NCBI GenBank assembly: GCA_030018805.1
Contig: JASEHL010000001.1
Span: 1-57,521, forward strand
Source: Patescibacteria group bacterium
GTDB lineage: Bacteria > Patescibacteriota > Minisyncoccia > Moranbacterales > UBA11712
Length of the DNA: 57,521 nucleotides
Direction of reading: 5' to 3'
Shown here: positions 1-57,521 of the stretch, piece by piece
How the letters are laid out: the number at the start of each line of letters is the position of its first letter
Position numbering within the stretch: position 1 is the first letter of the stretch
The notes under the pieces: model-generated
Told to the model about the DNA's origin: nothing
Database searches by the model: none
What the model saw: the letters and a program-made list of their open reading frames with translations, nothing else
Position numbers and translations under genes: made by a program

Positions 1-361
1 ACCCTCCCAAGTCTTTGATGATTCGTCCAATGGTAGAGATTTTAGGACACTCAAGATTATGAGTCCGGCAATATTCCAGAAGTTCCGGGTAGAGCTTGTC
101 TTTTCCAAGATTGGGGTAAGTGAAGCGCTGGCGCTTGATTTCAGCGATTATTTCCTCCGGCCAGATGCGAGTCCGTTTCTTCTCGGGAGCGCGGGACTCA
201 TCATTCAGAGATTCCAGTTTTCCGCCGGATGTTTTCACTCTCGCTTTCCAAGAAAAAAGAGTTCTTCGTTTTACTAGAAATGCGTCAAGAGTGGCTTGGA
301 GACCGTGCTTTTCCCAAAACACCAGCGTGCGAGCTTTCTTGAGCGCCTTTTCACTGACCAT
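1..361 (-). CDS. transposase, N-terminal part (IS481/IS3-type HTH region), truncated by window edge
   Basis: Own translation from the ATG at 361..359 gives MVSEKALKKARTLVFWEKHGLQATLDAFLVKRRTLFSWKARVK...SRAPEKKRTRIWPEEIIAEIKRQRFTYPNLGKDKLYPEL. The frame stays open to base 1. The ORF is absent from the track because it runs off the window. Confidence 0.5.
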   Translation of the reverse strand, partial: MVSEKALKKARTLVFWEKHGLQATLDAFLVKRRTLFSWKARVKTSGGKLESLNDESRAPEKKRTRIWPEEIIAEIKRQRFTYPNLGKDKLYPELLEYCRTHNLECPKISTIGRIIKDLGG

Positions 362-460
362 ATACTTGTATTTGAGGTAATGATTATACACAGTAATGAA
401 ACCCCGAATACCAGTATATTTGCAATGTATTTTATGAAAAAACGGCACGCATTTACTTTC

Positions 461-1399
461 TCATAGAGTGCAATATGTTAATGAACTTATGCAGCCGACT
501 TTATCCACAGCCCTATGGTGAATTTCCCTCAATTTATTCCAGTCAATGGATACATAGTGATTTTTGGTAGTTCTGATGTCAGAATGGCCGAGAAGTTGGG
601 CGGTGATGAAGATGTCGCTTTCGGCAAAAATCCTGCTTGCGAAAGTCCGTCGGAAGATATGAAAGGTGATATTTTTGGAAATACCGAGATTCTTCCGCCA
701 GCGTTCAATCCAGTTCTGCGCCCCGTCAATGCTCCACCGGCGCGCCTCAAATTGTCCGCAATGTGAAACAAAAAGAGCTTCGCAATCATCCGGCCGCGCC
801 GTCAGATATTCTTTGATCAACTCGACCGCCTCGTCGCTGAAAAATACCGTCCTGTATTTTCCCCCTTTTCCGCAAACGACCGCCTCTTGGTTCAAAAAAT
901 CTATGGAGTCCCGATTCAAAGACAGCGCCTCGGTTATTCGCATGCCGGAAGACCGCAAAACTTCGATCAGGCACTTCCAGCGAAGACCCTGAATGTTGAC
1001 ATTTTTCTTTTTGATTTTCGTTTCGATGTTTTCTTTTATCCGCGCGATTTCTGATTCCGTGAGAATTTCAATGAAATGATTTTTGTCCGGCGTGGGAACT
1101 TTTATTTTTCCCGCGTCCAGCACTTTGTATTTTCTCTCGTCCCGGCAATATTTCAAAAACGCTTTCATCGTGTAGAGAATACTTGCCACCCGGGCCCTAC
1201 TGCAATTTCTCCCAAAATATATTTTCTTGATTTCTTCAAAGTGTTTCAGCTTGATTCTTTTGATATTGATGTCCCCGAAATGCCTTTTGAAAAGTCCGAT
1301 GCAATCCCGACACTTCGCAAGTGTTCCCTTGGCCCTGTCTTTTTCAAATTGAGCCCAGAAATAGTAGTCATCTTCGATTCCAGAAATGCGCATAAACAT
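461..1399 (-). CDS. tyrosine recombinase / phage-type integrase
   Basis: 312 aa. The C-terminal catalytic region reads HIFRRTFASR...LLGHSDIRTTKNHYVSI, which fits the R..HxxR..Y pattern. Confidence 0.85.
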   Translation of the reverse strand: MFMRISGIEDDYYFWAQFEKDRAKGTLAKCRDCIGLFKRHFGDINIKRIKLKHFEEIKKIYFGRNCSRARVASILYTMKAFLKYCRDERKYKVLDAGKIKVPTPDKNHFIEILTESEIARIKENIETKIKKKNVNIQGLRWKCLIEVLRSSGMRITEALSLNRDSIDFLNQEAVVCGKGGKYRTVFFSDEAVELIKEYLTARPDDCEALFVSHCGQFEARRWSIDGAQNWIERWRKNLGISKNITFHIFRRTFASRIFAESDIFITAQLLGHSDIRTTKNHYVSIDWNKLREIHHRAVDKVGCISSLTYCTL

Positions 1400-1590
1400 A
1401 GGAGCCCACCGCCGGTGCTACCCTAAACGATGAGCTCCTAACCCTCCAAAAGAGGAGAGGTAGCGGCCTCGAAAGATCGCTACAATTCGATTATAGCAGA
1501 TATAATTTCGTTGGGTAGCACCTGCTTTGAGCAGACAACGAATTAAATTTTCAGATCAACATAGCACCACCCCCGAGAAGTTGTCAAATC

Positions 1591-2430
1591 CTAGAGCAAG
1601 TCTTTTATTTTCGTATTCGGAGAAACTCCCATGACCCATGCTACGCTTTCCGCGTATCCTTTAGGATAATTTCCATCAGTTGACGGCGCGTATTTGGAAT
1701 AAAACTGATAGAGCGTCATATCCGGTTTGTAGGAAATGAGTTTTCCATTCGCGGCATCGGTGAGAAATTTTTTCAAAGCGTTGAATCCGATGTCATAAGT
1801 TTGATAGATGACAAAGTTCTTGTCGTCTTTTCCCTTGATGAGTCCGAGTGAAGCCGAATATGAAGTGTAGCGAAGATTGCCCGGATTGTTGTTTCTGTAG
1901 GCCCGGCTGCCTTTTGGGTATTGCGCGCAAGGAGCGATAAATCCCTCGTGTTTTTTGATCGCCAAAGCCCACTGCTCGATCTTACTTGACGCCGGAGGCA
2001 CACTAGGCGCGTTGTTTGACGCGGGAACAGGCGCAATGTCTTTCCAATCAAATTTATCCGGATCGAGAAAGTTCGCGAAATTCCAAATGTTGACCGCGCC
2101 TTTGGAAATATCGAGATGAAGATGCGCGCCTTTCGTGAGTGATCCGCTATTTCCGGTATACCCGATGACTTGTCCTGATTTTACTTTTCCGCTAGCGTTG
2201 AAAGACGAGAGATGCAAAAACCTTATAATGACATTTTGGCCGTTTGGTTTAAACCAAATCGTATTTCCTCCCTCGAATCCGTAAAATCTTTTCAAGATTT
2301 CTCCGTCAAACGGAGCATAAAGCGGCGTGCCTTTGGACGCGACATAATCAACGCCCAAGTGCCGGGACGAATACCAAGTCCTTTGGGCGAATTTGTATCC
2401 GCCTATTTTTCTTTGTTTCAATGGAAACAT
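1591..2430 (-). CDS. M23 family metallopeptidase (lysin-like) with an extra C-terminal domain
   Basis: 279 aa with LGVDYVASKGTPLYAPFDGEI and GNSG...AHLHLDI, which are M23 signatures. Confidence 0.8.
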   Translation of the reverse strand: MFPLKQRKIGGYKFAQRTWYSSRHLGVDYVASKGTPLYAPFDGEILKRFYGFEGGNTIWFKPNGQNVIIRFLHLSSFNASGKVKSGQVIGYTGNSGSLTKGAHLHLDISKGAVNIWNFANFLDPDKFDWKDIAPVPASNNAPSVPPASSKIEQWALAIKKHEGFIAPCAQYPKGSRAYRNNNPGNLRYTSYSASLGLIKGKDDKNFVIYQTYDIGFNALKKFLTDAANGKLISYKPDMTLYQFYSKYAPSTDGNYPKGYAESVAWVMGVSPNTKIKDLL

Positions 2431-2442
2431 TATTTTTTTACT

Positions 2443-2637
2443 TTACTTTTTATAACTCGGAAATCTATTTTCCTTTGATTGCTCGGCCAATAGTTGCCGG
2501 CGCATTTCCTGATGTTTCTTTTCTGCTTTGCTAACTGCGCAAACTACTATCACGATAAGGATCAGACCAATAATTGCCAACACCATTCCAGTGATCCAGT
2601 CAAAATTTGGATCATCATTGTAGGAGTTGATACTCAT
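2443..2637 (-). CDS. small single-pass membrane protein (possible holin-like)
   Basis: An internal ATG at 2637 gives the 64-aa product MSINSYNDDPNFDWITGMVLAIIGLILIVIVVCAVSKAEKK. The upstream part of the 144-aa track ORF looks non-coding. Confidence 0.3.
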   Translation of the reverse strand: MSINSYNDDPNFDWITGMVLAIIGLILIVIVVCAVSKAEKKHQEMRRQLLAEQSKENRFPSYKK

Positions 2638-2767
2638 ATTTTGTCTTAAATAATTATTCCTCCATTCAGCAAGAGTGCGACCAAGAGGTGAAAAAAAGCC
2701 GACTCTTGCCTTTGGGAGAATAATTCTCCTGCAGGAGGGGCGAACCGTGAGGCTCGCCCGGTTGGGG

Positions 2768-2980
2768 TCATTGCCCGCTGGGGAGGGCGATAGTCGCCAT
2801 GAAAAAGTTGTTGTCGAGGCCTTGCAGGAATTCAGCGCTTTTCTCGCACTGGACGGCTTCCTGCTCTTTGCCCTCATCGCGATAGACGCTGGCCATTTTG
2901 GCGGCGGCCATCAGCACCTCGTCTGAATGCCGGCGGAGTTTCTCCACCTCGTGTTTGAGTCTTCCCATTCTTTGTGCCAT
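2768..2980 (-). CDS. hypothetical small protein
   Basis: 70 aa. A strong GGAGGTG site lies just upstream of the ATG at 2980. Confidence 0.4.
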   Translation of the reverse strand: MAQRMGRLKHEVEKLRRHSDEVLMAAAKMASVYRDEGKEQEAVQCEKSAEFLQGLDNNFFMATIALPSGQ

Positions 2981-3112
2981 TTCTCACCTCCAAATTTTTG
3001 CAGCCAAGATGATGATCCTGGCGCTTGCAACGATCATGATAGAGTTTCTGCGACACAAATTTCCGGTGTTTTCGGCACCACCACATCCACGCACCTCCCT
3101 ATTTGAAATGAA

Positions 3113-3397
3113 CTACTCTTCGAATTGGGGAACACCCGCCATCCACTCTTTCAAAATGTTGACCAGTGTCGGCACGGCCCACGCCACCACATAGGCGACC
3201 ACCGGATTGCTGAACTGCAACGCTCCCACATAGTTGAGGAGAGCCAGTCCTGCCGCTCCACTCACCGCTATTGCGGCGCCTTTCATCATCTTCTTGACGC
3301 TTTCCGCGTCGAATGAGAATTCTTTCTGCATTTTATTTATTTTTAACAAAATTAAACCGCCATGATTGGCGATTTCATTTGATATTTCTATATTCAA
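3113..3397 (-). CDS. small membrane protein (holin-like candidate)
   Basis: 94 aa from a TTG start. An alternative ATG at 3331 gives MQKEF. It has two hydrophobic segments (AAIAVSGAAGLALL and VVAYVVAWAVPTLV) and sits near the lysin gene. Confidence 0.3.
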   Translation of the reverse strand: MNIEISNEIANHGGLILLKINKMQKEFSFDAESVKKMMKGAAIAVSGAAGLALLNYVGALQFSNPVVAYVVAWAVPTLVNILKEWMAGVPQFEE

Positions 3398-3533
3398 TTG
3401 GCTTTATTTTACGATATTCACATAGGCTTGTCCACTTGACTTATCCACCGCTCCTGCTATTATCCTCTACTGCAACATTGCGCGGATTTCGGGGGTAGTA
3501 TATTATATAATCAAATAAAATCTTCAAAAAAAT

Positions 3534-3824
3534 ATGCAAACTCTAGCCAACAAGTTCTATCGTCTTTTGTGTCCAGCCAAAGACCCTTTTTTAATTAGGC
3601 AGGAATATAATATTCCGGATAATATCAGCGTTGCAGTGGATACAAAAGATGATTGGCTCGTCGCAACTTCTCCGGATCTTCCAGGGCTTATCACTCAAGC
3701 ACGAGACACAAGCGAACTTCTTGATATGCTCAATGACGCTATCCTCACGTACTACGATGTCCCAAAACGAGACGGTGATATAGTTTTAGATCAGTTAAAT
3801 AAAATTAACCTAAATCTTCAATAA
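3534..3824 (+). CDS. HicB-like antitoxin domain protein
   Basis: DWLVATSPDLPGLITQARDTSELLDMLNDAILTYYDVP matches the HicB/UPF0150 pattern. Confidence 0.5.
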   Translation: MQTLANKFYRLLCPAKDPFLIRQEYNIPDNISVAVDTKDDWLVATSPDLPGLITQARDTSELLDMLNDAILTYYDVPKRDGDIVLDQLNKINLNLQ

Positions 3825-3828
3825 TAAA

Positions 3829-4161
3829 ATGAAAAAAATACTCTACAGAATCGCCTCTCGCTTTCCTTCCAGGGGCGGCGCCGAATCTTTGGACGACTTA
3901 ATCCGGTTTTTGTCAACGCACGGAATAAATTTTCGTATTGAGGAAATTCACGATGAAAGCGGCGCATATTTTATAGCTGAATCAACCAACGCTCCGAACA
4001 AGGCGATTATAACTTCCGGCAAAACGGTTGAAGAACTCGACAAGAATATCAAGGATGCCATCTTCACCATATTCGATGTCCCGTCCTATTATTGCGACGA
4101 GCGCGTGATACGCACGACCCTGCCTAAAAAATCCGTGGAACTCGTCTATGCCTCCAAATAA
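3829..4161 (+). CDS. second HicB-like domain protein
   Basis: GAYFIAESTNAPNKAIITSGKTVEELDKNIKDAIFTIFDVP follows the same fold pattern as the preceding ORF. Confidence 0.45.
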   Translation: MKKILYRIASRFPSRGGAESLDDLIRFLSTHGINFRIEEIHDESGAYFIAESTNAPNKAIITSGKTVEELDKNIKDAIFTIFDVPSYYCDERVIRTTLPKKSVELVYASK

Positions 4162-4351
4162 TCTTCCGTCAGATTCAAACCAGAAAAGAATATTGAGAGC
4201 CTTCAGAGAAATCGGCTTCACAATCTTACCTCCCTATTCCGGCAAAGGATCGCATCAGTGGGCAACCGATAAAACCAAGGCGAGGAATGGCGATCAGAAA
4301 GATTATGTTTTCTTTTTTCAAAAATGTTTAAACGAACAGGGGGTGAAATAG
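4148..4351 (+). CDS. HicA-like mRNA interferase toxin (short, divergent)
   Basis: ILRAFREIGFTILPPYSGKGSHQW resembles the HicA motif (GF...kGSH). It overlaps the preceding ORF by 14 nt. Confidence 0.45.
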   Translation: MPPNNLPSDSNQKRILRAFREIGFTILPPYSGKGSHQWATDKTKARNGDQKDYVFFFQKCLNEQGVK

Positions 4352-4352
4352 A

Positions 4353-7300
4353 TCACTCTTCAAATCCTAATTTCTTTTTGATCGACTTATACTGCTTGTA
4401 TTCGCTGTCTGTCATATCATTAACGATTGTCTGAGCTTCGCCATCCTTCCCTTGCTTCAAAAGTTCCTGAACATTTTTGACTGTTTCTTCCATAGCCGGA
4501 CGCGCTTCCTCGGTCTTTCTTCGTTGGTCAGACGATTTGGCTTTTTTATATTTTTCGTAGTCGTCATCGGATAAATTGTCCACGATGACCTGGGCTTCTC
4601 CGTCTTTCCCTTCCGCAAGCAGTTTTTGAACTTTTTCGAAAGTCGGCTTGATGTCGATTATATCGCCGGAAGTGGAAATGCCTTTAGTGTCGAGCCCTTC
4701 TTGCTGAAATATGTATTTCATCTTTCCCCGCTCGTCATCATTTGGAAGGTTTTTTATGTATTCTTGCATTCTAGTTTTTCGATCTTCGGGAGATGCTTTT
4801 TTTAGTACTTCAAATAATGCAGCTTTTTCGTCTCTGGTATCCGCTTTTTGGAGTTCTTCTTCTGTTTTTGACGTTACGAATCGGCTAACAAAAGGTGTTT
4901 CTTTAGGTTGCGGAAGCTCACCTTTCGCTATCGCCGAAACAGTTTCCATTGTTTTGGAAATTGTGCGCCCAGCCCCACCAATCAGCTGATCATAAGCGTA
5001 TTTAGCATCCGCAGGAGATATTTCAATCTCTCCACCCGTCTTTTTGGATATAACGCCCGCAGCTCCTCGGAATAATCCGAATGTCTTCGATTTATCAGAC
5101 GGCTCACCTTGCTTATTTTGAAAAAATTGTTCTGATCTTGGCACACCTTCTTTATCCTCTGGACGCATAGGTGATCCAGTCCACTTTTTATTTCTCCATA
5201 TTTCTGATGGGGTATCGAGAATAGTTGGCGTAACTGATGATGGAATGTCAGTCCCTCCGGCAGGATTGTAAGCGTCAAGAGCCGATGCGATGATACCTTT
5301 CGTTGTGCCAAGCGCTCCGTCTTTATTTTTTCCCGCATAAGCATCCGACGCATAATCTGCTGCCACCTTTATCGGTTTGATTCCCCAACTAACCGGAATT
5401 TTGAAATAAGTCGCTCCTTTGTCGGATTTATACATCACGATCAGATTATTGGTTCGATCCCATTTATCAACCTTATCTCGCCAGTTTTCATCAACTGAAT
5501 CGTTCCACTTGTTCACGGCAAATACGGGAACGGCCACGCTCGTTATGGTTGCCGCGGCTACTTTGGGATTCTTCATTGCCTTGAGCATCTTCGTCGAACC
5601 CTGAATTGAAGCATTAGAAAACATATACAGGGAATTGATAATTTGCCCACCGGTTCCTTTTTTATTGAAGTTCACCGTCGCTTCTTTGGCGAGTTTCGCA
5701 GCTTGGTTACGTCCCATTCCTTTTTCGAGAGCAGTCTTATAAACTGATAAGCGTGTCGAATCTTCGAATACGGTGTTCCAACCATCTATTTTTCCCAATA
5801 TATATTGAGCTGTTTTTTTAGCGCTACTCCTGTTTAATTTTTGTATTTTTTCGATATTTAACTCTAGATTTTTTCGGGTTGAAAGTGCCATTCCGCCAGT
5901 TGTTCCGCCATCAAGCTGCATCTGTTGATAGAGCTTGCTGTTCCTGACGACATCGAGCATGCTCGCCGCATCTCTTCCGACAGTCTTTTCCGCACCTGAA
6001 AATCCGACATCTTTTTGCGCGGACATATAGACAGCCATTTCCTGAATGTCCCTGAGCTTGTTTGACAGCACGAATTCTGGGTTAAATCTCGTCGCTAACC
6101 CCGCGTAAAGACGAGTGAATGATCCGACAAATTTAAACACTCCGGGCAATTTGTCGTTCCCGACTCCCTGAAAAACTTTAGCTAGTTTCTCGTCTTCGAT
6201 TCTTAAATATATAGGTTTTCCTTTTTCTCGAATAGCAAGGGTCAAAGGATCGCGCACCTCTGCCAGGATAACTTTATCGTCAAAAGTTTTTCCTATCGCT
6301 TTCGGTTTAACTTCTTTGAAGATTCCCAGATCAGCGTTGTCCCTTGCGAATTTCAAAGTGGCAAGGTTGACGCGGTTCTTTTCAGCCCGTACAATAGCCT
6401 GTTCAAGATTCGCTGTGACATTCGTCATTATGTCCGCTACTTCCCTTTCACTTCCCTTGGCGCGTTTGATTCCCGTCCCTTTTGTCGAAAAGCCTTTGCT
6501 GGTTAGCGCTTGCCCCACATCTTCAGTTTCTTCAAAGAGGCGATTAAGCGGAACGTGATTTTTGTATGCCTTCTTTAGAGTTTCATAGAGTTCATCGCTG
6601 ATGACTTCGCTGTCGCGGAGAATATTTAAAGTGTTTGAGTGGACCTCCTTTACCTTGTCGGCAATTCTCTTGATTTCTCCGGCGTGCTTTTTCACTCCGA
6701 TTTCCATTAGAGTATTAGCCGCTTCGTCATCGGTCATTCCGGCCGCCTTTGTTCCCAACTTGGCATTTCTTTCCGGTGCGTGCGTGGCGATTAAGTATTT
6801 GTTCACATCCGCGTAAAGTTCTTTATCTTTTACTCCGACAGATTTGGCAGTTTTGAGAACATCCATGTCTACTTCCTTGACCGCTTCTTGAGCGAGCTCC
6901 AGTCTTCTCCCGACCCGTCCGTGAAAAAGTGTTTCCGCATCATAAGGATTCAAATCTTTAGAAACTTTGACTCCTGGCTCTCGTTGCAGATTTTTGACTC
7001 TAATCCAGTTGTCCTGCACGGTTTCGCGCGTTTTTGTCCACCATTCTCCGAAAACTGCTTTTTTGGCTTGTTTAAATATGCCAACCTTCGATGGATTCAC
7101 TTCGCCGGGAATCAAGTTTTTGTCCGCTTCAAATATTGACTTATAATCATTACTTTGCTTTAATTGGCTCAAAGTAGAATCTTTTTTGTATGAAGGACTT
7201 TTTAATATATCTTGGTCTGTCAGTCGTGGCGTTTCTTGTGGTAGAGTTTTTTCTAATGCAGAAGCCGTCTTACCAGTGCCAGCCGACGGATGAATGGTGC

Positions 7301-7679
7301 TTTGAGGAAACGCAGGAGCACTAGCCTTCCCCGCTAACTCCTCAAACACAACTTTTGGGTCCCGCACGCTTTTCAGTTTGGATGCCAAAGCGGGAATCTC
7401 ATTGTCGGCCACGCCGACTTTTTTCAATTCTTTCGCGACAGTCGTGGAAAGGACTGACTTGGCGATTCTGTTTGAGCTCACGGCAAGTTTCGCGCCCTCG
7501 ATGAAATTCTTCGCTTCGTCGGCGCTTTTGATGTTGATGATAGCCTTGATCATGTTATCCGTGGTCTTAATCCCCAATTTTTGGGCGACTTTGACCGCGG
7601 CGCGCGGCGTGAGAGCTTCCACGGCTTCCTTGGCAAGGTTTTTCGCCCCGAAGCTGGGGATTATGTCTCCCGCGACCAA
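4353..7679 (-). CDS. large (at least 1108 aa) island protein of unknown function; the true start is probably upstream (see findings)
   Basis: Long uninterrupted ORF. The C-terminus carries two copies of a roughly 45-aa repeat (LLAEGKDGEAQVIVDNLSDDDYEKYKK and LLKQGKDGEAQTIVNDMTDSEYKQYK). I recognise no family. Confidence 0.6.
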   Translation of the reverse strand: MVAGDIIPSFGAKNLAKEAVEALTPRAAVKVAQKLGIKTTDNMIKAIINIKSADEAKNFIEGAKLAVSSNRIAKSVLSTTVAKELKKVGVADNEIPALASKLKSVRDPKVVFEELAGKASAPAFPQSTIHPSAGTGKTASALEKTLPQETPRLTDQDILKSPSYKKDSTLSQLKQSNDYKSIFEADKNLIPGEVNPSKVGIFKQAKKAVFGEWWTKTRETVQDNWIRVKNLQREPGVKVSKDLNPYDAETLFHGRVGRRLELAQEAVKEVDMDVLKTAKSVGVKDKELYADVNKYLIATHAPERNAKLGTKAAGMTDDEAANTLMEIGVKKHAGEIKRIADKVKEVHSNTLNILRDSEVISDELYETLKKAYKNHVPLNRLFEETEDVGQALTSKGFSTKGTGIKRAKGSEREVADIMTNVTANLEQAIVRAEKNRVNLATLKFARDNADLGIFKEVKPKAIGKTFDDKVILAEVRDPLTLAIREKGKPIYLRIEDEKLAKVFQGVGNDKLPGVFKFVGSFTRLYAGLATRFNPEFVLSNKLRDIQEMAVYMSAQKDVGFSGAEKTVGRDAASMLDVVRNSKLYQQMQLDGGTTGGMALSTRKNLELNIEKIQKLNRSSAKKTAQYILGKIDGWNTVFEDSTRLSVYKTALEKGMGRNQAAKLAKEATVNFNKKGTGGQIINSLYMFSNASIQGSTKMLKAMKNPKVAAATITSVAVPVFAVNKWNDSVDENWRDKVDKWDRTNNLIVMYKSDKGATYFKIPVSWGIKPIKVAADYASDAYAGKNKDGALGTTKGIIASALDAYNPAGGTDIPSSVTPTILDTPSEIWRNKKWTGSPMRPEDKEGVPRSEQFFQNKQGEPSDKSKTFGLFRGAAGVISKKTGGEIEISPADAKYAYDQLIGGAGRTISKTMETVSAIAKGELPQPKETPFVSRFVTSKTEEELQKADTRDEKAALFEVLKKASPEDRKTRMQEYIKNLPNDDERGKMKYIFQQEGLDTKGISTSGDIIDIKPTFEKVQKLLAEGKDGEAQVIVDNLSDDDYEKYKKAKSSDQRRKTEEARPAMEETVKNVQELLKQGKDGEAQTIVNDMTDSEYKQYKSIKKKLGFEE

Positions 7680-7802
7680 AGCGACCGGCAGAAGCGCCGC
7701 TCCGAACTGGACGCCTTTTCCGTGATCTTTGTATTTTTCAATCTGTTCTTCGGCGAGGGTTTGAAGCGGTTTCCTTTTTTGTGAGCTGATTTTGGTTTCA
7801 TA

Positions 7803-8201
7803 CTAATCAATTCGTTTATATTTTTTACCATTCAGTTCGATAATCTCAGCGGAATCTTCGCATTCGTTTTTTGCTTCTTCGTCTGGCAATCCAATTTCTT
7901 TCAGAGTTCCGTATTCAACTTTCCCTTTTTCCAATTTTCCGCAGGTGATGGTTTTTTCATCTTCAGTGGGTTCTTTTTTCCAAACTGCGACACCGGCAAA
8001 AATTCGGTAGGAGATCGAGAGAGCTAATTTGCAAGTGATGAATAAGCCTGCTTCGATTCCCGAGCCTGCTTTGATTCCCTCGCCTGCTTCGATTCCCGAG
8101 CCTGCTTCTGCGAAAATATAACCGGTCGCACTTAACCGACCCGCGAATCTCACATAACCCAAACCACCCTCGATCTCGATATGTCCCTCATATGCAGACA
8201 C
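7803..8201 (-). CDS. hexapeptide-repeat (beta-helix-like) protein; start uncertain
   Basis: 132 aa from a GTG start. It contains AGSGIEAGEGIKAGSGIEAG, encoded by an 18-bp tandem repeat. Confidence 0.5.
   Translation of the reverse strand: MSAYEGHIEIEGGLGYVRFAGRLSATGYIFAEAGSGIEAGEGIKAGSGIEAGLFITCKLALSISYRIFAGVAVWKKEPTEDEKTITCGKLEKGKVEYGTLKEIGLPDEEAKNECEDSAEIIELNGKKYKRID
8046..8110. repeat. 18-bp tandem repeat, about 3.5 copies, inside a CDS
   Basis: gcctgcttcgattcccga / gcctgctttgattccctc / gcctgcttcgattcccga / gcctgcttc. Confidence 0.85.
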
Positions 8202-8352
8202 ATCCTCTTTCCCGACGTAATCTTTCCAATAATTGTCGGTTTCCTTGAATTCCTTTCTTTGAATTTTATTCCCAATTTTGAAACTCGCCTTTGCCAGCGG
8301 GAATTTCTTTTCCCTCGATATTGGTGCGACCCGTTTGTGAATTTGAATTTAC

Positions 8353-9153
8353 TCATCGCTTTATTTTTCCTTTGAAATTTTTCCTTATCTCTGCCAATTT
8401 TTCCATATTCTTTTTGCGATCTTCCTCGCTGATTGGAATTTCAGGCTCTTTTGGCTTTGGCGCGGGTGGCCTCTCGGGAAAATCTTTTTTTACGGCATTT
8501 AGGAGAAAAGACCGGTAGTTTCTATAGGTTTTTCCTTTCGCCTCGCAGTAGAGAAATAAGCTCTCCGCTTTGTTTCGCAACTGCCCGACCGATAAATCGA
8601 ATCTTTGAATAAAATAATCTTCATCGTCTTTTGGAATATTTTTAAGAAAATCGAGGGATGATGCGCCGCTAGGCGCGCTCTCTTTCTCTTCTCTTATCTT
8701 CTCTTTACTTCTCTTATCTTGTAATGGACTTTTTTGGGGATTATTATTTTTCCCAGAATTTTCTTGGGAAATTTTGGGGATTTTTTGAAACTTCATTTTT
8801 GACCGCTTTTCCGCACTTATTGACTGATGATTCTCAAATCCAAGGAACTCTATGCAATCTTGATAAACTGTGCATAACTTTTCAACCTCTATTCTATTGA
8901 CAAACTGCTTAATATCTTTTATAGTGATGTCTTTTATCATCGGACAAACTGTCGCTTTGATCACTTCGGGGTCGCTGTCGAGTAATCCATAATCGTCCAA
9001 ATGAGGAATAGACCACGTAAAAAGTATTTTCTCTTTTAGGTTTAATTTATTCACCTGTGCCGATAGGCTGATGCTTTTGCTTAACATGCGTTTTTGTGCC
9101 ATATTGTTTTGCTCTGGGCCGCCAACCCTAGGAAGATTGACAGCCCGGAACAT
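8353..9153 (-). CDS. hypothetical protein, possibly a replication or DNA-binding protein of the island
   Basis: 266 aa. Both the N-terminal region (FTWSIPHLDDYGLLDSDPEVIKATVCP) and the C-terminal region (YCEAKGKTYRNYRSFLLNAVKK) are reminiscent of phage replication-organiser or DnaD-like proteins. The assignment is weak. Confidence 0.35.
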   Translation of the reverse strand: MFRAVNLPRVGGPEQNNMAQKRMLSKSISLSAQVNKLNLKEKILFTWSIPHLDDYGLLDSDPEVIKATVCPMIKDITIKDIKQFVNRIEVEKLCTVYQDCIEFLGFENHQSISAEKRSKMKFQKIPKISQENSGKNNNPQKSPLQDKRSKEKIREEKESAPSGASSLDFLKNIPKDDEDYFIQRFDLSVGQLRNKAESLFLYCEAKGKTYRNYRSFLLNAVKKDFPERPPAPKPKEPEIPISEEDRKKNMEKLAEIRKNFKGKIKR

Positions 9154-9154
9154 C

Positions 9155-9511
9155 CTAGGTTAATTTAGCCTTGTATGTGTCTATGATGTGTTCGATATGC
9201 TTCTGATAAAATACTTCGAATGTTTTGGTCGATTTGACTTGTTTGTAATAAACGAAAATAACATTATACAGCCTCTCGCTTGGGGATTTTCCATCCATTC
9301 CCTTTTCAACCTTTGTCTTGCTTTCAGGGTCAACATCTGTCGGTTCGATTGTCATTCTCACGTTCAGGTTTTGAAGGTTCATAAAAAGCACCTTCTCGCT
9401 TGCGGAAAGCTCTGGTGTGCTTACGGAAAGACCGAGGGAACCGTCAACCTTGGCTCTGATCCCCGTGATGACGGCTTGAGATTCTATGCTTTGTGTTTTT
9501 TCTTTTTTCAT
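9155..9511 (-). CDS. hypothetical protein
   Basis: 118-aa ORF, tightly packed against its neighbours. Confidence 0.55.
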   Translation of the reverse strand: MKKEKTQSIESQAVITGIRAKVDGSLGLSVSTPELSASEKVLFMNLQNLNVRMTIEPTDVDPESKTKVEKGMDGKSPSERLYNVIFVYYKQVKSTKTFEVFYQKHIEHIIDTYKAKLT

Positions 9512-9529
9512 TTACTCGTAATAAATGGT

Positions 9530-10087
9530 TTATATTTCCCTAATATCGGATATTATTTGTATATCGCTTTCGACTTCATTTCCCCAAACATCCCAGCCCT
9601 CGGTTTTTTCTCTTGCGAATAATTCTATTCTTGGAATGTCGCCGACTAGCTGTATTATTTTATCTCTTGCTTCTTGCGGTTTTTCGCTATGCTTTCCTCT
9701 CGGCTGTTGAATAAGCTGAAACACTGATGCGGATATTCTCTTGGGCTTTCCCTTGGTGGCAATAAGGCAAGGTTCGGTATTTCCCCTTGTCCATCTCCCC
9801 AACCCATAAAAAGGAGTTCGGCTTTCCGGGTTTAATTTCAACCACTGAAACGCAATGCTTTTATATTCGAATCCCCACGCCTCAATCACTTCTAGCGCTT
9901 CTTTCAGCATTGGGTAAGTCGCCCAGAGAAACAAAACACAATCTTTATCCGCTAATCCCCCCCCACAGGAAGTTTTTTAATATCTTGCAGTTTCATTCCC
10001 TTGTAATGGTTTGCCATTGTTCCCTGACATCCTTGGTCGTTATAATTCCACGGCGGATCGGCATAAATTATTTGATATTTTTTTCAT
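9530..10087 (-). pseudogene. MT-A70 family N6-adenine DNA methyltransferase, interrupted at two homopolymers
   Basis: The C-terminal frame reads LADKDCVLFLWATYPMLKEALEVIEAWGFEYKS...HSEKP. The N-terminal piece KKYQIIYADPPWNYNDQG (DPPW motif) is in another frame. The ATG at 10087 is followed by an A7 run. A G8 run (plus-strand C8 at 9957-9964) separates the two pieces. Confidence 0.7.
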
Positions 10088-10165
10088 TTTTATTTTTTAG
10101 CTGTTGCGGGGGTTAGTATTGATCCAACCGAGCTGTATGATTCTGCTCACGGACCCGCAGTTGGA

Positions 10166-10330
10166 TTATTCCTTTTCCTCGTCTTGCGACAAGGCTTTCC
10201 ACTTTGGCTCAATAACCTTCAGAATTTCATCGAGATAAAAGCGTTGTTGCTCTACGCTTTTTTCAAACGACTTTATTCTGTCGGATATTTTTTTGAGAGC
10301 CTCGGCAACTTGTTTTTCGAATTCAGTCAT
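10166..10330 (-). CDS. hypothetical small protein (54 aa)
   Basis: Own translation: MTEFEKQVAEALKKISDRIKSFEKSVEQQRFYLDEILKVIEPKWKALSQDEEKE. It overlaps the upstream stop by 8 nt. Confidence 0.35.
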   Translation of the reverse strand: MTEFEKQVAEALKKISDRIKSFEKSVEQQRFYLDEILKVIEPKWKALSQDEEKE

Positions 10331-10937
10331 TGATTTTTTTATATTTAGTTTCCAACTCGTTGATCAGCTCTTTTCCTTTTTCAATTCCAACTTTGATTTT
10401 CTCTTGGCGTTCTACGTTGGGCGTGATCCGGAATACCAGCATATTTCTATCAAAGTTGGTGTTATAAAAGACTATATCCCACCACTTCCGGCCCGAAACA
10501 TACATACACATTTGAGCCTGCCAGATGTATTTTGTATCAATGGCGTTTTTTCCGTTCACCATCACCTTGAAGAAATTAGTATCGTTCACGCATTTGATTT
10601 CTAATCCGCCATCTTCACCGACAAGGCCATCCGGAGAACACCCGACAAGTTCATCCAACTCGATAAATCCAACCTGTTCGACTTTCTCCCGCTCGATTTC
10701 GTAAGTCATCCGGGCCTGATCCTCCAGCTCGATTCCCCTTTCGATGTCGCTGTTGGTGTATATCTCTCGGTTGTTAGAGTATTTTTCAGCGAGAAGCGAG
10801 TAAATGTACGTTTCGAGTCCCTTTCCGTTTGAGGCGATAGACTGGGCGTTTGACGCAGTCATTTTTCCCCGCCGGATTTCAAACCAATCCTCGCTCCTTT
10901 GGTCAATTTGATGCAGCTTCATTTTTTTTGGCATCAA
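10323..10937 (-). CDS. YqaJ-like viral recombinase exonuclease (PD-(D/E)XK)
   Basis: SEDWFEIRRGKMTASNA...GCSPDGLVGEDGGLEIKC fits the YqaJ domain pattern. Confidence 0.8.
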   Translation of the reverse strand: MMPKKMKLHQIDQRSEDWFEIRRGKMTASNAQSIASNGKGLETYIYSLLAEKYSNNREIYTNSDIERGIELEDQARMTYEIEREKVEQVGFIELDELVGCSPDGLVGEDGGLEIKCVNDTNFFKVMVNGKNAIDTKYIWQAQMCMYVSGRKWWDIVFYNTNFDRNMLVFRITPNVERQEKIKVGIEKGKELINELETKYKKIND

Positions 10938-11682
10938 GGATTAGGTCTTTTATCTCCTTGGCATAGGCGATGACTTCCTTATTAGCTTTAAGCTCTTTCG
11001 GCAACCTAATCCAAGTGTCGTTGAATTTCTTTGCGGTCATGCAATTTCCGAAAGCTTTTTTGACTTCTTCGATTTGATCCGAACTAACCTCCAGCGCCGC
11101 CTCATTATCCTCGTCCCCCGTCATAATCCCCAGCGCGTTCATAAAAGCATAGCGCTTGGAGAATGTCGCCGTGGCCGCTATTTGCTGCGGTTGGCTCATT
11201 ATTCCGGTCTTTGTGGTAAGCGGTGTTTCCATTTCAGACTGCTCGCTGTGTCCGGCGGTATGTTTCACGATTACAATTGACTTCACTTTGTCTGTACTCA
11301 CCTCGGTTTTTACCGAATAGCTCAACCCGTGCCTTGACAAAATTCCTTTCACTTGCCCAATAATTGATTCAAGCGGGGCATATTTATACAGCAACTTCCC
11401 TTGGTCGTTTTTTACCTCTTTGAGCTTTTTTATTTCCGGCAATTCGGCTTGAAAATCAGCCATTGCAAGATCAAACTGCTTTTTTGCTTCGGCGGCATCG
11501 ATCCGCTCTTTCATCGCCAATATCCTTTCAAAGGTTTCTACTGGCACACCCTTTTCGACGGCCTGTAAAATAATTGCTTCCATTGAAACTGGTCTGGCTT
11601 CTACTAGTCCCCTTTCTTCTTTAGGCGCTAATGCCTTTGATTCTTTTGACATAAGTTTGGTTGTTTGGTCGGGCATTACCAC
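10903..11682 (-). CDS. ERF-family single-strand annealing protein
   Basis: KKQFDLAMADFQAELPEIKK...LLYKYAPLESI...ATATFSKRYAFMNALGIMTGDEDNEA is ERF-like. It is paired with the exonuclease gene. Confidence 0.7.
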   Translation of the reverse strand: MVMPDQTTKLMSKESKALAPKEERGLVEARPVSMEAIILQAVEKGVPVETFERILAMKERIDAAEAKKQFDLAMADFQAELPEIKKLKEVKNDQGKLLYKYAPLESIIGQVKGILSRHGLSYSVKTEVSTDKVKSIVIVKHTAGHSEQSEMETPLTTKTGIMSQPQQIAATATFSKRYAFMNALGIMTGDEDNEAALEVSSDQIEEVKKAFGNCMTAKKFNDTWIRLPKELKANKEVIAYAKEIKDLILDAKKNEAASN

Positions 11683-11719
11683 CTTTCAGGGATAACGCCC
11701 GCCCAGACGGAAAGGTTAA

Positions 11720-11869
11720 TTACTCTACTTCCGCGACAAAAATATCCTTTGTCGCCAAGGCTTCTTTGAGGGCCTCGATAAGCGTGTCAGCCCCCAGCTC
11801 CGTTTCTTTCCATCCGACTGTTCCCTCTTCCGGGTTGTCGTTTGGCTCGACCATTTTGAATTTGGCCAT
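11720..11869 (-). CDS. hypothetical small protein (49 aa)
   Basis: Own translation: MAKFKMVEPNDNPEEGTVGWKETELGADTLIEALKEALATKDIFVAEVE. Confidence 0.3.
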   Translation of the reverse strand: MAKFKMVEPNDNPEEGTVGWKETELGADTLIEALKEALATKDIFVAEVE

Positions 11870-11944
11870 TGGGATGTGATTATTGATTAGGTCTTTTTGT
11901 CTTTGGGATAATGATTCGACCAGTTCCCCCCTTGATTTTGATTT

Positions 11945-12622
11945 TCATATACTTGCGATATATTTTTTGTAATTTCCATTTTTGAATTGCGACCACGGAT
12001 AGAATCCAGATTTTTGGTAAAGTTCGTAGGCGTATTTTACATTGAACTCCGGATCAAGAAGTTGACTTGGGTCTGGTCGTCCTTCAAGGTGTCGAATCTG
12101 AAAAACTCCATAGCTTGCTCCGTACTCTTTGCCGTCTTTATAAAATTTAAGATGTTGGTCTCCGATACTTTTCGGATTGAGATGGCTTTCGCTTTTGGCG
12201 ACGGCGATTGCGATTTTGGCTTCTTCTTCATTGTTCCAAATTTTCCTTATTAGTTTTTCAATCTCGGAAGGAGGGGCAGAAGTGATTTGATCCGCTTCTG
12301 CCGCTTCCGGTTGCTTGGTGGATTCAGTCTTTTGAGGAGCGACCTCGGAAACCGAATCGCCGACACTTTTTATTTCAATTCTTTCAATGTGGCTTTTCCA
12401 AGTTTGGTTTGCTTCTTGGTAGGTCTGGGAAAATGTGATGTAAAAATATCCCCAGCTTGCGAGTATGATTCCCGTAAGAAACATACACACGATGATTTGC
12501 AATCTCACCCTTTTCCACAAAGGAAATGTGATGATACGCATTTTTGTTTTTTGCCTTACACCCACGGGCTTATTATTTATTCCCCTGCGAAGCCCCCTAG
12601 CCGAGTGTTGCAACTGCCCCAT
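11945..12622 (-). CDS. membrane-anchored lytic transglycosylase (SLT/lysozyme-like)
   Basis: There is a TM segment (IIVCMFLTGIILASWGYFYI) followed by AVAKSESHLNPKSIG...YGVFQIRH. The start may be the internal MRIITF. Confidence 0.65.
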   Translation of the reverse strand: MGQLQHSARGLRRGINNKPVGVRQKTKMRIITFPLWKRVRLQIIVCMFLTGIILASWGYFYITFSQTYQEANQTWKSHIERIEIKSVGDSVSEVAPQKTESTKQPEAAEADQITSAPPSEIEKLIRKIWNNEEEAKIAIAVAKSESHLNPKSIGDQHLKFYKDGKEYGASYGVFQIRHLEGRPDPSQLLDPEFNVKYAYELYQKSGFYPWSQFKNGNYKKYIASI

Positions 12623-12651
12623 CCTAGGAATTTAAGGCTTCGCAGGGATAT

Positions 12652-12686
12652 AAAAAAACCGCTATCTTTTCGATAGCGGTTTTTTA
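12652..12686. terminator. bidirectional intrinsic terminator hairpin
   Basis: aaaaaaaccgctatc-ttttc-gatagcggtttttt has an A-run before and a T-run after a 10-bp stem. It lies between the island and the 16S 3' end. Confidence 0.7.
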
Positions 12687-12699
12687 AAAACCTTATAAT

Positions 12700-12725
12700 A
12701 ATTGCACGTTTTTGCGGTTGCCCTG
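12700..12725 (-). other. 3' half of the 16S precursor processing stem
   Basis: It is complementary to 15990-16015: 22 Watson-Crick pairs plus 2 G-U pairs out of 26, checked by hand. Confidence 0.6.
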
Positions 12726-12948
12726 TGCTAAAGTCTATTTTACCCGCCGATGAGGCGGGAACGACCATATGGGTTTGTGCCTCGATAAATCGAAGCGACT
12801 TCACCGTATCTCCCTAGAAAGGAGGTGATCCATCCACAGGTTCCCCTACGGATGCCTTGTTACGACTTCACCCTTGTTATCGATCTTGCCATGGTACCCC
12901 TTGCGAGGTGCTTCAGGCATTACCGACTCCCTTGGTGTGACGGGCGGT

Positions 12949-13921
12949 ATTTGGATTCCCGCCTATAGCGGGATCACACACCGCCGGACGAACGGTTTTC
13001 CCGTATCCTGGCGGTTTCCAACGCTGGATCAAACTGTTTTTTGAAATTATGTTTTTTGCCGAACTTTCGCATTTTGTTGCGAAGCCGTTGGATTCTTTCA
13101 AAGCCCTTGTCGGTCAGATGTTCCTTTTCCCGCATCGCGAGAACAATCTTTTTGAAAAGTTTGTAAACATCCGCCTTCTTGGCTTCGAGAGGATGGCGGT
13201 CAAGGAATGGGAAAAGGATTTCCGTCAAGTCTCGCGTGCTGGTCACTTTGAGTTTGGCATGCGGATGCCATCCATATCGTTCATACGAACAATCATAGAT
13301 TCTTCCGCAGCCGATCGTCGCGACTATGCGCTCGAGAATTTTTCGGTCATCATCCCGAAGTTCAATTTCAAACTCCGGCTTTATTTCCACTCCTCTTTTG
13401 AGAGTCTTGTGCCGGTTAATACTAACCGAGAAAGACCCTTCGCCATCAATGAATCCGGAAACATAATATGGATTCAGTTTTTTGCATTGGATTTGCTCCT
13501 TCCCAAACGGATCTTTCAAACGCGGATTGCGCTCGAAAGGCTTTCGCTTGGTACTATGAGCTCGGCTGACTTCTTGCATGGCTTGAATCAAAAATTACTC
13601 TTTGATTTTACTTTATAATTCTCGTGGTTAGTATACCACAGAATTAAAAGACCATACAAGATCTCCCTTGGTCACTCAATAAACATTTTGACGCCGTCTC
13701 GATAAACCGATACATATATATCTTATTTGAAGATGGCTTCCTCATGTACTCCCAGAGTCGCCAAATATATATGTATTTGTTGTTTATTCAAGCTGGCATC
13801 TGCTACTTTCACCCTTCAGTCCGATCCTCACGGAGTCGAACCTGTGATTTCGCTTCATGGATTCTTCAATATCCTTGGTCGGATTCACACCGACTAGCTT
13901 ATTGGGCTGCAAGGCACCCGA
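12949..13921 (-). other. about 0.97-kb intron-like insertion in the 16S rRNA 1390-1400 region
   Basis: It separates ...GGTCTTGTAC (13930..13922) from ACCGCCCGTCACACC (12948..). It contains a homing endonuclease ORF. The exact splice boundaries are not resolved. Confidence 0.7.
12974..13591 (-). CDS. LAGLIDADG homing endonuclease (single-motif type)
   Basis: 205 aa. YVSGFIDGEGSFSVSI is a LAGLIDADG motif. The ORF lies inside the rRNA insertion. Confidence 0.85.
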   Translation of the reverse strand: MIQAMQEVSRAHSTKRKPFERNPRLKDPFGKEQIQCKKLNPYYVSGFIDGEGSFSVSINRHKTLKRGVEIKPEFEIELRDDDRKILERIVATIGCGRIYDCSYERYGWHPHAKLKVTSTRDLTEILFPFLDRHPLEAKKADVYKLFKKIVLAMREKEHLTDKGFERIQRLRNKMRKFGKKHNFKKQFDPALETARIRENRSSGGV

Positions 13922-13983
13922 GTACAAGACCCGAGAACGTATTCACCGGGACATGGCTGATTCCCGATTACTAGCGATTCCGG

Positions 13984-14034
<51 letters not shown>

Positions 14035-14152
14035 GGATTGGCTCCGCCTCGCGGCTTGGCTACCCATTGTACCGGCCATTGTAGCATGCGTGTCGCCCAG
14101 GGCGTCAGAGGGCCATGCTGATTTGACGTCATCCCCGCCTTCCTCCCAGCCC

Positions 14153-14329
14153 GATGCGCACTCGCTGCGCGAGTGCTAAATTAAAAACTTAAAATTAAAA
14201 GTGAAAAATTATGGAGTCTCGCTGCGCTCGACAATTTACTTTATACATAAATAGTCATGCGCGAAGCGCATACCAGAATTTTTACTTTTTCATTTTTACT
14301 TTTTAACTTAGCGCGCGTAGCGCGCATTG
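14153..14329 (-). other. ORF-less intervening sequence in a 16S hairpin loop (E. coli about 1130-1140)
   Basis: The native stem cccagccc (14145-14152) pairs with gggctggg (about 14330-14337) and is extended by an insert. The insert arms aaattaaaaacttaaaattaaaagtgaaaaatt and aatttttactttttcatttttactttttaactta are complementary and have a 7-nt period. Confidence 0.6.
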
Positions 14330-14408
14330 GGCTGGGCAGTCTCGAGTGACACTTGTAACACTCGACAGGGGTTGCGCTCGTTTCCCGACTTAACGGAACA
14401 CCTCACGG

Positions 14409-14439
<31 letters not shown>

Positions 14440-15005
14440 CCAGCACCCTCGAAGGCTATCATGTTTCCATGATATGCAGCTGGATTTCAAGCCCTGGTGA
14501 GGTTCCTCGCTTATTGACGAATTGAACCGCGTGCTCCACCGCTTGTGCGGGTCCCCGTCTATTCCTTTGAGTTTTAAGCTTGCGCTCGTACTTCCCAGGC
14601 GGCCTGCTTAACGCGTTAGCTACGGTCCTGAAAGGGTCGATACTTCCAAGACCTAGCAGGCAACGTTTAGGGCGTGGACTACCGGGGTATCTAATCCCGT
14701 TCGCTACCCACGCTTTCGTGTCTCAGCGTCAGACAAAGCCCAGTTCACTGCCTTCGCCTTTGGCGTTCCATATGATATCAACGCATTTCACTGCTACACC
14801 ATATGTTCCATGAACCTCTACTTGTCTCGAGTGATGACGTTTCAGATGCGGCTCCAACGTTGAGCGCTGGAATTTGACATCTGACTATCATCGCCGCCTA
14901 CACACGCTTTACGCCCAATAAATCCGGATAACGCTTGAGGTCTCTGTATTACCGCTGCTGCTGGCACAGAGTTAGCAACCTCTTATTCCTACCGTACCGT
15001 CAGAA

Positions 15006-15437
15006 GTGAGATGTGAGAAGTTAGATGTGAGATTTTATTTCCATCTTTCCCTTAACCTGTATAATTGTTTGCCGATAATATCGTATTCTTCTATTAATTT
15101 ATCGGCAATATTTTTTTCTCCAAATTCAGCATTAACTGAATCTTCTATATGACTCATAACTTCATTACATGAACCTAGAGATCGAGTTAGATACAGCTTA
15201 AATTCCGCTATAGATCTTCCGTATCCTTCTGCAATATTCGAATGAATCGAATTTGCAGCTCTGCACATTTGATCTCTTAGATGTTTTGCTTCAAAGGGAA
15301 ATGTTTTTGTATAATTTACAATCTGTGGATACAATTTTTTTGATCTTTGGTAAACATCAAGATCTTTAAAACTTTTAATCATATCCAAATTATACAACAA
15401 TTATATCTCACTTCCCACCTCTCAACTCTCACCTCTT
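15006..15437 (-). other. intervening sequence in the 16S V3 helix carrying a four-helix-bundle protein gene
   Basis: The arms gtgagat/gtgagaa/gttagat/gtgagat (15006-15033) and atctcac/ttcccac/ctctcaa/ctctcac (15405-15435) are inverted 7-nt tandem repeats. The flanks are normal 16S sequence (..ACCAGAAGAAG and CTTCTGACGGTAC..). Confidence 0.65.
15035..15400 (-). CDS. four-helix-bundle protein (23S rRNA-intervening-sequence protein / Avd-like family)
   Basis: 121 aa. FKDLDVYQRS...FPFEAKHLRDQMCRAANSIHSNIAEGYGRS...EFKLYLTRSLGSCNEV fits the family pattern. It is in the same orientation as the rRNA. Confidence 0.8.
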   Translation of the reverse strand: MLYNLDMIKSFKDLDVYQRSKKLYPQIVNYTKTFPFEAKHLRDQMCRAANSIHSNIAEGYGRSIAEFKLYLTRSLGSCNEVMSHIEDSVNAEFGEKNIADKLIEEYDIIGKQLYRLRERWK

Positions 15438-15519
15438 CTTCTGGTAGAAAAGAAGTTTACAACCCGAAGGCCTTCATCCTTCACGCGGCGTCGCTCGGTC
15501 AGGCTTTCGCCCATTGCCG

Positions 15520-15550
<31 letters not shown>

Positions 15551-15610
15551 TTGGGCAGTGTCTCAGTCCCAATGTTGGGGATCATGCTCTCACATCCCCT
15601 ACCCGTCATA

Positions 15611-15648
<38 letters not shown>

Positions 15649-15809
15649 ACACAGGCCGCTCCTCAAGCGATAAATCTTTACTCCGAAGAGAACTATCTCG
15701 CATTATTCCCCCTTTCGAGGGATTATTCGAGACTCAAGGGTACGTTCCTATGCATTACTAACCCGTTTGCCGTGCCGCCAAAGGCGGCACGCGACTTGCA
15801 TGCCTTATC

Positions 15810-15849
<40 letters not shown>

Positions 15850-15989
15850 AATAAGAATTATTTCGATAAAATAAATTACCAAAATAATTTTGAGAACCCG
15901 GAATTTTTTGATAGAAATTCCGGCGAACTCTATAAAAGTAACTGATTTTGAATAGATCGTTTGGCACTTCCCCGACGTTACGTCGGGGC

Positions 15990-16015
15990 CAGGACAACCA
16001 CAAAAACTTGCGATT
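15990..16015 (-). other. 5' half of the 16S precursor processing stem
   Basis: caggacaaccacaaaaacttgcgatt pairs with 12700-12725. Confidence 0.6.
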
Positions 16016-16017
16016 GT

Positions 16018-16076
16018 TTACCCTGTTAAATTGCGCCAGAGGCGCACCTCGCGAAGCGAGGATTTAACAGGGTGAA
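16018..16076. repeat. family-A palindromic element, copy 1 (intergenic, rRNA leader)
   Basis: The outer arms are ttaccctgttaaat and atttaacagggtgaa. They enclose two inner hairpins, tgcgcc-aga-ggcgca and cctcgc-gaa-gcgagg. Confidence 0.85.
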
Positions 16077-16465
16077 CCCCGACACTAATATAAGATTGGT
16101 GCGGGGTTTTCCTCATCAATTCTTTTGCTGGCAAATTGATGAGGATTCAGTTGTCAAGGTTCATCATAACTGCAAAGTGATGAGGGCAACATTGTTGCCC
16201 AAAAAGCTTTGAAGTTATAAATGCTTTGGGTTGATGGCAGGGGCGTCTAGGCCTATCCGCAATTCACCTCTTTCCGATCATTCTGGAAAGGCTCTGCCGT
16301 TTCATTGAGCCGACCTTTTAGCCGCGAGAGAAAGGTTTATCTCCCATTACTCTGCCTGCCTCCGGTCACCAACGCCACCAACCCAAATTTTATGTCTAAA
16401 GAACACAAAACACGACCAGAATAATCCGCAATATTTCTATTACAAACTATTCCAGTCGCGTCTTT

Positions 16466-16535
16466 CACCTTGCCCTGTTAAATTCTGGCGTAGCCAGACC
16501 TCGCGAAGCGAGGATTTAACAGGGTGAATTCACCC
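16466..16535. repeat. family-A palindromic element, copy 2
   Basis: Same outer arms. Inner hairpin 1 is changed by compensatory substitutions (tctggc-gta-gccaga). Confidence 0.85.
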
Positions 16536-16597
16536 TAATTATGGACTCAAAATGATCGACTTTTTCTTTTTTGAGTTAATTTTTAACGGCAAGAATA

Positions 16598-16625
16598 ATT
16601 ATAGCAGGCTGAAAAAACGTGTCAA
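16598..16625 (-). promoter_or_regulatory. near-consensus sigma70-type promoter facing the 16S gene
   Basis: On the minus strand, TTGACA (16625..16620), a 16-nt spacer, then TATAAT (16603..16598). It lies just downstream of the murD stop and about 740 nt upstream of the mature 16S 5' end. Confidence 0.45.
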
Positions 16626-16696
16626 GTGTCGCAAAAAAGGTTTGACCTTGAGGAATTTCGAGCGACAGCGAGAAAGGGAAAGGTCGAACCTTGAAA

Positions 16697-18121
16697 TCAA
16701 AGCCGCTCCACCGCCTCCCGAAATTTATCCCCCCGATCAAATTCATTGAGGAATAGGCCAAAGCTCGCCGCACCGGGAGAAAGAAGAACCGTGTCTCCTG
16801 GACCAGCGATATTTTTCGCCCGGATGACCGCTTTTTCCATCAAATCAAACTCGCTGTCAATAATTCCACTCCCAGAGTTGAACTCTGGGAGTTTGCCCAA
16901 TTCGGTTTTTATTTTCTCCGTTGCTTCGCCTTTGAGCAAAATAGTTTTTTTCACTTTTTCGGCAATGGCTCTTGCGAATTCTTTGAATTCCAGGTTTTTG
17001 TCCGCTCCACCGGCGATAAGAATCACGGGCTTGGAAAAAGAATTGATTCCCGCAATGGCCGCGTCCGGCACCGTCGCCGTCGTATCATTATAATATTTCA
17101 CTCCTCCGAGTTCTCGAACTAGTTCCAACCGGTGCTCAACGCCCTTGAAATTTTTCACCGCCTCGCAAATTTTTTCAGGCGCCACTTCAAAAGCAACTGC
17201 TGCGCCCACTGCCGCGAGAACGTTATACAAATTATGACCGCCGAGAAGTTTGACGTCGTTCAGGTCGCAGATGACTTTTTCTTCGTCTTTATCATTGAAT
17301 ATTATTTTACCTTTCGCGATGTAGACGTCCGACGTCTTAATCGTAGACGTCGGACGTCTACAGGATTCCGTCGAAAAAAATATTACTTGCGACTTTGTCT
17401 CTTTGGCCATTTCGCGCACAACTTCGTTGTCCCAGTTCAAAATGACATAATCATCCGCCTTTTGATTCGAGAAAATATATTTTTTGTCAGCAATGTATTT
17501 TTCCATCGAGCCGTAATAATTGAGATGGTCCCGATGGATATTGGTTATCACCGCAATATGCGGACTCGAGTTGGCACGGCCCAGCGCGGAAAGCCTCCAG
17601 CTCGAAAGCTCAAAAACGATGACTCCACTTTTTTCTCCTTCGATATTTTCCAGGAGATCAAGGACTGGTTTTTGTCCGATTCCGGCCGTGAAGACATTTT
17701 TGCCGGCCGTTTTCAAAATTTCCGCAATCAAGATAGCAGTCGTCGTTTTTCCCTTCGTTCCCGTCACTCCAATAACCGGCAGTCTGCACAATTTAAAAAA
17801 GATACTCGAATCCATTTCGACCGGAATTTTTTTATTGAGAGCCGCCTGAATATGCTTTGAGCTCCATGGAACAGCCGGGCCCTTCACAACCATATCAACA
17901 TTTTCAAAGTCTTCCATTCGATGTTGGCCAAGCACGAAAGTAACATTTTTGAGGTCTTTTAATTTCTTGAGTGAGGGTTTGAGCTCTTTTTCCGTTTTCA
18001 TGTCCGTCGCGATAACTTTCGCTCCTACGCCAGAAAAAAAACGAACGGTTGCCACTCCGCCGCCGTGCAATCCTATTCCCGCTACTGTGATTTTCTTGTT
18101 TTTGAAATCGGATTTCTTCAT
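16697..18121 (-). CDS. murD: UDP-N-acetylmuramoylalanine--D-glutamate ligase
   Basis: 474 aa. GIGLHGGGVATVRF..., GVTGTKGKTTT and the overall Mur ligase layout are present. It contains an in-frame palindromic insert. Confidence 0.9.
   Translation of the reverse strand: MKKSDFKNKKITVAGIGLHGGGVATVRFFSGVGAKVIATDMKTEKELKPSLKKLKDLKNVTFVLGQHRMEDFENVDMVVKGPAVPWSSKHIQAALNKKIPVEMDSSIFFKLCRLPVIGVTGTKGKTTTAILIAEILKTAGKNVFTAGIGQKPVLDLLENIEGEKSGVIVFELSSWRLSALGRANSSPHIAVITNIHRDHLNYYGSMEKYIADKKYIFSNQKADDYVILNWDNEVVREMAKETKSQVIFFSTESCRRPTSTIKTSDVYIAKGKIIFNDKDEEKVICDLNDVKLLGGHNLYNVLAAVGAAVAFEVAPEKICEAVKNFKGVEHRLELVRELGGVKYYNDTTATVPDAAIAGINSFSKPVILIAGGADKNLEFKEFARAIAEKVKKTILLKGEATEKIKTELGKLPEFNSGSGIIDSEFDLMEKAVIRAKNIAGPGDTVLLSPGAASFGLFLNEFDRGDKFREAVERL
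17321..17361. repeat. family-B palindromic element inside murD
   Basis: gtagacgtccgacgtct-taatc-gtagacgtcggacgtctac has perfect 17-bp inverted arms. It encodes CRRPTSTIKTSDVY. Confidence 0.9.
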
Positions 18122-18137
18122 GAAACTGGTCTGCGAA

Positions 18138-18196
18138 CTACGAATCTAGTACCAATATACAAATTCGTATATTCGTATGAGATTGGTAATTCGTAG
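18138..18196. repeat. intergenic nested hairpin with attcgta heptad arms, copy 1
   Basis: ctacgaat...taccaat...atacaaattcgtat...attggta...attcgtag. It fills the spacer between the deacylase stop and the murD start. Confidence 0.8.
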
Positions 18197-18197
18197 C

Positions 18198-19772
18198 CTA
18201 GTTTAAAATAAATTCTCCATTCATCTCACTTGTGAGTTTTCCATCTCGCAGAGCGAATTTTCCGTTTACAACCACTTCGCTGATCCCATCGGGATATTGA
18301 TAGGGACTTTCAACTGTCGCTTTATCCGCGATTTTTTCCGGATCAAATACGACTATATCAGCTTTGTAATTTTTCTGCAAAATTCCTCTGTCCTCGATTC
18401 CCATTTTTTCGGCCGGCATTGAAGTCATTTTTTTGACCGCCTCCTCGAGGCTCAAAAGTTTTTCTTGCCGAACATATTTTCCCAAGATTCGCGGAAATGT
18501 GCCAAAGCATCTCGGATGGACCAATTCGCCGGTATCTTTATGCGCGATATCGTATCCCGCTCCGTCCGAAGCGATAATTGAAAGCGGATGTTTGATCGTC
18601 TTCCTCACGTTTTCTTCGCTCAAGCATTCCATAATCGTAATCACTCTTCCTTCGCTCGCCACCAAAAGATCAACAATCGCTTCTTCAACTGAAATCTCGC
18701 GCTCTTTCGCGACCTCTGAAATTTTCCGCTTGGCGAGAGATTTTGCGAATGGACAGATGGCAATAACCGCGTCTTCATAGTGATACTGGGTTGTTTTTTT
18801 CATTTCTTCAATAATTTTTTCCCGCAGATGCTTCTCTTTGAGCCGGCGCAGGAACATCTTTTTCCCGCCCTCGGCCGCCCAAGCCGGCAAAAAGACATAA
18901 AGAACCGATCCTGTTTGGGTATAGGGATAAACATCAAAATTGATATCAACTCCCGCTTTTCGCGCTTTCTCGATTTCCGCCAAAACTTCGTCCATAAACG
19001 GCCAGTTTTTCTCACCCATAACTTTGAGATGGGAAATTTCGAGACTCACTCCCGTCTGCTTTGCAAGATCAATTGCCTCCTTGAGAGCCGCTAAGATGGA
19101 CCCCGCCTCGTCGCGAAGATGAGTTGTGTATGGCCGGTTGTACTTCTTCAAAATTTCCGCGAGTTCCACCAACTCGTCCCAAGTTGCCGATTTTTCATGG
19201 GAGTACGCCAAGCCCGTCGAAAATCCCATCCCGCCTTCCGAAAGCGATTTATCCAAAATTTTTCCGACCAAGTCAAGTTCATTTTGATCAAGACGGCGCA
19301 TTTCATCAAGTGCCACGCCCCGCCGCAAAGTTCCGTGTCCCACCAGCGAACCGAAATTGACCCCGAATTTTCGCTCACGCATTTTTTCAGAAAATTCCCC
19401 AAAAGACAACCAATCGACATTCACTTCTTTTATGTCCGCCCATTTCTGGATCGATTCGATTATTTTTCCGTCCGTGAGCGGCGCGATGGAAGCCCCGCAA
19501 TTTCCGCCGACGATTGTCGTTACGCCCTGGTGCACAAGACTTGGAAGCCGCGGATCAAGAAACAGCCGCCAGTATCCGTCGGAGTGGTTGTGCATGTCGA
19601 TGAAGCCCGGCGCGACAACTTTTCCGGAGGCGTCAATTTCCATTTTTCCTTTCGCAAATCCCAATTTTCCGATCTTCGCGATTTTGTTTTTGTTCACGGC
19701 GACATTGGTTTTCATGCCCGGTTTTCCAGTGCCGTCAACAACAGTACCGTTTTTTATCAGGATATCGTACAT
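18198..19772 (-). CDS. N-acyl-D-amino-acid deacylase (D-aminoacylase) family amidohydrolase
   Basis: 524 aa. The N-terminus is typical of the family: YDILIKNGTVVDGTGKPG...IDASGKVVAPGFIDMHNHSD. Confidence 0.8.
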   Translation of the reverse strand: MYDILIKNGTVVDGTGKPGMKTNVAVNKNKIAKIGKLGFAKGKMEIDASGKVVAPGFIDMHNHSDGYWRLFLDPRLPSLVHQGVTTIVGGNCGASIAPLTDGKIIESIQKWADIKEVNVDWLSFGEFSEKMRERKFGVNFGSLVGHGTLRRGVALDEMRRLDQNELDLVGKILDKSLSEGGMGFSTGLAYSHEKSATWDELVELAEILKKYNRPYTTHLRDEAGSILAALKEAIDLAKQTGVSLEISHLKVMGEKNWPFMDEVLAEIEKARKAGVDINFDVYPYTQTGSVLYVFLPAWAAEGGKKMFLRRLKEKHLREKIIEEMKKTTQYHYEDAVIAICPFAKSLAKRKISEVAKEREISVEEAIVDLLVASEGRVITIMECLSEENVRKTIKHPLSIIASDGAGYDIAHKDTGELVHPRCFGTFPRILGKYVRQEKLLSLEEAVKKMTSMPAEKMGIEDRGILQKNYKADIVVFDPEKIADKATVESPYQYPDGISEVVVNGKFALRDGKLTSEMNGEFILN

Positions 19773-19782
19773 TTTTTTATTT

Positions 19783-19841
19783 TTACCCTGTTAAATTCCG
19801 CCTCTGGCGGACCTCGCAAAGAAAGGATTTAACAGGGTGAA
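19783..19841. repeat. family-A palindromic element, copy 3 (between murI and the deacylase gene)
   Basis: ttaccctgttaaat-tccgcctctggcgga-cctcgcaaagaaagg-atttaacagggtgaa. Confidence 0.85.
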
Positions 19842-19843
19842 TT

Positions 19844-20611
19844 TTATATTTCTATTTTCAAAATCTTCACTCTCTTCCCTAATATCTTCCCCGCCAATTT
19901 CTCAAAATGAGGGGTTAGATCACTCACAAAATATTCGTCTTCACTTGGAAATCCGGTTTCCAAGTCGGTTTTTTCCAGTTCTTTTGCTAATTTTTCGCCC
20001 GAAGCGATCACTTTGGTTCTGCGTCCCATCACGCCGGAAATAATTTTTTCAAGCAAAGGATAATGTGTGCACCCCAAAAGCAAAGTGTCAATTTTATTTA
20101 ATTTTAATTCGCGAAGATAAGTTCGGGCGATTTTTCTTGTTTCCGGGCGCTTGATCCAATTTTCTTCGACTAAATGGACAAAAAGCGGACAAGCTTTGGT
20201 GAAAACTTCTATTTCCGGATCAAGCTCTGAAATCTTTTTTTTGTAGACACTGCTGTTGATGGTTGCTGTGGTACCGATTACTCCAATTTTTTTGTTTTTC
20301 GTCGCTTCAACTGCCGCCTCCGCGCCGGAACTTACGACATCGTATATTTTGAGATCCGGATAAATTTCGCGAAGATAATCCGCCGCCAAAGCCGACGCGC
20401 TATTACAAGCAATAACGATTGTCCGACAACCTTTTTTCTTCAAAAATTCCGCAATCTCGCTTGAAAATTTCTGAATCGTTTCTTGGCTTTTATTTCCGTA
20501 CGGCAACCGCGCCGTGTCGCCGAAATATATAATCGGAGCGTCCGGCAAAATTTTTTTTATTTCTTTGACAACCGTCAACCCCCCCACTCCGGAATCGAAA
20601 ACACCGATCAT
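19844..20611 (-). CDS. murI: glutamate racemase
   Basis: 255 aa with IGVFDSGVGGLTV, IVIACNSASA and LLGCTHYP. Confidence 0.9.
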   Translation of the reverse strand: MIGVFDSGVGGLTVVKEIKKILPDAPIIYFGDTARLPYGNKSQETIQKFSSEIAEFLKKKGCRTIVIACNSASALAADYLREIYPDLKIYDVVSSGAEAAVEATKNKKIGVIGTTATINSSVYKKKISELDPEIEVFTKACPLFVHLVEENWIKRPETRKIARTYLRELKLNKIDTLLLGCTHYPLLEKIISGVMGRRTKVIASGEKLAKELEKTDLETGFPSEDEYFVSDLTPHFEKLAGKILGKRVKILKIEI

Positions 20612-21609
20612 AACTTTCTCCCCACTAATTCCGCCATTTCAACCAAGCGGTTCGCGTATCCCCATTCGTTGTCGTACCACCCCACGACTTTCGCGAGATT
20701 GCCCTGCGCCATCGTCAAAGGCAAATCCACGATCGCGCTTGCCGGATTGCCCTTGAAGTCCATCGAGACCAGTTCTTCGTCGGAAACTGTCAAGATATTC
20801 TTCAAATAACTTTCCGCCGCTTCCCGATAGGCCGAGTTTATTTCTTCAGCCGTTGTTTCTTTTTTCAAGACGCACACAAAATCTGTCGCGGAAACGACCG
20901 GTGTCGGAACGCGCATCGCAATCCCGTTCAATTTCCCTTCAAGGTTTTTCATCGCTTTCCCGACGGTTTTCGCCGCCCCGGTCGATGTCGGGATTATATT
21001 CACCGCCGCCGCTCTCGCCCGGCGCAAATCTTTGTGCGGCAGATCCAGAATTCTTTGGTCATTTGTATATGAGTGAATAGTGGTCATAAAACCCCTTTCC
21101 ACTCCGAATTTGTCATCCAAAACTTTTATCATCGGCGCGAGGCAATTCGTCGTGCATGAACCGTTGGAAATTATATTTTCTGATGGATTATAATCTTTTT
21201 CGTTCACGCCAATAAGATACACCGGAATGTCATCCCCTTTCGGTGGCGCGCTCAAAATAACTTTTTTGGCGCCGGCTTCAATATGTTTCCCCGCTTTCTC
21301 CCAATCGTCGAAAACTCCGCTGCATTCAAGAACAATGTCCACTCCCAAATCTTTCCAAGGAAGCTTGGCCGGGTCCGGTTCAGTCAGGCTTTTTATTTTT
21401 TTGCCGTCAACAATAATTTCCCCGTCGCCCGTTTCCACGGTTTTGTTATAGACACCGTATAAGCTGTCGTATTTCAAGAGATGAGCCAGCGTTTTGTCGT
21501 CGGCGAGATCGTTGATGGCGACTACTTCCAAATTTTCTTTTTCAAACGCGATTTTGAGCGTCGGCCGGCCGATCCGGCCGAAACCGTTGATAGCAATTTT
21601 CAAATTCAT
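20608..21609 (-). CDS. gap: type I glyceraldehyde-3-phosphate dehydrogenase
   Basis: 333 aa with INGFGRIGR, SNGSCTTNCLAP and WYDNEWGY. Confidence 0.95.
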   Translation of the reverse strand: MNLKIAINGFGRIGRPTLKIAFEKENLEVVAINDLADDKTLAHLLKYDSLYGVYNKTVETGDGEIIVDGKKIKSLTEPDPAKLPWKDLGVDIVLECSGVFDDWEKAGKHIEAGAKKVILSAPPKGDDIPVYLIGVNEKDYNPSENIISNGSCTTNCLAPMIKVLDDKFGVERGFMTTIHSYTNDQRILDLPHKDLRRARAAAVNIIPTSTGAAKTVGKAMKNLEGKLNGIAMRVPTPVVSATDFVCVLKKETTAEEINSAYREAAESYLKNILTVSDEELVSMDFKGNPASAIVDLPLTMAQGNLAKVVGWYDNEWGYANRLVEMAELVGRKL

Positions 21610-21704
21610 ATATATAATTTAATGTTTACCCCCACACCAAAATGATTCATTAGCATAAGAGCGGATATCCACCCCAAACCGACGTATTGGTGTGGGGGTT
21701 AATA

Positions 21705-22223
21705 TTATTCTATAATATTCAGGCCGCGAAATATTCTCTCGTATGCCAGGAGAGCCGTCTTGATTTCCTCCATGCTTATTTCGTAAGCCGGATCTTTGAT
21801 TATTTTGTCATTGAGCGCGTGTACTTCGCGCATATCGTCAATTCCCACCAGCTGGCCGGGTTTTATGTTGCTTATTTTTTCTTCCGTGTTTTTTCCGGCA
21901 TACCCAAGTTTTCCTAAAACTTCGTCCAGTATTTTGTCCGCTTCGATTATCGCCACTTTTCCGCTGGCGACGCTTTTCTCATCAAGTCGCCTTTTCACGC
22001 TTTCCCATACGGGGATGAACTTGGACTTTTTGAGTCTTGGGACCCCCGATCCATAAAGAGCGATTCGCATATCGGTCCGAACTCTTTTCGAGAGAAGAAG
22101 TATGTTGGCAACAAGAAGAACGGCCGTTGCAAAACCGGCAATTATTTTCACGTAAAAGAAAAAATTTGACTGGGAGAAAGCGTTCCACGCCGAGAAAAAG
22201 GGAGTGGCTATGTCAATTTCCAT
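21705..22223 (-). CDS. hypothetical membrane protein
   Basis: 172 aa with one N-terminal TM segment. Confidence 0.55.
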   Translation of the reverse strand: MEIDIATPFFSAWNAFSQSNFFFYVKIIAGFATAVLLVANILLLSKRVRTDMRIALYGSGVPRLKKSKFIPVWESVKRRLDEKSVASGKVAIIEADKILDEVLGKLGYAGKNTEEKISNIKPGQLVGIDDMREVHALNDKIIKDPAYEISMEEIKTALLAYERIFRGLNIIE

Positions 22224-22248
22224 TTTACCGTATTTAGAAAATTATTTT

Positions 22249-23694
22249 TTACGCGCTTTGTTCAAGAGTGTGCGCCGCGGAAAGCAACGTTTCTTCGTCA
22301 AACCATTTTCCCATTAGCTGCAAGCCGACAGGCAGATCCTTCTCTTTTATTCTAACATTTCCGCAGGGAATGGAAATAGCTGGAATTCCGGCAATATTGG
22401 CCGTTACGGTATAGATGTCAGAAAGATACATCTCGAGCGGATTTTCGGTTTTTTCTCCAATCTTAAAAGCGGGCGTGGGCGCCGTCGGGCCAAGAATCAG
22501 ATCCACTTTCTCAAAAGTTTCTTCAAATTCTTTTTTGATAAGAGCGCGCACCTTTTGGGCCTTTGCGTAATATCTGTCATAATATCCAGCGCTCAAAGCG
22601 TATGTGCCGAGCATAATCCGGCGCTTCACTTCTTTCCCGAGATATTTCGCGCGAGACTTGAAATATATATCTTGCAGAATTAAATTTTCATTCAATCCCA
22701 TTTCCTTTTCAATTGATTGCCCAAAGCGTATTCCGTCAAAACGCGCCAGGTTTGAACTGACTTCGCACGGCATAATAATATAGTAAGTCGCGAGAGCATA
22801 CTCCCCACTCGGCAAACTTATTTCGATTATTTCCGCGCCCATTTTTTCATATTTTTTGATTGCTTCTTCAGCAAGCTTTCTAACTTTCGGATCAAGGCCG
22901 CCTTCCGAGAAATATTCTTTCGGAACTCCGATTTTCAGCTTTTTTATGTCTCCTGTGAGGCAATTCTCATATATTGTATCGCCGCTTTTTATTGTTGTTG
23001 CATCTTTTCTGTCTTTTCCCGCAATCCTGGTGAGAACAATTGCCGCGTCTTCAACTGATTTGGCAATCGGGCTGATTTGATCGAGACTCGAAGCCATTGC
23101 AATGAGGCCAAAGCGGGATACCAAACCGTAGGTTGGCTTGAGGCCGACCACTCCGCAAAATGACGCCGGCTGGCGGACAGAACCGCCCGTATCTGATCCC
23201 AAAGCATAAACGCACATTTCGGCCGCAACCGCCGCCGCTGATCCGCCGGATGAACCGCCGGGAACACGCGACGTGTCGCGGGGATTCTTCGTTGTTTGAT
23301 AGGCGCTGTTTTCCGTCGAGGAGCCCATTGCGAACTCGTCGAGATTTGTCTTTCCCAAAAATATAGAATCGCTTTCTTTCAATTTTTTTATGACTGTCGC
23401 GTCATAGGGCGAAATATAGTTTTCCAGAATCTTTGATCCGGCCGTCGCCGGCAGACCTTCGATACAAATGTTATCCTTTATTCCGCAGGGAATTCCAGCC
23501 AACAGATCAAGTTCTTCCCCGTTTTTTATTTTTTTGTCCACCGCACGCGCTTTGTCAAGCGAGAATTCCTTATTGAGGCTTAGATATGCTTTTATTTCAG
23601 GATCTTTTTTTTCGATGCGCGAAAAATAATCTTCAGTTAGTTTTTCTGAAGTTATTTTCTGGTTAATTAGCTTTTGATGAAGTTCTCTAATCAT
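22249..23694 (-). CDS. gatA: Asp/Glu-tRNA amidotransferase subunit A
   Basis: 481 aa. The amidase signature GGSSGGSAAAVAA and GSDTGGSVRQPASFCG are present. Confidence 0.95.
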   Translation of the reverse strand: MIRELHQKLINQKITSEKLTEDYFSRIEKKDPEIKAYLSLNKEFSLDKARAVDKKIKNGEELDLLAGIPCGIKDNICIEGLPATAGSKILENYISPYDATVIKKLKESDSIFLGKTNLDEFAMGSSTENSAYQTTKNPRDTSRVPGGSSGGSAAAVAAEMCVYALGSDTGGSVRQPASFCGVVGLKPTYGLVSRFGLIAMASSLDQISPIAKSVEDAAIVLTRIAGKDRKDATTIKSGDTIYENCLTGDIKKLKIGVPKEYFSEGGLDPKVRKLAEEAIKKYEKMGAEIIEISLPSGEYALATYYIIMPCEVSSNLARFDGIRFGQSIEKEMGLNENLILQDIYFKSRAKYLGKEVKRRIMLGTYALSAGYYDRYYAKAQKVRALIKKEFEETFEKVDLILGPTAPTPAFKIGEKTENPLEMYLSDIYTVTANIAGIPAISIPCGNVRIKEKDLPVGLQLMGKWFDEETLLSAAHTLEQSA

Positions 23695-23702
23695 TCAATC
23701 CG

Positions 23703-23772
23703 GTCTACAAATTACGAATTTAGTACCAATATACGAATTCGTATATCCGTATGCGATTCGTAATTCGTAGAC
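23703..23772. repeat. intergenic nested hairpin with attcgta heptad arms, copy 2
   Basis: gtctacaaattacgaat...atacgaattcgtat...attcgtaattcgtagac. It fills the gatC-gatA spacer and is related to 18138-18196. Confidence 0.8.
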
Positions 23773-23776
23773 AGGG

Positions 23777-24064
23777 TTAGAAAACAGCTTTCACCTTATC
23801 GAACCGATCTTTCTTTTCCGGGAAATTTTTTATTATTCCTGTTTTCGTTTCCTCGCTATATTCAATAATTTTATCTTCCCGCGTTTCATTTTTCGCGTCG
23901 GTAATATGCGCGATCGGCTCAATCCCGTCCGTATCCGCTTCGTTCAGCTTTTCCACAAAACCCAAAATATCCGAGAGTTCTTTCAAATACTTTTCGGCTT
24001 CTTCGCCGGTTATTTCAATGCGGGCAAGATTGGCAATTTTTTGGACTTGTTGTTTGCTTAACAT
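23777..24064 (-). CDS. gatC: Asp/Glu-tRNA amidotransferase subunit C
   Basis: 95 aa. VQKIANLARIEITGEEAEKY is typical of GatC. Confidence 0.9.
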   Translation of the reverse strand: MLSKQQVQKIANLARIEITGEEAEKYLKELSDILGFVEKLNEADTDGIEPIAHITDAKNETREDKIIEYSEETKTGIIKNFPEKKDRFDKVKAVF

Positions 24065-24067
24065 AAG

Positions 24068-26271
<2,204 letters not shown>

Positions 26272-26272
26272 A

Positions 26273-26938
26273 CTATTCTAACCACAGCTTTTCATCTTGC
26301 TTTCTTTCGCGAAAATCCGCGATATTTTCGGCTGCATATTCAAAATATTCTTGAGAATTTTTAAATTGGCTTAAAATAACTTCTTTTTTGCACAATTGAT
26401 TGCTTTCTTTTCCTAAATATTCGGGAAAGCCGCACCATCTATAATTTCTGGCAGGATGTATTCCGTGTATCTCGCTGTTGCAATTCACATACACCGACAT
26501 GCGAAGAAAATTATTTGGTCCGATGCGCATTGATTTGAATCTTCCTTGAAAAAGCACGCCGCTTCTTTGATTCTTTTCATTGAAATATTTTGTGTAACTG
26601 TTTCCTAACCTTTGCATAAATATCTTTATCCCATTATTATCTGCAGTTTGTTTCAAAACGAAATGATAATGATTAGAATTGAGGCAATATGCAATAATTT
26701 CAACTAAGGGATTCCTTTGTTTAACATTCGCCGCCAGAAAATTTTGCACCGATTCTCTGGGATGATTCTCTTTGTAATCCCGCCACCTAATCATTAAACC
26801 GTCTTTTTTGTCATTTAGTAAATCCATAGCCAATAAAAATCTCTCAAAATATCTGTCGCTTAAAAACACATCCCGTTTATCAACGCCGCGATTGTATATG
26901 TGATAGTATTCATTTTCCACAAGAGGATTCTTACGCAT
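26273..26938 (-). CDS. REP-associated tyrosine transposase (IS200/IS605 TnpA-like, HUH-Y1)
   Basis: 221 aa with EYYHIYNRGVDKRDVF, the HUH motif NSNHYHFVLKQ and NSYTKYFN...GVLFQGRFKS. Confidence 0.8.
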   Translation of the reverse strand: MRKNPLVENEYYHIYNRGVDKRDVFLSDRYFERFLLAMDLLNDKKDGLMIRWRDYKENHPRESVQNFLAANVKQRNPLVEIIAYCLNSNHYHFVLKQTADNNGIKIFMQRLGNSYTKYFNEKNQRSGVLFQGRFKSMRIGPNNFLRMSVYVNCNSEIHGIHPARNYRWCGFPEYLGKESNQLCKKEVILSQFKNSQEYFEYAAENIADFRERKQDEKLWLE

Positions 26939-26947
26939 CTTCTTTTG

Positions 26948-27045
26948 ACCCTAACATTCAATGTTAGGGTAGCATATTTTTGAAGAAAACAAAAGAGCGG
27001 GTTTTCTAATGAATCCGCCCTTACCCTAACATTGAATGTTAGGGT
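26948..27045. repeat. pair of class-C REP palindromes upstream of the RAYT gene
   Basis: accctaacattcaatgttagggt (26948-26970) and accctaacattgaatgttagggt (27023-27045). Confidence 0.85.
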
Positions 27046-27048
27046 GCG

Positions 27049-27126
27049 TTAGAAAATTTCACGTTTATCTACACCGCGGTTATATATGTGATAATACTCA
27101 TTGTTTACTAATTGTGATTTTCTCAT
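27049..27126 (-). pseudogene. N-terminal remnant of a second RAYT gene
   Basis: Own translation is MRKSQLVNNEYYHIYNRGVDKREIF followed by a stop. Compare MRKNPLVENEYYHIYNRGVDKRDVF in the intact copy. Confidence 0.55.
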
Positions 27127-27134
27127 GCAATCCT

Positions 27135-27225
27135 GCTAAGGTTGAACCTTAGCGAAAGTATAACATATATTTTTACATAGCAAAAGAGCGGGTTTTTCCC
27201 GCTCTTGCTAAGGTTCAACCTTAGC
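27135..27225. repeat. pair of class-D REP palindromes next to the RAYT remnant
   Basis: gctaaggttgaaccttagc (27135-27153) and gctaaggttcaaccttagc (27207-27225). Confidence 0.85.
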
Positions 27226-27236
27226 GAAGCTCTACG

Positions 27237-27268
27237 CAAAGAACGAGCAGTACTGCTCGTTCTTTTTG
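27237..27268. terminator. intrinsic terminator-like hairpin
   Basis: gaacgagcag-ta-ctgctcgttc followed by ttttt. Confidence 0.55.
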
Positions 27269-27296
27269 GCTTCCTTAAGTTAAACTTTAGGAACGG

Positions 27297-28013
27297 TCAC
27301 TTGGAGCACACATATGCTCGACCCGTGATAAAGCTATATGAACTCCATGCAGCAGCGCAAGTACCCCCTGGCGGAAGAAAAAAATGAACCCATCCGGCAT
27401 TGCCGCAGAATCCCCAAGAGCCAAGGGCGAGTTTTTGAGTGTACCCCGAAGGACAGTATCCCTGCGGACCACCGGCGTCGTTGCACAGAGGAGTGCCCAT
27501 AGCGCCATAAGTGGGATGATCGTCATAACAATAATAGGTAAAGGAAATATCACTCGCCGCCACGGCCGCTTCGATGGCCCGCTGGGTGGCTTCGCCGCCG
27601 GCAGTCTGTCTCCCGATGGAACGAACAGCCTTTATATCGGAAACAGTGAGAGTCCCGAACTGGTTTTTCGGAATTACGGTACCGTCGTCTTTGAGAAAAT
27701 ACACCTTGCAGCCGCCAAAGGGACAGTCAGCGCTGCCGTCATCACTGGTGGTTATTCCGGAAAGAGCGGCGGTTATTGTGTCTTCGCTGCTGGTATTGGC
27801 TATTTTATTGAGAGCCCATTCCACTCCGGAGTCGGCGTTGAAGAAGGAGCCGACCGAACTTTTGGTTTTCCCACTCATTTTCTGCTCCATTACCGTTACA
27901 TAGGTGAGGCTCACCACCATGGAAAGAACCACAAACAGCAGGATGGTGGCGAGGAGGAGGGCGGAGCCTTTTCGCGCTTTTTCCTTGTTGGCACTTTTCG
28001 TTTTTTGATTCAT
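27297..28013 (-). CDS. PilX-like minor pilin with a Cys-rich C-terminal domain
   Basis: 238 aa. The N-terminus KGSALLLATILLFVVLSMVVSLTYV is PilX-like. The C-terminus contains 8 Cys residues. Confidence 0.6.
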   Translation of the reverse strand: MNQKTKSANKEKARKGSALLLATILLFVVLSMVVSLTYVTVMEQKMSGKTKSSVGSFFNADSGVEWALNKIANTSSEDTITAALSGITTSDDGSADCPFGGCKVYFLKDDGTVIPKNQFGTLTVSDIKAVRSIGRQTAGGEATQRAIEAAVAASDISFTYYCYDDHPTYGAMGTPLCNDAGGPQGYCPSGYTQKLALGSWGFCGNAGWVHFFLPPGGTCAAAWSSYSFITGRAYVCSK

Positions 28014-28056
28014 GTTTTGTATTTTAATTGTTATGATTATTTCCTGATTTGAAATT

Positions 28057-37230: not shown

Positions 37231-38862
37231 TTAGTCAATTTCGAGAGATTCTTCTTCTGTCGCTCTTTCTATTTCCTCGAGAGTCGTGATTCCCTTGAGA
37301 ACTTTGAGTATGCCGTCCTGTTTCATTTTGATCATTCCTTGATTTTTCACCACTTTGCGAAGAGCTTCTTCTTCGACTTTCTCTCCCATAAGATTCACGA
37401 CTTCATCGTTCACGCTGAAAACTTCGAAGATTCCGATTCTGCCCTTTGTTCCCAGGCCACCGCATTTCGGACAGCCCTTTCCTCTGTGTATTTTTATTCC
37501 TCGTGAGAGATCAAGGTCTTTTTTTTGCTCCTCCGGAATTTGAGCCAGATTTTTTTCGATTGTCCTTTTTATGGTTTCGGTCACCCTGACCTCTTCTTCG
37601 CAAAATTCACAAATTTTCCGCACCAATCTTTGGGCAACCACTACCCGGAGAGACGAAGCGATAAGAAACGGCTCCACGCCCATGTCAATCATTCGCGGAA
37701 TGGCTCCGATCGAATCATTGGTGTGGAGGGTGGAAAGAACGATGTGCCCCGTGAGAGCCGCGTGAACGGCAAGCTCCGCCGTTTCTTTGTCCCGAATTTC
37801 GCCAACCATTATTATATCCGGATCCTGGCGCAAAATCGAACGCAAACCGGTCGCGAAAGTGTATCCGATTTCCGGTTTCACCTGACTCTGGTTGATGCCT
37901 TCCAGCGCGTATTCAACCGGATCCTCGAGAGTGACGATATTGACGCCTTCCTTGTTCATAATTTTCAAGATGGCGTAAAGCGTCGTTGATTTCCCCGATC
38001 CGGTCGGACCGGTAATAAGAATCATTCCGTAAGGCTCGAAAATACCTTCTTTTATGACCTCGTAATTTCGCCCCATGACGCCCAAATCTTCCAAATCAAG
38101 CAGTCCTTTTTCTTTGTCCAAGACTCTCATCACCACTTTCTCCCCCATTGAAACCGGGAACGAAGAAACACGAAGGTCGATCTGTTTGCCTTTTTCAATG
38201 ATTCTGAACCGGCCGTCTTGGGGCTTCCTTCTCTCGTCAATTTTCAAATTGGAAAGAATTTTTATCCTCGAGACGATCGCCGGACCGATTTTTTTCGGAA
38301 GAGCGAGGGAGTTGTGCAATATACCGTCTAATCGATATCTCACCCGGACACTGTCTTCGAGCGGCTCGATGTGGACATCACTGGCCGATCCCTCGATTGC
38401 GTTTCGCAGAATCACTTCGACTATTTTCGCAACTGGCGCGTCTCTCATCACGGCTTCCCCTTTTTCCTTTCCTTCAGTTTCGCCTTCCGCCGGTTCTGTT
38501 TCGAATTTTTCCTGCGCGGTGATGGATTCGAGGGCCTTGGTTATTGTAAAGGTCGGGCTGGTGTAAGCTTCGAGCGCATTTTTGAAATCTTTTTCCGAGA
38601 TTTTAATAATTTCGACGCTCAATTGATTCTTTTCCGCCAAAAACTGAAGAGCATTCTGAACTTCGATGTTCTCGTCATCGACAACGCCTAGGCGCAGAAC
38701 ATGACCGTCTTTTTCCAAGGGAACGAATTTATACTGCTTGGCCGCTTCATAAGGAACAAGACTGATAATATCCGGCGATATTTTTAGATTTTCCCAGTCA
38801 ATTTTCCCGTTTTCGGCGTTGCTTTCGCTTTTTTCATTTTTTTTATCTTCGGTCATTTTCAA
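37231..38862 (-). CDS. pilB: type IV pilus assembly ATPase (GspE/PilB family)
   Basis: 543 aa with GPTGSGKSTT, a CxxC...CxxC tetracysteine motif and LHTNDSIGAIPR. Confidence 0.9.
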   Translation of the reverse strand: MKMTEDKKNEKSESNAENGKIDWENLKISPDIISLVPYEAAKQYKFVPLEKDGHVLRLGVVDDENIEVQNALQFLAEKNQLSVEIIKISEKDFKNALEAYTSPTFTITKALESITAQEKFETEPAEGETEGKEKGEAVMRDAPVAKIVEVILRNAIEGSASDVHIEPLEDSVRVRYRLDGILHNSLALPKKIGPAIVSRIKILSNLKIDERRKPQDGRFRIIEKGKQIDLRVSSFPVSMGEKVVMRVLDKEKGLLDLEDLGVMGRNYEVIKEGIFEPYGMILITGPTGSGKSTTLYAILKIMNKEGVNIVTLEDPVEYALEGINQSQVKPEIGYTFATGLRSILRQDPDIIMVGEIRDKETAELAVHAALTGHIVLSTLHTNDSIGAIPRMIDMGVEPFLIASSLRVVVAQRLVRKICEFCEEEVRVTETIKRTIEKNLAQIPEEQKKDLDLSRGIKIHRGKGCPKCGGLGTKGRIGIFEVFSVNDEVVNLMGEKVEEEALRKVVKNQGMIKMKQDGILKVLKGITTLEEIERATEEESLEID

Positions 38863-38940
38863 TCACATATCCGACCCTCTAACAATTTCTCGCAACCCGA
38901 AGCAAAATTCAACCGCAAAAGAGCCGGACTCTGCTGTTTG

Positions 38941-39783
38941 CTATTTAAAAATATTCCTTTCTCCCGCTTCGGAAACGCCTGGTTCTTCAAAAGCCGAAAA
39001 GACAACGTCTTTCAATTTTTTCAAACCTTCTTCGCTGAAGCTCCCTCCGCTTGCAAGACTGCTTATCGTGGTCATGTTTCCTGTTTCACTTTTCGGTTTA
39101 TAGAAAATATTCAGCTTGATACCCGCGCTGAGAAGATCGCTGTTTCCGCCTTCTTGGACAACCTGCTCTTTCAACCGAATCGCGACTTTTGAGATATTAG
39201 CCAGACGGTTTGTGTCTTCCAAATATTTGAAAAGTCCCAGTATTTGTTCCCAATTGCCAAAAATCGATATCTCCACCGTCGCCAAATTTGCGCAAGAACT
39301 CGAAACAGCCGGCGCCGCGCCGGAAGCCAAAGGAGTCGCCGGCATTTTTGAAGCGTCTGGGGTCGTTCCTTGCATCGAAGGCTGAATCCCGCCTGAAACT
39401 GACGTTTCGTCGCTTTTTACGCACGCATAGGAAATATTTTCGGAAGAAACCGCTTTTGTCGATTCAAATTTCGTGAGAAGGGCTCCGCTTCGGCTGACTC
39501 TCTGGTATAATTCTGACATATAGCTGTCAACTTCCTCGCTTTCGGGGAGCGCGGTTTGAACCAGCTTTTTTTCTTCCATAGTTTCCCATTGCGATTTCAG
39601 TTCGGCCAGTTTTGCATTTTGAACCCGAAGACTTTCCAATTGCCCGGCGTTTGCGGCGACATCCTTCCTCGCCGCCATCATGTCGTCAAAAGCGGGTTTC
39701 ACGAAAAGAACGGCAAACATGATTGCAAAAGCAACCGCAAGTGGAAGAACAAGAACTTTGAGGCCGACAATTTGTTTAACCAT
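38941..39783 (-). CDS. PilO-like pilus alignment protein
   Basis: 280 aa with an N-terminal TM segment then a coiled coil. The call rests mainly on its position next to pilN and pilM. Confidence 0.45.
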   Translation of the reverse strand: MVKQIVGLKVLVLPLAVAFAIMFAVLFVKPAFDDMMAARKDVAANAGQLESLRVQNAKLAELKSQWETMEEKKLVQTALPESEEVDSYMSELYQRVSRSGALLTKFESTKAVSSENISYACVKSDETSVSGGIQPSMQGTTPDASKMPATPLASGAAPAVSSSCANLATVEISIFGNWEQILGLFKYLEDTNRLANISKVAIRLKEQVVQEGGNSDLLSAGIKLNIFYKPKSETGNMTTISSLASGGSFSEEGLKKLKDVVFSAFEEPGVSEAGERNIFK

Positions 39784-39832
39784 TTTTTTATTTTTATATT
39801 GTTATGTTGCGGATTAAAAAAACTCTTTGCTT

Positions 39833-40405
39833 CTACCGTGCTTCGGCCGAATTTCCCTGAAGATATTTTCCGTCGGCCGTGGCCGTCAATTCAAACTCGA
39901 TTCCCGACTGACTGCCATTGACGTCGGTTTTCTCGCTCGCTCCCTTGAATTCGACCGAGCTTATTCCCGGAAACTTCTGAAGCAACATTATTCCTCTTGA
40001 AAGAGTTTCGAAATTTGAGGCAATCCCTTTTATGGAAAAAACGTCTTCCTTTTCACCCCCGGAAAGTTCCGAGAAACGGATTTCAGGAAGAACATATTTG
40101 CTCAATTCTTTGAGATATTTATCCCAATAAGCGTGATCGTCGACGATTTTTCCCAACAGATAGATTCTATCCTGAAAATCGGCCAAAGCCGCGTAATTCG
40201 GGCTGCTCATTTTCGCTTTTTCGACCTGTATATCGCTTTCGAGACTGGCTTTTTTGTCGGAATAATTTTTACCCATGAAACTTATCGCGCCGTAGACGGC
40301 CAGAGTCAAAACGACCAGACCGATTGAAAGGAACAGCATCGCTTTTCCGCTCATCGCCGGTTTGTTTTCGTTTTCCGGTGAAACTAAGTTGATGTTTGCG
40401 GTCAT
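39833..40405 (-). CDS. PilN-like protein
   Basis: 190 aa with INLVSP near the N-terminus and a single TM segment. Confidence 0.55.
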   Translation of the reverse strand: MTANINLVSPENENKPAMSGKAMLFLSIGLVVLTLAVYGAISFMGKNYSDKKASLESDIQVEKAKMSSPNYAALADFQDRIYLLGKIVDDHAYWDKYLKELSKYVLPEIRFSELSGGEKEDVFSIKGIASNFETLSRGIMLLQKFPGISSVEFKGASEKTDVNGSQSGIEFELTATADGKYLQGNSAEAR

Positions 40406-40497
40406 ATTTTTGTTTTTATCTTTTCTAAATATTACTTATATATTACTTTTTTGATTGTACCATTATTGGAAAATTTCAACAAATTGCTCCAGGCCGG

Positions 40498-41580
40498 TTA
40501 TTTTTCTTGCAGCCCCCTAAGAGCCAAACCGATGGCAACCGTCAGTTCAGGCGCCACTTCTTTTACGACATTCTCGTATTTTTTCTCCACCCCGACCCGC
40601 GCCAACGAATTCCCAAGCTGGCACTCCAAAGACATCTGACGCGAGAAATATTCCAACAGACTGTTCATTTTTGAAGTTCCGCCGGTAAATATCAATTTTT
40701 CTATTTTTCTGAGGGGATTTTTTTTGTGATAGAGCTCGCGAAGACGCTTGATTTCATCAAGAATCATCCCCGCAACGGGCGCGACAAGAGACGAAGTCCT
40801 GTCTTTTACGTCCAACAGATTGATTTGATTTGACCTCTTGAACTTGTCGGCTCGCTGAAGGTCTATTCTCAAACCGCTCGCGATCGCCCTTGAAATTTCG
40901 ACTCCTCCGACATCGATACTGCGAGTTACTCTGATGATCCCGTCACTCACAATCGTAAAATTGGTGGCTTTGGCGCCAATATTCACAATCATGAAAGTTC
41001 CTTTGTCGTTTCCGATGAGGCATCTTGTCGTCGCGAAATTTTCAACTTCAAGCGCCGAGGATACCAATCCGTTTTTCTCAATGACTTTTGTTATGCTTTC
41101 GATCGAACTCTTGGGAACCGTAACGACCATGATTTGGATTTTGTTGTTTTGCCGAATGGCTTGAGATCCTTCAATGGGCTTTTCCTGATAGCTCCCGATG
41201 ATATCCCACCCGAGACTCACTTCATCAAGCGGCGTGGGAATATATTTGTTGGCTTCGAATCTCACCGCTTGGTCAAGCTCCGCTCTCGGCATTTCGGGAA
41301 GTTCCACAAAAGAAATCAGAGCCAAAAAACTGGGGATGGCGACAACAGCCCTTTTTGTCGAGAATTTCCCTCTTTTGAGTACGTTCCGGATTATTTCACT
41401 TGACTGTCCGTCGAGAATTTCCAATCCGCTCGTTTGAATAAGGGAACCCGAGTCATAGGAAAGAGCATAATTTGAAAGGACGGGAACATTGTTCTCTTTT
41501 TTGAGCTCGACTATCTTGACGCCGGTTGTGCCGATATCAACACCCAAGCACTTGTTTTTCCTCGAAAATAAGCTAAACAT
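40498..41580 (-). CDS. pilM: type IV pilus assembly protein PilM (actin-like ATPase)
   Basis: 360 aa with LGVDIGTTGVKIVEL and IVNIGAKATNFTIV. Confidence 0.85.
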   Translation of the reverse strand: MFSLFSRKNKCLGVDIGTTGVKIVELKKENNVPVLSNYALSYDSGSLIQTSGLEILDGQSSEIIRNVLKRGKFSTKRAVVAIPSFLALISFVELPEMPRAELDQAVRFEANKYIPTPLDEVSLGWDIIGSYQEKPIEGSQAIRQNNKIQIMVVTVPKSSIESITKVIEKNGLVSSALEVENFATTRCLIGNDKGTFMIVNIGAKATNFTIVSDGIIRVTRSIDVGGVEISRAIASGLRIDLQRADKFKRSNQINLLDVKDRTSSLVAPVAGMILDEIKRLRELYHKKNPLRKIEKLIFTGGTSKMNSLLEYFSRQMSLECQLGNSLARVGVEKKYENVVKEVAPELTVAIGLALRGLQEK

Positions 41581-41802
41581 TTCAAGAATAAAAAAAGCCG
41601 CGCAGAAAAACCTGAATTCTGCAGGGCCAGTTGCTTATCCGAATAACACAAACATTAAGAATTGATTTCATTCTTTTGTTTTTGTATGTATATTCAACTT
41701 GTTTCTATTGTACCATATTTTTTCAAAGTCAACAACAATCGCCATCGCCCTTGAGAGCAAGGACCGTGATGTGGTAATATGTTAGAGAAATAAGAAAATC
41801 GC

Positions 41803-42540
41803 GTGCACTTTTTTGTCAAAATAAAAAAAATCATTCTCGACACTCTTTTTCCCGTTTCTTGCCTTTCCTGCGGCGCGCCCGAACATTGGGTTTGCGAGCA
41901 ATGTTTCGCCGAAACAAAGATGCGCGAACAGCAATCTTGCCCTTGGTGCGAAAAAATCGCCACACTGAAGGGAAAACTCTGCTTTTTTTGCAAAGAACAG
42001 AAAAAATCGCGCCTTGACGGCCTTGTAGCGGCTGTTTCATACGAAAATCCCTTTGTGAAACAGGCGACATACAATCTGAAATACCGCTTTGCCTCCGAGC
42101 TTGCCTCGCCTCTTTCAGAAATACTTCTGAAGTCGCTTTTGGAAAATGACATTTCTCTTCCCAAATATGTCGTTCCCGTTCCCCTGCACCGGCGGAGACT
42201 CCGCTGGAGAGGATTTAACCAAAGCCAACTTCTCGCCGAAAAAATTTCCGCTGGGCTGGCGCCTCCGGTGAAAATCGAAATGCTGGATGCGCTGGAAAGA
42301 AGAAAGCACAAAAAACCGCAAATGGAAATCAAAAAATACAGGGATCGCCTCGACAACGTCAAGGGAATATTTTCTCTCAAGACCAAGCCTTCAAAAATCA
42401 AAGGCGCCCGGATTTTGCTCGTGGACGACATCGCCACGACCGGCGCCACTCTTCAGGAATGCGCAGGAGTTCTGAAAGAAAATGGAGCAAGATATGTTTT
42501 CGCCGCCGTCATCGCGCGGCAAACCATGAAGCAAAATTAA
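41803..42540 (+). CDS. comF: ComF family phosphoribosyltransferase-like protein
   Basis: 245 aa with an N-terminal CxxC...CxxC motif and the PRT motif ILLVDDIATTGATL. Confidence 0.8.
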   Translation: MHFFVKIKKIILDTLFPVSCLSCGAPEHWVCEQCFAETKMREQQSCPWCEKIATLKGKLCFFCKEQKKSRLDGLVAAVSYENPFVKQATYNLKYRFASELASPLSEILLKSLLENDISLPKYVVPVPLHRRRLRWRGFNQSQLLAEKISAGLAPPVKIEMLDALERRKHKKPQMEIKKYRDRLDNVKGIFSLKTKPSKIKGARILLVDDIATTGATLQECAGVLKENGARYVFAAVIARQTMKQN

Positions 42541-42546
42541 AAAATA

Positions 42547-42610
42547 TTCACTCTGTTGAATCCTCCCCCGGAGTGGGAGGTGCGCCTGCGGCGCAATTCA
42601 ACAGGGTAAA
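42547..42610. repeat. family-A palindromic element, divergent copy (after comF)
   Basis: ttcactctgttgaat-cctcccccggagtgggagg-tgcgcctgcggcgca-attcaacagggtaaa. Confidence 0.75.
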
Positions 42611-42678
42611 ATAAAAAAATTAACCCCGTTAGAAATTAGGTCTATCCGAGCTATTTTTAGCGGGTTCATCACAAAAAA

Positions 42679-43506
42679 ATGAAAAAAAATATCGAAATTT
42701 CTAACGGGGTGAAACAAAAGAAAAAAATCTTCGTCGGAAAAATTTTGGGTGTTCTGGCCTCCTTTCTTCTCGCGCCCGCTTTCGCCTCTGCCGAGACTTG
42801 GAACTACACGGCTCTCGGCGATTCGCTGGCCTATGGTTATGGCGCCACGGGAAACTACGGTTACGTCGATACGTACAAGAATTACGTGGAAAGTGACAAC
42901 GGCGTAACCATAAACCTCTGGAATCTTGGCTCTTCCGGCTGGACCAGCAGTGATCTCCTGGCCGCTCTCAAGAGTAATGCTGTCTTTCGGGCGGCCGTCT
43001 CGAGTTCCCGAGTGATTACGGTTGACATTGGCGGGAATGACTTGCTGCAGGCGACCGTGAAATACAAAGCCGGAATATGCGGAGGAAAGAAAAACGACAA
43101 ATGCATGAAAACAGCCAACAAGAATCTCAAAAAAAATTTCAAAAAAATTCTCAAAGAGATAAAAAAACTCCGCGGAAAACAACAAACGATATATCGCACA
43201 ATGAATTTATATTATTCGGCTGTCACCTCGGACTCAAGCGTTGACAGTTTCAGCGGGGATAAATATTCGAGTGATTTCGCCTTCCTGAACTATTACGTGA
43301 AGAAGGCGGACAGCATACTTTGCAAAGCGGGCCGTTCGAAAGGTTTTCTGTGCGCAGATGTCCACACCTCGTTCAACGGCGCAAGCAAAACTGAAGATCC
43401 CCAGCAAAAGGGATATATTTGCGCTGACGGACTCCATCCCAACGATACCGGATATCAGGTCATAGCCAATGATTTTCGAGCTTTAGGGTATTCGACATCT
43501 AAATAA
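42679..43506 (+). CDS. secreted SGNH/GDSL hydrolase
   Basis: 275 aa with a signal peptide, YTALGDSLAYGYG, and DGLHPN near the C-terminus. Confidence 0.8.
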   Translation: MKKNIEISNGVKQKKKIFVGKILGVLASFLLAPAFASAETWNYTALGDSLAYGYGATGNYGYVDTYKNYVESDNGVTINLWNLGSSGWTSSDLLAALKSNAVFRAAVSSSRVITVDIGGNDLLQATVKYKAGICGGKKNDKCMKTANKNLKKNFKKILKEIKKLRGKQQTIYRTMNLYYSAVTSDSSVDSFSGDKYSSDFAFLNYYVKKADSILCKAGRSKGFLCADVHTSFNGASKTEDPQQKGYICADGLHPNDTGYQVIANDFRALGYSTSK

Positions 43507-43549
43507 ACCTTGAAAAATAAAGGGTTTCCCCCTATACTCATATAGCCGT

Positions 43550-43640
43550 GGAGAGGTGGCTGAGCGGCTGAAAGCGATAGGTTGCTAACCTGTTATACGG
43601 CCTTAAAACCGTATCGAGGGTTCGAATCCCTCCCTCTCCG
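43550..43640 (+). tRNA. tRNA-Ser(GCU)
   Basis: Hand-folded. The acceptor is GGAGAGG/CCTCTCC, the anticodon loop is TTGCTAA, there is a long variable arm, and the T-loop is GGTTCGAATCC. Confidence 0.85.
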
Positions 43641-43762
43641 AATGCACTGGAGGCGTGGCAGAGTGGCTGAACCCTGAAGTATAAATGCTTCGCATTTAAC
43701 TGCAGGGCAAGTGCACCAGCTTGCCCCGCACCAAAAATAATTTATAGCATTATAAATATTAC

Positions 43763-43849
43763 GGTGGGATGGCTGAGTGGACGAAAGCGGCAGTCTTGAA
43801 AACTGCAGTGTCAGTAATGGCACCGGGGGTTCGAATCCCTCTCCCACCG
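43763..43849 (+). tRNA. tRNA-Ser(UGA)
   Basis: The acceptor is GGTGGGA/TCCCACC, the anticodon loop is CTTGAAA, and there is a long variable arm. Confidence 0.85.
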
Positions 43850-43948
43850 ATTAGACAAATTTTGGTGCGGGATCGAGAAAAACTGGAGTACTAGAAATAG
43901 TACCGTGAGTTCGAATCTCACCCCCACCGAAAAAATATTATCAAAAAA

Positions 43949-44464
43949 ATGAACCCAAACAAACCGAGAACTAAATCCATCACCAAGTTCAAAACAAGCG
44001 ACGAGCCGACCTTTTCCTGGGAAGCGCCGGAATACGAGCATTTTGAAAAACACCCGAAGTGGTATTGGATTATGGGCGGAATACTTTTGGCAATCGTCGT
44101 TTACGCTCTCGTTACCAATTCTATTCTCATGGCGATCATGTTCATTCTCATCGGAATGCTCGGGTACGTTTACGCCGAAAGGGAGCCCCGGATCATCAAA
44201 ATGCAAATCACGCCCGACGGCATACAGGTTGACAACTACTTTTACGCCTACAATGACCTCAAAAGTTTTTGGATTTTTTACGAAGCGGAAGAAGGAATTC
44301 GAGTCTTGAGTCTTCACAGCAGGAAAACTTTTCTTCCCTATATTCACATCCCGATCGGAAACGCCAATCCCATTCTCATTCGTGAAACTCTCGTACAATA
44401 TCTTCCTGAAATAAAGCAGGAATTGACAATTCTCGATAGATTGGAGAGGCTGATTGGACTTTAA
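43949..44464 (+). CDS. hypothetical membrane protein
   Basis: 171 aa with two adjacent TM segments after about 35 residues. Confidence 0.55.
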   Translation: MNPNKPRTKSITKFKTSDEPTFSWEAPEYEHFEKHPKWYWIMGGILLAIVVYALVTNSILMAIMFILIGMLGYVYAEREPRIIKMQITPDGIQVDNYFYAYNDLKSFWIFYEAEEGIRVLSLHSRKTFLPYIHIPIGNANPILIRETLVQYLPEIKQELTILDRLERLIGL

Positions 44465-44505
44465 TCGCGAAACATGCAACTTGTAATATGTAACACAAGT
44501 TTTAC

Positions 44506-44582
44506 GTCCCCGTAGCTCAGTTGGATAGAGCGCAACCTTGCGGAGGTTGAGGCCAGAGGTTCAAGTCCTCTCGGGGACGCCA
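44506..44582 (+). tRNA. tRNA-Arg(GCG) with encoded CCA
   Basis: The acceptor is GTCCCCG/CGGGGAC, the anticodon loop is TTGCGGA, and the 3' end is GCCA. Confidence 0.85.
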
Positions 44583-44597
44583 GCGTAAAGTATAACC

Positions 44598-44921
44598 ATG
44601 AAAAAAACAATCACATTCGCCGTAATATCCACTGCTATTATTTTTCTTGGTGGCTGTGTGAAGCAAAACGCGACTGATAGCGTTCCTCAAAGCCAGCCGG
44701 AGCAAACGGAATCGACAGTTTCCGAAAAATCCTGCCAAGCGGACAGCGACTGCGCCTGTGGACGCCGCATTGAAACCAAAGAGTGCTTTTTTGGAAACGC
44801 TAAATACGTCGATCCCCTGCTTCGGCCTTGCCCTGATTTTTGCACGGGAATCGACGGGAGGTTTCGAACCAAGTGCGTGAACGGCGAATGCCGGCAGGTT
44901 CGCTCCTCACCACAGCCTTGA
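44598..44921 (+). CDS. small Cys-rich lipoprotein
   Basis: The lipobox is IIFLGGC. The mature part contains 8 Cys residues. Confidence 0.6.
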   Translation: MKKTITFAVISTAIIFLGGCVKQNATDSVPQSQPEQTESTVSEKSCQADSDCACGRRIETKECFFGNAKYVDPLLRPCPDFCTGIDGRFRTKCVNGECRQVRSSPQP

Positions 44922-45070
44922 GACTAAAGCATTTGGACCATTACTCTCTGAATATTTCTCGTATATCCCCCACAAATTGGCCCACTGATTCTGCGGTGAG
45001 GGGCAAAAGTCGGAGTCAAAGACACTGTCGAATAGCCACCAGTTTTTTATTTGAATAATATCGCGATAAT

Positions 45071-47155
45071 ATGTCCGCGCTTGACACGCCGATAAAAAAT
45101 ATTTCCTTCATCGAGAAAAAATATCTGAAAAAACTCGAACAGCTCGGAATCAAAAATATCCGGGATTTTTTATATTTTTTCCCGCACCGCTACGATGATT
45201 TTTCAAAAATTATCAAAATCATCGAACTCAAGCAGGATGAAATCGCGACCATAGAGGGGAAAATTGTTGACATTCAAAATATCCGCACCTGGAAAAGAAG
45301 AATGGCTATTACTGAAGCCATCGCCGAGGACAAATCCGGATCAATAAGAGTCGTCTGGTTCAACCAGCCTTACATCGTTCAGAATATAAAAAAGGATTCT
45401 CTCGTGAGGTTGAGCGGAAAAGTAAATTGGGACAAGAAGGGCCTATATTTTTCAAGTCCGGCCTATGAAATGGCCAAGCGCGCGCCGACTAATACCGGCC
45501 GGATCGTCCCTGTTTATCCCGAAACACGCGGGCTCACTTCCCGCTGGCTGCGGTGGAAAATCAGCCAGCTTCTCAAAAAATATCTCGAGGAAATTCCGGA
45601 AATAATCCCCGACGCGATTCTCAAAAGACAAAACTTGATCAGCGCGCGAGAAGCCGTCCAGGAACTTCATTTCCCGTCAAGTTTCGAAAAAGTGAAAGTT
45701 GCTCAAAAGAGAATGGCCTTTGAGGAAATGTTTCTCATTCAGTTTGTGTCAGTGCGGGCGAGAAAGGATTGGGAAACGAGCTGTGCGACGAAAATAAATT
45801 TCGATGAAAAATTGGTGAAAGATTTCGTGGCGTCTCTTCCGTTCAAGCTGACCGACGCGCAAAGAAAATCGGCTTTTCAGATTTTGCGGGACATTGAAAA
45901 ACCGCATCCGATGAACCGACTCCTTGAAGGAGACGTCGGCTCGGGGAAAACAGTCGTCGCGGCAATCGCGGCGCTCGAGGCGATGACGGCCGGATACCAA
46001 ACGGCTATTATGGCGCCGACGGAGGTGCTGGCCCGGCAGCATTTTGAAACTTTTGGAAAAGTTCTCAAGGGCTTTTCGCAAAAAGTAGGCCTGCTGACAA
46101 ACAGTGAGAGCCGGACTTTCTGGAAAAAAAACACTCGCAAAAATTTTCTGGGAAAAATCCGCCGCGGGGAAATAAAAATTCTCATCGGCACGCACGCGCT
46201 CATTCAGGAATCCGTGGAGTTCAAGAATTTAGCTCTTGTTGTTATCGACGAACAGCATCGTTTTGGAGTCGAGCAAAGAGCAATATTACAGAAAGCGGCG
46301 GCTAATCTAAAGGATAATCTTAAAAATTCTGTTCCGCACTTATTATCAATGACCGCCACTCCCATTCCAAGAACTTTGGCTTTGGCATTTTATGGAAATT
46401 TGGATCTCTCTATTCTGGACGAACTTCCCAAAGGCCGAAAAAAAATTATTACGGAAACTATCACTCCCGCCAGCCGCGAGAAAGTTTATAATTTCATCCG
46501 CGCTGAAATAAAAAAGGGGCGCCAGGCTTTTTTTATCTTTCCACTCATAGAAGAATCGGAAAAAATTTCAGGGAAAGCCGCGACGGAAGAGTATAAAAGA
46601 TTATCGAATGATATTTTTCCCGACTTGAAAATCGGCTTGCTGCACGGACGCATGAAACCAAAAGACAAGGAAGAAGTGATGAAGGATTTCAATGATAAAA
46701 AGTATGATATTTTGGTTTCTACTTCGGTTATAGAAGTCGGTGTGGATGTCCCCAACGCGACGATTATGGTTATTGAGGGTTCGGAGCGCTTCGGTCTCGC
46801 GCAACTTCACCAATTTCGCGGGCGCGTCGGCCGTTCGGAGCATCAATCGCATTGCTTTTTGTTCACGGATTCACCTTCGGCTACAACGAACAAAAGGCTG
46901 AAGGCGCTTATCGAGTCTGAAGATGGCTTCAAATTGGCAGAATATGATCTCGAAATCCGGGGTCCTGGTCAATTCATCGGAAAGCGCCAATCCGGAATCG
47001 CCGACGCGGCCATGCAGCATCTCTCGGATGTGAAACTTATCCAGCAAGGCCGCATTGAAGCGCAAAGCCTGTTTGAATTTGATCCAAAACTCGAAAAATT
47101 TCCGATTTTGAAACAAACTTTAGATAGGTTCGACAAGGAGATTCATTTGGAATAG
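45071..47155 (+). CDS. recG: ATP-dependent DNA helicase RecG
   Basis: 694 aa with a wedge domain, GDVGSGKT, DEQHRFGV and QLHQFRGRVGR. Confidence 0.95.
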   Translation: MSALDTPIKNISFIEKKYLKKLEQLGIKNIRDFLYFFPHRYDDFSKIIKIIELKQDEIATIEGKIVDIQNIRTWKRRMAITEAIAEDKSGSIRVVWFNQPYIVQNIKKDSLVRLSGKVNWDKKGLYFSSPAYEMAKRAPTNTGRIVPVYPETRGLTSRWLRWKISQLLKKYLEEIPEIIPDAILKRQNLISAREAVQELHFPSSFEKVKVAQKRMAFEEMFLIQFVSVRARKDWETSCATKINFDEKLVKDFVASLPFKLTDAQRKSAFQILRDIEKPHPMNRLLEGDVGSGKTVVAAIAALEAMTAGYQTAIMAPTEVLARQHFETFGKVLKGFSQKVGLLTNSESRTFWKKNTRKNFLGKIRRGEIKILIGTHALIQESVEFKNLALVVIDEQHRFGVEQRAILQKAAANLKDNLKNSVPHLLSMTATPIPRTLALAFYGNLDLSILDELPKGRKKIITETITPASREKVYNFIRAEIKKGRQAFFIFPLIEESEKISGKAATEEYKRLSNDIFPDLKIGLLHGRMKPKDKEEVMKDFNDKKYDILVSTSVIEVGVDVPNATIMVIEGSERFGLAQLHQFRGRVGRSEHQSHCFLFTDSPSATTNKRLKALIESEDGFKLAEYDLEIRGPGQFIGKRQSGIADAAMQHLSDVKLIQQGRIEAQSLFEFDPKLEKFPILKQTLDRFDKEIHLE

Positions 47156-47221
47156 AAATTTGTAAAAATATATTGTCAATATCCATTGCTATAGCAATCA
47201 TTGTTGACAATATAGAATAAA

Positions 47222-47262
47222 CAAAAAAAACAGCCGCAGATTTTCGCCGAGCTGTTTTTTTT
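47222..47262. terminator. terminator-like hairpin after recG
   Basis: An A-run, then cagc...gctg, then a T8 run. Confidence 0.45.
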
Positions 47263-47376
47263 ATTTCCCCCATCTGAGTTCGCTATTCACGATAACGTGC
47301 TAACGAACTCGGATGAGGGGGCGGGGGGGAAGCAAATTTGCCTCCCCGCCCGGAAAATTTTGGTTGATGGCTATTT

Positions 47377-47583
47377 TTATATAGCTACTATTTGGTTCGC
47401 CTCGACGGGCCTCAGGAGATGACTCCAAGCCCGCAGATATTCCTTGGCCTTTTCCCGGGGTATATTCATCATTCCCTCGGGAATTTCCCAGCCCCTATGT
47501 AGAGAGGCCGGTTTGCGCTCTAGCAATTTTACTTCCCCCTTGTTAAAGTTAACGATGACCGTACAACTAACGACTCTGGCCAT
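47377..47583 (-). CDS. hypothetical protein
   Basis: 68 aa. AAGGAGG lies 9 nt upstream of the ATG. Confidence 0.45.
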   Translation of the reverse strand: MARVVSCTVIVNFNKGEVKLLERKPASLHRGWEIPEGMMNIPREKAKEYLRAWSHLLRPVEANQIVAI

Positions 47584-47775
47584 GTTTTCTATCCCTCCTT
47601 AGTCTAGCGGATCGGTGTCCAGTTGGGATTGGCCAGGCGGCACATAATATCCCGCCAGTGCAATTCTTCACCGTTGGAGCAAGGCACGAAAGTGCCGCTG
47701 CCCCGCGGGCAAAGTTCCCGGTAGAGTTCGGCGCGGATGCCTTTTCCTTGGCGCTCCCATTTCAGTGCTTATTCA

Positions 47776-47886
47776 TTATCCGCCCAGCACATAAGGTAAT
47801 CCACAGTAAAAAAGAAAAAATATTACACCGCCACCGATACAGGCGATTATTCCCGTGCGAATCCTTCTTTTCCGACGACTGTCCAT
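47776..47886 (-). CDS. hypothetical 36-aa membrane peptide
   Basis: Own translation is MDSRRKRRIRTGIIACIGGGVIFFLFYCGLPYVLGG. GGAG lies upstream of the start. Confidence 0.3.
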   Translation of the reverse strand: MDSRRKRRIRTGIIACIGGGVIFFLFYCGLPYVLGG

Positions 47887-48262
47887 TATTATCTCCTTCA
47901 AAATTTTTTTCCTCTCACCGAGGTAAAATGGAAACTAAAAAATAATTTCCATATCGCCTCGGTTGAGGATTTTCTCAAAGAACACTTTACCTCGCCAAAG
48001 CCTTGGCGTCGGCGGGCTTCTCTTCTCACGAAGAGAATGATGAAGGAGTTAAGGGGAATAGAATATTTAAGGCTGTATTATGTAGATAATTGCGAGCCTA
48101 ATATCTTTCCCTAGACACTTCCCCTCCATCATTCTCCCCGCAAAATACTCATTTCAATCTCAATCCCAACGGGTCATTATATCAAAATAAAACACTCCTG
48201 TCAATGGTCGGGATGTTTCATGAAACATGGGGCAAATATATCTTTTATAAGCCTTATAATGA

Positions 48263-48820
48263 TTATGGCTTGATTGAAAACCGCCACAAATATTCCCGGC
48301 AGTATTGGGCGTAGTCAATGCCGATTCTCTGGGATTTTTTTATTTCCGAAGGTCGAACCTTCGGAATTCCTTTTTCGAGCCACAATTTTTCCCCTTTTGT
48401 TATGTCCCATTTGTTGAGTTTTCGGTCGATATGCAAAAATTTACAGAGTTTTCCGGGGCCATCCAAGTAGACGTCCGACGTCTTCGACTTTGTAGACGTC
48501 GGACGTCTACAAAGTTTCGCTCCCCTAATCAAAACCGCCGCCGGGAAATCTTTTTTCTCGGTGACGATGTTGAGGCAATGGTACATTCCATAAATCATAT
48601 AAACATAAGCGCAGCCCGGCTCTCCGTACATCACTTCTGTCCTTGGAGTTCTCCCCCGCGAAGCGTGACAAGCCAGATCGTCCTCGCCGTGATAGGCTTC
48701 GGTTTCGATGGTCATCGCCCGCCAAATTTTTCCGCGATATTCGCGCATCAAAAAACAGCCGAGAAGATCCCGGGCAACTTTCAAAGTATTTCGCCGATAG
48801 AACTTTCTATTTATGATCAT
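48263..48820 (-). CDS. 3-methyladenine DNA glycosylase (AAG/Mpg family) with two in-frame palindromic inserts
   Basis: 185 aa with TLKVARDLLGCFL, IETEAYHGEDDLACHA and AYVYMIYGMYHCLNIV. Confidence 0.85.
   Translation of the reverse strand: MIINRKFYRRNTLKVARDLLGCFLMREYRGKIWRAMTIETEAYHGEDDLACHASRGRTPRTEVMYGEPGCAYVYMIYGMYHCLNIVTEKKDFPAAVLIRGAKLCRRPTSTKSKTSDVYLDGPGKLCKFLHIDRKLNKWDITKGEKLWLEKGIPKVRPSEIKKSQRIGIDYAQYCREYLWRFSIKP
48346..48364. repeat. class-E palindrome inside the glycosylase gene
   Basis: ccgaaggtcgaaccttcgg encodes PKVRPS. It is related to the class-D REP sequence. Confidence 0.8.
48467..48510. repeat. family-B palindromic element inside the glycosylase gene
   Basis: gtagacgtccgacgtct-tcgacttt-gtagacgtcggacgtctac encodes CRRPTSTKSKTSDVY. 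Confidence 0.9.
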
Positions 48821-50021
48821 CTATTGCTTTTTTATAAACTTCCAGCATTCTTTTCGCGCAAACGGAAGAGGTGTATTTTTCCCTTGCAATCTTTCCCGCT
48901 TTTTCCCCGAAATTTTTCCGCAAATTTTCATCATCAATCAATTTCTGAACGGCATGTGAAAACTCTTCCTTATCTTCCGCGACCAAAAATCCCGTTTTTC
49001 CATCTTTGATAATATCTTTCGCGCCGGTCGCCCGCACCGCCACAATCGGCAAGCCCGAATACATCGCTTCCGTCAAAATCATTCCCTGCGTTTCCGATTT
49101 TGAAGCGTAGACGAAAACATCTCCCGCGGCATAATAATCTTTTTTTTCTTTATCAGAAACAATGCCTATAAAAATAACTTTGTCATTAAGTCCAGTCTCG
49201 GAAACTTTTTTTATTAATGAATCCTTCAAATTTCCCTCACCGCAAATCATAAATTTTACCCTGTTAAATTGCGGCAAAGTCGCACTCCGACTTTGAGTCG
49301 GGGATTTAACGGGGTGAGCATCCTCATTTTTCTGCAAAACCTCCAAAACAGCATCGACTAAAAACTCGACATTTTTTTCAGCCGTGAGTCGCGTCATCAC
49401 AAAAAGCAGGATCTCATCTTCTTTTATTTCATATTTTTTTCTCACGCTCTCCCGATCCGGATTTTCAAATTGTTCTCCCTCCACACCGGTTGGAATAGCC
49501 GTGATGTTTTCGTTCGTCGCTCCCCACTTCCGGATTATTTCAATCACTGATGGCGTGGGAGCAACCACCGCGTCGCACCGGTCGGCATAATTTCTGGCGT
49601 TTCGGATCGCCCACCAGGCGGCGAGTCTTTGTGGAACGAAAGGGACAAAATGGGCATACTGGTCATAAAGCGTGTGCCAAGTGAAAACCAACGGGATATT
49701 TTTCTTCTTTGCCCAGCGCGCCGCGGCGCTTCCCAAAAGATTCGGATGCTGCGAGTGTATGATATCCAAATCCAATTCTTTCAGGATCTTGTCAATTTTT
49801 CGCGAATACGGAATGGCGATTGGAAACTTTATTTTGATATTCGTCTCAAATGCCGGGTAGCGGAAAACACGCGGATTGGTGTCCCGATATCCTTTCCAGC
49901 GCGGAGCGAAAATATAAACCTCGTGCTCCAGCTTTTCGAATTCCTTGCGAAAACTCTCAACAGACCCCGAAACGCCATAGGGATTGGGAAGATAGTTGTT
50001 GGTGAAAATGGCGATTTTCAT
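48807..50021 (-). CDS. GT4-family glycosyltransferase with an in-frame family-A insert
   Basis: 404 aa with a GT-B layout and the C-terminal motif ETQGMILTEAMYSGLPIVA (the E-x7-E region). Confidence 0.85.
   Translation of the reverse strand: MKIAIFTNNYLPNPYGVSGSVESFRKEFEKLEHEVYIFAPRWKGYRDTNPRVFRYPAFETNIKIKFPIAIPYSRKIDKILKELDLDIIHSQHPNLLGSAAARWAKKKNIPLVFTWHTLYDQYAHFVPFVPQRLAAWWAIRNARNYADRCDAVVAPTPSVIEIIRKWGATNENITAIPTGVEGEQFENPDRESVRKKYEIKEDEILLFVMTRLTAEKNVEFLVDAVLEVLQKNEDAHPVKSPTQSRSATLPQFNRVKFMICGEGNLKDSLIKKVSETGLNDKVIFIGIVSDKEKKDYYAAGDVFVYASKSETQGMILTEAMYSGLPIVAVRATGAKDIIKDGKTGFLVAEDKEEFSHAVQKLIDDENLRKNFGEKAGKIAREKYTSSVCAKRMLEVYKKAIDDHK
49256..49318. repeat. family-A palindromic element inside the glycosyltransferase CDS
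   Basis: ttaccctgttaaat-tgcggcaaagtcgca-ctccgactttgagtcgggg-atttaacggggtgag. It is 63 bp and encodes HPVKSPTQSRSATLPQFNRVK. Confidence 0.85.
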
Positions 50022-50032
50022 AGCTTTGATAT

Positions 50033-50051
50033 CCGAAGGTCGAACCTTAGG
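50033..50051. repeat. class-E palindrome (intergenic)
   Basis: ccgaaggtcgaaccttagg. Confidence 0.75.
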
Positions 50052-50799
50052 AAATAACTCTTGATATGAATTCCCCTATTCTTTTGTGCACGTCTTTATT
50101 GCTGGCAAACACGTGGTACGCGTTCTCTATCCAGAAAATCTCTTTTATTTTCGATTTCACTCCCTCCAATATCATTTTTGGCGATTTTTTTGAAACCATA
50201 TGATCCGAAGTAGATTGCATAACGAGAATCGGTTTTGTGATTTGCGGCAAAAAAGCTCCCGTCGCCTCGGCGAGTCGCACGACTTCTTTGGCGCTTTCAA
50301 TTGGATAGTACATATACACCTTGCGGTTCCCCATTTTTTTTCGCACCCACGGCGGATAATATTTCCGGCGGTAGGTTTTTGTGAGTCCCATAAAAAAAAG
50401 CGCTATTTTCGCGAGGTTATGGAGCTTGTAGCGCATCGCCGCGCCCATCGTGAAAATTCCGGCGACTGATTCGTCTTTCGAAATCATCATAGCCAAATTT
50501 CCCCCCATCGAAATCCCACCAACGAAGATTTTCTCACTATGCTCTTTGAGTTTCTCGAGCTCCTCCCGGCTCTGGGAAAGCCAGTCTTTCCATTTGACGT
50601 GCTCGAGATCTTCCGGTTTTGTGCCGTGTCCCAAAAGAAGCGGCGCGTAGACCGTCCAGCCGAAAGAATTCAGATATTTTGCAAGTGGAAGAAGCTCGTC
50701 AGGAGGAGATGTCCAACCGTGTAATAATAATATGCCGATATTCTTGTTGCCTCTTAAGAAAAAGGGGTTACCAGAAGAAATATTTTCGTTGTAATTCAT
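50047..50799 (-). CDS. alpha/beta hydrolase (carboxylesterase/lysophospholipase-like)
   Basis: 250 aa with LLLHGWTS and the nucleophile elbow GISMGG. Confidence 0.8.
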   Translation of the reverse strand: MNYNENISSGNPFFLRGNKNIGILLLHGWTSPPDELLPLAKYLNSFGWTVYAPLLLGHGTKPEDLEHVKWKDWLSQSREELEKLKEHSEKIFVGGISMGGNLAMMISKDESVAGIFTMGAAMRYKLHNLAKIALFFMGLTKTYRRKYYPPWVRKKMGNRKVYMYYPIESAKEVVRLAEATGAFLPQITKPILVMQSTSDHMVSKKSPKMILEGVKSKIKEIFWIENAYHVFASNKDVHKRIGEFISRVIS

Positions 50800-50801
50800 A
50801 A

Positions 50802-50878
50802 ACCAAAAAGCAAAAATATCTTAAAGTTTTTACGCATTTTTAGTTTTTAGTTTGTGATTTTGGTTTTTGGTTTTTGGT
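50802..50878. repeat. intergenic heptad-armed hairpin
   Basis: accaaaaagcaaaaat pairs with atttttag/tttttag/tttgtga/ttttggt/ttttggt/ttttggt. Confidence 0.65.
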
Positions 50879-50882
50879 CTCG

Positions 50883-52559
50883 CTAAAATACATTCTCCCA
50901 CTTCACCCTTTCCTTTCTCCTTGCTCTCGGTTTTTTCTTTTCCCCGCTATTTTTTTCGCCTTTTTTGTATTCCGGCTGGATTTCTTTGAGCTTCATCTCA
51001 AAAAGCTGGAGGCGCTGGCCGAAAATAAAAGAGTTTTCGAGGTCGAATTTGATGCGGTAGTTTTCCGGAATTTCCGTGTATCCGTCTTTGTCGGCCGTCA
51101 TAGAAAAATAGAGGGCGCTCTGGTCGGTGTCTTTTCGCGACATCAGCTTATAATCCGTCGGGGGATTTTTGATTTCCATGAGATACTGGAGCGGAACGCG
51201 AAAAGTCATATCGCCGTAGAGATGAATCTGCCTTCCTTCCGATTTCGATCGACTGTCAAGAAAATCAGCCGCCGCTTCGAGATGCGAAAGCGCGACCCCG
51301 TGCATCGGCTGAACCGCCAAAAATCTTCCTTTCAAGGGCCGAAGCTCTTCTTGTTTGGCAAAGCTTTTGTACCAGGCATATGTCGCTTCCGCGTTGAGGG
51401 CAATCACCGCGAACGATATAAGAATTGCGGCGCCAAAAGCCCAGTATTTTTTCTTCCACGCGAGGAGCCATTCGAGCCAAAAAGCGAAGAAAACGAAGGG
51501 CAAAAAGAAAACCGGAAAGAAAAAGCGGGGCCGAATCTGAAAAGCAAACAATATGAGAACAAAAAAGATAATCGCGAACCAAACGGAAATGAGTTTGAGA
51601 AAATTTCTTTTGTTTTTATCTTTCTCGTCCCGCAGGCCAAAAAACATCTTGAGCAGCGTTGCCGTGACAAAAACAATCCCCGCAATCATGGAAAATTTTC
51701 CCGTCCGGCTCATATATGAAGTAAGCAGCATGAAGTAATAATTTCCGTGATTGAAGATGTTTTGGAAAATTTTATCTTTTAGCGAGTAGTCGGCGTTCGA
51801 TTTGTTTTTGAGGGCGAAAATGAATTGTTTCATATTATCGCCTCCGGTTTTCATCTCGCTCAAAATCATCGGGAGATAGAGAATGGCAAGGATGAGAAGC
51901 GCGAGCAGGATATTTTTCCAGTCGAGCTTTCGCCAGCCGCCGCTCCAAATGAAATATATCGCGATGATCATCGGAAGCGTCAAAAAAACAAGGAAGTGCA
52001 TTTGGCTCGCAAAGCCTAATCCCGCTGCCGCCGCTCCCAGCCACAGCAATTTTCCCTTTTTCGTTTCGCTTTGGCTGAATTTCGCGAGGCTGTATAGACA
52101 CGCAAGTATCCAAAAGGGAGCCGAGTTCGGATTCCAGGCAAAGCGCGAATACTCTATGGCGAGAAAACTGAAAGCGTGGGCCGCAACCGCCAGAAGCGAC
52201 GAAATTTTTTTGAAATACAACCGCAGGAAAAAATAAAAGAGAGGAATAGAAAGAATTGAAAAAAGCGCGTCCGGAAAGGCCAAAACCGCCGGGTCGGCGG
52301 AGTTGAAAATTTTGGCCGAAATATATTGGAAATAGTAGAATGCCGGCCCGAGCCGGAGAAACGTTCCCGCCGCCCGCGGCCCAAGAAGCGGCAACTGCAA
52401 AATACCGCTGTCGTAAGCTTTGTGCACCAGCATCGCGTCCCGGGCCTGATCCATCGCAAAATAGAGCCAATCATGGAAATGGTAAAGGCGAACAAAAGCA
52501 GCAAGGACAATAATTATCCCAAGCGTTAGATAGCGCCAATTTTTATATAAACGACCCAA
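50883..52559 (-). CDS. GT39/ArnT-like polytopic membrane glycosyltransferase
   Basis: 558 aa. Near the N-terminus it has FHDWLYFAMDQARD, and it has at least 10 TM segments. Confidence 0.7.
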   Translation of the reverse strand: MGRLYKNWRYLTLGIIIVLAAFVRLYHFHDWLYFAMDQARDAMLVHKAYDSGILQLPLLGPRAAGTFLRLGPAFYYFQYISAKIFNSADPAVLAFPDALFSILSIPLFYFFLRLYFKKISSLLAVAAHAFSFLAIEYSRFAWNPNSAPFWILACLYSLAKFSQSETKKGKLLWLGAAAAGLGFASQMHFLVFLTLPMIIAIYFIWSGGWRKLDWKNILLALLILAILYLPMILSEMKTGGDNMKQFIFALKNKSNADYSLKDKIFQNIFNHGNYYFMLLTSYMSRTGKFSMIAGIVFVTATLLKMFFGLRDEKDKNKRNFLKLISVWFAIIFFVLILFAFQIRPRFFFPVFFLPFVFFAFWLEWLLAWKKKYWAFGAAILISFAVIALNAEATYAWYKSFAKQEELRPLKGRFLAVQPMHGVALSHLEAAADFLDSRSKSEGRQIHLYGDMTFRVPLQYLMEIKNPPTDYKLMSRKDTDQSALYFSMTADKDGYTEIPENYRIKFDLENSFIFGQRLQLFEMKLKEIQPEYKKGEKNSGEKKKPRARRKERVKWENVF

Positions 52560-52566
52560 GATTGTC

Positions 52567-52640
52567 GAATTATGAATTATGAATTATGAATTATGCAAGC
52601 AAAAAAATATTCTTAATTCATAATTCCTAATTCATACTTC
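52567..52640. repeat. intergenic heptad-armed hairpin, (gaattat)4 type
   Basis: gaattatgaattatgaattatgaattatg, a loop, then cttaattcataattcctaattcatacttc. Confidence 0.85.
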
Positions 52641-52643
52641 ACC

Positions 52644-54269
52644 CTAGATCATTTCCTCTTTCTTCCTCCTGATAAATCCCGCCCATTCCCGAATGAACCG
52701 AACCACCACTTTGAACGGCGCTTCTATTATAACATCAAACAGAAAAACAAAAACGTTGACACGGGAGAAATTCACCGACATCCATTTTCCTATTTTCACG
52801 AACGGCATCGAAAGCGTGTCGATGAATATCCCGACCATTCCTTCTTTCTCGCGGGCAACGAGAAGCTCGCGCACCGGCTGACGCACTAAGGCGTTGAAAA
52901 AATTTATTACGCTAAAAAGGAACAGGAATATCAAGATTCCAAGCCAGTTGAAATTGAGGATATTCAAAATCCAGACGGCAAGCCCGAATGAAATTCCATA
53001 GGTGAGAATGAAGAATAAGTTGAGCGCCCAATCGGAAAAAGTTTCAATTTCCCGAAGACGAATTTCGGCAATCGGTTTTTTTTCCCGTCCGTAGGCAATT
53101 TCCTCAACTCCCTTGGCGATAAGAGCGGAGTTTGTCTCGCTTGGCCGGCGAACAGTCAGTGAAAGGAAAACGAGATAGAAGGGCGGAAAGAAAAGATTGA
53201 TGACAATCGGGGCCATCGTAACCTGTCCGACGACATAGAGATCGAAAGGATATTCCACCGCCACCGCGAGAATCACTTTCGTGATTATAAGAAAGACCAG
53301 ACTTCTTTTCACGCGTTTCCAGTACTTTTTCATTTCCCGATCGTATGTTTCCGAGGCCGCAAGCTGGACCGTGAATTTGAGCGATTCGGGGTCTCCGGCG
53401 ATTTTGTCGATTTTTGAAATGTTTTCGAGCGCCGCTTCATAAAAAATATTGAAATAGACGGCGTATTTCCGAAGCGCCACTCCGATTTTCACCGAGACAG
53501 GACTCGCGATTTTTTTCCGGAAAGAACGACGCAGACTCGGCAGATTTTCGGCAATGGCACGCAATTCTTTTTCGCCATCGCCGCTTTCGACCCATTCGGG
53601 AAGATACACCTTGAGAAGCGCCCAATTGAGGGTCGCGATGTCAGCTTTGGAGATTGATTTCACCGTCGCCAGAAAAATCTGAATATCTTTCTCGCTTTCT
53701 TTGACACTTTTTTCGTTCTTGAGAACAATTCTTTCCCGAATCGTCTGGTACATCGCCCGGACAAGCGCGAAGCGGGCGGGATTCGGAAAAAGATTTTCTT
53801 CTATTTCGCATGAGGCGAGAGCAACCAACCATCTTTTCATTTCGTATCCTCCGATCAGCTTCATGATTTTTTGGTATTTGGAGATTATTTTCCCGATTCT
53901 CGCTTTTTTTTCCTCGCGAAAGGACGATCGCTCGAGATAGCCGGCCATTGCCAGCTCGTCGAGAAACTGCCCCGAAAAATCCTGCTGCCGCAGTTCGATA
54001 AGGAGATTTCTTTTGAGAATTCGCTCAATCGCGTTTCTTTTGATGAGATGGTCGTCCTTGTATTCGATGATATTTCGGACCTTTTCATAAAGTCTCGCGA
54101 CGTTCTCGCCCGCTTCCTCAATTTCTTCCTTGTCTTTTCCTCCCTCCTCTTTTTCCTTCGCTTCCTCTTTTTTTTCGTTTTCAAACTGTTTTTTGAGCGC
54201 CAAAATAAACTCGGCGATCGGCCTGTTCAGTTCGTGGTCTTTTTTGCTCTTTTCTTCGGTGTTGTCCAT
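52644..54269 (-). CDS. hypothetical polytopic membrane protein
   Basis: 541 aa with a charged N-terminal half and a C-terminal half of TM segments. Confidence 0.55.
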   Translation of the reverse strand: MDNTEEKSKKDHELNRPIAEFILALKKQFENEKKEEAKEKEEGGKDKEEIEEAGENVARLYEKVRNIIEYKDDHLIKRNAIERILKRNLLIELRQQDFSGQFLDELAMAGYLERSSFREEKKARIGKIISKYQKIMKLIGGYEMKRWLVALASCEIEENLFPNPARFALVRAMYQTIRERIVLKNEKSVKESEKDIQIFLATVKSISKADIATLNWALLKVYLPEWVESGDGEKELRAIAENLPSLRRSFRKKIASPVSVKIGVALRKYAVYFNIFYEAALENISKIDKIAGDPESLKFTVQLAASETYDREMKKYWKRVKRSLVFLIITKVILAVAVEYPFDLYVVGQVTMAPIVINLFFPPFYLVFLSLTVRRPSETNSALIAKGVEEIAYGREKKPIAEIRLREIETFSDWALNLFFILTYGISFGLAVWILNILNFNWLGILIFLFLFSVINFFNALVRQPVRELLVAREKEGMVGIFIDTLSMPFVKIGKWMSVNFSRVNVFVFLFDVIIEAPFKVVVRFIREWAGFIRRKKEEMI

Positions 54270-54363
54270 AAAAAGAATTGTAGCATTACAAAGGAAAAAG
54301 TGTAAATACGTACTGATTGACTGAGCTTTATTTTTAGAGTATTATGGTTTTCGTGATACGAAT

Positions 54364-54438
54364 GGCCCCTTCGTCTAGTGGTTAGGACAACGGGTTTTCA
54401 ATCCGTTAACAGGGGTTCGATTCCCCTAGGGGCTACCA
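54364..54438 (+). tRNA. tRNA-Glu(UUC) with encoded CCA
   Basis: GGCCCCTTCGTCTAGTGGTTAGGAC..., anticodon loop TTTTCAA, T-loop GGTTCGATTCC. Confidence 0.85.
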
Positions 54439-54600
54439 GAATCATACTTTCCGGTTTTTTGTGATTTTCTCTCTTCTCTTGACAAAATATTGCAAAAATC
54501 CCAATATTCTGATAGTATTTGAAAGTCGAAGCCCACTCAATCCCGCTTAGCGGGATAAAGCGGGGTAAACTTTAAAAATTATAATTAACGTAAAACACGA

Positions 54601-54873
54601 ATGAAAAAGAAAGAACTCGTGGAGGCGATTGTGGAAAAAACCCAACTCGCCAAAAAGGACGTGTTGATGGTCATCGAGACTATGGCCGAGGTCGTGAAAG
54701 GCACCGTCGCCAAAGAAGCGGTTGAAATTCCGGGCTTGGTTAAGCTCGAAAAGAAGAACCGGGCGGCTCGCATGGGGCGAAACCCGATGACCGGAGAATC
54801 TATCAGCATTCCGGCCAAAACCGTCCTCAAAGCTCGCGTTCTCAAAAAGCTCAAGGACGCGGTTATGAAATAA
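54601..54873 (+). CDS. hup: HU family DNA-binding protein
   Basis: 90 aa with MKKKELVEAIVEKT... and RMGRNPMTGESISIPAK. Confidence 0.9.
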   Translation: MKKKELVEAIVEKTQLAKKDVLMVIETMAEVVKGTVAKEAVEIPGLVKLEKKNRAARMGRNPMTGESISIPAKTVLKARVLKKLKDAVMK

Positions 54874-54899
54874 CAGCCTTTCAACAGTCTGTATTTATC

Positions 54900-54931
54900 A
54901 AAAAATCCCGCCGTAGCGCGCGGGTTTTTTG
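54900..54931 (+). terminator. intrinsic terminator after hup
   Basis: cccgc-cgtagcgc-gcggg followed by T6. Confidence 0.7.
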
Positions 54932-54956
54932 ATAAATACTTTATGCATAATACTTT

Positions 54957-56105
54957 ATGCACTATACTTGTACCATGCTTATTCTTGCCATTGAAACATC
55001 CTGCGACGAAACGGCGGTGGCTCTTGTTGAGGAAAAAAGGGGCGGTTTTTTCGTAATTGACGAATATGTTTCTTCGCAAACAAAAACCCACGCGCCATTT
55101 GGAGGAGTTGTTCCCAATCTTGCGGCCAGGGACCACTTGAAAAATCTTCCTTTGCTCCTCAAAAAAATCATCGCGAAGAACAAAATCAAGCGGAATAATA
55201 TTGATTTGATCGCCGTGACGGAAGGTCCGGGACTCATTCCGGCGCTGCTCATCGGCACGAATGCGGCGAAGGCCATTGCCTATGCCTGGAAAAAACCGCT
55301 GGTCGGCGTGCACCATATTGCGGGACATATATATGCGAACTTCATTCACCTTGTTAAATCCCCGACGTCACGTCAGGGTGCGGCTTTGCCGCAATTTAAC
55401 AGGGTAAAATTTCCTATTCTCGCTCTCATTGTTTCTGGAGGGCACACGGAGCTCATATTCATGAAAAAGCATATGGATTTCAAAATCGTCGGTCAGACTC
55501 TCGACGACGCGGCCGGCGAAGCTTTTGATAAGGTGGCTAAGATTTTGGAGCTGGGCTATCCCGGCGGACCGATAGTTTCTCGGCTGGCAGAACTTTACCA
55601 AAGTTCGACTTTTCCCTCCCAACAACGGAGTTGTCGGGATTCCTCAAAGTCGAACTTTTCGCTGCCGCGGCCCATGATCAATTCAAATAACCTCAATTTT
55701 TCCTTCTCTGGCCTGAAGACCGCCGTACTTTATACCATTCGAGACAATCCGAAAACTCTGAAAAGCAAAAAACTGACCAGCGAGCTTTGCGCCGAATTCC
55801 AGCAGGCCGCGATTGACGTGTTGGTGTCAAAAACAATTCGCGCGGCCAAAAAATATAAGCCCAAAACCATTCTTCTCGGTGGTGGTGTCTCGGCCAACAA
55901 GGAACTGCGCCGCCAGCTCGGCGAGATCATAAAAAAACAGATACCAGATACCAGATACCAGATACCAGATACAAAATACTCCCTCGACAACGCTGCCATG
56001 ATTGCCGTAGCCGGATATCACAAGTGGAAATTTTCGAAAAACAGGAAACCGTTCTATAATAACTGGAGAACATTCGAAGCGGACGCGAATCTTAAGTTGA
56101 ATTAG
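54957..56105 (+). CDS. tsaD: tRNA N6-adenosine threonylcarbamoyltransferase with three in-frame repeat inserts
   Basis: 382 aa with ILAIETSCDETAVA, VGVHHIAGH, SGGHTELI and NAAMIA. The likely start is MLILAI at 54975. Confidence 0.9.
   Translation: MHYTCTMLILAIETSCDETAVALVEEKRGGFFVIDEYVSSQTKTHAPFGGVVPNLAARDHLKNLPLLLKKIIAKNKIKRNNIDLIAVTEGPGLIPALLIGTNAAKAIAYAWKKPLVGVHHIAGHIYANFIHLVKSPTSRQGAALPQFNRVKFPILALIVSGGHTELIFMKKHMDFKIVGQTLDDAAGEAFDKVAKILELGYPGGPIVSRLAELYQSSTFPSQQRSCRDSSKSNFSLPRPMINSNNLNFSFSGLKTAVLYTIRDNPKTLKSKKLTSELCAEFQQAAIDVLVSKTIRAAKKYKPKTILLGGGVSANKELRRQLGEIIKKQIPDTRYQIPDTKYSLDNAAMIAVAGYHKWKFSKNRKPFYNNWRTFEADANLKLN
55347..55408. repeat. family-A palindromic element inside tsaD
   Basis: caccttgttaaat-ccccgacgtcacgtcaggg-tgcggctttgccgca-atttaacagggtaaa encodes LVKSPTSRQGAALPQFNRVK. 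Confidence 0.85.
55600..55658. repeat. palindromic insert (family G) inside tsaD
   Basis: The arms are aaagttcgacttt (55600-55612) and aaagtcgaacttt (55646-55658). It encodes SSTFPSQQRSCRDSSKSN. Confidence 0.8.
55939..55980. repeat. (ataccag)n heptad tandem array inside tsaD
   Basis: cagataccagataccagataccagataccagatac encodes IPDTRYQIPDTKY. Confidence 0.9.
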
Positions 56106-56174
56106 GAATCAGGAGTTATGAATTATGAGTCCCAAAAAAAGACCACTTCGGCCCTGATTCATAATTCATAATTC
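56106..56174. repeat. intergenic heptad-armed hairpin
   Basis: gaatcaggagttatgaattatgag, a loop, then cctgattcataattcataattc. It fills the tsaD-to-next-gene spacer. Confidence 0.8.
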
Positions 56175-56176
56175 AA

Positions 56177-56782
56177 ATGGCTACTTTCGCAAAAGCCGCA
56201 TTTATTGGCATAATCGCCGCTTTGGCGGCCGTCATTGCCGAGCAGTTTTTGGCCGTCACAGCGAGCCTTTTCTTTCAAAGGGAAATAATGCCCGCCGTTT
56301 ACGCGAATCTCAATTTCTTTCTGGTTGCCGCGGCGATTATCGAGGAGGCCATCAAATATTTCGCCGCGAGCCGCATCCTTCGCCGGATTTTCGGCCTCGA
56401 AAGATTCAAATTCATTTTCGCCGCCGTCACCGCCGGCCTTTTCTTTGGATTGACGGAAGCGTACTTCATTCTTCTTTCGAATGGAAAGAAAATTTCGGAT
56501 ATCAAGTCTCTCGATGGTGAAACGCTTTTTTCGCTTCTCACGGTGATTTTGACGCACGTTTTGACAACCCTTCTCATTTCCGTCCTCATCGCCGGCCGGC
56601 AGGAAAAAAATAGGCTCGACGCGCTCAAAACAATCCTTCCGCCAACATTTGTTCATCTTCTCGTGAATTTTCTCATCATTCAAAAAGGCGATTTCACCAA
56701 TTGGCTCGTCGGGATTGTTTTGGGAACAACCTTCGTCACAAGCGCGGCGATTATCATGTTTAATTTGCGCGAACTTGATTAA
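56177..56782 (+). CDS. PrsW/CPBP-like intramembrane protease family protein
   Basis: 201 aa, polytopic, with IIEEAIKY, FFGLTEA and THVLTT (an EExxK...E...H pattern). Confidence 0.5.
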   Translation: MATFAKAAFIGIIAALAAVIAEQFLAVTASLFFQREIMPAVYANLNFFLVAAAIIEEAIKYFAASRILRRIFGLERFKFIFAAVTAGLFFGLTEAYFILLSNGKKISDIKSLDGETLFSLLTVILTHVLTTLLISVLIAGRQEKNRLDALKTILPPTFVHLLVNFLIIQKGDFTNWLVGIVLGTTFVTSAAIIMFNLRELD

Positions 56783-56839
56783 TTTCAGAAATGATAATAT
56801 ACTGAAAATATCAAATAAGCATAACTTAGACTGAAAATT

Positions 56840-57391
56840 ATGAAAGAAAAACGATCTTTTTTTGAACGGCTGACCGGCGCAAAACACGTTCCGGAGGAAC
56901 AAAACCGGCCTCCCTACAGCTATACCGATCCCGCCCAATCATACGGAGCGCAAACCATCCAGCCGCAGGCAAGCTCGCAGGAAAACTATTCCGTTGAGCC
57001 GACGGTTCAGGAGCCAAGCGCGCCGGCCGAGCAGCAGGATGAAAGCTGGGCCGGCGACTCGGAGGGACAGCTCACGATTGATGTTTATCAGACCGACAAC
57101 GACATCGTCATCAAGTCAACCATCGCCGGAGTAAAGCCGGAAGACCTGGACGTTTCCATCAACAACGACATGGTGACCATCCGCGGCGATCGAAAAAACG
57201 AAGAAAAAGTCGAGGGTGAAAACTACTATTACCAGGAATGCTACTGGGGAACGTTTTCTCGTTCGGTTATTCTTCCCGTCGAGGTTCTCGCCGACAAAGC
57301 CGAAGCGGCGATGAAAAACGGAATTCTCACCATCCGCCTCCCCAAAGCCGACACGACAAAAACGAAACGGATTCAAGTGAGGGGATTTTAG
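56840..57391 (+). CDS. Hsp20/alpha-crystallin small heat-shock protein
   Basis: 183 aa with LTIDVYQTDNDIVIKSTIAGVKPEDLDVSI...GILTIRLPK. Confidence 0.9.
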   Translation: MKEKRSFFERLTGAKHVPEEQNRPPYSYTDPAQSYGAQTIQPQASSQENYSVEPTVQEPSAPAEQQDESWAGDSEGQLTIDVYQTDNDIVIKSTIAGVKPEDLDVSINNDMVTIRGDRKNEEKVEGENYYYQECYWGTFSRSVILPVEVLADKAEAAMKNGILTIRLPKADTTKTKRIQVRGF

Positions 57392-57415
57392 ACAGCGAGA
57401 ATTATTTATCATAAT

Positions 57416-57445
57416 AAAAACGGGCCGCGAGGCTCGTTTTTTTGC
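57416..57445 (+). terminator. intrinsic terminator after the hsp20 gene
   Basis: acgggcc-gcga-ggctcgt followed by T7. Confidence 0.65.
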
Positions 57446-57521
57446 TTTTTTGCCTATAAGTCAGTTCACCCCCGCCAAAGGCGGTGGCTTGATGAGTGGG
57501 ATCGCCTTAAAGGCGATAACT

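Follow-up and report, generated by a model that had tools for sequence, protein, structure and literature searches.

When a protein-coding sequence lies within a ribosomal RNA gene, it has to be asked how the rRNA copes with it and what the inserted gene is for. This question is raised by the 16S rRNA gene in the window, by which we mean the whole 57,521-nt stretch of DNA analysed here. A preliminary description had reported in it an intervening sequence (IVS) carrying a gene of the four-helix-bundle family. The genome, assembled from a metagenome (1.02 Mb in 82 contigs, 99.7% complete), yielded one SSU rRNA match only; since this is the sole 16S gene of so complete a genome, the insert must be either tolerated or removed. 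We consider it probable that it is an IVS of the RNase III type, of the ORF-bearing kind found in Coxiella and Leptospira, which occupies the helix-17 tip in this single 16S. The organism is an ultra-small, Moranbacteria-like bacterium; its MurD has 76% identity to that of Candidatus Moranbacteria, which puts it in the Parcubacteria of the Candidate Phyla Radiation (CPR).

The Rfam model of bacterial SSU rRNA matched positions 13891–15855 of the minus strand with 1238.6 bits, and the conserved 16S core was intact. By direct reading of the sequence, the gene could be followed past this match to about 12818, with the 3' end ...GGATCACCTCCTTTCT; two related loci (L081 and L107) join 13920 straight to 12948, which indicates the continuity of the 16S exons across this point. 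As reported in Table 1, the gene contains three insertions. The one in helix 17 appeared in the Rfam alignment as an unaligned block of 419 nt at model positions about 455–465, at the tip of the helix in V3, in agreement with the earlier placement of an ORF in sense orientation within the V3 helix; the coordinates first given for it, 15006–15437, held to within 3 nt and are replaced by those of Table 1. The second insertion, in the helix 40 region, folded with z = −6.0, and at this position L107 has 11 nt only. The third matched RF01998 at 13496–13609 and PF00961 with an E-value of 1.3e-19, and splits the 16S at E. coli position about 1400, listed as insertion site 16IS9 in a survey of CPR bacteria (PMC11270868). 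The 23S rRNA of the same genome (C35:362-4444) also has inserts, in which no PF05635 gene was found.

Table 1. Coordinates of the 16S rRNA gene, of its inserts and of the related cassettes in the window.
Feature	Position	Strand	Basis or remark
16S rRNA gene, sole copy in the genome, 3.04 kb	12818–15855	minus	Rfam RF00177 match; three insertions
Native helix-17 base, 5' strand, UUUCUACC	15443–15450	minus	pairs with 14986–14993
Helix-17 (V3) tip insert, probable IVS, 431 nt	about 15004–15434	minus	unaligned block in the Rfam alignment; junction common to relatives
5' arm, four tandem heptamers AGGTGAG, AGTTGAG, AGGTGGG, AAGTGAG (+AT)	15405–15434	minus	
TATAAT, −10-like box, its end 6 nt upstream of the ATG; candidate internal promoter of a putative leaderless mRNA	15389–15394	minus	
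Four-helix-bundle gene (PF05635/TIGR02436), 115 aa, sense to the rRNA	15035–15382	minus	HMM, fold, homologues
3' arm, four tandem heptamers ATCTCAC, ATCTAAC, TTCTCAC, ATCTCAC (+TT)	15004–15033	minus	
Native helix-17 base, 3' strand, GGUAGGAA	14986–14993	minus	fold; equivalent stems kept in relatives
Second 16S insert, helix 40 region, long ORF-less hairpin, arms of 7-nt units	about 14147–14334	minus	sequence and fold
Third 16S insert, group II intron, 971 nt, LAGLIDADG_1 ORF at 12974–13591	12949–13919	minus	RF01998 and PF00961
Second four-helix-bundle cassette, ORF 32322–32687, TTTTCAA/TTGAAAA heptamer arms, in a type IV pilin gene cluster	32266–32727	minus	
Third cassette, frameshifted and truncated, ATGGAAC/GTTCCAT heptamer arms; gene remnant about 30929–31260	30893–31307	minus	

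The helix-17 insert is a self-contained cassette, made of inverted arms of four heptamers each, a −10-like box and a gene of 115 aa, in the orientation in which it would be co-transcribed with the rRNA. The four 7-nt units per arm that had been proposed are read directly in the sequence, AGGTGAG-type in the 5' arm and ATCTCAC-type in the 3' arm, and the flanking rRNA does close the native helix around the insert, with UUUCUACC and GGUAGGAA forming 8 bp in the fold. Folded together, this base and the arms gave 8 bp followed by a further 28 bp or so; dG was −46.8 kcal/mol and the z-score −7.6, a stability not reached by any of 200 shuffles. In the fold the arms stack on the native helix, and the resulting duplex of about 28 bp is nearly continuous, with three small internal loops; the fold of the whole insert had z = −8.3. 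The genome encodes RNase III (rnc, at C29:85-738; TIGR02191, 245 bits against a cut-off of 166). On the rRNA-sense strand, no intrinsic terminator was found inside the insert, and no Rfam family, introns included, was matched inside 14990–15450 at E ≤ 1, although RF01998 was detected as a control in the neighbouring insert. The geometry of the stem, the presence of rnc and the lack of an intron model agree with excision by a double-strand-specific RNase, as far as this can be predicted from the sequence.

The search of Rfam bears also on whether the insert might be an intron, self-splicing or assisted by proteins, that is removed with ligation of the two 16S halves. Introns of groups I and II abound in the 16S genes of CPR bacteria, and this very gene holds one of group II; nevertheless, the helix-17 insert ends in long inverted heptamer arrays rather than in an intron core, its ORF is not a homing endonuclease, a maturase or a reverse transcriptase, and its location is a helix tip of low conservation, while CPR introns are described in conserved segments (PMC11270868). 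An intron is thus very unlikely.

The closest known counterpart is the 23S IVS of Coxiella burnetii with its S23p ORF (Afseth 1995; Warrier et al. [quoted passage not shown] The two elements are alike in size (428–444 nt in Coxiella and 431 nt here), in the 28-bp terminal stem of inverted repeats, with arm heptamers GACAGAT in the one and RGKTGRG in the other, and in the sense PF05635 ORF within the loop; both lie at an rRNA helix tip of a single-copy rRNA gene, in a reduced genome that encodes RNase III. It is this match of architecture, together with the absence of an Rfam family and of a terminator and the presence of rnc, on which we base the reading of the insert as an IVS. The Leptospira 23S IVS is of the related ORF-bearing kind. 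The ORF-bearing 23S IVS of Coxiella and Leptospira has, therefore, a close counterpart in the 16S of CPR bacteria, including the heptamer stem of 28 bp. Differences exist as well: the Coxiella IVS occupies helix 45 of the 23S, and not helix 17 of the 16S; in Coxiella a putative SD takes the place of the −10-like box found here 6 nt before the ATG; the Coxiella ORF appears to be untranslated and decaying (PMC4990558), whereas the one described here is under strong selection (see below); and cleavage was experimentally shown only in Coxiella, the present insert being known from DNA.

By analogy, the arms would fold into the stem in the pre-16S transcript, and the genome's own RNase III would cut within it, so that an RNA of about 400 nt would be freed and the ends left unjoined. 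In its mature form the 16S would then be in pieces, one of about 420 nt on the 5' side of the cut and the remainder on the 3' side, which the residual stem and ribosomal proteins would probably keep together; if the helix-40 hairpin were also cut, pieces of about 420, 670 and 375 nt are predicted. The protein might be made from the excised RNA, or from a leaderless mRNA begun inside the IVS, in keeping with the conserved −10 box. Inserts of this kind lengthen the 16S, and a longer and fragmented 16S bears on amplicon surveys and on the rRNA-based quantification of these organisms.

A different outcome would be that the insert is kept in the mature 30S as a long extension of helix 17, with the ORF region exposed at the surface. 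The variation of the helix-17 tip in relatives, from 21 to 1251 nt, is compatible with such an expansion segment, and cleavage is not provable from DNA; however, a 28-bp duplex of the perfect type is a generic substrate of the RNase III that this genome encodes, and the homologous Coxiella element is cut mid-stem (PMC4990558). Moreover, inserts in CPR rRNA are reported to be removed from the transcripts, according to Brown et al. 2015 as cited by Tsurumaki et al. (PMC11270868), where protein families of this sort in rRNA inserts are also attributed to that study. A coding loop of 350 nt, translated or bearing a promoter, in every ribosome is also hard to reconcile with dN/dS values of 0.02–0.07, and retention in the ribosome appears to us quite unlikely.

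As for the relatives, those of the same order without the insert have just 21–23 nt at this position of helix 17, and others have ORF-less heptamer hairpins of 73–183 nt or different inserts of 420–480 nt. This varied content marks the helix-17 tip as a hot spot of insertion. ORF-less IVSs processed by RNase III occur in the 23S of Salmonella, Yersinia and Alphaproteobacteria, and in the 16S of Campylobacter/Helicobacter and Clostridium paradoxum; in them a long duplex at a helix tip is removed without religation, giving a fragmented but functional rRNA. These IVSs lack the gene, and what comes closer to them is the helix-40 hairpin of the present 16S, together with the helix-17 hairpins of the loci L017, L024 and L026.

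The same insert was found at this helix-17 junction in other assemblies, at least five in number and produced by different projects. The closest copies are L081/L101 (JGI 3300028735) and L103 (metagenome contig Ga0078972, frameshifted), whose proteins are 96% and 97% identical to that of the window, followed at 87% by L082 (ENA ERZ27247960) and L102 (metagenome contig Ga0315268). L107 and L111 belong to much more distant organisms, with protein identities of 65% and 61% and flanking 16S sequences that are 76–86% and 82–85% identical, respectively. The junction GAAGAAG^...^CTGAyrGTA was identical in L081, L082, L102, L103, L107 and L111, and the arms were almost invariant among the close copies L081 and L082. 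This bears on a more trivial explanation, namely a chimeric assembly, or a 16S copy that is a dead pseudogene. The source is indeed a metagenome-assembled genome in many contigs, and rRNA regions are often misassembled; nonetheless, the recurrence of the insert with its junction in these independent assemblies speaks against a chimeric join, and the gene is the only 16S of a nearly complete genome, with its core intact, so that this explanation can be taken as effectively refuted.

The ORF at 15035–15400 (minus strand) matched PF05635 with an E-value of 3.6e-24 (85.4 bits, cut-off 33.8) and TIGR02436 with 7.7e-23 (80.8 bits, cut-off 24), and no other Pfam family. A product of 121 aa, as first described, would start from the TTG at 15400; since 35 homologues begin at MIKSF, a protein of 115 aa starting from the ATG at 15382 is most likely. 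The RxxxSxxxNxxE motif of the family (Lin 2006 and Zhang 2014, as quoted in PMC3936711) is present as R41-AAN-S45-IHS-N49-IA-E52, in which R41, N44 and E52 are invariant in the 35 homologues. The AlphaFold (AF2) model of the monomer, with pLDDT 97.9, consists of four helices, and Foldseek gave TM values of 0.94 to Xcc0516 (2GSC) and 0.84 to BT_0352 (2RLD); likewise, a search of the PDB with a profile built from this protein and related sequences matched 2gsc (1.4e-13) and BT_0352 (2RLD). The assignment to the four-helix-bundle family made at the outset is therefore well founded. In three pairwise comparisons with orthologues, dN/dS was 0.07, 0.02 and 0.04, the changes being mainly synonymous, which clearly points to strong purifying selection and to a gene kept functional, as judged from codon changes.

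The same fold is that of Avd (PDB 4DWL, 8UB7), an accessory protein of diversity-generating retroelements (DGRs), with TM values of 0.75–0.77 and a sequence identity of only 8–10%, and Pfam places Avd-like proteins together with PF05635. On either side of the present gene lies 16S sequence, with neither an adjacent reverse transcriptase nor template/variable repeats; on this context we excluded that it is a DGR accessory gene (avd). PF05635 is a very widespread family. Given that the Coxiella ORF appears untranslated and decaying, no function can be transferred from that system. Our best guess, by analogy with the homologues Xcc0516 and Avd, is that the protein may be a nucleic-acid-binding oligomer, and that it serves the maintenance or spread of its own cassette rather than the function of the ribosome.

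The box upstream of the gene was examined in 73 distinct homologous cassettes, taking as −10-like a hexamer agreeing with TAnAAT or TATACT in at least 5 of 6 positions. Such a hexamer ended 6–8 nt before the ATG in 45 of them, every other offset accounting for 0–4, and the background rate was 7% of 407 long ORFs in the genome of the window. A TGn extension accompanied the box in 14 of these 45 cassettes; in the window copy a TG directly abuts TATAAT and the canonical TGn spacing is absent. The position of the box suggests an internal promoter that would give a leaderless mRNA. A promoter scan of the sense strand of the insert did not find a full −35/−10 (sigma-70) promoter and, the TG being off-spacing, the idea of an internal promoter draws solely on this positional conservation. 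The lack of an SD was dropped as an argument for a leaderless mRNA; an SD-like motif precedes just 6% of the long ORFs of this genome, with start calls that are crude.

The rRNA context was classified for about 110 loci encoding the closest homologues. The majority lie in helix 6 (V1) of the 16S, seven in helix 17, five just upstream of the 5' end of the 16S, four in the 23S and about five outside rRNA; all the rRNA-borne copies are in sense orientation. The protein tree showed two clades, one of helix-6 copies only and one mixed, within which the helix-17 group of the window is nested (node value 99), and the insertion-site labels on the tree need at least 11 changes. A direct comparison was offered by L127, in helix 6 of the 16S, with L053, L056 and L128, in the 23S: arms, TGATATAAT box and ORF are homologous and the flanks are unrelated, which means that the cassette moves as a unit, arms included. 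Arms, box and gene have moved together among helix 6, helix 17 and the leader of the 16S, the 23S, and non-rRNA or intergenic sites in CPR bacteria. No enzyme or mechanism of transposition was identified for the cassette. We also considered that the arms could be tandem copies of a heptamer of the target, the native GTCAGAA being similar to GTGAGAT. This was ruled out because arms of one and the same type accompany the gene at sites that are unrelated, namely those of L045 (helix 6), of L050 (outside rRNA), and of L127 as compared to L056.

It is tempting to go further and to regard the 16S insert as one landing of an autonomous cassette devoid of transposase, which, with heptamer arms, its own −10 promoter and leaderless mRNA, and a four-helix-bundle gene, would colonise, in sense direction only, the helix tips of transcribed RNA genes and operons, the Avd-like protein being its own mobility or maintenance factor acting on the heptamer stem. 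As an account of the insert in its own right we hold this as tentative and rather unlikely. One possible route would pass through RNA, by release through RNase III, ligation into another cut helix and reverse transcription; if true, it would explain why all copies are in sense, why the target is not duplicated and why there is no recombinase.

The cassette might, on the other hand, be beneficial to the host, the 16S being used as a strong expression platform for a needed protein, such as an rRNA/ribosome chaperone or a defence factor, with mobility as an incidental property. The strong purifying selection would fit this explanation, as would the conservation of the cassette across taxa with 76–95% identity of the 16S, the number of paralogues kept in a reduced 1-Mb genome, about 11, and the presence of family members in cas operons, mentioned in PMC3936711. 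However, close relatives in the same family lack the cassette at helix 17 or have other inserts there, the sites are patchy with many changes on the tree, frameshifted copies exist (L103 and the third copy of the window), and all this is what one would sooner expect of a selfish element; a benefit to the host seems to us doubtful.

The genome of about 1 Mb encodes about 11 PF05635 paralogues, and the ten or so others, including two in the window, are distant kin of the 16S copy only. The three copies announced for the window were all found, the third being frameshifted and truncated (Table 1). The second matched PF05635 with an E-value of 1.9e-15 and has inverted arms of 56 nt, whose fold gave z = −6.8. 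The phylogeny of the three copies that had been proposed was built and had very long branches, and BLASTP between them was not significant, which ruled out a recent duplication. Nearly all the other PF05635 genes have heptamer arms of their own, with a unit sequence that differs at each locus, and the non-rRNA copies are co-oriented with both neighbouring genes in 9 of 9 cases.

As regards the literature, ORFs of this family had been presented to us as classically those of 23S IVSs, which holds for Coxiella and Leptospira; in CPR bacteria, however, the occurrence of 23S_rRNA_IVP ORFs within inserts of the 16S is already in print. Tsurumaki et al. 2024 (PMC11270868) list 18 PF05635 ORFs in inserts of the 16S (among 380 CPR genes) and 4 in inserts of the 23S (among 348), mostly in inserts without intron signature and 'scattered across several insertion sites'. 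The helix-17 insert thus joins a known phenomenon, the same and in the same clade as that seen in PMC11270868. The inverted heptamer arms, the stem, the movement as a unit, the sense orientation, the −10-like box and the selection on the ORF, documented here, are not described in the text of that paper. Not in print, as far as we found, are that the cassette moves as a unit, that its copies are without exception in sense orientation, that a −10-like box precedes the gene and that the ORF is under strong selection; the same applies to the connection with heptamer hairpins spread over the genome. The comparative set, which spans helix 6, helix 17 and the leader of the 16S, the 23S and intergenic sites, all in sense and with a conserved −10-like box, suits the study of how the family spreads and of what its protein does.

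The period of seven of the arms was evident in 30 related loci, in which the autocorrelation was 0.54 at lag 7 and 0.23–0.28 at the other lags. Pairing was also specific to the locus: 5' arms paired with their own 3' arm at a mean of −46.8 kcal/mol, compared to −32.0 kcal/mol with the 3' arms of other loci. Heptamer tandem repeats (STRR) were reportedly described by Mazel in 1990 in heterocystous cyanobacteria. Repeats of the GGGNATC type, also heptamers, are known from Xanthomonas and Nostoc (Rehm et al. 2015, PMC4692102). The papers on these repeats make no link to PF05635 genes or to rRNA inserts, and their unit sequences differ from those found here. Like those genomes, that of the window has tandem 7-nt repeats throughout, mostly between co-directional genes: 115 tracts of period 7 were counted in 1 Mb, compared to 0–2 for each of the periods 5, 6, 8, 9 and 10.

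The helix-17 cassette, i.e. the insert carrying a PF05635 four-helix-bundle ORF between heptamer arms, is shared with close relatives, L081 and L103 among them. The sister 16S gene of the first (L081, JGI 3300028735), ~95% identical to that of the window, keeps this cassette, yet its set of other inserts is different: an insert of ~310 nt lies in V1, LAGLIDADG_2 inserts occupy two sites (equivalent to positions 14965 and 14688 of the window), and the group II intron is absent. Therefore, the insert content of the 16S gene undergoes a fast turnover among close relatives. In the second, 97%-identical relative (L103, Ga0078972_1007882, 1208-1555), the cassette ORF is broken after ~96 aa because bases were lost in an A-run (GAGAAAAAAATATT); the copy is either decaying or misassembled.

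Relatives of the same family carry a different insert in helix 17 (see table). Its three instances have the outer arms in common, GGAGAATCCAATTACAC...TTGTGTTGAGA and TCTCAACTCAATTCC...GTGTAATTGA, and enclose small ORFs of 62, 86 and 81 aa, mutually unrelated and each preceded by a strong SD (3/3); this looks like a single frame whose cargo has been exchanged.

Coordinates of the features described in this part
Feature	Position in the window	Strand	Remarks
Phage- or mobile-element-like block	4353-12622	-	directly downstream of the 16S gene
Group II intron	12949-13919	-	RF01998 D1-D4 match at 13496-13609
LAGLIDADG_1 ORF inside the group II intron	12974-13591	-	
ORF-less 16S insert, ~188 nt, helix 40 region	14147-14334	-	single long hairpin
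Prepilin peptidase gene	30068-30916	-	annotated start MFHVPCSM...
Example 7-nt tracts	52563-52641, 24290-24531, 24859-24958, 28665-28709, 55932-55980		
Different helix-17 insert, 420-480 nt			L028, L037, L040 (16S of same-family relatives G011, G001, G005)

At E. coli position ~1400, a known CPR site named 16IS9 (PMC11270868), the group II intron splits the 16S gene in two; the true 3′ end of the gene lies at ~12818, and the Rfam 16S alignment stops wrongly at 13891. The helix-40 insert forms a single long hairpin (fold z −6.0), the arms of which are also built of 7-nt units (AAGTAAA AATGAAA / TTTTCAC TTTTAAT), and it looks like a relative of the cassette without the gene.

In the whole genome, tandem 7-nt repeats form 115 tracts, against none of period 5, 6 or 8, two of period 9 and one of period 10. 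Their units group into a few recurring families (CATGGAA, TTTTGAT, GGTATCT, GAATTAT and AAGTCAA), and many of the tracts occur as inverted pairs with no intervening gene. In the frameshifted PF05635 cassette of the window, the 3′ heptamer arm (GTTCCAT x4) and the start annotated for the prepilin peptidase gene overlap (region 30880-30925), and this gene probably begins in reality at the ATG farther downstream (MVSIFF...).

As for the surroundings of the 16S gene, the block downstream of it encodes, among others, an LPD38 large polyvalent protein (1108 aa), an MT-A70 methylase, a YqaJ exonuclease, an ERF recombinase and an SLT lysozyme-like protein. A separate contig (C35) holds the 23S gene, so that 16S and 23S are unlinked in this genome.

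Follow-up and report, generated by a model that had tools for sequence, protein, structure and literature searches.

Six copies of a palindromic element in the window

The window, a 57,521-nt stretch from the genome of a Patescibacteria group bacterium of the Moranbacterales, contains six copies of a small palindromic element, here called family A, together with a RAYT-like gene (Table 1). The first copy is located in the 16S rRNA leader, the third occupies most of the 71-nt spacer between an amidohydrolase gene (18198-19772, minus strand) and a racemase gene (19844-20611, minus strand), and the fourth begins 10 nt after the stop codon of a phosphoribosyltransferase gene (41803-42540, plus strand). 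All six had been pointed out in an initial annotation of this DNA, and they were recovered here within 1-3 nt of where it had placed them. The occurrence of copies 5 and 6 within protein-coding genes was overlooked at that stage. Searching the window with the 12-nt arm and up to 2 mismatches returned 12 occurrences versus 3.8 ± 1.6 in shuffled sequences (none of 100 shuffles reached 12), and these matches form without exception inverted pairs with a spacing of 52-58 nt. Copies 4 and 6 stand on the minus strand, so that the plus strand shows their hairpins in swapped order.

Table 1. Family-A copies and a RAYT-like gene in the window
Feature	Position	Strand	Remarks
Copy 1	16020..16073	+	54 nt; 0 arm mismatches; covariance model 79.5 bits
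Copy 1 with flanks	16017-16076	+	Extent of the conserved unit
Copy 2	16472..16525	+	Arm match, covariance model, DNA fold
Copy 3	19785..19838	+	Arm match, covariance model, gene context, DNA fold
RAYT-like (Y1_Tnp) gene	26273..26938	-	Candidate mobiliser, no part of the element; profile match and flanking REPs
Copy 4	42550..42607	-	58 nt; arm match, covariance model, DNA fold
Copy 5	49258..49315	+	Within GT4 glycosyltransferase gene (48807-50021, -), in frame
Copy 6	55348..55405	-	Within tsaD (54957-56105, +), in frame

Fold, covariation and apparent exchange of hairpins

Family A is built on a stem of 12-15 bp, TTT-ACCCTGTTAAAT ... ATTTAACAGGGT-GAA, with a sequence conserved across phyla, which bears two short hairpins whose sequences are free to vary provided that pairing is kept. 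As single-stranded DNA, the six window copies all fold into a three-way junction of outer stem and two hairpins with zero unpaired bases at the junction, the energies ranging from -17.7 to -24.4 kcal/mol and the z-scores from -6.3 to -8.2 (copy 1, -24.4 kcal/mol and z -8.2), and none of 200 shuffles folded as well. The variants of hairpin 1 had been correctly read from the start (tgcgcc/ggcgca, tctggc/gccaga, tccgcc/ggcgga and tgcggc/gccgca). One G.T pair occurs in copy 5.

Covariation was analysed in 148 distinct family-A sequences, with shuffles and slid partners as controls. In this set 98.1% of the cells were paired versus 74.7% in shuffles, all 12 of the inner-hairpin pairs showed changes on both sides, and the covariation score of 0.559 compares with 0.134 for shuffles and 0.05-0.08 for slid partners, which supports the covariation proposed in the initial annotation. 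Its reading of this pattern as selection on structure holds insofar as pairing is kept despite the variation, but it has to be qualified, as the sequences of the copies look as if they differed largely by swaps of whole hairpin modules rather than by stepwise compensatory mutation. In this regard, the same 15-nt hairpin reappears, identical, paired with different partner hairpins, and one set of orthologous copies shows stepwise compensation (CCTCGC/GCGAGG versus CCTCAC/GTGAGG). Pairing is nearly all Watson-Crick on either strand, and for this reason a DNA palindrome is a better fit than an RNA. The G.T pairs of the core are somewhat more numerous on the sense strand (99 vs 65, p = 0.01), an excess that could reflect weak selection at the RNA level or transcription-linked deamination.

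Copies inside protein genes

With one base on each side, copy 5 amounts to 60 nt that encode residues 236-255 of the GT4 glycosyltransferase (HPVKSPTQSRSATLPQFNRV), and Pfam GT4 domains flank it on both sides. The GT4 orthologues are mostly 384-386 aa long and lack the insert, though some have HPVKS..QFNRV at the same site. AlphaFold models residues 237-251 with a pLDDT < 50, between a helix (218-235) and a strand (254-260). Copy 6 is equally a 60-nt insert, at residues 131-150 of tsaD (HLVKSPTSRQGAALPQFNRV; Pfam TsaD, 280 bits), and falls in a loop of variable length with the conserved blocks HIYANF and FPILALIVSGGHT on either side, as seen in 14 orthologues. Each of the two proteins gains 20 residues, and in-frame copies are tolerated in protein loops. 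A DNA-level empty site for the tsaD copy was not found among relatives, which are too diverged and have a variable loop in all cases. Two more coding copies occur in the same genome (C6:9415 and C17:11235).

Census and distribution

A genome-wide search with the covariance model detected 25 two-hairpin copies in the 1.02-Mb Moranbacteria (CPR) genome, plus a few more one-hairpin variants, and hundreds of copies in other genomes, so that the census suggested in the initial annotation brought many further examples. Family A is found in 16 of 18 sampled genomes from the host's own family, has a patchy presence in other Patescibacteria, and is also carried by Desulfobacterales and Omnitrophota, with at least 119 exact-arm loci in several phyla. 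About 10% of the cross-phylum copies are within long ORFs, and about 10-20% of copies are within genes. In the WOR-3/Stahlbacteria matches the arms are separated by about 40 nt of non-hairpin sequence; a reading of these as CRISPR arrays was discarded, the copies at locus L103 being isolated and not part of any array. Viral contigs are nearly devoid of the element (no match to the exact pattern, and one true copy with the relaxed pattern, on a 4.9-kb contig) and so offer no vector for its spread between phyla. A search of Rfam 15 gave nothing at gathering score, only two chance miRNA matches (E 0.6-0.9), and a literature search by arm sequence and descriptive terms retrieved no description of family A.

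Filled and empty sites

Orthologous sites in congeneric species are filled in some and empty in others. Exactly 54 nt are inserted within a T-run in L175 with respect to L213, 60 nt at GAT|ATT in L164 with respect to L181 (flanks 97% identical), and, within a coding region, L158 has a net gain of 60 nt over L184; further filled/empty comparisons are L159 with L179 and L182, and L165 with L177 and L180. The site of copy 2 is empty in G011 (L187), and its counterpart in another genus (G001, L163) keeps the same flanks and arms with wholly different inner hairpins. None of the filled/empty comparisons showed a target-site duplication. Insertion boundaries lie at most 2 nt from the A...T ends of the stem, in T/A-rich sites, and their position differs by 0-2 nt per side among cases, several empty sites being 1-2 nt off the filled site minus the element, more variation than a precise cut-and-paste enzyme would be expected to leave. 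The sites at the rpsP-KH 3′ UTR and in GT4 show filled and empty states scattered across genera, a pattern requiring that the element was either lost precisely more than once or gained more than once at a single hot spot. By this presence/absence comparison, rather than through an identified enzyme or any transposition intermediate seen, family A is mobile DNA. In looking for traces of excision, an exact search with the protein of a neighbouring gene gave no match.

Ends, orientation and tandems

Among 53 copies, TT is found at positions -4/-3 in 52 and 51 of them and AA at +3/+4 in 47, with conservation dropping off sharply past both dinucleotides. The third position is T.G (C.A on the opposite strand) in 55 copies, T-A in 6 and C-G in none, and the ends of the element read TTTACCC / GGGTGAA, with a left flank TT(T/C) in nearly all copies. 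No direct repeats were found in the flanks of the 53 copies. Relative to these asymmetric ends, the two-hairpin cargo occurs in both orientations, as in the flip/flop example of L168 and L169, exact inverses of each other in one genome. Copies are biased in strand with respect to genes (28 vs 10, p = 0.005), and in 28 of 38 cases the sense strand has C.A as the base pair adjoining the stem. Head-to-tail tandems show a fixed 4-nt junction, GGGT-NN-ACCC, and a nested copy is present in L082.

Relation to known elements

REP/REPIN sequences and family A are both short GC-rich palindromes with tens of dispersed copies, non-autonomous, free of target duplication, arranged in clusters or tandems and of long persistence (PMC2817692, PMC3116915, PMC3733652). 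In a REP, which is a single imperfect hairpin, one end is marked by a conserved tetranucleotide, GTAG or CGTC (PMC3733652), a tag that the ends of family A lack. Moreover, REPs are single hairpins or doublets and lineage-specific, whereas family A is a three-way junction with free inner hairpins and outer arms conserved across phyla, has neither a flanked cognate RAYT nor a Y1 association, and, unlike REPs, places an appreciable part of its copies within genes. Genuine REP-RAYT pairs do exist in the same Moranbacteria genome. The palindromic elements of Rickettsia (RPEs; Ogata et al. 2000, reviewed in PMC10969869) are selfish palindromes found in frame in conserved genes and, like family A in tsaD and GT4, read through as an extra surface peptide or loop; they are 100-150 bp long and specific to Rickettsia, while family A is 50-60 bp long, Y-shaped and present in several phyla. 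The likeness concerns the way of working alone, and RPEs are probably unrelated in sequence to family A.

The IS200/IS605 elements (IS608, ISDra2) and their hairpin-only derivatives, the PATEs, have two internal hairpins, asymmetric ends, a strand bias and a duplication-free insertion 3′ of a fixed tetra- or pentanucleotide. Family A resembles them in its hairpins, ends, strand bias and absence of duplication, and its insertion by a short T-rich motif may be a further likeness, the left flank being TT(T/C) in nearly all copies but the boundaries given by empty sites differing by 0-2 nt; a seamless loss as in IS200/IS605 is plausible by analogy. However, the TnpA of PATEs reads conserved subterminal hairpins, and those of family A cannot be recognition elements because their sequences are not conserved; furthermore, the Y1 TnpA is missing from many carriers and a full-length parent was not found. 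The T-shaped ITRs of AAV and other parvoviruses are telomeres of linear viral genomes processed by the Rep HUH-helicase. They offer a structural analogy only (a specific stem, two small sequence-tolerant palindromes, flip/flop); in family A the hairpin is the whole element, and Rep was not found. Classical DDE-derived MITEs resemble family A in their terminal inverted repeats, here the 12-15-bp arms, but neither a target-site duplication nor a full-length parent with the same ends was found. REP/REPIN, RPEs and IS200/IS605 hairpin derivatives are the closest analogues, and family A lacks defining features of each. Integron attC sites were discarded: their order 5′-RYYYAAC ... GTTRRRY-3′, in which the R box forms the base of the folded strand, is reversed on both strands (GTTAAAT ... 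ATTTAAC), and no gene cassettes separate the copies. The small dispersed repeats (SDRs) of Nostoc and other cyanobacteria, reportedly described by Elhai et al. in Genome Research in 2008, are said to be single hairpins of 21-27 nt restricted to cyanobacteria. They resemble family A in their very small hairpins, compensatory changes, nesting and company of heptamer tandem repeats, and differ in having no conserved outer arms around two hairpins. The Moranbacteria genome also has heptamer tandem repeats.

Candidate movers and rival readings

An improbable reading takes family A for an unusual REP/REPIN family moved by one of the genome's RAYT-like Y1 (HUH) transposases in the single-strand 'peel and paste' manner of IS200/IS605. 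The candidate would be the RAYT of the window, whose REP has the TTTACCCT...AGGGTAAA stem base in common with family A. Besides one IS200, the genome has about nine RAYT-like paralogues, and a perfect simple hairpin peculiar to each paralogue closely flanks it and forms a dispersed REP family of 3-24 copies. The missing target duplication, the asymmetric ends and the strand bias agree with this mechanism, as does a weak correlation of copy number with RAYT-like gene number in 31 relatives (Spearman 0.40, p = 0.03, uncorrected for phylogeny). Nevertheless, the REPs beside this gene, ACCCTAACATT(C/G)AATGTTAGGGT at about 26245, 26948 and 27023, have only the ACCCT/AGGGT stem base in common with family A, being different REPs as initially annotated, and none of the ten Y1_Tnp matches in the genome is flanked by family-A arms. 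Y1_Tnp occurs in 7 of 15 carrier genomes and in 139 of 301 of the phylum sample (odds ratio 1.0), the window RAYT used as query (E <= 0.01) had no match in 14 carriers, including the 100% complete G101 with about nine copies of family A, and matched in 20 of the 31 relatives, and a RAYT-like gene lay within 8 kb, though not adjacent, at 1 of 119 loci. Nor are the hairpins, which a Y1 enzyme would have to read, conserved in sequence. In this way, the lack of an evident mobilising enzyme, remarked initially for the window, extends to the whole genome and to other carriers. No convincing recurrent family of neighbouring genes was detected (the largest cluster, a tRNA synthetase, comprises 5 loci), and, as for an autonomous parent, no arm pair 0.3-3 kb apart in the genome or the 119 loci encloses a transposase, such pairs being due to chance (L085, L117); the longest family-A versions, of 130-150 nt, are non-coding.

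It is very improbable that family A is primarily a structured signal in RNA or DNA (for termination, mRNA stabilisation, processing or protein binding, for instance) that the host retains for its benefit, rather than a self-mobile element. Many copies certainly occur in transcribed spacers (16S leader, operon spacer, 3′ UTRs), the one in the rpsP-KH 3′ UTR is retained in three genera with a compensatory change, and G.U pairs are slightly commoner on the sense strand; but copies appear in both orientations, in coding sequences, in tandem and nested, without a U run after them or an Rfam match, and the same loci are empty in congeneric species. The C.A pair next to the stem on the sense strand and the near-pure Watson-Crick pairing of both strands also argue against such a signal. 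We give equally little credit to an enzyme-free spread, in which the palindrome would stall replication and nascent strands would switch template between copies at T-run/A-run microhomologies, copying the element to new T/A-rich sites and inverting or exchanging hairpins. Boundaries that vary symmetrically by 0, 1 or 2 nt per side, T-rich left and A-rich right flanks, the absence of target duplication and of any enzyme association, hairpin modules common to copies with different partners, and some inverted cargo would all follow, yet the near-identical 12-15-bp arms from Patescibacteria to Desulfobacterales amid drifting hairpins are left unexplained. Arms that stay constant while hairpins drift call for sequence-specific recognition.

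A probable mobile element defined by its shape

Family A is probably mobile DNA of a non-autonomous kind, about 50-60 bp long, and what identifies it is its shape. For its movement or processing it would take the form of a folded single strand or of an extruded cruciform. A protein working in trans would recognise and cleave the conserved stem, and the hairpins would be required as structure alone. This enzyme would not be encoded beside the copies, nor would it be a Y1 transposase of the RAYT/IS200 type that all carrier genomes have retained, and copies persisting in transcribed spacers may secondarily serve as RNA hairpins.

That family A is an ultra-small mobile DNA, gene-less everywhere and exploiting a conserved host recombinase, seems to us an unlikely extension of this model. 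The TGTTAAAT of each arm agrees with the XerD-binding arm of dif, in its outer part, and with the integron core GTTRRRY; the orientation of the arms would put cleavage at the element boundary, and a tyrosine recombinase of the Xer or integrase type would act on the Y-shaped strand in its folded form. At head-to-tail junctions, ATTTAACAGGG-TNNA-CCCTGTTAAAT, two arms stand face to face, and such a tandem junction would resemble a recombination core site. A tyrosine recombinase would account for the conservation of the arms across phyla, the lack of a linked or co-occurring transposase, the absence of target duplication and the tandems. Searches of the genome for a dif-like site, based on the arms or the XerD-arm motif, gave nothing convincing.

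REPs, RPEs and MITEs are usually repeats of one lineage tied to a recognisable transposase. Family A departs from this, with a stem near-identical from CPR bacteria to Desulfobacterales and Omnitrophota and a remainder constrained only to fold, and the obvious enzyme class, Y1/RAYT, showed no association with it. Its mover, if found, would make clear by what means an element of ~55 nt without any gene passes from phylum to phylum, and would explain a remodelling of very small CPR genomes that includes the loops of the essential TsaD. Family A could serve as a marker of strain-level variation in uncultured bacteria and as a natural system in which to test how DNA is recognised by its structure. 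In annotation it gives rise to artefacts, among them extended ORFs and insertions in conserved genes. Its hosts include ultra-small groundwater bacteria.

Structure and covariation of family A

All six copies claimed in the window by the initial annotation for family A, a ~55-nt Y-shaped palindrome whose conserved outer arms enclose two variable inner hairpins, were found by sequence check (see table), and the variants listed for hairpin 1 proved right. A 12-nt arm with up to two mismatches has 12 matches in the window, inverted pairs in every case, when 3.8 are expected and none of 100 shuffles reaches 12. As single-stranded DNA, each copy folds into a three-way junction whose junction bases are all paired, at energies of -17.7 to -24.4 kcal/mol and z-scores of -6.3 to -8.2.

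Family-A copies and other features of the window
Feature	Position	Strand
Group II intron D1-D4 motif	13496-13609	-
16S rRNA match	13891-15855	-
Family-A copy 1	16020-16073	+
Family-A copy 2	16472-16525	+
Family-A copy 3	19785-19838	+
REP-RAYT system	26245-27045	
RAYT gene	26273-26938	
Family-A copy 4	42550-42607	-
Methylpurine-DNA glycosylase gene	48263-48820	
Simple REP CCGAAGGTTCGACCTTCGG	~48346	
Family-A copy 5	49258-49315	+
Family-A copy 6	55348-55405	-

Covariation was assessed with 148 distinct sequences, both strands of many copies being counted, in an alignment fitted to the covariance model, where the search pattern had preset the arms of some of the sequences: standard pairs occupy 98.1% of the cells, versus 74.7% in column shuffles and 33-52% with partners slid by 1-3 columns, and the covariation score of 0.559, versus 0.134 in shuffles, supports the covariation that had been read from the six copies. 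Changes on both sides occur at 12 of 12 inner-hairpin pairs, and a few arm positions covary too (e.g., GTTAAAT/ATTTAAC to GTGAAAT/ATTTCAC). Part of the variation is modular, and 15-nt hairpins such as CCTCGCGAAGCGAGG and TGCGCCAGAGGCGCA reappear, identical, with differing partner hairpins. One orthologous set, that of the rpsP-KH 3′ UTR, shows a stepwise compensatory change: genome G015 has CCTCGC/GCGAGG and the source genome CCTCAC/GTGAGG.

Census and distribution

The covariance model, built from ten copies and comprising 55 positions and 24 pairs, revealed 25 distinct two-hairpin copies in the source genome (1.02 Mb, 99.7% complete, with best protein matches named Candidatus Moranbacteria of the Patescibacteria/CPR), together with one clear and a few weaker one-hairpin variants. 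Six of the 25 fall within the window, which is contig C11 and makes up 5.7% of the genome (Poisson probability 0.003). Among 30 relatives searched, the 18 genomes of the same family include 16 carriers, with roughly 1 to 15 copies each, and the occurrence in other families of the order is patchy; in an even sample of Patescibacteria, under stricter filters than in the search of relatives, 15 of 301 genomes are carriers. When 185,579 species genomes were scanned for pairs of exact 11-nt arms separated by 26-56 nt, at least 119 loci were obtained, and among the matches listed most come from many Patescibacteria classes, Omnitrophota and Desulfobacterales, the latter including a closed chromosome. 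In 2.9 million viral contigs, family A hardly occurs at all. The census and the covariation support and extend the earlier reading of a repeat selected for its structure.

A variant in WOR-3/Stahlbacteria (loci L010, L014, L018, L044, L051, L103 and others) has the same arms, separated by ~40 nt of non-hairpin sequence, and a direct repeat ATCTG(C/T)G(G/T)T recurs 3 nt outside them. It is a distinct sub-family, possibly with an insertion mode different from that of family A.

Ends, polarity and arrays

The arms described initially are present, but the conserved unit extends further. In 53 copies of the commonest class, T is found at position -4 in 52 and at -3 in 51, A at +3 and at +4 in 47 each, and beyond -4/+4 conservation falls to background. 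The third position is asymmetric, with T opposite G (that is, C opposite A on the other strand) in 55 of 180 copies, T-A in six and C-G in none, and the element therefore has polarity. Orientation to the surrounding or enclosing genes, taken by a simple ORF rule, could be scored in 38 cases, and in 28 of them the T.G strand is the antisense one (p = 0.005). With respect to this polarity, the two-hairpin cargo can lie either way round: the AAT-type hairpin, for example, is first in 16 copies and second in 11, and two loci of one genome (L168 and L169) are exact inverses of each other. Two explanations can be offered: a true flip-flop inversion of the cargo, or insertion of the element either way beside flanking bases derived from the target.

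Adjoining copies form head-to-tail tandems with a junction fixed at 4 nt (GGGT-NN-ACCC). Exact arms are found in 27 such loci, including a 35-nt-period array in L254 (3400-3520), made of minimal units ACCCTGTTAAAT-AGGCAAAGC-ATTTAACAGGGT-CA. In L082 copies are nested, one element replacing a hairpin of another. Composite repeats occur in several Patescibacteria (L007, L042, L061, L088, L097 and L118), where family A abuts the foot of a different palindromic element, AAAGGGYTTTGT-hairpin-ACAAAACCTTT; in L007 and L118, from one genome, the family-A cargo is inverted within an unchanged composite context.

Filled and empty sites

Congeneric genomes were set against eleven listed copies of genome G001 (using G011 and G014) and nine of G016 and G015, and the same sites were found both filled and empty. 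The cleanest examples are L175, L164, L159, L165 and L158. L175 versus L213 shows an exact 54-nt insertion (A...T) within a T-run, with no duplication, and L164 versus L181 an insertion of 60 nt between flanks 97% identical (GAT|ATT to GAT-TA[ACCC...GGGT]AA-ATT). Where the empty sites have 1-2 other bases (L179 and L182 for L159; L177 and L180 for L165), the filled ones have the element with one further base on each side, and L158 versus L184 gives a net gain of 60 nt in a coding region. The insertion boundaries differ by 0-2 nt per side between cases, and no target-site duplication was seen in any compared pair. In another genus, the orthologue of copy 2 (L163) has the same flanks and arms, including a shared G variant, and two inner hairpins wholly different from those of copy 2; a congener of that genome (L187) has the site empty. 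Three genera have the rpsP-KH site filled, and five congeners have it empty. Altogether, these two comparisons indicate that at fixed sites copies are often lost, regained or exchanged. Judged from sequence comparison, family A is mobile DNA.

Copies inside genes

Two copies in the window fall within protein-coding genes, tsaD for copy 6 and a GT4 glycosyltransferase gene for copy 5. Each adds exactly 60 nt, made up of its 58-nt core and a single base at either end. The encoded peptides, HLVKSPTSRQGAALPQFNRV and HPVKSPTQSRSATLPQFNRV, are similar, and AAA TTT (Lys-Phe) follows immediately 3′ of both inserts. The tsaD insert sits in a loop of variable length in 14 of 14 orthologues compared. Heptamer-repeat-derived peptides (YQIPDTRYQ and similar) are also found in frame in tsaD of the source genome (residues ~325-340) and of relatives (L121-L133). 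Most GT4 orthologues have 384-386 aa and no insert; HPVKS...QFNRV appears at the insert site in 5 of 20 aligned sequences, and a different insert of ~23 residues (HP.TN....H.KIG.GV) occupies the exact site in three orthologues (P0002, P0005 and P0019; alignment columns ~298-323), which hints at either a hot spot or another family of elements. The AlphaFold model of GT4 (mean pLDDT 83.5) places residues 237-251, with pLDDT <50, in a loop from helix 218-235 to strand 254-260. Two more genic copies of the source genome lie in a membrane protein gene (contig C6) and a glycosyltransferase gene (C17). Among the cross-phylum matches listed, ~10% are inside long ORFs, in frames HPVK...FNRV or FTLLN...LTG.

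DNA or RNA element

Family A has no Rfam match at the gathering score or at E <= 1. Several features point to an element acting as DNA: copies in either orientation and in coding sequences, tandem and nested copies, presence/absence polymorphism, and near-exclusive Watson-Crick pairing with a sense-strand C.A mismatch at the stem base. Wobble pairs are rare and the pairing is valid on either strand, as expected for a DNA palindrome. The sense strand is modestly richer in G.T pairs in the core (99 vs 65, p = 0.01), which is compatible with weak selection at the RNA level or with a mutation bias linked to transcription.

Search for a mobilising enzyme

The Y1 genes of the source genome comprise one of IS200 type and about nine RAYT-like ones, encoding proteins of ~220 aa with partial PF01797 matches. 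A perfect simple hairpin particular to each RAYT-like gene closely flanks it, and these hairpins make up separate dispersed REP families with 3-24 members. About nine REP-RAYT systems (in the window and on contigs C14, C18, C29, C81 and C82) are unusually many for a 1-Mb genome. As initially noted, the RAYT of the window has different REPs, ACCCTAACATT(C/G)AATGTTAGGGT, which have only the ACCCT/AGGGT stem base in common with family A. The absence of an evident mobilising enzyme from the window was likewise borne out, and none was identified genome-wide.

A resident RAYT is the obvious candidate, and among relatives copy number correlates weakly with RAYT number (rho 0.40, p = 0.03, a statistic that ignores phylogeny). 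On the other hand, no family-A arms lie beside the Y1 genes of the source genome, and carriage is not associated with Y1_Tnp (7 of 15 carriers versus 139 of 301 overall, odds ratio 1.0). With the RAYT of the window as query, there is no match at E <= 0.01 in 14 carrier genomes, and RAYT-negative carriers include a 100%-complete genome with about nine family-A copies; this query does find matches in 20 of 31 relatives. With neither flanking arms nor co-occurrence across genomes, mobilisation by a resident RAYT is disfavoured. At the 119 loci listed, the genes within 2.5 kb of the copies include no recurrent family, only one locus has a RAYT-like gene within 8 kb, and searches for a long form carrying genes between these ends found none.

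Relation to known elements

Family A behaves like REP/REPIN elements, Rickettsia palindromic elements and the hairpin elements derived from IS200/IS605. However, it lacks defining features: it differs from REP/REPINs in having no cognate or co-occurring RAYT and no GTAG/CGTC tag, and from the IS200/IS605-derived elements in having no conserved hairpin sequence, and, unlike a classical MITE, it has no target duplication and no parent insertion sequence that could be found. Its GTTAAAT/ATTTAAC motifs are in reverse order compared with integron attC sites. A literature search by arm sequence and descriptive terms found no published description. Family A is defined by a conserved stem with two free hairpins and has no identifiable transposase; it is apparently a widespread variant of small palindromic mobile elements, undescribed in the literature searched, whose mechanism of movement we infer.

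Other observations

The 16S rRNA match in the window is 1965 nt long against a model of 1533 nt, and the gene therefore contains ~430 nt of inserted sequence; immediately downstream is the group II intron D1-D4 motif (48.9 bits). The simple REP inside the methylpurine-DNA glycosylase gene is of the type flanking the RAYT at C81:25770. A 36-nt sequence, GTCTAGAACAGCATAGAGATTTATGCTAAATCTATG, stands at ends of contigs C4, C5, C10, C22, C24, C29, C34, C42, C56, C57, C62 and C81, and probably marks the end of a multi-copy insertion sequence responsible for the fragmentation of the assembly. Contig C76 (586 nt) encodes an IS200-type TnpA.

Follow-up and report, generated by a model that had tools for sequence, protein, structure and literature searches.

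In-frame hairpin doublets in murD and a DNA glycosylase gene as probable GTAG-type REPs of a RAYT-like family in CPR/Patescibacteria

Two unrelated housekeeping genes in the genome of an uncultured, ultra-small, Moranbacteria-like member of the CPR/Patescibacteria, murD and the gene for an AAG/MPG-family DNA glycosylase, carry in frame the same hairpin-forming repeat, and we consider it probable that both sites are doublets of a 21-nt GTAG-type REP, the non-autonomous repeat of a RAYT-like (IS200-like, Y1/HUH) family that is widespread in CPR/Patescibacteria. Both lie in a 57.5-kb stretch of DNA that was analysed as a whole and is referred to here as the window. An initial annotation of this DNA had reported the repeat, at 17321-17361 in murD and at 48467-48510 in the AAG gene, as a perfect palindrome of 41-44 bp. 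Both sites are borne out, the inverted repeat reading GTAGACGTCCGACGTCT-TAATC-GTAGACGTCGGACGTCTAC in murD and GTAGACGTCCGACGTCT-TCGACTTT-GTAGACGTCGGACGTCTAC in the glycosylase gene, but perfection is limited to the arms (17-18 nt, with 17-nt perfect arms common to both sites) and does not extend to the loops of 7 and 10 nt. The further claim that two unrelated genes contain the same foreign segment, read in frame as CRRPTST..KTSDVY without a stop, was confirmed by intact reading frames: through the doublet, MurD reads ...STES-CRRPTSTIKTSDVY-IAKG... and the glycosylase reads ...GAKL-CRRPTSTKSKTSDVY-LDGPGK..., with no stop in either (Table 1).

Each arm of the doublet is itself palindromic (AGACGTC-S-GACGTCT), so the element consists of two copies of a smaller unit. 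This basic unit, TGTAGACGTC[C/G]GACGTCTACA, is 21 nt or 7 codons long and starts with GTAG, which was found on one strand of all four units in the window and of nearly all of 78 related copies. Alone, the unit folds into a 9-bp stem (-7.7 kcal/mol, z = -4.2); as single-stranded DNA, the doublets fold at -22 (murD) and -21 (glycosylase) kcal/mol with z-scores of -7 to -9 (-7.4 and -9.0 for murD, about -7 for the glycosylase). A search of the window with the 17-mer, allowing up to 3 mismatches, gave 8 matches, representing the 4 units on both strands, against an expectation of 0.04; a count of 8 was reached in none of 100 shuffles, and no further copies were found elsewhere in the 57.5 kb. The spacers of the two doublets differ (5 versus 8 nt between the direct copies), neither doublet is flanked by a direct repeat, and a search of the whole window against Rfam at the gathering threshold gave no match at either site.

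Table 1. Positions of the host genes, REP units and RAYT-like gene in the window
Feature	Position	Strand	Description
murD	16697..18121	-	474 aa, intact; three Mur ligase domains; all family-invariant residues present
REP doublet (REPIN-like hairpin) in murD	17320..17362	.	18-nt perfect arms, 7-nt loop (fold)
REP unit 1, murD	17342..17362	-	reads TGTAGACGTCCGACGTCTACg; 20/21 to family consensus; translated CRRPTST
REP unit 2, murD	17321..17339	-	reads TAAGACGTCGGACGTCTAC; TAG -> AAG; translated KTSDVY
Different REP ACCCTAACATT[C/G]AATGTTAGGGT	26240-26272, 26948-26970, 27023-27045		brackets the window RAYT-like gene
RAYT-like Y1/HUH transposase gene, same protein family	26273..26938	-	paired with a different REP
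AAG/MPG-family DNA glycosylase gene	48263..48820	-	185 aa, intact; Pur_DNA_glyco E = 4e-58
REP doublet in 3-methyladenine DNA glycosylase gene	48467..48510	.	17-nt perfect arms, 10-nt loop (fold)
REP unit 1, glycosylase gene	48491..48511	-	reads TGTAGACGTCCGACGTCTACA; 21/21 to consensus; translated CRRPTST
REP unit 2, glycosylase gene	48467..48485	-	reads GAAGACGTCGGACGTCTAC; TAG -> AAG; translated KTSDVY

Alignment of orthologues and mapping onto structures had both been suggested as checks of the initial annotation. Most MurD and AAG orthologues have a short loop without the segment, and subsets have intact or decayed versions of it; these alignments indicate that the segments are additions to surface loops. 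In AlphaFold2 models of MurD (pLDDT 89) and AAG, the insert falls in predicted loops, as a coil of lowered confidence between two strands. The segment is probably neutral for the host enzyme, and its mRNA hairpin (roughly -33 kcal/mol) could slow ribosomes. Relative to most orthologues, the word inserted is apt, but this was not a clean or recent insertion of 41-44 nt: each length leaves a remainder of 2 on division by 3, the host proteins exceed short orthologues by a net 6 aa (41-nt murD element) and 8 aa (44-nt AAG element) only, and each insertion recurs, intact or decayed, in relatives at 75-83% protein identity. This sharing indicates that both insertions are old. When the loop was masked, neighbour-joining trees of both proteins were star-like, with insert-bearing and insert-free sequences interspersed, and so are compatible either with a single gain followed by many losses or with recurrent gains; in one tree analysis, the length-based state labels did not separate true REP inserts from a native loop type of 17 aa.

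Beyond the window, in a census of loci ascertained with the unit motif itself, the 21-nt unit is base-for-base common to Nomura-, Moran-, Sacchari-, Pacei- and Parcubacteria genomes. The genome scan found the full 21-mer in low-GC CPR loci, the high-GC matches being single half-matches, and related MAGs had 5-12 or more copies each among the matches listed. Viral contigs gave two chance half-matches only, both in high-GC contigs. The centre base of the unit is only ever C or G (40:38 in 78 copies) and flips at orthologous sites. Units occur singly and as inverted pairs, both between genes and within genes, of which at least 12 are unrelated and hold the unit at unrelated positions, the in-frame hosts including Dus, GAPDH, ArgRS, GT4, OMP decarboxylase (PyrF), ATP synthase gamma, LeuRS, RNase J, adenylate kinase and a radical-SAM protein (Elp3-like by eye). 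Judged by eye in the aligned flanks, core spacings in other host genes are roughly 4, 7, 8 and 10 nt. Real genes read at least 20 units in one or other of the two open frames, and at most 1 of 74 copies, a doubtful case, has a gene split by the TAG frame. The reading frame of unit 2 in both window doublets would meet a TAG if the unit were intact, and AAG is present there instead, in both genes and in all orthologues; this avoidance of the stop-containing frame argues that the segments are translated. Apart from the palindrome being weakly extended by TT...AA, the aligned flanks of the 78 copies show no target-site motif or duplication, with a weak T-rich/A-rich bias only and no fixed target tetranucleotide. 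In the GAPDH gene of one locus (L016), the unit stands in place of 21 native bases, no more and no fewer, and we know of no Y1 transposase step that accounts for such a swap.

Association with a transposase is seen in seven related loci, where the unit adjoins a RAYT-like gene at both ends (L018, L076, L086, L087 and L097) or on one side only (L033 and L078), and six of these seven genes also have an in-frame internal copy. At L076, the unit lies 15 nt before the start and 3 nt after the stop of the RAYT-like ORF (1993-2691), and a further copy is read in frame within this ORF. Both flanks and the gene itself carry the unit in L018 and L097, and L087 has the same arrangement with one mismatch in its internal copy. 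At L086, the upstream unit is shortened and the downstream one is a compensatory variant. An internal copy is accompanied by a copy on the 3' side alone in L078 and on the 5' side alone in L033. Other RAYT-like genes have different palindromes in the same layout, and two of these palindromes vary together with their own RAYT-like genes: that of L082 is found at both flanks and inside the gene, and that of L054, whose gene runs off the contig, inside and downstream. All eight of the RAYT-like proteins tested matched the Pfam Y1_Tnp model (25.6-37.4 bits versus a cut-off of 23). Their best and only NCBIfam match was the equivalog 'REP-associated tyrosine transposase' (NF047646), at 19.9-29 bits, which is far below the cut-off of 80, and we therefore term them RAYT-like proteins and not canonical RAYTs. 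H86, H88 and Y146 are invariant in the family. A PDB search with a single sequence found nothing at E <= 1 and the family profile was needed, for which ISDra2 TnpA (E = 0.03) and E. coli TnpA-REP 4ER8 (E = 0.09) were the top matches. Subfamilies sharing the identical unit are only about 42% identical to each other.

The window contains a RAYT-like gene of its own, whose protein matches 2,919 clusters (50% identity) at E <= 1e-10. As a cognate of the GTAGACGTC unit this gene was rejected, since its own flanking REP differs, and no other cognate RAYT-like gene for that unit was found within the 57.5 kb. Peptides encoded by the GTAGACGTC unit were absent from all of the 150 closest representatives of the window protein; this RAYT-like subfamily uses another REP.

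The following route would account for the two sites. By analogy with E. coli TnpA-REP (PMC3479197) and with the biochemistry of IS608, the RAYT-like transposase would bind the GTAG-footed hairpin on single-stranded DNA, cut it and rejoin it elsewhere. In a gene-dense genome (coding coverage of the window is about 78% by crude ORF tiling), many hairpins would land within genes. With its length of 7 codons, its near strand symmetry and only one closed frame of three, the unit would leave about two thirds of these landings open; those in tolerant surface loops would survive, and the doublet would then be translated as a 14-15-aa loop extension. Several findings count against this reading. The proteins reach only 20-29 bits against the curated cut-off of 80, copies are few (4 units in 57.5 kb), the net gains of 6 and 8 aa do not equal the element lengths of 41 and 44 nt, and 21 native bases were swapped exactly in the GAPDH gene of L016. 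Spacers differ between the doublets and between orthologues, and hence the doublet is unlike a REPIN copied as one piece. Finally, the insertions are old, and mobility is presumed.

The conservation of the arms may bear on what has happened since. Among the AAG genes of the window, L195 and L196, which are ~75-77% identical overall (derived from per-position identities), 39 of 39 arm bases are identical, while identity at third positions of conserved four-fold codons is 43-55% and the three genes differ from one another in the two spacer codons. From the overall identities, chance retention of the arms is roughly 1e-5 per pair, and both window doublets equal the pan-CPR consensus. Orthologous doublets vary in the sequence and length of the spacer, with the arms kept at the nucleotide level. 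At least eight different inserts occur in the same AAG loop across orthologues, and those for which the DNA was read (about five) have 10-15-nt inverted-repeat arms or a long hairpin. A similar pattern of multiple inserts was observed in MurD and GAPDH. An extended reading, which we regard as possible but unlikely, is that REP/RAYT-like systems of CPR bacteria use permissive protein loops as a habitat, in which the REPs would be actively kept or rewritten by transposase-dependent re-installation, flipping or overwriting of 21-nt patches, the REP copy inside the transposase gene being part of self-regulation. This reading would explain how the arms stay perfect when synonymous positions around them saturate and why the centre base is restricted to C or G and switches between the two in orthologues, and also the succession of several REP families in the same loops and the exact 21-for-21-nt replacement in one GAPDH.

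The same data bear on two other readings. If the doublets were inert relics, fossils of REP-doublet origin without a present transposase interaction, their perfect arms would merely not have decayed yet. The insertions are indeed old and orthologous, the cognate gene is not within the window, and plain, uncompensated decay was found in several lineages (L135, L198, the second unit of L115 and P0003/P0125), but the retention of 39 of 39 arm bases despite near-saturation at four-fold sites, and the identity of both window doublets with the pan-CPR consensus, make a relic improbable. Alternatively, the host may have selected the hairpin for a role in DNA or mRNA, such as translational pausing, mRNA stability or a protein-binding site, the REP origin being incidental. 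Arms conserved at the nucleotide level next to a freely varying spacer would fit such a role, as would the recurrence of unrelated, hairpin-like inserts in the AAG loop and similar cases in MurD and GAPDH. However, most AAG orthologues have an intact gene with a 39-nt, hairpin-free loop (mfe 0 to -5 kcal/mol), the unit is scattered over unrelated positions in unrelated genes and between genes, and changes in decayed copies are mostly uncompensated, the one compensatory variant lying beside the RAYT-like gene of L086; we therefore judge a host function to be quite improbable.

The remaining explanations fare less well. Uptake signals (DUS and USS) of Neisseria and Haemophilus also lie in frame within genes, and a DNA uptake signal or restriction-modification motif spread by uptake bias or selection would be consistent with a short exact motif common to many CPR lineages, with its preferred frames inside genes, its presence between genes and its occurrence as singles and inverted pairs; the doublet also contains four AatII-type GACGTC sites. 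Such an origin is nonetheless very unlikely, as the unit brackets and is embedded in Y1 transposase genes, different transposase subfamilies have different palindromes in the same layout, copy number is far below that of uptake signals, and a GTAG head on a hairpin is a REP signature (PMC3733652, PMC3479197). Removal of the segment before the protein matures, so that the peptide never appears in the enzymes, is favored by the strong hairpin only. An intron or intein was rejected, since 14-15 codons are far too few for a group I/II intron or an intein, neither site has an Rfam match, the frame is preserved and its stop specifically repaired from TAG to AAG in every orthologue, each gene has roughly 15-20 decayed versions that remain open and in frame, and in-gene copies almost never use the stop frame; removal is thus most improbable. 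Chance similarity is scarcely credible given the shuffles, and so is an assembly artefact, a concern raised with the initial annotation, because the same element occurs at the same sites and the same codons in six independent assemblies from different samples. A doublet of transposase-associated REPs remains the reading that we prefer.

Work on REP/RAYT systems has dealt almost exclusively with Proteobacteria and has treated the repeats as extragenic. Our results place an abundant and very divergent RAYT-like family in CPR/Patescibacteria, whose hairpins are routinely inside essential genes and translated, and suggest that a selfish hairpin repeat can survive inside proteins where a genome has almost no intergenic space. 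Many 7-15-aa 'lineage-specific insertions' of CPR proteins may thus be repeat-derived and not adaptive, and could mislead alignments, phylogenies and structure predictions; such insertions can be flagged by the peptides CRR[P/R]TST, VDV[G/R]RLQ and KTSDVY. The hairpins in the MurD and AAG loops offer a natural system for asking whether REPs are kept by selection, conversion or re-insertion, how much random peptide enzymes tolerate and whether a Y1 transposase can overwrite DNA as well as insert it.

A GTAG-type REP and RAYT (TnpA-REP) system was reportedly described by Ton-Hoang in 2012. The GTAG-type REPs, REPINs and RAYTs of E. coli and Pseudomonas (Messing 2012, PMC3479197; Bertels and Rainey 2011, PMC3116915; Bertels 2017, PMC5581495) are among the closest known systems, and the mechanistic background for our interpretation comes from PMC3479197, PMC5581495 and PMC3733652. 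Like these, the CPR unit is a short hairpin with a 5' GTAG that forms long hairpins as inverted doublets (arms of 17-18 nt, -21 to -22 kcal/mol). As in a REPtron, copies of the unit closely bracket a Y1/HUH gene (seven related loci, five with units at both ends and two on one side), and transposase lineages pair with different REPs. Unlike the E. coli and Pseudomonas repeats, the CPR unit is fully symmetric (GTAG...CTAC), exactly 21 nt long and identical across classes and ~42%-identical RAYT-like subfamilies, and the transposase gene usually carries its own REP in frame and encodes a protein well below the family score of curated RAYTs. A spacer shared among copies, as in REPINs, was not found. 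REPs are expected to be extragenic, whereas a large share of the CPR copies, including both in the window and at least 20 related units, lie inside genes; intragenic members are, however, accepted in REP families (PMC3733652).

The transposase belongs to the superfamily of IS200/IS605 elements (IS608, ISDra2), as the top PDB profile matches indicate. Those elements have subterminal hairpins with a guide tetranucleotide and move by single-strand 'peel and paste' without target duplication; in the CPR family, by contrast, the dispersed element is the hairpin only and not the gene, and no fixed target tetranucleotide was found. A MITE was also considered and rejected, as there is no flanking direct repeat, the flank bias is weak and the associated gene is of the Y1 and not the DDE type. 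Rickettsia palindromic elements, to which the repeat had initially been compared, resemble it in behavior. RPE-1, reportedly described by Ogata et al. in 2000, is about 100-150 bp long and encodes 30-50 aa; it is not known outside Rickettsia, nor is a transposase known for it. Both are palindromic repeats that lie in frame in unrelated functional genes and give the same peptide in unrelated proteins, but the CPR elements are 41-44-nt doublets of a 21-nt GTAG-type REP, with a RAYT-like gene in relatives and no sequence relationship to RPE-1.

The closest precedent is the study by Di Nocera, De Gregorio and Rocco (2013), who considered that the extra short peptides sit in loops or linkers (PMC3733652). 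In Opitutus terrae, Thauera and Rickettsia conorii (RPE-4, RPE-6), REP singlets or dimers lie in frame in known genes, among them DNA repair and tRNA synthetase genes (PMC3733652). The suggestion that our element was undescribed therefore has to be narrowed: intragenic, in-frame GTAG/CGTC REPs are known as a kind, and it is this CPR family that appears to be new, as none of the papers searched had the 15-mer core and the CPR papers among them made no mention of REPs. As in that study, GTAG hairpins in genes, as singlets and dimers, encode short extra peptides, while the lineage and the sequence family differ. Beyond it, the CPR repeats show conservation of the arms among orthologues, loops reused by several families and a repaired stop frame.

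The initial annotation had described one palindromic sequence standing in frame in two unrelated genes of the window, and both copies are exactly as claimed: the doublets in murD and in the AAG-family (3-methyladenine DNA) glycosylase gene have perfect inverted-repeat arms (18 nt around a 7-nt loop and 17 nt around a 10-nt loop, respectively), both host ORFs are intact, and both elements are read as CRRPTST-(IK or KSK)-TSDVY. A point absent from that description is that every arm is palindromic in itself (AGACGTC-[C/G]-GACGTCT); each element is therefore two copies of a smaller unit. A 17-mer search at up to 3 mismatches gave 8 matches in the window, the four units on both strands, and no further copies elsewhere in it, against an expectation of 0.04; none of 100 shuffles reached 8. 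Folded as single strands of DNA, the murD element reaches -22 kcal/mol and the glycosylase-gene element -21 kcal/mol (z-scores of -7 to -9). Each host gene also carries a second, unrelated in-frame palindrome, similar in build to the REP (hairpin repeat) unit discussed below.

Coordinates of elements, host genes and other features in the window and in loci of other genomes (L-handles)
Feature	Coordinates	Strand	Description
Doublet, murD	17321-17361		GTAGACGTCCGACGTCT-TAATC-GTAGACGTCGGACGTCTAC
Doublet, glycosylase gene	48467-48510		GTAGACGTCCGACGTCT-TCGACTTT-GTAGACGTCGGACGTCTAC
MurD ORF	16697-18121	minus	474 aa; three Mur ligase domains; top PDB relative S. agalactiae MurD, E = 4e-63
AAG/MPG-family glycosylase ORF	48263-48820	minus	185 aa; Pur_DNA_glyco, E = 4e-58
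Second palindrome, murD	16868-16892		ACTCCCAGAGTT-G-AACTCTGGGAGT, read KLPEFNSGS; +4 aa vs orthologues
Second palindrome, glycosylase gene	48344-48366		TTCCGAAGGTCGAACCTTCGGAA, read IPKVRPSE; length unchanged vs orthologues
Complete REPtron, window	26240-27265
RAYT-like ORF, window	26273-26938	minus	One REP abuts stop, one 9 nt ahead of start
Further REP copy, window	27023-27045
Second RAYT-like gene, remnant	27046-27129	minus	26 N-terminal codons
REPs of remnant	27135-53, 27207-25		GCTAAGGTT[G/C]AACCTTAGC
16S rRNA gene	13891-15855		1965 nt vs 1533-nt model
Group II intron D1-D4 match	13496-13609	same as 16S	Just downstream of 16S rRNA gene
Heptamer repeats; imperfect palindrome	52567-52640, 56113-56174, 23697-23778		Repeats of GAATTAT type, forming imperfect inverted repeats; also an 82-nt imperfect palindrome
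L016, unit in GAPDH	3073-3093
L085, ATP synthase gamma gene	~4300-5765
L076, copy in RAYT-like gene	2493-2511		232-aa ORF; units 3 nt past stop and 15 nt ahead of start
L018, same	833-851		Unit at both flanks
L097, same	4638		Unit at both flanks
L087, same			Unit at both flanks; internal copy with one mismatch
L086, same	550-572		Shortened unit upstream, compensatory variant downstream
L078, same	2091-2111		Unit at 3' flank only
L033, same	2042-2060		Unit upstream of probable start only
L082, same	4474-4496		GACGGAAGC-nnn-GCTTCCGTC at both flanks and inside
L054, same	158-180		CCTAAGACTTAGTCTTAGG inside and downstream; gene cut by contig end

The window's lineage is Moranbacteria-like by its named homologue matches. 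Among the best 120 MurD homologues, most have a short turn (e.g., FFSTAE-IDSENC-VFVKSGKI) where the window protein reads FFSTES-CRRPTSTIKTSD-VYIAKGKI; recognisable versions of the segment, from near-intact to decayed, occur in some 15-20 of the closest relatives (LRRRTSKIDKTSDVY, SKRPTSTIEMSDVY and YRRLASKNGISNIC in the homologues P0010, P0020 and P0003), and in two relatives an altogether different insert occupies this position. The commonest state of the AAG loop among orthologues is AVKIEG-VDYK-KTNGPGKL; CRRPTST..KTSDVY is common to six sequences, about ten have decayed versions, and at least 8 unrelated inserts are found among other orthologues. In the AlphaFold2 model of MurD (pLDDT 89), residues 251-262 are coil, flanked by strands 245-250 and 263-269, with confidence dropping at the insert and its DVY joining the second strand; in the weaker AAG model (pLDDT 69), residues 104-117 are coil with pLDDT below 50. 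With short loops in most orthologues, versions in relatives and coil in the models, both segments are loop additions, ancestral to neither family and older than the window genome. At the DNA level the basic 39-nt AAG loop lacks a hairpin (mfe 0 to -5 kcal/mol); in the longer loops, of which about five kinds were read, there is a long hairpin or an inverted repeat with arms of 10-15 nt. Unrelated inserts share loops across lineages of Patescibacteria (CPR), in AAG of loci L115-L194 and in GAPDH of proteins P0253-P0316 after residue ~125-128; for one GAPDH insert, TEARLPS, back-translation by hand gives a match to the REP at the flanks of the RAYT-like gene of L082. Such hot-spot loops are common to several repeat families.

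A scan of prokaryotic genomes, one for each species, with GTAGACGTCSGACGTCT gave at least 112 loci in two classes. Single, one-sided matches in high-GC genomes we read as chance. The low-GC loci (30-48% GC) among the matches listed hold the complete 21-nt palindrome TGTAGACGTC[C/G]GACGTCTACA, often repeated, and are labelled Nomura-, Moran-, Sacchari-, Pacei- and Parcubacteria, with one low-GC Bdellovibrionales-labelled MAG whose genes look CPR-like. The 78 copies among these matches have C (40) or G (38) at the centre, never A or T when intact, and their flanks show a weak TT...AA extension and nothing more. The MAG, CAZHTL01 ('uncultured Bdellovibrionales'; L018, L025, L054, L088, L105, L109), has 36-41% GC, at least 12 unit copies and CPR-like genes, including a radical-SAM (Elp3-like) gene orthologous to a Moranbacteria gene; its label is probably a misclassification.

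On either strand, the seven codons of the unit read CRR[P/R]TST in frame 1 and VDV[G/R]RLQ in frame 2, while frame 3 has a TAG. Both open frames are occupied in genuine genes of related genomes among the matches listed, the Pfam-confirmed hosts being Dus, GAPDH, ArgRS, a GT4 glycosyltransferase, OMP decarboxylase, ATP synthase gamma, LeuRS, RNase J, adenylate kinase and a radical-SAM enzyme (Elp3-like by eye). If frame were irrelevant, about a third of in-gene copies would be expected in the TAG frame; only 1 of 74 copies among these matches, a doubtful one, lies there with long open stretches on either side. The second unit of each window doublet is in this frame, yet both genes, like every orthologue read, have AAG where the TAG would be, and the decayed versions in MurD and AAG orthologues are in frame without stops. 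Taken together, these sequences make removal of the segment at the RNA or protein level very unlikely.

In L076, units flank a RAYT-like gene (a relative of Y1/HUH, IS200-like transposases) and a third copy lies inside it in frame; at least 6 further loci among the matches listed have the unit beside such a gene. The ORFs score above the Pfam gathering cut-off for Y1_Tnp ('transposase IS200 like'), while their sole NCBIfam match, 'REP-associated tyrosine transposase', is at 20-29 bits, far under its cut-off of 80. A profile of ten of the proteins, in which two histidines and one tyrosine are invariant, has ISDra2 TnpA and E. coli TnpA-REP (4ER8) as its top PDB matches. The RAYT-like family is a large one: at E ≤ 1e-10 the window's copy has 2,919 matching clusters (50% identity). 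When a hairpin with a GTAG foot brackets a Y1 transposase gene, the two are by definition a REP and its RAYT, or 'REPtron' (PMC3479197, PMC5581495, PMC3733652), and on this sequence criterion each window element is a REPIN-like doublet built from a GTAG-type REP. The palindrome differs by gene: those of L082 and L054 are distinct, and the window's own RAYT-like gene is flanked by ACCCTAACATT[C/G]AATGTTAGGGT, not by the murD/AAG unit. Judged by these flanks, the REP-RAYT-like pairing is gene-specific. In three REP families, RAYT-like genes contain their own REP as an in-frame copy some 10-15 codons ahead of the HUH motif (in L033 in a different reading frame from the others), which suggests a function, e.g., self-regulation; the window's gene has no internal REP copy. 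Adjoining the window's REPtron is the remnant of a second RAYT-like gene with its own REP, and one REPtron seems to have overwritten another. Elsewhere in the window, the 16S rRNA gene exceeds its model and so contains insertions, which are often reported for CPR bacteria.

The elements, at 41 and 44 nt, are each 2 mod 3, and relative to the common short orthologues MurD is, on balance, just 6 aa longer and AAG just 8 aa; where OMP decarboxylase and ATP synthase gamma hold single units, the increase is about 5 to 7 aa. The L016 GAPDH gene has the unit exactly in place of 21 native bases, with length unchanged and flanks collinear, and CRRPTST replaces the SKKPTTA-like peptides of 119 orthologues, the closest 89% identical. 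The elements are not simple, recent insertions. The window AAG shares 80-83% protein identity with those of L195 and L196, and four-fold third positions of conserved codons are 43-55% identical in the codon alignment, while 39 of 39 arm bases are identical in all three and two spacer codons differ in each. MurD orthologues keep the 15-nt cores, with variable spacer length and flips of the centre base between C and G at orthologous positions; ordinary uncompensated decay is seen in L135, L198, the second unit of L115 and P0003/P0125. Identical arms amid divergent four-fold sites point either to constraint at the nucleotide level or to renewal through conversion or re-insertion. In L085, a frameshift appears to interrupt the gene for ATP synthase gamma past about residue 145, and further on the peptide PLPTSPLAKGEG looks as if it were the product of yet another palindromic repeat.

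What the sequences show is which unit this is, that it accompanies RAYT-like genes, that it lies in frame in the loops of many genes and that the stop frame is avoided. Behind this we would place, by analogy with E. coli TnpA-REP and IS608, a transposase that binds the GTAG-footed hairpin on single-stranded DNA, cuts nearby and transfers the strand. As long ORFs cover 78% of the window in a crude tiling, many REP landings would fall in genes; a near-symmetric, 7-codon unit with one closed frame would leave two thirds of them open, and selection would retain those in permissive loops. The inserted peptide is probably neutral, and the strong mRNA hairpin (-33.5 kcal/mol in the AAG loop region) could slow ribosomes. 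This explains the finding in kind, as a REP/RAYT-type repeat translated within genes, and does not cover the non-decaying arms or the 21-for-21-nt swap.

The two sites themselves are the smaller part of the finding's value; the larger part is what they reveal, namely a large system of hairpins, linked to transposases and CPR-wide, in protein loops, and further the hot-spot loops, the non-decaying arms and the 21-for-21-nt replacement. The initial annotation had likened the elements to Rickettsia palindromic elements and knew of no description of them. The likeness holds for behaviour, as with RPE-1, but not for identity, the elements being GTAG-type REP doublets. The literature searched gave no description of the 21-nt unit or of any other REP from CPR bacteria, but the kind has been known since 2013, when intragenic GTAG/CGTC REPs of Opitutus terrae and Rickettsia conorii were described in hosts including DNA repair genes and tRNA synthetases (PMC3733652); the CPR unit would be a further member of that kind. 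The nearest kinds are these intragenic REPs and the proteobacterial GTAG REPs and REPINs with their RAYTs. Compared with a textbook REP, the CPR unit is fully symmetric at 21 nt, has one sequence in different CPR classes and in RAYT-like subfamilies that share only about 42% identity, often resides within genes, and usually has an in-frame copy in its transposase gene; compared with a textbook REPIN, its doublet has spacers that are not conserved.

Follow-up and report, generated by a model that had tools for sequence, protein, structure and literature searches.

The window analysed here, i.e., the whole 57,521-nt stretch of DNA from the 1.02-Mb genome of an ultra-small Moranbacteria-like bacterium, contains two housekeeping genes that each carry one copy of a short palindromic element. 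On the minus strand, positions 48807-50021 encode a family-4 glycosyltransferase of 404 amino acids (GT4/Glycos_transf_1; Pfam PF00534 at 9.6e-39 and PF13439 at 4.5e-31), and on the plus strand, positions 54957-56105 encode the 382-amino acid tRNA N6-adenosine threonylcarbamoyltransferase TsaD (PF00814 at 3.4e-83), an orthologue of which is present in 20 of 21 relatives. The copy in the GT4 gene occupies 49257-49316 of the minus strand, with its core at 49260-49313 and the terminal triplets CAC and GTA, and is read in frame as residues 236-255, HPVKSPTQSRSATLPQFNRV, so that the translated junctions are ...DA-HPVKSPTQSRSATLPQFNRV-KF.... That in tsaD lies at 55347-55406 of the plus strand (core, 55350-55403) and is read in frame as HLVKSPTSRQGAALPQFNRV, with the junctions ...FI-HLVKSPTSRQGAALPQFNRV-KF..., a few residues past HHIAGH, the metal-binding HxxxH motif of TsaD/Kae1. 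Both translate as H[PL]VKSPT...PQFNRV and belong to the same subfamily of the repeat. The pattern GTTAAATCCCCGAC-N-GCCGCAATTTAAC has two exact matches in the window, at 49263-49310 (minus) and 55353-55400 (plus), each on the coding strand of its host, versus none in 100 shuffles. A first-pass annotation had located the two copies in these genes with the same strands and translations, and had described them as lying the same way round relative to the mRNA and in the same frame, free of stop codons; all of this was reproduced. Because a shared orientation of two copies is a 1-in-2 event, however, only a census could give the observation weight.

The element has terminal inverted repeats (TIRs) of 13-16 nt, (RTT)CACCCYGTTAAAT...ATTTAACRGGGTR(AAN), in which RTT and AAN are the usual flanks of the conserved repeats, and these enclose two variable hairpins. 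The consensus ends are RTTCACCC...GGGTRAAN, and ten core base pairs per TIR arm are near-invariant, while the inner hairpins are short and GC-rich and vary freely in sequence with their pairing kept. Given this pairing and the TIRs, a single strand is expected to fold as a Y, i.e., a three-way junction, and such a fold was predicted for the GT4 copy (z of -3.9 and -5.1 for the two strands) and for the tsaD copy (z of -6.2 and -6.4). Covariation supports the Y: 7 of 10 hairpin pairs are changed on both sides, with 2 to 4 standard pair types each, and the covariation score of 0.325 was reached by none of 500 shuffles (0.110) and compares with at most 0.094 for slid partners. The outer stem is asymmetric at its third pair, where most copies have C.A when one strand is folded and G.T when the other is (42 and 17, versus 8 perfect). 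Core lengths range from 48 to 74 nt and whole elements from 54 to 80 bp; an insertion adds 6 nt beyond the core and lies at an A/T-rich site resembling RTT|AAN, and no direct repeat that would mark a target-site duplication rose clearly above the A/T-rich background at offsets 0-8.

Four further family members were found in the window. Three are intergenic, on the minus strand, with 50-nt cores: 16022-16071, beside the 16S rRNA gene, 16474-16523, and 19787-19836. In this core class, whose length is 2 mod 3, every frame is closed where the flank is GTRA. The fourth, at 42552-42605 (plus; 54-nt core), has the TIR variant TCTGTTGAAT/ATTCAACAGG and is situated at the 3' end of an open frame of 131 codons, whose stop comes two codons later. 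An Rfam 15 scan of the window gave no match to the element and reported only the 16S rRNA, four tRNAs, and a group II intron domain. An intrinsic terminator was rejected as an identity for the element, since the A-run after the hairpin and the T-run before it, on either strand, are the wrong arrangement.

Comparison with orthologues identifies the GT4 copy as a clean insertion. All 17 orthologues in relatives are without exactly those 20 amino acids (60 nt), a net insertion of the 54-nt core plus 6 nt; the position that the first-pass annotation had assigned to this copy stands, whereas its length of 63 bp has to be reduced to 60 nt (49257-49316), and by the same 60-nt parse the tsaD copy, for which it had given 55347-55408, keeps its start and ends at 55406. 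Similar empty sites were observed for a UbiA-family host, where 20 amino acids are absent from 13 of 13 orthologues, and for a second GT4 host, where 19-21 amino acids are absent from all 11 alignable orthologues. No clean empty site is available for tsaD because its copy lies in a loop that is hypervariable, in both length and sequence, across all 18 orthologues. The boundaries of an insert within its terminal hexamers cannot be fixed because the two ends mirror each other; depending on the empty site, a parse of 3+3, of 6+0, or of 0+6 nt fits. In an AlphaFold (AF2) model of the GT4 host (mean pLDDT, 88.7; pTM, 0.85), pLDDT falls below 50 only at residues 235-251, between a helix (218-231) and a strand (255-260), and PDB 2jjm, which aligns with the host on either side of the insert, has a 4-residue turn at the equivalent gap. 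The insert is thus predicted to be an unstructured surface loop in an otherwise confident fold.

Of the six possible readings of the element, two frames per strand are closed by stops borne in the TIRs (TGT TAA A, ATT TAA C, and GGG TAA/TGA), and the mirror of the used frame on the opposite strand is interrupted by a stop in roughly half the copies and otherwise encodes Arg-, Phe-, Cys-, and Trp-rich peptides. In the GT4 copy, the used frame and its mirror are the two open frames, and in the tsaD copy the used frame is the only open one, since a TGA closes the mirror. The idea that the remaining frames might be equally stop-free was thereby dismissed. For the census, 236 copies among the matches listed gave 65 independent intragenic sites in many bacterial lineages. 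The large scans demanded exact terminal repeats, so that decayed copies were missed and the sample is non-exhaustive, and gene calls were greedy longest ORFs, a crude procedure that Pfam backs in most cases: the called strand was confirmed in 55 of the 65 host proteins tested, including those of RpoC, Pol I, PheT, Leu/Val-tRNA synthetase, and GatB and also L18, NusB, Mfd, CTP synthase, and TGT. Among the matches listed, the core length is 0 mod 3 at 63 of 65 intragenic sites versus 68 of 137 intergenic copies, and no intragenic copy has a stop in the host frame. With F0 denoting the frame and orientation of the two window copies and R0 the mirror frame, the 65 sites among the matches listed divide into 55 F0, 3 R0, 4 F2, 3 R2, and no F1 or R1. 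The suggestion in the first-pass annotation that only one of the six readings is tolerated is consequently very nearly, although not absolutely, correct, and the random outcome that it had named as refuting was not obtained.

The orientation bias exceeds what the distribution of stop codons would produce. Among the matches listed, the forward share is 95%, compared with 68% expected from stop codons (p=8e-7), and copies that are stop-free in both orientations are arranged 31 to 3 in favour of the forward reading (p=8e-7); when the scan was repeated independently for the CCCG...CGGG variant, the split was 28 to 1. A comparison of intragenic with intergenic copies gave Fisher p=3e-10 among the matches listed, and intergenic copies between co-directional genes have no bias, with 36 in the same and 43 in the opposite direction among the matches listed, or 16 versus 23 for those with 0 mod 3 cores. 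In-phase target words in the genes of the source genome are also about equally frequent (RTT|AAN, 398; NTT|AAY, 352), and on this ground an asymmetric target was rejected as the cause of the bias. Asymmetry of mRNA structure was likewise rejected, as the predicted fold energies for the two strands are 0.4-0.9 kcal/mol apart, a non-significant difference.

The surviving frame encodes (H/Y)PVKS-x(8-14)-[QLEK]FN(R/G)V, which is rich in Ser, Ala, Gly, Lys, Glu, and Pro. Its inner part, which is set by the inner hairpins, is not conserved in sequence, but its composition is skewed: inner peptides translated in genes contain 12% hydrophobic residues and 1% F/W/Y/C, whereas the values are 21% and 5% for intergenic copies read in the same frame (p=7.5e-5) and 30-32% and 15-18% for the flipped reading (p=4e-11). 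The coding-strand purine fraction of the two hairpin loops is 0.75 and 0.65 in genes versus 0.58 and 0.56 in intergenic copies. The skew is apparently a signature of selection on the peptide.

From these observations, we consider it likely that the shared orientation and frame result from a survivorship filter at the protein level rather than from insertion itself. Having landed in a gene, the palindrome would be transcribed and translated along with its host, and by the census it persists only if its core length is divisible by three, if it has been inserted at a codon boundary, and if the CC...GG hairpin-abutting end lies 5' on the coding strand. The TIR stops shut four of the six frames, and the mirror frame is either shut or burdened with Arg, Phe, Cys, and Trp, which would leave one frame that survives by giving a harmless hydrophilic peptide. 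The constraints on length, frame, and composition suggest that the element is read through as a protein loop. The tolerability of the peptide as the actual cause is proposed from its composition, and an effect at the mRNA level, through structure or codon usage, might act instead. Were the element not translated, because it is excised from the mRNA or skipped during translation of the host, frame and orientation would be irrelevant and the match between the two window copies would be a coincidence, for which the 50% chance of a shared orientation and the stable predicted folding leave some room; this is, however, very improbable, because the excess of multiple-of-three cores, the uniform lack of stops in the host frame (both among the matches listed), and the peptide composition that departs from that of intergenic copies would not arise in a stretch that is not read.

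Strand-specific insertion, for example by a single-strand HUH/Y1 transposase of the IS200/IS605 type acting on the lagging-strand template or the nontranscribed strand, would make genic copies all point one way because genes are co-oriented with replication. The asymmetry of the outer stem and the lack of a target duplication are compatible with such a mechanism, and the genome, whose Y1-like proteins are roughly 225 amino acids long, is matched 10 times by Y1_Tnp (PF01797), including once within the window (26483-26710). None of these adjoins an element, however, and co-occurrence is weak (15 of 18 versus 14 of 23 genomes); a Y1/RAYT transposase was, therefore, not favoured as the mobiliser. 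Strand-directed insertion should also have left its mark on the intergenic copies, which among the matches listed are unbiased, and it is their lack of bias between co-directional genes that leads us to place the filter after insertion. The near equality of the two kinds of in-phase site points the same way, as does the finding that, in a typed subset, the orientation of the inner hairpins predicts the coding strand better than that of the outer termini does (21:3 versus 19:5). We therefore regard this explanation as improbable, and the proposal in the first-pass annotation that insertion is oriented with respect to transcription or replication was not upheld. About equally doubtful is the idea that the host benefits from the peptide or from the folded element, as a domesticated loop, binding site, or regulatory structure, and that the orientation is kept for this function. 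High conservation of the element in L18 genes and the occupation of the same codon by different family members in distant orthologues, both described below, would favour it, but recent hot-spot insertion or selection on pairing would give high conservation as well; moreover, the inner peptide sequence is unconserved, the host proteins are unrelated, the loop is predicted to be disordered, and the host proteins of all close relatives do without it.

The source genome has at least 24 copies of the element, and copies occur in 18 of 41 relatives. Two scans with one genome per species returned at least 118 stretches and 64 stretches, from many Patescibacteria classes, Omnitrophota, Desulfobacterota, Bacteroidota, Bdellovibrionales, Udaeobacter, and Gammaproteobacteria MAGs. 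Mobility is suggested by this dispersal together with the empty orthologous sites, and the element is probably a small, non-autonomous, mobile DNA palindrome. A limited search for an autonomous parent with the same ends gave no candidate; in the genome, wide end pairs came only from neighbouring elements, and across about 200 loci there are five widely spaced pairs of unpaired ends. Among three species, the copies within the L18 gene share 95-98% identity, compared with 68-78% for the flanking coding DNA. Such conservation of the element above that of its host gene at some sites is unexpected for a purely neutral passenger. Orthologous genes of distant genomes carry different family members at one codon, with GT4, TsaE, ATP synthase gamma, Pol I, CTP synthase, and an EF-G-like GTPase among the hosts. 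Searches of the literature for the sequence words of the element, or for palindromes inserted in frame and MITEs of CPR/Patescibacteria, returned nothing relevant, one apparent hit being a primer coincidence, and we did not find an earlier description of the Y-shaped family in the literature searched.

The closest known system seems to be that of the Rickettsia palindromic elements (RPEs), reportedly described by Ogata et al. in 2000 and 2002. RPE-1 to RPE-10 are 105-150 bp stem-loops restricted to Rickettsia and Wolbachia (PMC10969869, PMC2229807). The two share a hairpin-forming repeat with TIRs that is found both between genes and in frame in conserved housekeeping genes, a conserved encoded peptide with which the host protein fold stays compatible, and residence in reduced, gene-dense genomes; in-frame insertion in conserved genes is seen here in the empty orthologous sites, the 65 intragenic sites, and the predicted disordered loop. 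The Y-shaped family differs in its length of 54-80 bp and its spread over many phyla, a separation by size and host range, and also in that the stem sequence alone is conserved and the two inner hairpins are interchangeable. By analogy, the element appears to work like RPEs in its lifestyle, in a far smaller Y-shaped family. Bacterial MITEs (Correia/NEMIS, ERIC, RUP, and YPAL) are similarly small, gene-less, and dispersed and have TIRs (PMC2229807, PMC10969869). For the Y-shaped element, in contrast, target-site duplication was not found, and neither, in the limited search, was a parent insertion sequence with the same ends; it is also two to three times shorter, and its interior is conserved in structure and not in sequence. 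REP/REPIN sequences have a GTAG or CGTC head on a 20-40-nt hairpin and form inverted doublets. Like those that occur with RAYT (TnpA-REP), the present elements are short GC-rich hairpins in many copies, in a genome with Y1-type homologues (PMC3733652). They nevertheless have neither GTAG nor CGTC head, and their conserved part is a long outer stem instead of the hairpin. The attC sites of integrons have the arrangement R''(RYYYAAC)...R'(GTTRRRY) and form cassette arrays with intI nearby. The boxes GTTAAAT and ATTTAAC of the element fit GTTRRRY and RYYYAAC, and structure is conserved around a variable centre in both, but the box order is reversed, 5'-GTTRRRY...RYYYAAC-3' on both strands, and instead of cassette arrays next to an integrase there are scattered single copies, many of them within genes, so that an attC identity was rejected. 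The IS200/IS605-derived PATE have subterminal hairpins without TIRs, make no duplication, and insert strand-specifically with respect to replication; the Y-shaped element shows no duplication, but it has strong TIRs and, outside genes on the MAG contigs, no bias relative to gene direction among the matches listed.

An additional, rather unlikely possibility, although less so than strand-specific insertion or usefulness to the host, is that the elements, instead of being passive passengers, are both kept and renewed at fixed sites by an active, structure-guided process (e.g., homing or gene conversion) in which the invariant stem is recognised. If this were true, elements would be swapped in place, either whole or one hairpin module at a time, fast-changing surface loops would be supplied to essential proteins in many phyla, and an enzyme so far unrecognised would act on folded three-way-junction DNA. 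To our knowledge, selfish palindromes that reside in protein-coding genes have until now been regarded as peculiar to Rickettsia; the same lifestyle is now seen in a much smaller element, in many uncultured phyla and in core genes such as those for RNA polymerase, DNA polymerase I, tRNA synthetases, and L18. The census puts numbers on what genes tolerate: lengths that are multiples of three, a single codon phase and orientation, and a peptide that is hydrophilic. For annotation, 16-23-residue "PVKS...FNRV" loops are to be regarded as insertions and not as features of a protein family, and the sites may serve as natural maps of permissive loop-insertion positions in conserved enzymes. The family would also provide a clean system for studying how a gene-less, 60-nt piece of DNA moves.

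The string GTTAAATCCCCGAC...GCCGCAATTTAAC lies on the coding strand of both the GT4 glycosyltransferase gene (48807-50021, minus strand; Pfam Glycos_transf_1 and Glyco_transf_4) and tsaD (54957-56105, plus strand; PF00814 at 3e-83), which account for its two matches in the window (none in 100 shuffles). The pattern matches and the translations, DA-HPVKSPTQSRSATLPQFNRV-KF for the copy in the GT4 gene and FI-HLVKSPTSRQGAALPQFNRV-KF for that in tsaD, confirm the claim of the first-pass annotation that both copies are read the same way round and in the same frame on the coding strand of the host. The length of 63 bp assigned to the element there is to be corrected: exactly 20 residues are absent at the GT4 site in 17/17 orthologues from the same family or order (...KN(D)--(R)(T/A/V)KFMICGEG...), so the net insertion is 60 nt, i.e., a 54-nt core plus 6 nt. 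Likewise, 13/13 orthologues of the UbiA-family gene on contig 6, which carries a second intragenic copy, lack 20 aa, and all 11 alignable orthologues of another GT4 gene, on contig 17, lack 19-21 aa; judged from these alignments, the copies in the three genes are insertions. No clean empty site was found for the tsaD copy, as the length and sequence of the loop holding it, a few residues past the HxxxH (HHIAGH) motif, differ in every orthologue. This loop (55320-55420; orthologous loci L138-L155) ranges from ~8 to ~35 residues among relatives, and several low-complexity versions rich in K/N/Q/S may be remnants of other repeat insertions. In an AlphaFold2 model of the GT4 protein made with 19 orthologues (mean pLDDT 88.7, pTM 0.85), pLDDT falls below 50 only at residues 235-251, which correspond to the insert, between a helix (218-231) and a strand (255-260), and ~25 residues at the insert align with a 4-residue turn in PDB 2jjm.

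A loose search found 24 copies in the whole assembly (1,016,527 bases in 82 contigs, 44.6% G+C), and the cores in the window are located at 16022-16071, 16474-16523, 19787-19836, 42552-42605, 49260-49313 (GT4 gene), and 55350-55403 (tsaD). The window also contains a 16S rRNA gene (13891-15855, minus strand) that is 1965 nt long, where the model has 1533 positions, and hence carries insertions, and it is adjoined by a match to group II intron D1-D4 RNA (13496-13609, minus strand). All copies of the element have near-invariant arms, CCYGTTAAAT...ATTTAACRGG, with the outward extensions (RTT)CAC and GTR(AAN), whose third pair in most copies is mismatched as C·A on one strand and G·T on the other, perfect pairing being rare. 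Between the arms are two short GC-rich hairpins that vary in sequence from copy to copy. Because the hairpins differ in their spacing from the arms, with the CC...GG hairpin directly adjoining the left arm and the other usually offset by one base on each side, every copy has an intrinsic polarity, which was taken as forward where AAATCC lies 5'. Among 40 copies of one length class, 7 of 10 hairpin pairs change on both sides, taking 2 to 4 standard pair types each; the selection of this subset for at least four of five pairs per hairpin inflates the percentage paired, not the number of pair types. The covariation score of 0.325 compares with 0.110 after shuffling (reached in 0/500) and ≤0.094 with slid partners. 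For the copies in the GT4 gene and tsaD, a three-way junction is predicted for both strands (z -3.9 to -6.4), and no Rfam family matches the element. As the two ends are mirror images, the exact boundaries cannot be fixed inside the terminal hexamers, and no target duplication flanking the element was detectable.

Stop codons within the arms close four of the six reading frames (TGT TAA A and ATT TAA C in each strand and, at the outer end, GGG TAA or GGG TGA), leaving one frame open per strand. Both of these read PVK...FNRV because the arms are palindromic, and they are continuous only where the core is divisible by three in length. Both are open in the copy in the GT4 gene, while that in tsaD has a TGA in the mirror frame, on the other strand. 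A census was then compiled from the genome itself, its relatives, and two exact-pattern scans requiring exact arms, with duplicates removed and genes called crudely as greedy longest ORFs in MAGs; 236 copies were classed among the matches listed. Deep inside ORFs were 78 of them, 76 with assignable polarity, giving 65 independent sites when homologous hosts sharing an insertion point were merged. Of the 65 host proteins compared with Pfam, 55 gave a match confirming the called gene and its strand, among them RpoC, DNA polymerase I, DnaE, PheT, Leu/Val-type tRNA synthetase, GatB, TGT, MnmA, KsgA, NusB, ribosomal protein L18, Mfd, CTP synthase, BipA, peptide deformylase, and ATP synthase gamma. 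Core lengths divisible by three occur at 63/65 intragenic sites versus 68/137 intergenic copies. Orientation and frame are non-random: 55 of the 65 sites are in forward phase 0, the reading first noticed in the window, 3 in the mirror frame, 4 forward and 3 reverse in the TLLN frame (F2/R2), and none in the third frame. Taken by itself, the replicate scan has 28 forward to 1, and the deep intragenic copies of this genome are forward in 4/4 cases. One 486-aa ORF without a Pfam match holds two abutting family members head to tail (L189:714-761 and 768-815), both in the forward frame. A reverse copy on contig 16 of this genome (1181-1234, locus L179) lies 19 codons into the ORF following pyrH and would read HPVKLSAESGNLARRGFNRVN if the first ATG were used, but the true start may be downstream of the element.

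The family is widespread, with copies in 18/41 relatives and, in scans of one genome per species, at least 118 stretches in one and 64 in the other. The matches listed come from many Patescibacteria classes as well as Omnitrophota, Desulfobacterota, Bacteroidota, Bdellovibrionales, Udaeobacter, Deferribacteraceae, and Gammaproteobacteria MAGs.

Several causes of the orientation bias can be considered. Stop codons account for some of it: of 55 intergenic copies with a suitable core length, 46 are open in the forward frame and 22 in the mirror frame, the latter being closed largely by a subfamily that reads AAA TAA TTT when flipped. The forward share predicted from stops is, however, 68% against 95% observed (p=8e-7), and intragenic copies without stops in either orientation are 31 forward to 3 (p=8e-7), which supports and quantifies the proposal that only one frame is tolerated. 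The alternative proposal, orientation-specific insertion with respect to transcription or replication, is not supported, given that intergenic copies between co-directional genes are 36 in the same versus 43 in the opposite direction (Fisher p=3e-10 for intragenic versus intergenic orientation). The codon preceding the element is RTT in 45/55 forward intragenic copies and the one following is AAN in 50/55, with terminal triplets CAC or TAC in 41/55 and GTA or GTG in 52/55. An asymmetric target was rejected as the cause of the bias, the genes of this genome containing 398 in-phase RTT|AAN versus 352 NTT|AAY codon pairs. Between the strands, the predicted RNA folding energy differs by <1 kcal/mol.

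The readings do differ in the peptides that they encode. Inner segments translated in genes are 12% hydrophobic, 1% F/W/Y/C, and 81% small or polar, versus 21% hydrophobic and 5% F/W/Y/C for the same frame in intergenic copies (p=7.5e-5), and the flipped reading would give 30-32% hydrophobic residues, 15-18% F/W/Y/C, and more Arg (p=4e-11). The purine fraction of the hairpin loops on the coding strand is 0.75 and 0.65 in genes versus 0.58 and 0.56 elsewhere. Two of the three mirror-frame survivors encode the benign peptides YPLKADPSEAG and SVSGRPPLAG, and the third lies in an ORF of 106 aa that has no Pfam match and may not be a gene. From this difference in peptide composition between the readings, we infer that the orientation bias would reflect selection on the translated loop.

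As to mobility, a limited search turned up no long element sharing these ends, the widely spaced end pairs of the genome all being ends of neighboring elements; ~200 loci contained five widely spaced pairs of unpaired ends. The 1-Mb genome has ten matches to Y1_Tnp (PF01797), of which one is a canonical gene of 149 aa on contig 76 and most others, including that in the window (26483-26710, minus strand), are weaker and in open frames of ~220-260 aa. These genes do not adjoin elements, and their distribution over the 41 relatives, which carry up to seven matches each, tracks the element only weakly. For several genes, orthologues from different genomes hold distinct members of the family at one and the same codon. 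In ATP synthase gamma of two Omnitrophota MAGs (L071:2557-2610 and L190:2882-2935), the flanks show 94-96% identity around a shared insertion point, but the inner hairpins differ and are in opposite order, with both copies in the TLLN frame, which looks like in-place replacement or inversion. Same-site pairs in CTP synthase (L232:935 and L242:7157) and DNA polymerase I (L181:252 and L235:6730) share one hairpin that is identical, as in CTP synthase, or nearly so, and differ in sequence in the second, suggesting that hairpins might be exchanged as units. In L18 genes of three species (L180:4284, L198:2014, and L231:4509), a 57-nt element is 95-98% identical and the surrounding coding DNA 68-78%, so the element is more conserved than its essential host gene. 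These cases appear to point to one among hot-spot insertion, in-place replacement, and selection on pairing. A GT4 orthologue with 61% identity in a Moranbacteria MAG (L044:1980-2033) has a different family member at the exact codon of 49260-49313, and the site is empty in 17 closer relatives, suggesting that this codon is probably a recurrent insertion hot spot.

A limited literature search found no description of the family. The element fails the defining tests of classical MITEs (no duplication and no parent IS found), lacks the GTAG head of REP/REPIN, and has the reverse of the box order of integron attC. Rickettsia palindromic elements are palindromes that lie in frame within housekeeping genes and encode a conserved peptide (PMC10969869, PMC2229807). 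Although the present element is outside that family by size, shape, and host range, and presumably by sequence, functionally it is the same phenomenon.
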